The notes beneath the pieces were generated by a model, which was not told where the DNA came from, made no database searches, and was given only the letters and a program-made list of their open reading frames with translations. A DNA stretch of 64,000 nucleotides from an uncultured Acidobacteriota bacterium (GTDB taxonomy: Bacteria > Acidobacteriota > UBA6911 > RPQK01 > JAPXNP01), in contig CAVZRV010000011.1 of assembly GCA_963777605.1 (NCBI GenBank), forward strand, positions 15,269 to 79,268, written 5' to 3'. A program made the translations under genes and the position numbers. Below, in pieces: positions 1 through 64,000 of this stretch (the first letter of the stretch is position 1; the number at the start of each line of letters is the position of its first letter).

Positions 1-30858: not shown

Positions 30859-31335
30859 ATGGCAGAGAAAAGAAATCGAAGAGGCCGCAATCCTGAAGAC
30901 AGAGCAAAACGGACTCCGACCCCGGTTCGGGAGGCTGTGCCCCGAACCGGCACAAGCCCGCGGGGAGTCGACCCGGGCGATATCAAGGGGATCAATGCGC
31001 TGGTTACTCGGGGACGGGTCGCAGGCTATACAGTGGATTCCAACGGACTCGTGGTCAAACTCGATGTCAGCGCACTCAGCCGAATCGCCTTCTCGGTCAG
31101 TGCAGACGCCCCGCATTTCCGCCCCGCCGTGTCCATGACAATGATGGCCCTGAACAACCGGATTAACCCTGCAACTCAGGAAGGATCGGCTCATGACCAG
31201 CAGTACCTGTGGGTCAAGCTCCAGTCCAAAGCGGGCGGTGGCAACATCACGCCCGCCGCCGCCGTGGGGCTGTCCAACAGCAACGAAGCTGATCCCTTTG
31301 ACGTTGCCGGATTCGTCTTCTCTCCTGAATCGTAG
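30859..31335 (+). CDS. Hypothetical 158-aa protein with an Arg/Pro-rich N-terminal tail
   Basis: ATG 30859 lies 20 nt after the upstream stop. The product reads MAEKRNRRGRNPEDRAKRTPTPVREAVPRTGTSPRG, followed by a beta-rich domain. I recognise no family. Confidence 0.5.
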   Translation: MAEKRNRRGRNPEDRAKRTPTPVREAVPRTGTSPRGVDPGDIKGINALVTRGRVAGYTVDSNGLVVKLDVSALSRIAFSVSADAPHFRPAVSMTMMALNNRINPATQEGSAHDQQYLWVKLQSKAGGGNITPAAAVGLSNSNEADPFDVAGFVFSPES

Positions 31336-32082
31336 GAATTCCGGGAGGATCGATCCGCTGCCGGCCAACGGTGCTGATGCAACCAGGCGCAGCTGTGACG
31401 GTCCACGGCCAAAGGTTTCGAACGCCGATGACGAGAAGCGTCTTGAGCTGACCCAGGAAGGCCTTGACGTGCCGGCCTCGAACGTAGACGCCGGGGCTGA
31501 AACGAAAGACCAGCGCCAGGCGCCGGCGATCCCGATGATCTCGAGACTGTCGATCACTGGGGCTTTGCGGTGGCAGCGGGTTCGCTGCAAAAGGATCGGT
31601 GTCCGGCCTCGACGAGCGCTCCGCAAATATGACCTCTGCTGACTCCTCATCGGCTCTCGTCGCAGAGCTCTCCCCGAGTAAGGTGCTGCATCTATCCCGC
31701 CATGGCGTCCGGCTCTGCCAGGCACGTCTGGATCGGCTTCGGGTTTCACCTTGCCTCGCAGGCTGACCGCCCGTGCCCGGCCTCACTGCCGGCGTTGTTC
31801 CTACCGCCGTCGGTTTACCTCCCGCTTCCTTCAGCTTCGCCTCACGGCTGCGCCTAGTGTTTGGCTAAGGTTGGTCCCATCACCTCCTTTGAGTACCTTT
31901 CAACTCAATGGATTCAGCCCATGTCGGGCACCCGAGGGCGGACGTCCTCGTCCGCCACGACGGTTTGGGCGCCAGGCTCACGACAGATGGCATCCCCACA
32001 ACGCGGACAGCGACGTCCGCGATCCAAATGAAGCTTCAAGTTAGAACGGATTCCACGTCTGCAGTGACGTTTATCTGCAGAA

Positions 32083-32646
32083 TCAGCCGTCAAGGATCTT
32101 CTTGAGTGTTCGGGGCCAGAGTTCCTGCGATTCGACACGGAAGGCTCGGTTGAACTTGCTCGAACAGTTTTCCCAGGCGATCGTCGCGGTCAGTTCGACA
32201 AGTTCATCATCAGAGAACTCGGCCCTTAAACGCTCGAAGAGTTCGTCTGACACCTCAAGACTTGTGTCGGTGATGCAGTCGGCGTATTCGAGCGCAAGCC
32301 TCTCGCGGATATTGTAGTGAGGACTCTGTGGGTAATTGGGAAGATCCAGGATTTTCTCCTTGCTGGCACCCATTTCGCTGCCGACGGCAGCGTTGATGTC
32401 CTGTCAGAAGACACAGCCATTGAGTGAAGCGACCCGTCGGTTCACCAGCGCTGTCAGACCGCCGTCCAGTAGTCCTGACGCAGCCAGCCCTCCCCACATT
32501 CCGAGGACAGCCTGGAAGATTGTTGGCCTGCGAGCATAGAGTTCATAGGGTTCGAGCGGCGCGCCCCACCGCACGGTCTGTTGATCGAATGTCTTAGCGA
32601 TTCGTTCCCCAACCTGCCCTTTCTCGAGTCCCTTGATTCTTGCCAT
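32083..32646 (-). CDS. AhpD/carboxymuconolactone-decarboxylase (COG2128-like) family protein with an in-frame TGA at the CxxC position. It is either a candidate selenoprotein (CxxU) or a nonsense pseudogene.
   Basis: Two adjacent same-frame ORFs are separated only by TGA (32404-32406). The joined text reads LVNRRVASLNGCVF[TGA]QDINAAVGSEMGASKEKILDL...RERLALEYADCITDTSLEVSDELFERLRAEFSDDELVELTATIAWENCSSKFNRAF, which is colinear with CMD-family proteins that have NGCxYCxDxH. Confidence 0.65.
32377..32391 (-). promoter_or_regulatory. Hairpin 12 nt downstream of the in-frame UGA (bacterial SECIS-like)
   Basis: The mRNA reads UGA CAGGACAUCAAC GCUGCC GUC GGCAGC GAAAUG. It forms a perfect 6-bp stem with an apical loop starting with G, 18 nt after the UGA. 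A possible lower CAU/AUG pairing flanks it. Confidence 0.4.
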
Positions 32647-32920
32647 TCCCCGATTGTGCACCGAACCCCGGCCCGAGCGAAAGAGTACCCATCCTCCAGG
32701 GACGGCATCCGTGCGGGTGACTGCCCCGGGGCCGGATCTCCGTGTAGTCCATTCTCGACCTGCTGTCCGGAGGATGGTCGGCTGAGCAGATTCTCGAAGA
32801 ATTCGACAAGCTCAACCCGGCCGCACCCTCCTGGACGGGTTTGCGAAACAATTCTCATCCCTGCGTTCCGTCCCCAGCACTTGATATTTCCCGGCCCGCA
32901 ATCGACACTGGTTGCCGATC

Positions 32921-35372
32921 ATGAGACGTTGGTTGAAGGTCGTTCTCGTTGTCGTTTCCGGGATCCTGGTCCTGTTTCTGGCTGCGGCGCTCTGGGCCTA
33001 CAGCCTGGTTTCGGGGAGCCTGCCTCAGTTGGAAGGCGAGGTCGAAATTGCAGGCTTGGCGGCCCCGGTGACTGTCGAGCGGGACCAACTCGGCATCCCT
33101 TCGATTCGTGGAGAGAATCCCGTCGATGTGGCCCGGGCCCTGGGATTTGTCCATGGGCAGGACCGCTTCTTCCAGATGGACCTGACCCGCCGGCAGGCGG
33201 CTGGCGAACTGGCGGAACTGATCGGTCCCGTGGTCGTCGAAAGCGATCTGGGCGAGCCGCTTCCACCAGTTTCGAAAACGCGCCCGGCGGGTAGTCGAAT
33301 CCATGCCGGCGGGGCAAAGGGAAATCGTCGATGCCTATGTTGAAGGCGTCAATTCCGGACTGGACGGACTCGACCACAAACCCTTCGAATACTACTTCCT
33401 TCAGGCGGATCCCAAACCATGGAATGCGGAGGACACCATTCTGACCCTGGTGGCAATGTTCTTCATGCTGAACGATGAGACCGGGATCCGGGAATCAGAC
33501 AGGGGAGTGCTTTACGACATCCTTCCAACCGAAATGGCCCGGTTCATCGCCCCGGAAGGAACCAGGTGGGATGCGCCGATCGTTGGGGATGCCTTTGTGT
33601 CCGATCACATCCCCGGCCCCGAGGTCTTCGATTCTCGCGATACTCTCCAGGGGCCGCAGGCAGGAGGAAGAGACCGCTCAGACGAATCTCGAGGTGACTC
33701 CGTATCCCCGGTTCCCTTCTGGTCTCAATTCCCGGACGAACTCCAGTCCCTCGTCGGATCCAACAACTGGTCCGTCGCCGGTTCGCGGACGAATGACGGA
33801 CGCGCCATCGTCGCCGATGACATGCACCTGGGGATTTCCGTCCCCAACACCTGGTACCGGGCGTTGCTTCAATGGAAGAGTGACGGTTCCGGGCAGGATG
33901 CGACAACGACGGTAGTCGGAGTGACGCTTCCCGGAATCCCGGCGGTCGTGGCGGGAAGCAACACTCACGTTGCCTGGGGATTCACCAATTCCACAGGCGA
34001 CTGGTCCGACCTGATCGTACTGGAAATCAACCCGGATCATCCGGACCAGTACCTGACCCCGGACGGATACAAGACTTTCGAAGTCGAGAAGGAGACGATT
34101 GACGTCAAGGGAGAAGAGCCCCGCACCCTGGAGATCCATCACACGATCTGGGGACCGGTGATTGACGAGGACCACCTCGGCCGGCCGAGAGCGCTTCGAT
34201 GGATCGCCCATGATCCCGAAGCGGTCAATCTCAACCGCATCGCGCTCTCCGGTGCGTCCAATATGGAGGAAGCCGTCGAAACGGCCAATCGCAGCGGGAT
34301 CCCTCCTCAGAATTTCGTCGTCGTCGATCGAAGCGGACGCACGGCCTGGACGATTGAAGGACGGATCCCGCGCAGAGTCGGGTTTGACGGCCAAGTGCCC
34401 GTCTCCTGGGCTGACGGGTCCCGGAAATGGGATGGCTATTACCCGCCGGAAGAGTATCCTCGAGTGATCGATCCGGCGTCCGGGGCCCTGTGGACCGCGA
34501 ATTCACGCGTGGTCAACGGAGAAATGCTGGAGAAGATTGGCCAGGGACTTTATGATCTGGGAGCCCGAACCCAGCAGATCCGCGACGACCTGTTCGCACA
34601 GGGGACGTTCTCCGAGCAGGACATGCTCAAGATCCAGCTGGACAACCGCGCCCTCCTCGTCTCGCCCGGTGGCGGGACTTGATCCTCCAACTCGTGGACG
34701 AGGAAGCGATTCAGGGGAACAGTGACCGAAGGGTTTTCAGAGACCTGGTCGAAAACAGCTGGTCTGGAAGGGCGTCGGTCGATTCGATCGGATACCCCCT
34801 GGTCCGCACTTTTCGGCTTATCACCGATGAAAAAGTCTTCGACTGGCTGACCGAATCCTGTAAGGCAGCCGATGAACGGTTCAGTCCGTCCGGATTTAAC
34901 CAGCGGGAACAGTCTCTCTGGCTGATGGTCACCAGAACGGCCGATCCACCTGCTCGACCCCAGCTACGAATCCTGGGAGCAATTCCTGCTCTCCGTTGTG
35001 GACGAGACGATCGCTCGCTACGGCGGTGTTTCGGAGCTTCCCAAAACCACCTGGGGAAAATTGAACACCGCTCGGATCCAGCACCCGCTCAGTCGCGCAG
35101 TTCCCTTCCTTTCGTCCTGGCTTGACATGCCGGCCGACCAACTGGCCGGCGACGGAAACATGCCCCGGGCACTGGGGCCCAACTGGGGTGCGTCCGAACG
35201 ATTCGCGGTTTCGCCAGGGCGCGAGGAAGAGGGCTATCTCCACATGCCGACCGGGCAGAGCGGACACCCCCTCTCACCCTACTACCGATCCAGCCACAGC
35301 GCCTGGGTCAAGGGTTTGCCCACCCCGTTTCTGCCCGGCAAGCCCGAGAAGGTGCTGACGTTGCGTCCGTGA
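32921..35372 (+). pseudogene. Penicillin/AHL acylase (Ntn hydrolase, penicillin amidase family), broken into four frames
   Basis: It starts MRRWLKVVLVVVSGILVLFLAAALW...GIPSIRGENPVDVARALGFVHGQDRFFQMD. The catalytic region is GSNNWSVAGSRTNDGRAIVADDMHL. The C-terminus reads GDGNMPRALGPNWGASERFAVSPG...HMPTGQSGHPLSPYY. Frame changes occur near 33225-33250, 34650-34665 and 34925-34940. Confidence 0.75.
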
Positions 35373-35890
35373 GGCGCTCCTCAAAGAAACCGGATTGCTA
35401 CTGGCAGACGTGAAACTTCAATTTGAATGAACTGGAAATCCTGGATGATTTGGACGCGTCTGGATGGGGATTCGGGCGATCAGTGGAGAGCCAGGGACGC
35501 GATTATCGGCTGGAACCTGGTTCCTGGTCCGGTGCCAGACGTGGATGAGTGATGAGCACAGGATCGGCGCCGTGCTGGCCCCTGAAGGGGGCCTGTTTCC
35601 AGCCCAGGCATTTGCCTGGGTTTACGGTTCCCCCATCAAGAATCCAGCCCTGAAAGGGCGGCACAGCTCTCCGGACGTGAAGAATCGGCGCGACCTTACA
35701 GGCCGCGATCGCCTTGCCGGGACCACAGAGAGGGTAAACCCTGGGCTGAAACCAAGGCGCCAGGGGCAGTTTCACTCCGTGAATGATCCGTGGAGGCTTG
35801 GCGTTTACACTCAAAACGCCCAGAATGAAACTTGGGCAATCGATCGGGCCAGTGAACAGCAACACATTGAAGCGTATAAGGAGAAACCCA

Positions 35891-37258
35891 ATGCAGGACA
35901 TGGACAGGCGCACATTCATCAGGAAATCTTCAGCCGTTTCCGCCGGAGTGATGTCCGGCTTGGCGGGGCTCGGAAACTCATCCGCCCGCTCTAACCCGAG
36001 CGATACGATCAACGTCGCTGTCATTGGAATCCGCAATAGAGGCAAAGAACACTGTCGTGCGCTGTCGGAAATACCCAACGTGAGAATCGCGGCTTTATGT
36101 GACATCGACCAGCGACTGCTTCCGGAGGCGGTGGCCGAGGTCGAAAAACTGACCGGCTACCGGCCCAAGACAGAAACCGAATACCGGAAGATTCTCGACG
36201 ACAAGAGTATCGACGTCGTCACGATCGCCACACCGAATCACTGGCATGCCCTGCAAACGATCTGGGCTTGCCAGGCGGGCAAGGATGTCTACGTCGAAAA
36301 ACCGGTCTCGCACACGGTTCTCGAAGGCAGAAAGATGGTGGAGGCCGCCCGGAAGTACAGCCGCGTGGTGCAGACGGGAACCCAGGCGAGAAGCAGCTTC
36401 CCGACCAACCAGGCGATCGAGTTCATCAGGGGCAACGGACTAGGGGACGTGTACATGGCAAAAGGGCTGTGCATCAAACCCCGGGGAAGCATCGGGCATG
36501 TCAAGGACAGCACGATTCCGGAGGGGGTCAACTGGGATGCGTTTCTGGGTCCGGCACCGTACAGGCCCTTTAACCTCAATCGATTTCATTACCGGTGGCA
36601 CTGGTTTTGGGATACGGGCTGCGGCGACCTCGGGAACCAGGGGATCCACCAGGCCGATGTAGCCCGTTGGGCACTGAACAAGACAACTCATCCCGTGAAG
36701 ATCCAGGGTGTCGGGAACAAGTTCATCCTGGATTCCGATCAGGAAACTCCGAATATCCAGAATTTGACGTTTGAATACCCAGATTCTTCGATCCTGCATT
36801 TTGAAGTGAGAGGCCTGCCGAGCAACACGGAAGGCGGCGTTACGGTTGGAGACCTCGTTTTCGGCTCGAAAGGCTGGATGAGTATCGACAATGAAGATGT
36901 CGGGCGAAGCCAGGTCCGGTATGGTGAGATAAACCTCCTGCCAATTGGCTACTCGTCTTACAAGGAAGAGGCCGGCCCTGTTTTTTCGAACGAGGATCCC
37001 GGGACTGCCGACGCGGTGAAGAACCATTTCCTGAACTTCCTGGACTGCGTCCGGTCACGGAACTGGCGAGACCTGCACGCAGACATCCTGGAAGGGCACA
37101 TTTCAACGAGTCTCTGCCACCTGGGTAACATCGCGTGCAGGCTTGGCAGAACACTTGAATTCGATCCTGAAACAGAGAAGTTCGTCAACGACAAGGAAGC
37201 GGACGGCTATCTGACGAAAACGTATCGAGCCCCTTATCTGCTGCCGCAAACTGTGTAA
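35891..37258 (+). CDS. Gfo/Idh/MocA family oxidoreductase with Tat signal
   Basis: AAGGAG lies upstream of ATG 35891. The product starts MQDMDRRTFIRKSSAVSAGVMSG and has VAVIGIRNRGKEH and VEKPVSH motifs. Confidence 0.85.
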   Translation: MQDMDRRTFIRKSSAVSAGVMSGLAGLGNSSARSNPSDTINVAVIGIRNRGKEHCRALSEIPNVRIAALCDIDQRLLPEAVAEVEKLTGYRPKTETEYRKILDDKSIDVVTIATPNHWHALQTIWACQAGKDVYVEKPVSHTVLEGRKMVEAARKYSRVVQTGTQARSSFPTNQAIEFIRGNGLGDVYMAKGLCIKPRGSIGHVKDSTIPEGVNWDAFLGPAPYRPFNLNRFHYRWHWFWDTGCGDLGNQGIHQADVARWALNKTTHPVKIQGVGNKFILDSDQETPNIQNLTFEYPDSSILHFEVRGLPSNTEGGVTVGDLVFGSKGWMSIDNEDVGRSQVRYGEINLLPIGYSSYKEEAGPVFSNEDPGTADAVKNHFLNFLDCVRSRNWRDLHADILEGHISTSLCHLGNIACRLGRTLEFDPETEKFVNDKEADGYLTKTYRAPYLLPQTV

Positions 37259-37568
37259 CGCGGCGTCCACGGTGGGCAGGGTGCTTCCTCCCGTTCTGTC
37301 TTCCGCTAAGATTCCTGCTGTTTCCTGATTGTCCGGCTTCTCGAGAAAGCGGATTGAGCCGAATCGATCCGGCAACCCGGCCCGGGCTCGGAAGGACCAC
37401 GATCTATGACCTTGAGCGCCGCACGGTTGCTCTCCATGCTTCCCGGTTGCCAGCTTGAATGTGCCCGTCCGGGCGCCACGGCCACGAAACAATGAGTGCA
37501 GCTTGCGCCGATACCGGAACCTTAGCCCTACCTGAAAAATTCCCGATGGTAAGATCGGTTCAGATGTC

Positions 37569-37607
37569 GAGGGGAAATCGGCGAATAATTGAACAGCCTT
37601 TCCCCTC
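37569..37607 (+). promoter_or_regulatory. 9-bp perfect inverted repeat in the egtB leader
   Basis: GAGGGGAAA (37569-37577), a 21-nt loop and TTTCCCCTC (37599-37607) end 30 nt before ATG 37638. Its function is unknown. Confidence 0.3.
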
Positions 37608-37637
37608 AGAATACGCTTCAAAAACGATGTCCCAGGA

Positions 37638-38957
37638 GTGGACCTGATGTCGCCCAGACAAACAGCCGCCGTTGGCAATTCTCCAAGAACCTCCGAATTT
37701 CTCAGCCAGACGTTGATCGCAGACTACCAGCGCGTTCGCGCCTTTTCCGAAAGAATCTGCGCCCCGCTCAAAACCGAGGACTGCGTGATCCAGTCCATGC
37801 CCGACGCCAGCCCGACGCGCTGGCACCTGGCCCACGTGAGCTGGTTTTTCGAGACCTTCGTGCTCAGTCCGGCCGTTACCGGTTACCGGTCGCCGCACCC
37901 GCTTTTCGCCTACCTCTTCAATTCCTATTACAACGCCGTCGGCCCCCAGTTCAACCGCCTCCGCCGCGGCCTGATTTCGCGCCCAACGGTCGAGGAAACC
38001 TATGCTTATCGCCGCGCCGTGGATGAGGCGATGACTGATTTTCTTGCGGGTTGTGATACGGCGGCGCTGGAGCGCTGGGCGCCGGTCGTAGCCCTCGGTC
38101 TGCATCACGAGCAGCAGCATCAGGAATTGATTCTGACCGACATAAAGCACGTCCTGGCGCAAAATCCGCTGCATCCCATTTACGCTGCCGCTGAGTCACC
38201 GTCCGCTGCCCCGCCGCCCCCGCTGGGATGGCACGCTTATCCTGAAGGCATTGGTTGGATCGGCCACGCGGATGACGGTTTTGCCTATGACAATGAGGCC
38301 CCGAGCCACCGCCGCTTTCTGGAAGCGTTTGAGCTCGCCTCGCGCTTAATCACCTGTGGCGAATACCTGGAATTCATGGCGGACGGCGGCTACCAGCGCC
38401 CCGAGTTCTGGCTTTCCGAGGGGTGGGCCACCGCCCGCTCCGAGAATTGGCAAAATCCGCTGTACTGGGCGCACGAGGACGGGCAGTGGTGGCTGATAAC
38501 GCTGCACGGGTGGCGCCCGGTCGAACCACACGAGCCGGTTTGTCACGTCAGCTACTTCGAGGCCGATGCCTACGCCCGCTGGGCCGGAGCACGCCTGCCG
38601 TCCGAGGCGGAATGGGAAACGGCCGCCCGCGTGCTGCCGATCGAGGGTCACTTCGCCGAAGAGGGCTTTTTCCATCCGCGCCCGCTCTCCGTGGCGGATT
38701 CGTCCGCGACCCCGGAGCAGATGTACGGCAACGTGTGGGAGTGGACGCAAAGCCCTTATGTCGCCTATCCCGGTTTTCAACCGGCGGCTGGAGCGATCGG
38801 TGAATATAACGGCAAGTTCATGTGCAATCAGTTCGTGTTGCGCGGCGGCTCCTGCGCGACATCAATCACCCACATTCGCCCAACATATCGTAATTTCTTT
38901 CCGCCGGCGGCCCGTTGGCAATTCATGGGTCTCCGGCTGGCCAGGGATGTCAAATGA
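37638..38957 (+). CDS. egtB: Ergothioneine biosynthesis sulfoxide synthase EgtB (DinB_2 + FGE-sulfatase domains)
   Basis: Motifs are PDASPTRWHLAHVSWFFETFVL, HHEQQHQELILTD, GGYQRPEFWLSEGW, YFEADAYARWAGARLPSEAEWE and VLRGGSCATS. Confidence 0.85.
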   Translation: MDLMSPRQTAAVGNSPRTSEFLSQTLIADYQRVRAFSERICAPLKTEDCVIQSMPDASPTRWHLAHVSWFFETFVLSPAVTGYRSPHPLFAYLFNSYYNAVGPQFNRLRRGLISRPTVEETYAYRRAVDEAMTDFLAGCDTAALERWAPVVALGLHHEQQHQELILTDIKHVLAQNPLHPIYAAAESPSAAPPPPLGWHAYPEGIGWIGHADDGFAYDNEAPSHRRFLEAFELASRLITCGEYLEFMADGGYQRPEFWLSEGWATARSENWQNPLYWAHEDGQWWLITLHGWRPVEPHEPVCHVSYFEADAYARWAGARLPSEAEWETAARVLPIEGHFAEEGFFHPRPLSVADSSATPEQMYGNVWEWTQSPYVAYPGFQPAAGAIGEYNGKFMCNQFVLRGGSCATSITHIRPTYRNFFPPAARWQFMGLRLARDVK

Positions 38958-39941
38958 TGCCAACGACTGGTTTATTGGCTCCGCCGGCGTTCGCCGCCGA
39001 CCGGGCAACCTTCCTCGAGGAGGTGATGCTGGGGCTGGGCCGAAACCCAAAAGAGCTTCCCTGCAAGTACTTCTACGATGCCTTGGGATCGCGGCTGTTC
39101 GAGGAGATCTGCCAGCTGCCGGAATACTACCCGACGCGCACCGAGTTGGCGATCATGCGCCGGGCAATTGGTGAAATCGTCGAGGCCATTGGGCCACAGA
39201 GCCTGCTCATCGAGTATGGCAGCGGCAGCAGCCTGAAAACCCGCCTGCTCCTCGATCACGCGCCCCACCTGGCCGGGTACATTCCGATCGATATCTCCGC
39301 CACGCAGCTTGCTCTGGCGGTGCGCGCCCTCTCGAAGCAATATCCGCGGCTGCCGCATCTGTCCGCTGTGCGCCGACTACACACGACCGTACGAACTGCC
39401 CGAGGCGGCGCTTGGGGACAGCCGGCGTGTGGTCTTTTTCCCCGGTTCCACGATTGGTAACTTTGCTCCGGCCCAGGCCACCGACTTCCTGAGACACATC
39501 GCGCAGGTTTGCGGCCCGGGAGGCGGGTTGATCATCGGCGTCGACCTCATAAAGGATCCGTGCCGGCTCAACGCCGCCTACAACGACGCCCGCGGAGTGA
39601 CGGCAGCGTTCAACCTCAACCTGCTCCGCCGCATTAACCGTGAACTCGGCGCCGACTTCCGGCTGGATCGGTTTACGCACCGTGCCTTTTACAACCCAAG
39701 CGCGGGCCGTATCGAGATGCACCTGGTCAGCCTCGCCCGCCAGGAGGTACACCTGAACGGCGCTACGATTCCGTTTGAGCTGGGCGAATCGGTTTGGACC
39801 GAGAGTTCCTATAAGTATTCCCCCGCAGACTTCGCGAGACTGGCGGCCACTGCCGGCTGGCGCGTCGAGCGGGTCTGGACCGATCCCGGGCAGTTGTTCA
39901 GCATCCAGCACCTGGCCCGAGTGGATCAGAAACACAGGTAA
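38954..39941 (+). CDS. egtD: L-histidine N-alpha-methyltransferase EgtD, with a frame break near 39350-39355
   Basis: ATGA start/stop overlap with egtB. The first frame reads LPCKYFYDALGSRLFEEICQLPEYYPTRTE...EYGSGSSLKTRLLL...QYPRLP. The next frame reads ICPLCADYTRPYELP...VVFFPGSTIGNFAP...TESSYKYS. One extra C explains the split. Confidence 0.8.
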
Positions 39942-49100: not shown

Positions 49101-50508
49101 CGAAGTGCTTCCGTCGCGATACAGCTTCAAGTGTACCGTCACCGATTCCGTCGTCGGATTGGCAATCGACAACCAGGTCTCGGCCGCCTGTCCCCGGTAG
49201 GCGGTGCTGCCCTGGAATACCCGGGTGAAATAGAGTTTCGGATAAACCTGGCTGAACGGAACCGATCCATCCATCTGGTTGGCCGCCCCAAACTGGAAGA
49301 AGCTGCCCACCTCGGGATTGTCGGTCCCCATCTCGATCCAGAGCGACTGCTGGCTTCCGGCCGGTTGTCCGAACAGTTCATTGCAAAGCTTGCCGAGTTG
49401 ATGCTGTGGCTCCAGGGAGTATTGCGAGGTCGAGTAAGCCTGCGCGCCGGACGACGTGAACGGCGTGAACTGAAGGCGGGCCAAGTTCGATGAATAGTTC
49501 GATACCGCAAAGCCGGTAAAGTTCGCTGCATCGGACTGGCAGAATGGAAAGTAGAAGACGCTCCCGGTCCCGAAGGGCTGGACCGACCCGTTGGAGACGG
49601 TGACGTCCACTTCGGATTGCGCTGTCTGGTCGGCGGTGTCGAAAGCCCTGGCCTGAATCGTGTGGGATCCGTTGGCAACGGTCGTCGTGTCCCACGCATA
49701 CGTGTAGGGGGAAGAAGTGTCCGTCCTTTGCTTCACTCCATCGACGGAGAACTCTACTTTCGCCACGCCGTCGTCGTCCGAGGCCGAGGCCTGCACCGTC
49801 ACGGTTCCGCTGACCGACGCGCCATCGGAGGGAGAGGTGATTACGACCGTCGGGGGATTGTCGACCGGAGCCGGCACCAGAAGATCGGCGCACACGTTGT
49901 CGAACCCCACCTGGGCACCCTCTCCCTGCGCAATCAGCCAGAGCGTATCCAACAGGTAGGGAGCGATCGAGAAGTCGCCTGTGAGCTTCAACGAAGTGTT
50001 TTGATTGTTGATCCGAAGGGTGATCTCCGATTCGTCATAGGCGACACCGATCGAAGTCGGAGTACCGGAAACCTGGTAGGGAGAACTCAAGAACCAATCG
50101 CCGATTTCCCAGTCATAGCCGAACAACTGCGCACGGCCATCGGGGAAGTAGATGACGCCGATTCCGTCCGTGGTGCGATCACCGACGCCAATGTAGGCAT
50201 CACCGCTCGTGAAGGGAATGATCCCGACGGCAGCACCCGCAGGGAAAGCGTCCAACTGAATGTCCACGTCTATCGTAAAGAAGTCACTGGGCCAAAAGTC
50301 GGTCTGGTAGAAGGCCAGGTCTCCCGCTGCGATCTGATTCAGACGCAGGAGTTCTCCCTGTACGTACCAGTTGCCTGAAGTCCCGTCCCAGGTGTTCGCG
50401 GAAAGGCCCGAGAAATCTTCAGCGAACTGGCTGCAGGTCCCGGAAGAAGTCCCCAAACGCGGAAGGCAAGGAAAGCAGCACAACAAGAAGCGTGAGCAGG
50501 CATCGCAT
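46143..50508 (-). CDS. Giant (~1450 aa) secreted multidomain protein with an HExxH zinc-protease-like motif. There is a frame break just after the signal peptide.
   Basis: GGAGG plus ATG 50508 gives MRCLLTLLVVLLSLPSAFG, and the main frame then continues SSGTCSQFAEDFSGLSANTWDGTSGNWYVQGE (LamG/DUF1080-like). It has an Ig-like domain (PPTVVITSPSDGASVSGTVTVQASASDDDGVAKVEFSVDG) and several ~110-130 aa beta-sandwich repeats. The HExxH motif is YLMAHELFHAVQQSYG. Confidence 0.75.
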
Positions 50509-50887
50509 AGCGTCCTCCAGGTCTAACAACCACCCACTCTCCAGATGACGGTGATGTGAATTGCCACCCGGCGAAAGGTGCCGCCCGTGTCCCCGAACCG
50601 CCTTGAGCCTTCCTCAGCGCTCAAATCGGCTCCCTCTGCAAATCTCCTCACCGCCAGTTTCCAGCAAATGAGCCGAAAATCCAAGCACCAATTGAATTTA
50701 TCGTTCGGCTCCACGGCGAGCATCAGTAGGGTGCTGCAATTTCCTGATGGATAATTCCGGATCCGCGTCGTGATCCATTTCTGAAACGAGCAGTTCGGTT
50801 TCACGAACTGATATCGCATCAATCTGCACGAAACCGAAGATCAGATTCCGCCCCAGGATATCGGCCTGAGACTCTCCCCCGCCAAAC

Positions 50888-51610
50888 TCACTGAGGCAGG
50901 AATGCCCCGATCAGTATCAGAATGAGAAACAGCCCGCCGATCAGTAGTGTCGCAACATTGGCTGAGCTGTAGGTATCATTCCGTCCTGTTGCACCCCGCT
51001 CAAAGTGAAGCTCGTTGAGGCGCTGTGCAGTCTGCTGGACCGGAATCATCGGGATGAACATGGCGAAACTGACTAGCCACCACGGGTCGGGGAGTAACGC
51101 GGTCAGCTGCAGAATGAGAAAAGACGCACCGAGAACGCTGGAATTCCAGGCGACCGGCACCCCAGCTGACATGGCGTCTGCGCGGATCTTCTTGAACAGG
51201 GAGAAGCCCCAAATCGGGGCGAAGAAGGTTCTCCAGAACGGGCTGATCTTCTCGCTGGAAGAGTTCTTGATCCAATTCCAGTTTTGGTAGCACCAATAGA
51301 GTTCATAGATTCCGAAGGTGCAAATCGAAAGGATGATGAACTTGGGAGTCGCCACCGGGAACAGCGGAGTTGCCATCGCTTCGGGCACGACCGGCCAATC
51401 AGCCTCCGGGCGTTGACTTGCGTTGACCCTTGCCGCCGAGCCAGCCAGGAGTGGATGGGCGGTCGGGGACGTCACCCCACCCAGAACGCACCCGCATCGG
51501 ACGCAGGCTGGACTCTCGTCAGAGACACTCTGTCCACACTCCGAACAAATTACGATGGCCACGCAGTTTCGTCCTCTATGAGCCTGGTTGGTCGCACGTT
51601 CGTGCGCCAC
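50888..51610 (-). CDS. Zinc-ribbon plus DUF4234-like membrane protein
   Basis: It has CSECGQSVSDESPACVRCGC at the N-terminus, followed by FIILSICTFGIYELYWCYQNWNWI and further TM segments. Confidence 0.65.
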   Translation of the reverse strand: MAHERATNQAHRGRNCVAIVICSECGQSVSDESPACVRCGCVLGGVTSPTAHPLLAGSAARVNASQRPEADWPVVPEAMATPLFPVATPKFIILSICTFGIYELYWCYQNWNWIKNSSSEKISPFWRTFFAPIWGFSLFKKIRADAMSAGVPVAWNSSVLGASFLILQLTALLPDPWWLVSFAMFIPMIPVQQTAQRLNELHFERGATGRNDTYSSANVATLLIGGLFLILILIGAFLPQ

Positions 51611-51855
51611 AACATGAGTGTCCGGATCAGCATATTCCCCCGAGCCGCCCGCACAGCACGCGGCTCAACATCAGCAGCGCCAACCAGCTCTGCAGAATTG
51701 ACGAGATCTCCATCCGACTATTGCCTGAACCGGCGGACGGGTCGGCGAATTCCCGTGGCGTTGCGCGAAGCTGGAAGCGCAGATCATCAAGGCCCCGCAC
51801 CAGACAAGATGGGCCGAACCCCACCCCGCATAACACCGAACATCCCCAAAATAGG

Positions 51856-51889
51856 GTAGACAGAGCGTTCCGCTGAAGGCTCTGTCTAC
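51856..51889. repeat. Perfect 11-bp inverted repeat with a 12-nt loop
   Basis: GTAGACAGAGC (51856-51866) pairs with GCTCTGTCTAC (51879-51889). On the minus strand it is followed by CCTATTTTGGGG. Confidence 0.9.
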
Positions 51890-52075
51890 CATTGGCTGCT
51901 CAGAGATCCTCTCTCGAGTAACCGAATCGGGACTGTATCAAAAATCGGCATTGGACTCTCGATTTGGTTTAGCCCACCCTAATTGGTGACAGGCCGACAC
52001 AAATTATTAATGTCTGTCGCAGGTTATGATCGGATTTAGGGCGTGTCACCAAATTCATTAAGCCGGTCTTTGAAG

Positions 52076-52552
52076 ATGAACAAGAAAAGACTGATTGGGG
52101 AGGGCTATAGACTGTTCTCAGCATTTGCCCGCCCCGCACGTTTCCATGAACATTTCGCGAGTGATCCGGAAGCTGCAGATCACGAAAGCCTCTTGCAAGC
52201 CCGAAATCGACAGACGCTTGCATTGGATGACGTAGCAGGCATCGGTTATAACCCAATATCCGGCATCAGCCCCGAAGGCATGGCGTACTTCATGCCTCGC
52301 CTCGTGGAACTCGCGCTGGATCTAGAGTCGATTTCGCGATCTGAACAAGAGCCTTACCTGTGGTGTTTCGTCCTTCAAATATCGCCAGAGAAAGCTCCAA
52401 AACAGTTCGCCCTGTTCGAAGACCAGCATTGCCGTTTCCTGTGCAAGATCCTGCAGGCAATCTGGGAGGAACATGAGGAACTGATCAGGGAGGGTTGCTT
52501 TGAGGTTGAGTTTCAAAACACCCTTGAATTCTGGTGTAAGAAAAGTTGCTAG
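52076..52552 (+). CDS. Hypothetical 158-aa cytoplasmic protein in a visibly AT-richer patch
   Basis: From ATG 52076 it reads MNKKRLIGEGYRLFSAF...GMAYFMPRLVELAL...EEHEELIREGCFEVEFQNTLEFWCKKSC. I recognise no family. It is preceded by the inverted repeat AATTGGTGACA ... TGTCACCAAATT. Confidence 0.5.
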   Translation: MNKKRLIGEGYRLFSAFARPARFHEHFASDPEAADHESLLQARNRQTLALDDVAGIGYNPISGISPEGMAYFMPRLVELALDLESISRSEQEPYLWCFVLQISPEKAPKQFALFEDQHCRFLCKILQAIWEEHEELIREGCFEVEFQNTLEFWCKKSC

Positions 52553-52627
52553 CCCACAGAGAGCCTCTTTGGAGAAGCCGGGGCAGAGGTGTACCGGGGA
52601 TCGGCATGCGCCTCCGGATTCGCCCTT

Positions 52628-53443
52628 CTAGAAGCGAAAAGTGAAGCGTGAGCTTGCCTCGTGGACGACCTGCCCGAAGTCCCGGATCCGGCGGTCTTCT
52701 TCATTGGACAAGGGACCCTTTTCCCGAAGGGCCTGGAGGTTTTCTTCCAACTCACGGCGGTTTCTGGGACCTGTGAGAACCACGTCCACATGCGGATTGG
52801 AAAGGCAGAAGCGATAGCAGTCGCCCGCGGTCATGACGGGACCGCTCCAGCCTTTCGGACGTTTGAGCAAACCGCGCCATCGGGTGGCCGTGTAGGCAAC
52901 GACAGCGGGGCGGCCCTTTTCGAGGTACGGGAAAATGTCGCGTTCGGCACCCGGGTGAGCCGCGTTGTAGCGAATCATGAGCACGTCGAGGGGCGAGTCC
53001 TGGGCCAGCGCGCCCGCTCGCGCCCGGTCGTGGAGGCTCACGCCGATGGAACGGACCAGGCCAGACTCGCGAAGGGCCACCAGGGCATCGATCGTGGAAG
53101 AGGTCCAGGCACTCGCCCGGCCGAGCCAGAAGAGCTGGAAAACGTCCAGGTAGTCTGTTCCGAGTTTCTTCAGCAGTCGTTCGCAGCCGCGCCTGATGCC
53201 GCCGCCGAAGAACCCCAGGGTCGGCCCCGATGCGAGGACAATGGACTCCCGGTCACGCTTCAATGCCGCCTTGAGCGAGTTCGTGATCCCGCGGGCGTTG
53301 GGAGGCCAGAAAACGTAGTTGATCCCCTGCTCCAGCGCCCACTCCAGGTCCTCTCCGCCAATGCCGAAGTTGGTCGCCAAACCCAGGCGGAATACCTTGC
53401 GCCCGAAGACCGGAACCTCCCGAAAGAGAACGTCGTCGTCCAT
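52628..53443 (-). CDS. Aldo/keto reductase family oxidoreductase
   Basis: From ATG 53443 it reads GINYVFWPPNARG, LGTDYLDVFQLFWL, VRSIGVSLHD and NPHVDVVLTGPRNRRELEENL. Confidence 0.85.
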   Translation of the reverse strand: MDDDVLFREVPVFGRKVFRLGLATNFGIGGEDLEWALEQGINYVFWPPNARGITNSLKAALKRDRESIVLASGPTLGFFGGGIRRGCERLLKKLGTDYLDVFQLFWLGRASAWTSSTIDALVALRESGLVRSIGVSLHDRARAGALAQDSPLDVLMIRYNAAHPGAERDIFPYLEKGRPAVVAYTATRWRGLLKRPKGWSGPVMTAGDCYRFCLSNPHVDVVLTGPRNRRELEENLQALREKGPLSNEEDRRIRDFGQVVHEASSRFTFRF

Positions 53444-53702
53444 AAACTCTCGTCCTTTCCGTAAGCGGTATTCCCCGGCGAAACAAACAGACGAACGCCG
53501 CTTCCAAAATACCTGAATGGTGCCGGCCGGCCCAAACAAAAAGCGCGAACCTGTTCAGTTCAGTCGGAGCTATTGCCAAGATTCGGGTGACGCGAAGGAA
53601 CCGAGTACTGTTGCTTCGCTGCGGGCTCCGGCCTAGCATAAAGAACAGAACATGAGAACGCGGTCTGAGTTTCAACCTGTTTTGTCTCGGAAAGGTACTG
53701 CC

Positions 53703-54536
53703 ATGAAGCCGAACTTCCTTCTGCTTGCGGTCGTGTTTGCCCTGATCCCCGGGTTATTTGCACAGACGGCGGGTTCGCCCGGCGGCAAGGGACCGTGGAA
53801 GCTGGTCTGGAGTGACGAGTTCAACGGCCCGGCGATCGACCGGTCGGTCTGGGGCTATGAGATCGGCTTCGTCCGGAACAAGGAACCCCAGTACTACACC
53901 GATCGTCCCGAGAACTCCTACATTGAGAACGGGAACCTCGTGATCGAAACCCGCATGGAGAACTACCAGGGTGCACCCTATACCTCAGCGAGCCTGAACA
54001 CGCACGGGAAGAAAGCGTTCCTGTATGGCCGAATCGAGATGCGTGCGAAGCTTCCGGAGGGGAACGGGATCTGGCCGGCTTTCTGGACTCTCGGTGAGAA
54101 GGAGGGCTGGCCCCGCGGCGGCGAGATTGACATTATGGAGCTGTGGGGCGGGCAGATCGATGAGATCTGGGGCAGAAAAGGGGATAACGGCCTGGGGGAC
54201 GGGGTCACCACCGGCTGCTCTCATTTTGCCGACGACAACGGGAAACATGTATCCGGTGGCCAGGGGAAGTACCGGCTACCCAACGGAGCAAAATGTTCCG
54301 ACGCCTACCATATCTATGCCATCGAATGGGATCCGGACGGGATCAAATGGTTCTTCGACGACGTCAACTTCATGAACTTCAAGATCGACACGGCTGCGAA
54401 GCGGCATTCCTTTCAGCAACCGCATTACATCCTGGTCAATACCGCCATCTCCGCTACGGCCAAGCCGGGACCGACGGAGGACACACTCCCGCAGAAGTAC
54501 TTCATCGACTACGTCCGCGTATACCAGAAGCAGTAG
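53703..54536 (+). CDS. GH16 beta-glucanase (laminarinase-like)
   Basis: It has the signal peptide MKPNFLLLAVVFALIPGLFA and the motifs WSDEFNG, WPAFWTLG and GGEIDIMELWGG (ExDxxE catalytic motif). Confidence 0.85.
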   Translation: MKPNFLLLAVVFALIPGLFAQTAGSPGGKGPWKLVWSDEFNGPAIDRSVWGYEIGFVRNKEPQYYTDRPENSYIENGNLVIETRMENYQGAPYTSASLNTHGKKAFLYGRIEMRAKLPEGNGIWPAFWTLGEKEGWPRGGEIDIMELWGGQIDEIWGRKGDNGLGDGVTTGCSHFADDNGKHVSGGQGKYRLPNGAKCSDAYHIYAIEWDPDGIKWFFDDVNFMNFKIDTAAKRHSFQQPHYILVNTAISATAKPGPTEDTLPQKYFIDYVRVYQKQ

Positions 54537-54749
54537 GATTGAATTTCCCGAACTTGTTTCAGTCCTGGTCAATCGGCGCGAAATCGGTGGCAGATCCATA
54601 GAGCTTCCTGAAGCCTGGAAACAGCTTGCATTATACCTGGGCGTCACGGTGCGGCCTGTCGCACCCGTCCCTGTAAGACATTAAGATTGGTACCAGACCC
54701 GGATCTTTGTCCTTTACTTAAGGGACCTTACTGCGCCGAACCGGGGCTT

Positions 54750-56060
54750 TCAGCGGTCTATTTTCGACCAGACCTTGTTCTCCATATCCTTCATCCGGAT
54801 CTCCACCGGCGGCAGGTCGGGGAGGTTGCTCTCCGGGCGATCGAGGTAAAACCAGGCCGTCGCCGAGACGTCGTCGCTCCGGTAGAAGTAGGCTCCGTCC
54901 TTGTCGTCAATCGACGGCGGTTCGGGCATGTCGAGGACTCGAAGGTACTCAGGCCTGGGACCTTTCAGTCGAAGGATGTCTCCGCCCTTCGCATCGAGGA
55001 GCGCAACCAGCTTCAGTTCGGCTCCCCGCTTCTGCATCTCCCGAAACTTCTTGACCGAGGAGTTCCCCATCTGCTGAATCGTGACCCGGCACTCCCGGTG
55101 GAAGTAGACCGGGTCAACCACGTGATAGCGGTAGAAAGCGTAAAGGTCATTTTCGCTGTCCGAGACCAGTGATCCGGAATAGCGGTTTGCGTAGCGACCC
55201 TGGCCGAATCCGGACCCGATGTAGTCTTCGGTTCCGGTCCCCACCAGCGTCGGCCGCTCCCGGTCACCATCCAGGTAGGCCTTAACCTCGCCTTCTCCGA
55301 ACCAGGTGCCGCGATATGCCTCGTCACCAATCACCCCAATCCCTGCCCCCAGGTAACGGCCTTTCCCTTCCACCCGGGGAAGGATTTCGTAGGCTTCGCC
55401 GAGCTTCGTCTTGAGCTGCCGGTTCCAGTAGGTGTGGAAGTAGAGTGCATTCTCGAACGGCTTGTCGAGCGTCAGAAGGTCGATGTCGTACCAGAAGAGA
55501 ACGTAGTACGGAGACTCGTTTGTGACCACAACCCTCGCGCCGGTCCGGAAGGGCATCGGAATCGTCATGTTGAAGGAACGTCCCTCAGGACTTGAGAAGA
55601 GCTCGCTGTCGAAGGGGGTCAGCATGCCGAGGCCGGCCCCGAATAAGTCGCCGATGGGAGCCGAAACGGCCGGCTTCGAAGCCCCGTCCCAATACATGTC
55701 GATCCGTACCATGCGCCGCTGTTCAGAACTGCGGGCGATGGTACCGCTCATCCACATCCGGTTGATGACTCCGGCGCCCTCGTAGTCGAGCAGGAGCTGT
55801 TGGGCACCAGGTGCGATCGTGTAAAAGGCGTTTCCTTTGGCTCCCTGGTTGGTCTTCCCGCCCTCGCCCGGGTCCCCGTTGGGATTCTCGGGACTGGCCC
55901 AACGGGTATGCGTTCCGTCGGGTGGAACTGTGAAGAGCATTCCGGGCTGCCCAGGTTGGAGCGCCGCGGAATCAGACCCGTCAGTTTTCCCGGGTTGGCC
56001 AGAACAGCCGGAAACCAGCAGCACTCCCAATATGACCACAATTCGCTGGGCTGAATTCAT
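54750..56060 (-). CDS. DUF2961 / GH172 family glycoside hydrolase, lipoprotein
   Basis: ATG 56060 gives MNSAQRIVVILGVLLVSGCS. Family motifs are RMWMSGT, VRIDMYWDG, PIGDLFG, YFHTYWNR, GTGTEDYIGSGFG and YRYHVVDPVYF. Confidence 0.8.
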   Translation of the reverse strand: MNSAQRIVVILGVLLVSGCSGQPGKTDGSDSAALQPGQPGMLFTVPPDGTHTRWASPENPNGDPGEGGKTNQGAKGNAFYTIAPGAQQLLLDYEGAGVINRMWMSGTIARSSEQRRMVRIDMYWDGASKPAVSAPIGDLFGAGLGMLTPFDSELFSSPEGRSFNMTIPMPFRTGARVVVTNESPYYVLFWYDIDLLTLDKPFENALYFHTYWNRQLKTKLGEAYEILPRVEGKGRYLGAGIGVIGDEAYRGTWFGEGEVKAYLDGDRERPTLVGTGTEDYIGSGFGQGRYANRYSGSLVSDSENDLYAFYRYHVVDPVYFHRECRVTIQQMGNSSVKKFREMQKRGAELKLVALLDAKGGDILRLKGPRPEYLRVLDMPEPPSIDDKDGAYFYRSDDVSATAWFYLDRPESNLPDLPPVEIRMKDMENKVWSKIDR

Positions 56061-56070
56061 GGGAGCCAGC

Positions 56071-57342
56071 CTACACCGAAGCCGCGGCCTTGTCACCGGC
56101 GACCGAGGCGGCCAGCCCGCGGGCGGCGACTCTGCCGCTCGCCCACGCCCACTGAAAGTTGAAGCCGCCAAGGCGGCCATCCACGTCGAGGATCTCGCCG
56201 ACGAGAAAGAGGCCGGGGCAGAGGCGTGACTGCATGGAACGGGGATCAACTTCCCCCAGTGCCACCCCACCGGCCGTCACCTCGGCAAACCGGTAGCCGC
56301 GGCTGTCGACGACGGGTAGGTGCAACGCGGTTGATAGTCGGGCCAGGCGGCGACGTTCGTCCCGGGTCAACTGCCCGACCGGCCTCGACGCATCCACCCG
56401 GGCCAGCCTGCTGACCGACGCAGCGACGGCCGCCGGCATGTGAAGCGCCAGGGCATTCGCGGTTCCGAGACGGGGGCGGTCTTGGCCCACTTCCAACAGT
56501 CGCCGGTCTACCCTGGGAAAATCGAGCCCCGGAAATAGGTTGGCCACGAGGAGCGGTTCCAGCCGTTCCAGCCGGGCGCGCAGCCAGTGCCTCGAGATGT
56601 CGAGTACGGCGGGGCCGCTGGCCCCGAAGTGGGTCCACAACATCGAACCGGCCACGCGGATCGGTTTGCGGTCCGGCACCGAAAGCGTCAATTCGACCGG
56701 CTGGCTGACTCCCTGCAACTCCGTGTGGGGTCCGTCGCCCAGCACCAGCGGGACAAGGGCGGGAGTCGTGGGAACGATCGTGTGGCCGAGGCCCTGGGCC
56801 AGTTCGTATCCGGCGCCGTCACTGCCGCTCTTGGGCAGCGACCGCCCCCCGGTGGCCAGCACAACCCGCCTGCTCCGGAAAAGACCGCAGGCGGTTTGCA
56901 CCGTAAAGCCCAGTTTCTCGGCGGCAATAGCGCTGACACGATGGGACGTCAAGAGGCGCACTCCGCGGGCCCGGCATTCGCCGAGCAGCGCGTCGAGAAC
57001 CGACCGCGCCCGGCTTGAATCCGGGAACAGCTTTCCCAGAACCTCTTCGTGCAGAGGAACGCCCAGGCCGGCGAAGAAGTTCGTCGTTGCTTCGACCGGA
57101 AACGCCCTGAGAACGCGTGCGATTGCCCCTCTCGTACCACCGTTGAAATCAGCTTCGCGGACTTCCCGGTTGGTGACATTGCAGCGGCCGCCTCCGCTGA
57201 CGAGGATCTTGGCGCCGGGCACGCGAGCCCCGTCCAGCAACACAATGCCCGCGCCGGGGAGTTCTCTGGCCGCGAAGATAGCCGTTGCCAACCCAGCTGC
57301 ACCGGCACCCACGATGACAATGTCGGTGAATTGTTCAGTCAC
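56071..57342 (-). CDS. HI0933/BaiN-like NAD(FAD)-utilising flavoprotein
   Basis: Motifs are DIVIVGAGAAGLATAIFAA, KILVSGGGRCNVTN, ATGGRSLPKSGSDG and VTAGGVALGEVDP. Confidence 0.85.
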   Translation of the reverse strand: MTEQFTDIVIVGAGAAGLATAIFAARELPGAGIVLLDGARVPGAKILVSGGGRCNVTNREVREADFNGGTRGAIARVLRAFPVEATTNFFAGLGVPLHEEVLGKLFPDSSRARSVLDALLGECRARGVRLLTSHRVSAIAAEKLGFTVQTACGLFRSRRVVLATGGRSLPKSGSDGAGYELAQGLGHTIVPTTPALVPLVLGDGPHTELQGVSQPVELTLSVPDRKPIRVAGSMLWTHFGASGPAVLDISRHWLRARLERLEPLLVANLFPGLDFPRVDRRLLEVGQDRPRLGTANALALHMPAAVAASVSRLARVDASRPVGQLTRDERRRLARLSTALHLPVVDSRGYRFAEVTAGGVALGEVDPRSMQSRLCPGLFLVGEILDVDGRLGGFNFQWAWASGRVAARGLAASVAGDKAAASV

Positions 57343-57363
57343 TCGGTGAATCGCTCAGTTCCG

Positions 57364-58578
57364 CTATTGAGGAGACACTTTGACGAGAACCAGACCGTGC
57401 GAGGGTACTTCAGCCGAGAAGCTGGACTTGAATATTCCGAGGTCCCGGTGCTGCCAGAGGTCGCGAACCGTAGCCTCCTGGTCCGGGTCCAGAATGATTT
57501 CCTGCCAGGAAACCGCGATGCGATGCGGTGTTTCTCCGCGATTGAGGAGACCGACCGCGCGGGAACCGTCGGCCAGCGGACGGGACCAGACTTCCAGGTC
57601 GCCGTCGTCGCGAATCCGGTCGCCGGCAACCCCCAACGGATCCTGATCCACCGCGATGACCTCACGATTCGTCAGAAGGTCACGAATGTCGGAAGACATG
57701 GTCCGGATGTCGTTTCCTGCCATCAAAGGCGCGGCCATCAGGCACCAGAGGCCGAAGTGGGCTCGGTATTCAGTCAGGTTCATTCCGCCGTTTCCAACCT
57801 CGAGCATGTCCGGGTCATTCCAGTGCCCTGGTCCCGCGTACGGCGCAATTCCGGCCTGCAGATCTATGATCCTGGTCCAGGAAAGGCCACCCCAATCCTT
57901 CTTGCAGTCCCAACAATCCACTATGTCCCCAGTGGTGCGCCAGAGCTGACCGACGCCCTGAGCCCAGAGCCACGGCTTCTCGACTCCCCATTCACACATA
58001 CTGAAGACGATGTCCCGGCCCGATTCCCGGAGCGCCTGGGACATCTTAGGGTACGCCGTCTTGGGATCCTGACCTTCACTGTGGCACCAGTCATACTTCA
58101 GGTAGTCAACTCCCCACGCCGCGTATTGCCGGGCATCCTGTTTTTCGTGCCCCTTCGACCCCGGGCGCCCCTGGCAGGTGGCCGTTCCGGCATCCGAGTA
58201 AATGCCGAACTTGAGACCCTTTGAATGAACGTAATCGGCAAGAGCCTTGATACCGGAGGGAAACCGGTCGGGATCGGCAATGATATTTCCCTGCTCGTCC
58301 CGTCGAACCTGCCAGCAGTCGTCGATGACGACATACTGATACCCGGCATCCTTCATGCCGCTCGACACCATCGCGTCGGCAGCTTCCTTGATTAGCTTCT
58401 CACTGACGTCGCAGCCGAACTTGTTCCAGCTGTTCCAACCCATCGGCGGGGTGAGCGAGAGAACCTCCTGCTTCGTTCCCTGGGCCGACGAGACCGTGCC
58501 CAACAGGAGAGTAAAGAGCAAAATAAGCGCAGCCCGGTATAGACGTACAATTCCCATGACACTTCCTTTCGAAAACAA
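57364..58578 (-). CDS. GH27 alpha-galactosidase
   Basis: It has a signal peptide and the motifs PPMGWNSWNKFGC, YQYVVIDDCW, KFGIYSDAGTATC and YLKYDWC. Confidence 0.85.
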   Translation of the reverse strand: MFSKGSVMGIVRLYRAALILLFTLLLGTVSSAQGTKQEVLSLTPPMGWNSWNKFGCDVSEKLIKEAADAMVSSGMKDAGYQYVVIDDCWQVRRDEQGNIIADPDRFPSGIKALADYVHSKGLKFGIYSDAGTATCQGRPGSKGHEKQDARQYAAWGVDYLKYDWCHSEGQDPKTAYPKMSQALRESGRDIVFSMCEWGVEKPWLWAQGVGQLWRTTGDIVDCWDCKKDWGGLSWTRIIDLQAGIAPYAGPGHWNDPDMLEVGNGGMNLTEYRAHFGLWCLMAAPLMAGNDIRTMSSDIRDLLTNREVIAVDQDPLGVAGDRIRDDGDLEVWSRPLADGSRAVGLLNRGETPHRIAVSWQEIILDPDQEATVRDLWQHRDLGIFKSSFSAEVPSHGLVLVKVSPQ

Positions 58579-58617
58579 CAGCGATGTTCCCAGCCGGGCG
58601 GCGCCGGATGCTGCTCA

Positions 58618-59280
58618 TCAGACGAGTCTGTGCTCGACCGCGTAGCGAATCAATGCCGCATCATTCTTGACACCAAGCTTGTCCAGGATGCGGGTCCGGT
58701 AAGAACTGATCGTCTGGGGACTCAAGAACAGTGTTTCGGCGATGGTAGCCCGCTTCTTCCCCTGGGAGATCAGGCTGAGTACCTGCGTCTCCCGCGAGGA
58801 AAGCGTCGGCTGAGCTTCCATCCCCGACCCGAGTTTAAACAGCAGTGTTTGAGCAACCTCAGGGCTGACGAAACAGTGCCCGGAGAGGGTTCTTCGGAGA
58901 GCCTGCACGAGGTGGTGAGGCGTACTCTGCCTTCCCAGATAGCCTGTCACATGGGCTCGAATCACGGCCATTGCGTCATGGTCTGAGGGAGAGGAGTTGA
59001 GGACCAGCAGAGGCAAATCGGGCTTTTCCGCCCGAATCTGCTCAATAAGGTTAAGCCCAAATCCGGAAGCCGTGTCGTAAATCAGGAAAACCAGGTCGAT
59101 CGAGTCTTCCCTGATCCGGTTGAGGACCGCTCCCGCACTTCCGGCGTGGTGATGTTCGTCGATCTGATAGCCTGCCCGGCTGATCAAAGAAGCCAGTGCA
59201 GACCGAACCAGAGGGAATGCACCGGCGATGAGTATCTGTTGGTTGTCTTTCGATCTATTCACTTCAGTCTCCTTCCCCAT
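58618..59280 (-). CDS. LuxR/NarL-type regulator with a degenerate (pseudo-)receiver domain
   Basis: The C-terminal HTH is LSSRETQVLSLISQGKKRATIAETLFLSPQTISSYRTRILDKLGV. In the receiver, ILIAGAFPLVR replaces the usual ILIVDDHPLVR, and GYLGRQ replaces the conserved Lys context. Confidence 0.8.
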   Translation of the reverse strand: MGKETEVNRSKDNQQILIAGAFPLVRSALASLISRAGYQIDEHHHAGSAGAVLNRIREDSIDLVFLIYDTASGFGLNLIEQIRAEKPDLPLLVLNSSPSDHDAMAVIRAHVTGYLGRQSTPHHLVQALRRTLSGHCFVSPEVAQTLLFKLGSGMEAQPTLSSRETQVLSLISQGKKRATIAETLFLSPQTISSYRTRILDKLGVKNDAALIRYAVEHRLV

Positions 59281-59329
59281 CAGGAACACCTTGTAAGGCA
59301 TCCCAGGTGAAGGTCCGACTCCCCGCAGT

Positions 59330-59680
59330 TCACGCTGGCTGCCCAGCCGTGACGGAAACCGGGACCAGATCTTCTTCAAATTCCGCGGAAACCGTTCCCC
59401 CGTCGGCGAACACCTCGTAGAGAAGCCACTGCTCGACCTGGTTTCCCGGCTCGTCCGAATTCGGGATCCAGACCCCGTCGATAATCCAGCGATCGACCAC
59501 CATGCCCTGGTGGCGGGTCTGTCGGCTGAGCACGCGTTCGCCCATCGAAAAACGGAAGTTCCTGTCCACGCCCTTGTCCTTTGTGTCCATGCCTGTTCCC
59601 ATGACCTCTCGCATTAGTCCTTCACCCCGTCGCTCCCCAAAGGCCGGTGGAGGACGTCTGCTCCTCCCAACTGCCGGCAC
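59330..59680 (-). CDS. Hypothetical small protein (start uncertain)
   Basis: The ORF lies upstream of and co-directional with the LuxR-type gene. Plausible coding text is FRFSMGERVLSRQTRHQGMVVDRWIIDGVWIPNSDEPGNQVEQWLLYEVFADGG. I recognise no family. Confidence 0.35.
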   Translation of the reverse strand: MPAVGRSRRPPPAFGERRGEGLMREVMGTGMDTKDKGVDRNFRFSMGERVLSRQTRHQGMVVDRWIIDGVWIPNSDEPGNQVEQWLLYEVFADGGTVSAEFEEDLVPVSVTAGQPA

Positions 59681-59877
59681 CCCATATCCAGCGGGGCTAA
59701 GTCTGACTTAATATCCTCGGAAATGAACAGGCAATGCACAATCCGTCGGGAACGGAATTCAAGGTAGGGAAAATCCTTAGATTTACGATGGTTGATTTGA
59801 GCCCAACGATTTCAAATTCAGATTACGATCCACGATTCTTGTGGCATTCCTTGGTTATCTGATCGGGGAGAGTTTCG

Positions 59878-60090
59878 ATGAATCGACATCCGGGAATGGG
59901 CCACGCAAGAGGAATCGCTCCAGCCGGGAATTTCGGCTACTGTTCTTACGGGGGATACCGGGAAACGAAGGCCAGGGCAACCGGTTTCTTCCGGGTGGAG
60001 CAAACCGACGGCAGGTGGTGGCTCGTCGATCCGGACGGACACCGTTTTCTGTCGGTCTGCGTGCTCGGACTCGGTTCGCCCGGTTACTCA
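59878..60090 (+). pseudogene. N-terminal fragment of a glycoside-hydrolase-like gene
   Basis: GFFRVEQTDGRWWLVDPDGHRFLSV is the common N-terminal strand motif of several GH families. The text degenerates after ~70 codons and the ORF runs into the opposite-strand BlaI-like gene. Confidence 0.4.
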
Positions 60091-60228
60091 ACACAGACAG
60101 CGCAGCGCAGCGATTACTTTGCCGCCCTGCCGCAGGTACGATCCAAACCACCTGAGCCTGGGCATGCGTTTCGGCGGCCAGCCGCCCGACTACCAACTGA
60201 GCGATTCGTTCTAGGCGAAACCAAAGGG

Positions 60229-60588
60229 TTACCTCGCCTGCATCGTCGAGAGAAGGTGTTCTGCCTCCTCGCAGGTGAGAATCTTTTCGTCCAGCAGGGT
60301 TTGGACGAGCGCTGCAGCAGAGCCCCGGTAGGCTCGTTCTACAACGAACTTCAGGGTTGAACGCTGGGCCTGCTCCCGGGTCAGTTCCGCTGTGTAGAGT
60401 CGCGTGTTGGCTCGAAGCCTGGAATCGAGCACCCCTTTTCGAGTGAGTCGAACCATGATCGTCTGGACCGTCTGGTAGGCCCAGTTCGTCTTTGGTTCCA
60501 CGACCTCGAGGACATCCCGCACGCTGCTCTCAACGGGCCGGTCCCAGACTGCATTCATCACCACCCACTCGGCATCAGAAAGCCGCAT
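60229..60588 (-). CDS. BlaI/MecI/CopY family winged-helix repressor
   Basis: AAGGAGAGAGTG precedes ATG 60588. The product reads MRLSDAEWVVMNAVWDRPVESSVRDVLEVVEPKTNWAYQTVQTIMVRLTRKGVL. Confidence 0.8.
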   Translation of the reverse strand: MRLSDAEWVVMNAVWDRPVESSVRDVLEVVEPKTNWAYQTVQTIMVRLTRKGVLDSRLRANTRLYTAELTREQAQRSTLKFVVERAYRGSAAALVQTLLDEKILTCEEAEHLLSTMQAR

Positions 60589-60691
60589 CACTCTCTCCTT
60601 GTCAGTCGTACCGAATACCACTGCACGTCGGACACAATTCAGAAGGCTCAACAGCACTCACGGGAATCAGCGGTAATTATTGTGTCTGAGA

Positions 60692-60708
60692 TTGAACTGA
60701 ATGTTCAA
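60692..60708. promoter_or_regulatory. Palindrome TTGAAC-N5-GTTCAA upstream of the BlaI-like gene
   Basis: It is a perfect 6-bp inverted repeat ~105 nt upstream of ATG 60588. It may be an operator or a -35 element. Confidence 0.3.
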
Positions 60709-61009
60709 CAGAAAACAGCCAGGAACCAGGTATTGGCATTCTTCCGACAGCTGGGACAGGAGATCGAACGGACCCGGAGGTGGGTCATTTTGACTCGTGC
60801 GGTGCCCGAATCGGGACCACCGAAATGAGCTTCATCGTCTCAACTCGTGGCGAAATTCCATAAATCATTCAGGATCAGCGAAATTAGAGGATCCCCGATG
60901 AATCTGGAACGAAATTTGCGTTTCCATTTTATGCAAGTTAGAAGAATATTAAAAAGATACACATCTGGTAATGTCTACTCAACTGAACGAAGCTCACGTG
61001 GGAGTACCG

Positions 61010-62401
61010 ATGCAAGCTCATCGAAAGTACCTTTTCGACTCCTTTCCGCAAAGTTTCCGTTTGGTCAAAGCTCTTCCAATGGTCTTTGTCCCGGCAGTTC
61101 TGCTGTTCGTCTCGTTTGATACGGGCCTCGCCCGGCAGGCTGGAGGGCAAATTCAGATACCCGCAGACGGCTCCTGTGTTTCGTCAGAATGTCATCTCCA
61201 GATCAGCAAATTCACGAACCGCCACGCGGTAGTCGATGACTGTGTTTCGTGTCATGTAGAGACCGGCAAAGGACATTCGTTCGAACCGGTTTCCGATGTC
61301 GCCGCGCTTTGCACACAGTGCCACAGCGAATTGACAGCGCAGCCTGTCGTCCACCCTCCGGCCACCGATGACTGCACTGTCTGTCACCAGCCGCACGGGT
61401 CCGATGCACCCAAGCTTCTGGTCGATTCCAACGTCGGGCAACTCTGCTTCTCCTGCCACGACTCAGAAATTGTCGAGAAACCTTACAAACATGGCCCGGC
61501 GGCGGCTGGAGCCTGCACGGTCTGTCACGATCCTCACTCGGCGCCTGAGAATAGTCTCGTGCGCGCACCCGTCGTCACACTGTGCGAGGGTTGCCACGTT
61601 GACATGGCGGAGCAACTGGCTGCGGCGTCTGACGTCCATGACCCGGTGACCTCAGACTGCACGCTCTGTCACGATCCCCACAGCGGCCCCGAGCCTCGGA
61701 TGATCGCTTCGAACGGAAGGAGGCTGTGCGAGACCTGTCACGTCTCCCTTGCCAGAGCGGCCGACCAGGCTGCAGTGAAACACTCCCCGGTGGAAGGCCC
61801 GGACGGCTGCCCTCGATGTCACCAACCCCACGCCTCCAACGCGGCTCCGCTGCTGAAACAGTCGGAGATGGACCTGTGCCTGAGCTGCCACAACCGCCCT
61901 CTGCCCGAGGCTTCTCCGGAACTCGTCGACATGAAGGACCTGCTCGCCAGAAACCAGAACTGGCATGGTCCGATCACTGAAGGGAGTTGCGTCGGCTGCC
62001 ACGAGGTACACGGGGGAGAGCATTTCAGGCTTCTCGTCGACTCCTACCCGGCACGCTTTTACAGCGCCTTTGCGACCGAAAACTACGCTCTCTGCTTTGA
62101 ATGTCACGAGGAAGCTGCAATCACCGAGCAGTACACGACGTCACTGACAGGTTTCCGCGACGGAGATCTGAACCTGCACTACGTCCACGTCCGGAAGGAG
62201 CGCCGGGGAAGGACCTGCCGGGCCTGCCACGAAGTGCACGCCAGCCGCCAACCTCTGCATCTCAGAGACTCCGTGCCCTACGGAAGCTGGAACCTCCCGA
62301 TCGGATTCCAGAAGAACGAAAACGGGGGCTCCTGCAGCCCCGGTTGCCACGAGCCGCTTCCCTACAATCGCGACAGCAAACCACAACGGACTGCCAGGTG
62401 A
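61010..62401 (+). CDS. Multiheme c-type cytochrome (13 CxxCH plus CX4CH and CX3CH variants; paired CxxCH...PH pattern)
   Basis: GGGAG lies 5 nt upstream of ATG 61010. The motifs are CVSCH, CTQCH, CTVCH, CFSCH, CTVCH, CEGCH, CTLCH, CETCH, CPRCH, CLSCH, CVGCH, CFECH and CRACH, plus CVSSECH and CSPGCH. An N-terminal hydrophobic anchor is present. Confidence 0.85.
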   Translation: MQAHRKYLFDSFPQSFRLVKALPMVFVPAVLLFVSFDTGLARQAGGQIQIPADGSCVSSECHLQISKFTNRHAVVDDCVSCHVETGKGHSFEPVSDVAALCTQCHSELTAQPVVHPPATDDCTVCHQPHGSDAPKLLVDSNVGQLCFSCHDSEIVEKPYKHGPAAAGACTVCHDPHSAPENSLVRAPVVTLCEGCHVDMAEQLAAASDVHDPVTSDCTLCHDPHSGPEPRMIASNGRRLCETCHVSLARAADQAAVKHSPVEGPDGCPRCHQPHASNAAPLLKQSEMDLCLSCHNRPLPEASPELVDMKDLLARNQNWHGPITEGSCVGCHEVHGGEHFRLLVDSYPARFYSAFATENYALCFECHEEAAITEQYTTSLTGFRDGDLNLHYVHVRKERRGRTCRACHEVHASRQPLHLRDSVPYGSWNLPIGFQKNENGGSCSPGCHEPLPYNRDSKPQRTAR

Positions 62402-62404
62402 CCG

Positions 62405-63430
62405 GTGATGTGGATGGCGTTCTCTAGTGTCTTCAATGCGTCACTCCTGCTGACCCTGGTGTTGCCGCCAGCAGGCTTTCGGCAGATCCAGGCAGGGGAC
62501 CCAGTCCCCCCGTTTTCCCTGCAGAAGCCCGATGGAAAGATTTGGAACTACCCCCTCTCTGCTGCCGATTCGTCGAAGGTCCTGATCATCGCTTTCTGGC
62601 GCCCGGAACAGGACCGCTCGGCCTCGCTACTCGAGGACCTGCAACGGCTCTCCGGTGACGAAGGCGCCGCGAGTGTCCGCATCGTAGCGATCTGTTCGGG
62701 ACCGGAATGCCCAAAGGAGGCAAAGGTTGAAGTGGACGGCAGATCCTTCCCCTACCCCGTCTTCCTCGATCCCAACCGGAGCGTCTACGGGATGTTCGGC
62801 GTCGTGGTAACCCCGTCAGTTGGATTCATCGATTCCGCCGGCATTCTGCGTTTCGACTATGCCGGTTACCGGCGCGACTTTCTGACTACCGCCCGGGCCC
62901 ATCGTGACCGGCTACTGGGAATGATCACCGCCGAGGAACACGAACTCAGAACGAACGGCGAACATGCAGCCGTTCCTGAGGTTGTGGCCGGGAAGGCGCT
63001 GGTCCGACTGGCGCTGAGGAGTCTTCGGGAAGGGAGTCCCGAAGTTGCCGAAGAACAGCTTCTAAAAGCCTGGAACGCGAATCCGCCCAACCGGGAAGCC
63101 GGAGCTGCACTTGCCTTTCTCCTCCTGGAACAGGGGCGAAACGACGAGACAATTGAAGTTTCGAACCGCCTCCTCGGGGCCTTTGCCGACGACCCGGAAG
63201 CCCTCGGAGCAAAGGGTTTGGCAATGATTCGAACCGGCCGGTCCGGCGAAGGGGAACTCATGCTAAATCGAGCGGTCGATGAAGGAGCCGGCAACTGGCA
63301 AATCCTCCACGAAGCAGGCTTGTTGGCAGAAAAGGAGGGCAAATACCAGAAGGCGGCAGGACATTTCCGGGAAGCCCTGGAACAACTCATTCAGCAACGA
63401 GGCCGGACTGAACCTCCGGAAAATCAATGA
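62405..63430 (+). CDS. TlpA/redoxin-like thioredoxin-fold domain (active-site Cys absent) fused to TPR repeats
   Basis: PVPPFSLQKPDGKIW...KVLIIAFWRPEQDRSASLLEDL occupies the position where FWAxWCxPC is expected. The C-terminal half has TPR-like repeats (ALRSLREGSPEVAEEQLLKAWNANP...). Confidence 0.7.
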   Translation: MMWMAFSSVFNASLLLTLVLPPAGFRQIQAGDPVPPFSLQKPDGKIWNYPLSAADSSKVLIIAFWRPEQDRSASLLEDLQRLSGDEGAASVRIVAICSGPECPKEAKVEVDGRSFPYPVFLDPNRSVYGMFGVVVTPSVGFIDSAGILRFDYAGYRRDFLTTARAHRDRLLGMITAEEHELRTNGEHAAVPEVVAGKALVRLALRSLREGSPEVAEEQLLKAWNANPPNREAGAALAFLLLEQGRNDETIEVSNRLLGAFADDPEALGAKGLAMIRTGRSGEGELMLNRAVDEGAGNWQILHEAGLLAEKEGKYQKAAGHFREALEQLIQQRGRTEPPENQ

Positions 63431-63528
63431 TGTGCGAGAAATCGATGTGGGGCGTTGGAACGTGTTTCGAAGGCGTTCCAATTCCGATGCCTCAAACCAG
63501 TGGAACGCCGGGAAAAAGGAGGGAATCT

Positions 63529-64000
63529 ATGCCGATGGAAGGAAAATGGCCTTCTCGTCTTGTACTTGCAATGACGATCATGCTGGCAATCTCCACCTAC
63601 GGGGTCGCCCAGATCACCGGAAGTGCGCATGACTTCTCCAGCCGGAGCTGGAACAGCACCAACGAGATCTGCGTCGTTTGCCACACGCCCCATAATGCGG
63701 ATACCAGCGTGACCGATGCACCGCTCTGGAACCACCAGGTCACGAATGCGACGTTCACGGTCTATTCGGCTGCAACCCTTGACGCAGTCGTCGGCCAACC
63801 GGACGGCGCATCCAAGCTCTGCCTCTCCTGCCATGACGGGACCATCGCCGTGGACAATTTCGGGGGAGCAACCGACGGGACGCACTTCATCGAGGGGCGA
63901 TACAGTGTCGGCACCGACCTGAGCAACGACCACCCCGTCTCGTTCACGTACGACAGTGCCCTGGCCAATGACGACGGTGGACTCTTCGACCCATCGTCCG
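63529..64000 (+). CDS. Second multiheme cytochrome c, 3'-truncated by the window edge
   Basis: AAAGGAGGG lies upstream of ATG 63529. It has a signal peptide followed by GSAHDFSSRSWNSTNEICVVCHTPHNA...PLWNH...LCLSCHDGT. The frame is open to position 64000. Confidence 0.75.
   Translation, partial: MPMEGKWPSRLVLAMTIMLAISTYGVAQITGSAHDFSSRSWNSTNEICVVCHTPHNADTSVTDAPLWNHQVTNATFTVYSAATLDAVVGQPDGASKLCLSCHDGTIAVDNFGGATDGTHFIEGRYSVGTDLSNDHPVSFTYDSALANDDGGLFDPSS

Follow-up and report, generated by a model that had tools for sequence, protein, structure and literature searches.

An in-frame TGA at the redox motif of an AhpD-like gene from an uncultured Acidobacteriota bacterium very probably encodes selenocysteine

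A 64,000-nucleotide stretch of DNA from an uncultured Acidobacteriota bacterium (contig CAVZRV010000011.1, positions 15,269 to 79,268, assembly GCA_963777605.1; hereafter the window) contains an AhpD/CMD-type gene that is interrupted by a TGA codon at its redox motif. The question raised by this locus is whether the TGA marks a gene killed by mutation, a codon that is read in some other way, an error of assembly, or a site of selenocysteine (Sec) insertion. The comparative evidence described below favours an intact, functional selenoprotein gene encoding a thiol/selenol oxidoreductase of the CMD/AhpD fold, of the YciW-related 'AhpD-like' CxxU family, and the probability of this reading was put at roughly 0.94.

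The original prediction, which did not name the strand, had described two same-frame open reading frames (ORFs) split only by TGA 32404-32406. The coordinates were found to hold on the minus strand, where the ORFs 32404..32661 and 32083..32373 are joined in frame via TGA 32406..32404. Translation through this codon reproduced the joined protein that had been proposed (...ASLNGCVF-U-QDINAAVGSEMG...) and gave a frame reading ...RRVASLNGCVF-U-QDINAAVGSEMGASKEKILDL..., which runs up to a second TGA at 32085..32083, the terminal stop of the same gene. The UGA-spanning peptide predicted from this frame is ...NGCVF-U-QDINAAVGSEMGASK. A GTG at 32661 was considered as the start codon and rejected, since the alignment of homologues favours the ATG at 32646..32644 (minus strand), with which the MARI of the homologues aligns. 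The predicted selenoprotein coding sequence occupies 32083..32646 on the minus strand and comprises 187 codons including Sec81. The putative Sec codon (U81, 32404..32406) is the second position of a C78-V-F-U81 redox motif of the CxxU type, and the Cys78 codon (TGT, 32413..32415), at the first position, would supply the presumed resolving thiol; the C78 column was invariant in an alignment of 37 sequences. Besides the TGA, the window's copy carries no further lesions. Directly after the terminal TGA lies an inverted repeat (UCUGCAG-N10-CUGCAGA, 32058-32081, minus strand) without a U-run, which may form a hairpin at the end of the transcript.

The read-through protein was matched by the Pfam family PF02627 (CMD) with E=6.7e-10 and 39.3 bits, above the gathering cut-off of 23. 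Its best NCBIfam match was NF053654 (GroundWater_YciW, 'YciW-related (seleno)protein'; 262 bits, E = 2e-78), to which it aligned end to end (profile positions 1-178 of 179), the link to YciW being solely that of the NCBIfam name. The score is below the equivalog cut-off of 310 bits for this model, as were those of all Planctomycetota and Verrucomicrobiota sequences tested (248-290 bits), while a Pyrinomonadaceae sequence (L034, 343 bits) and a Cys-form homologue (L072, 325 bits) scored above it. Only members of the Pyrinomonadaceae type exceeded 310 bits. The scores below the cut-off therefore place the window gene in a sister clade inside a single family that bears Sec.

An AlphaFold2 model built from the 37-sequence alignment was all-helical (pLDDT 97.1, pTM 0.92), with the C78/U81 pair at the N terminus of the helix spanning residues 79-91 and C78 just before it. 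Foldseek matched the model to AhpD-core proteins and to Deinococcus radiodurans AhpD at TM 0.81-0.86 and to Bmp8 at TM 0.83. In profile alignments, C78/U81 fell exactly onto the CxxC of Atu0492, PA0269, and Bmp8, bearing out the earlier proposal that the stop sits where the second redox cysteine of the family belongs. The family motif quoted in support of that proposal, NGCxYCxDxH, is close to the NGCAFCVDMH of Atu0492 and the NGCAYCVNMH of PA0269. The histidine of the classical AhpD CxxCxxxH motif is absent from the window protein, which carries an asparagine in its place (C-V-F-U-Q-D-I-N); the same Asn replaces the His throughout the Sec clade, while Atu0492 and PA0269 have the His. The chemistry may therefore differ from that of classical AhpD. 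In the Mycobacterium tuberculosis AhpD protein it is the second motif cysteine, Cys133, that acts as the attacking nucleophile, which would place the Sec of the window protein where a low pKa and high nucleophilicity matter most.

The conservation of the TGA was assessed in a scan that used one genome per species and returned 49 homologous loci. The aligned codon was TGA in all 28 of the closest loci (52-77% identity), which come from at least six phyla and span Planctomycetota, Verrucomicrobiota, Acidobacteriota, Binatia, Chloroflexia, SAR324, and the Gamma- and Deltaproteobacteria. A near-invariant motif, NGC[VE]F-U-QDINAAVGS, surrounds the TGA in these loci, and the protein sequence is preserved both before and after it, the two halves lying at 52-77% identity. 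Cysteine occupies the Sec column in about 20 distant actinobacterial homologues (GCEWCLDFGS, CEYCIDLGS), and TGC is the codon at this place in two close homologues from metagenomes (56% identity). The alternation of Cys and Sec that had been proposed as a check on the gene is thus present, both among distant actinobacterial proteins and among close relatives. Taken with the hairpin data described further below, the comparative evidence against a chance origin is overwhelming.

The phyla are intermixed in a maximum-likelihood gene tree, and of 15 genomes from the window genome's own family only one had an ortholog; this patchy, cross-phylum distribution may be regarded as a mildly novel angle. 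The closest ortholog (L022, 77% identity) lies on a 4.5-kb contig (JAUVSF010000450.1) of a MAG that was labelled Acidobacteriota by its submitter and that a genome search assigned to the family of the window's genome. In the gene tree, this sequence and the window gene stand beside Planctomycetota sequences, a conflict that could reflect either a wrong label or wrong binning.

The neighbourhood of the gene was compared across loci. An all-against-all comparison of the ORFs flanking 29 loci revealed no conserved partner gene; the matches were confined to the gene's own shadow ORFs and to synteny among very close genomes. In the window, a penicillin-amidase gene (PF01804, 32912-35125, plus strand) is divergently transcribed from the selenoprotein gene. 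Between 29763 and 31749, both strands carry long ORFs that overlap one another (357, 361, 180, and 179 aa) and had no Pfam match.

One alternative interpretation concerns the enzyme and not the codon. It could be that the Sec clade comprises a selenol-dependent enzyme with other chemistry, for example a Bmp8-like reductive dehalogenase, and not a peroxiredoxin or peroxide reductase of the AhpD type. This idea is prompted by Bmp8 being the best full-length structural match, by the invariant Asn in place of the AhpD His, and by the clade keeping Sec almost always while being spread over many phyla without a conserved partner. Were it true, there would be a parallel to the Sec-dependent deiodinases. 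Nevertheless, other chemistry of this kind was considered improbable, and a dehalogenase function for the window protein in particular is pure speculation.

To return to the reading of the TGA as a Sec codon, a hairpin lies downstream of it within the coding region. The core of this putative SECIS element is CGCUGCC-GUC-GGCAGCG (32376..32392, minus strand), and it encodes N-A-A-V-G-S. When the U of the UGA is numbered nt 1, nt 15-21 pair with nt 25-31 to form the stem, leaving G22 U23 C24 as the loop. The hairpin GCUGCC-GUC-GGCAGC had originally been described as beginning 12 nt downstream of the stop. This is correct for the six inner pairs; an additional, seventh C-G pair was found outside them, so that the perfect hairpin of 7 bp with a 3-nt loop begins 11 nt after the UGA. 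The proposed spacing of 18 nt between the UGA and the loop G also held. The dG of the core hairpin was -11.3 kcal/mol. A spacer with a possible weak lower stem (32367..32403, minus strand) appeared in the minimum free energy fold of the region after the UGA, but the lower pairs differ across homologues and this stem is therefore regarded as tentative.

The geometry of bacterial SECIS elements on which the original prediction had relied was compared with the bSECIS model set out in a 2026 review (PMC13188914), and the window hairpin agreed with all of the rules quoted there. The apical loop has 3 nt (GUC) where 3-9 nt are allowed, and the upper stem has 7 bp where 4-16 bp are allowed. The model has a G at loop position 1 or 2 and, as a rule, a G or U after it; the window has G22 followed by U23. 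The spacing from UGA to loop is 18 nt, within the range of 16-37 nt, and the free energy of -11.3 kcal/mol lies below the limit of -7.5 kcal/mol (PMC13188914). Among 2000 TGA triplets of the window, a perfect hairpin of at least 7 bp in SECIS geometry followed only 12 (0.6%).

Considered as a single sequence, the fold was unexceptional. A 71-nt segment gave z = -1.43, and 21 of 200 shuffled sequences folded equally well; the stability is not significantly above that of shuffles and the single-sequence evidence is modest. A scan of 32000-32750 with the Rfam covariance models returned no SECIS family at E values up to 10; a CRISPR-DR match in the region (E = 2.1) was taken as chance. Note, however, that the bacterial SECIS models of Rfam are gene-specific, and the diversity of bacterial SECIS elements precludes a general model, so this negative result says little.

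The homologues gave clearer evidence of constraint on the RNA. All 29 sequences had the hairpin at an identical position, with standard pairs in 90.6% of the pair cells. The closing pair 15-31 was C-G in 23 sequences and U-A in five, with one mismatch, and none of 500 shuffles equalled the observed covariation score. On the maximum-likelihood tree, the U-A state requires four independent changes, each of which combines a silent change of AAC to AAT with an amino-acid change in the codon following the Ser. Codon choice in the stem was likewise restricted. For the first Ala of the stem, 28 of 29 sequences use GCT, a codon with a share of 15% at other sites of these genes, and for the Ser all 29 use AGY, against 35% at other sites; the naive probabilities, calculated with no phylogenetic correction, were 4e-22 for the Ala GCT and 6e-14 for the Ser AGY. 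Saturation of silent sites would be expected at such divergences. Because conserved codons overlap the stem, the protein and RNA constraints are partly confounded, but the alignment shows a hairpin under selection at the RNA level. The interpretation of the hairpin as a functional element was thus strengthened by its conserved placement, its frozen synonymous sites, and its covariation.

The sequences that encode Cys at the Sec column were also informative. No hairpin was found at the corresponding place in the distant Cys homologues. In the two close TGC homologues (L071 2001-2615 and L072 258-800) the inner stem is kept and the closing pair is lost in both, while the loop G22 is lost in one of them (AUG). 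Taken at face value, the hairpin in these relatives looks like a leftover, decaying SECIS element that followed a recent switch from Sec to Cys. Close TGC relatives in which the downstream sequence does not fold had been named in advance as the sign of a simple pseudogene; no such relatives were found, with the qualification that the two TGC relatives, which are rare, keep most of the hairpin. Their case also calls for caution, since the conserved peptide itself fixes part of the stem.

The machinery for Sec decoding was sought in the window's own genome (6.73 Mb, 53 contigs, 5.7% estimated contamination), its absence having been named beforehand as a further sign of a nonsense mutation. All four genes were present. 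The selC gene (tRNA-Sec) lies at C7:942802-942896 (70.5 bits) and was called by ARAGORN as tRNA-SeC with anticodon TCA. The selA gene is located on contig C10 (528 bits), a full-length selB on contig C29 (354 bits), and selD at C7:931111-932034 on the minus strand (L019 1423-2442; 363 bits). The selD gene itself carries one in-frame TGA, within the canonical motif KCAG-U-ASK (KCAGUASK), and this Sec-TGA is independent evidence that UGA is decoded as Sec in this organism. The selD and tRNA-Sec genes are about 10 kb apart, and selA and selB are on other contigs. A second candidate tRNA-Sec gene beside selA, detected as a weak RF01852 match, proved to be an ordinary tRNA-Leu(CAG), and the other tRNA-Sec-like matches were tRNA-Ser or tRNA-Leu. 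In other genomes with the Sec form of the gene, selA scored above the cut-off in 10 of the 10 tested; the genomes with the Cys form were mixed in this respect.

These data can be set against the possibility that a change of TGC or TGT to TGA killed an AhpD-like gene and that the hairpin is coincidental. Broken genes do occur in the vicinity: the penicillin-amidase gene is divided among ORFs in differing frames (32912..33343, 33303..34682, and probably 34679..35125), with frameshifts near 34680 and within the interval from about 33250 to 33315, and it represents either a pseudogene or indel errors of the assembly. The remark in the original prediction that the other lesions of the window are indels fits this gene, whose parts lie in two or more frames. 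Decay is seen within the family as well, in a Planctomycetota MAG ortholog (L027 2044-2574) that has kept the Sec-TGA and the hairpin and contains two in-frame TAA codons (SSK*GV, ADRI*IT); this is either a decaying copy or a poor-quality contig. A nonsense mutation would also sit comfortably with the unexceptional fold of the single sequence. Against it stand the recurrence of this TGA in 28 further genomes from different phyla, the strong conservation of the protein on either side of the codon, the otherwise undamaged copy in the window, the covariation and frozen synonymous sites of the hairpin, and the complete Sec machinery of the genome. Identities of 52-77% moreover exclude a single contaminant as the origin of the 28 loci. 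A nonsense pseudogene was therefore judged very unlikely.

A second possibility is that the UGA is read as something other than Sec, either through its reassignment to Trp or Gly or through near-cognate read-through with Trp or Cys. Some full-length JGI metagenome proteins (P0002-P0010) do show W at the Sec position, the TGA having been translated as a sense codon under an alternative code table. However, the window gene itself ends at TGA 32085..32083 and its homologues also end at TGA; TGA thus serves as an ordinary stop, in this gene included, which excludes a general reassignment. In TGA-free homologues the column alternates with Cys, and never with Trp or Gly. The genome also encodes SelB, a SelD of the Sec form, and a tRNA-Sec whose anticodon is TCA, and the conserved hairpin has SECIS geometry. 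The chance that the codon is read in one of these other ways is accordingly slight.

An error that turned a Cys codon into TGA in the source assembly alone might be suspected from a 53-contig assembly with 5.7% estimated contamination, but it is scarcely credible given that TGA stands at the same place in independent assemblies from 28 other samples and that a salt-marsh contig covering 32374-32450 differs at 32410 and 32419 and nowhere within 32404-32406. Contigs of other metagenomes cover the TGA site at about 86% identity. A search for the sequencing run of the source sample itself found none, the best runs sharing at most 16% of words and yielding short contigs from relatives.

For the selenoprotein gene favoured here, the following mechanism is envisaged. 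SelB, together with GTP and Sec-tRNA(Sec), would bind the hairpin at nt 15-31, with loop bases G22-U23, as the ribosome reaches UGA81. The SelB complex would then deliver Sec at UGA 32406..32404, in place of termination by release factor 2, and translation would proceed to the second UGA at 32085..32083, which lacks such an element and serves as the stop. In the folded protein, nucleophilic attack would most likely be made by Sec81, with Cys78 as its resolving partner, and the enzyme most likely cycles between the selenol/thiol form and a Cys78-Sec81 selenenylsulfide. Candidates for the oxidised partner include a peroxiredoxin, a hydroperoxide, or another disulfide or oxidised thiol.

Selenoproteins of this type have been described before. 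Zhang, Fomenko and Gladyshev (2005; PMC1088965) described CxxU selenoproteins of the AhpD-like (COG2128) and CMD-domain types from the Sargasso Sea, with 27 and four sequences, respectively, and the GOS data set contained 299 'AhpD-like 1' and 70 'AhpD-like 2' sequences (Zhang and Gladyshev 2008; PMC2398784). AhpD-like selenoproteins are also listed in the 2026 review (PMC13188914) and in BSepDB. The statement that AhpD-like proteins are among the known bacterial selenoprotein families is therefore correct (PMC1088965, PMC2398784), and with such proteins known since 2005 the present find is real but ordinary, and unsurprising to a specialist. It leaves knowledge of Sec decoding and of AhpD-like selenoproteins unchanged.

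Its value lies mainly in annotation. With standard gene calling, such a gene comes out as two separate ORFs or is labelled a pseudogene. Dozens of orphan C-terminal fragments, about 106 residues long (106-110) and beginning at the first Met after the TGA, are present in the protein databases, as is an N-terminal fragment that ends ...NGCVF. The selenoproteome of the organism would gain one selenoprotein besides SelD. The 29 sequences also give a clean and mildly novel example of a minimal bacterial SECIS element that constrains the peptide it encodes (QDINAAVGS).

The element and the protein may finally be compared with known systems. In the E. coli fdhF SECIS, numbered in the same way, the loop bases G23 and U24 are essential. 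The window element has a nearly identical geometry, with a stem-loop that directly follows the UGA within the coding sequence and an apical-loop G-U at nt 22-23 where fdhF has G23-U24. The window element is shorter and simpler, with a perfect stem of 6-7 bp and a loop of 3-5 nt, and it has no evident counterpart of the bulged U17 of fdhF.

At the family level, the likeness is to the NF053654 members above the cut-off, which share the same motif, the same hairpin, and the same gene tree. The difference is that the window clade falls below the cut-off of this curated model, which thus misses the clade and would not name the window protein automatically. With AhpD-type proteins (Atu0492, 2gmy; PA0269, 2ijc and 7xw1; D. 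radiodurans AhpD, 6k40) the window protein shares the all-helical fold (TM 0.7-0.86) and a redox pair at the same helix N terminus. It differs from them in having Sec for the second Cys, in the Asn for His of the Sec clade, and in that no AhpC partner gene is adjacent at the window locus. The debrominase Bmp8 (6ohi, 6ohj) belongs to the CMD family and works through the same pair of cysteines. It ranks first among the full-length structural matches (TM 0.83, E about 1e-6) and is also a profile match (E = 4e-21); however, identity to it is 18-19% and the window offers no bmp-like biosynthetic gene context.

Among published selenoproteins, the counterpart is the 'AhpD-like 1' family (COG2128; PMC1088965, PMC2398784). 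Both are of the AhpD/CMD type with a CxxU motif in which Sec is second, both have Cys-containing homologues and a small-loop SECIS element with the loop G just downstream of the UGA, and both come mainly from uncultured environmental bacteria. The likeness to this family was drawn from the CxxU motif and not from a COG2128 assignment. The published sets consist of marine plankton reads, whereas most sequences of the window clade derive from soil, sediment, and water MAGs of Planctomycetota, Verrucomicrobiota, and Acidobacteriota.
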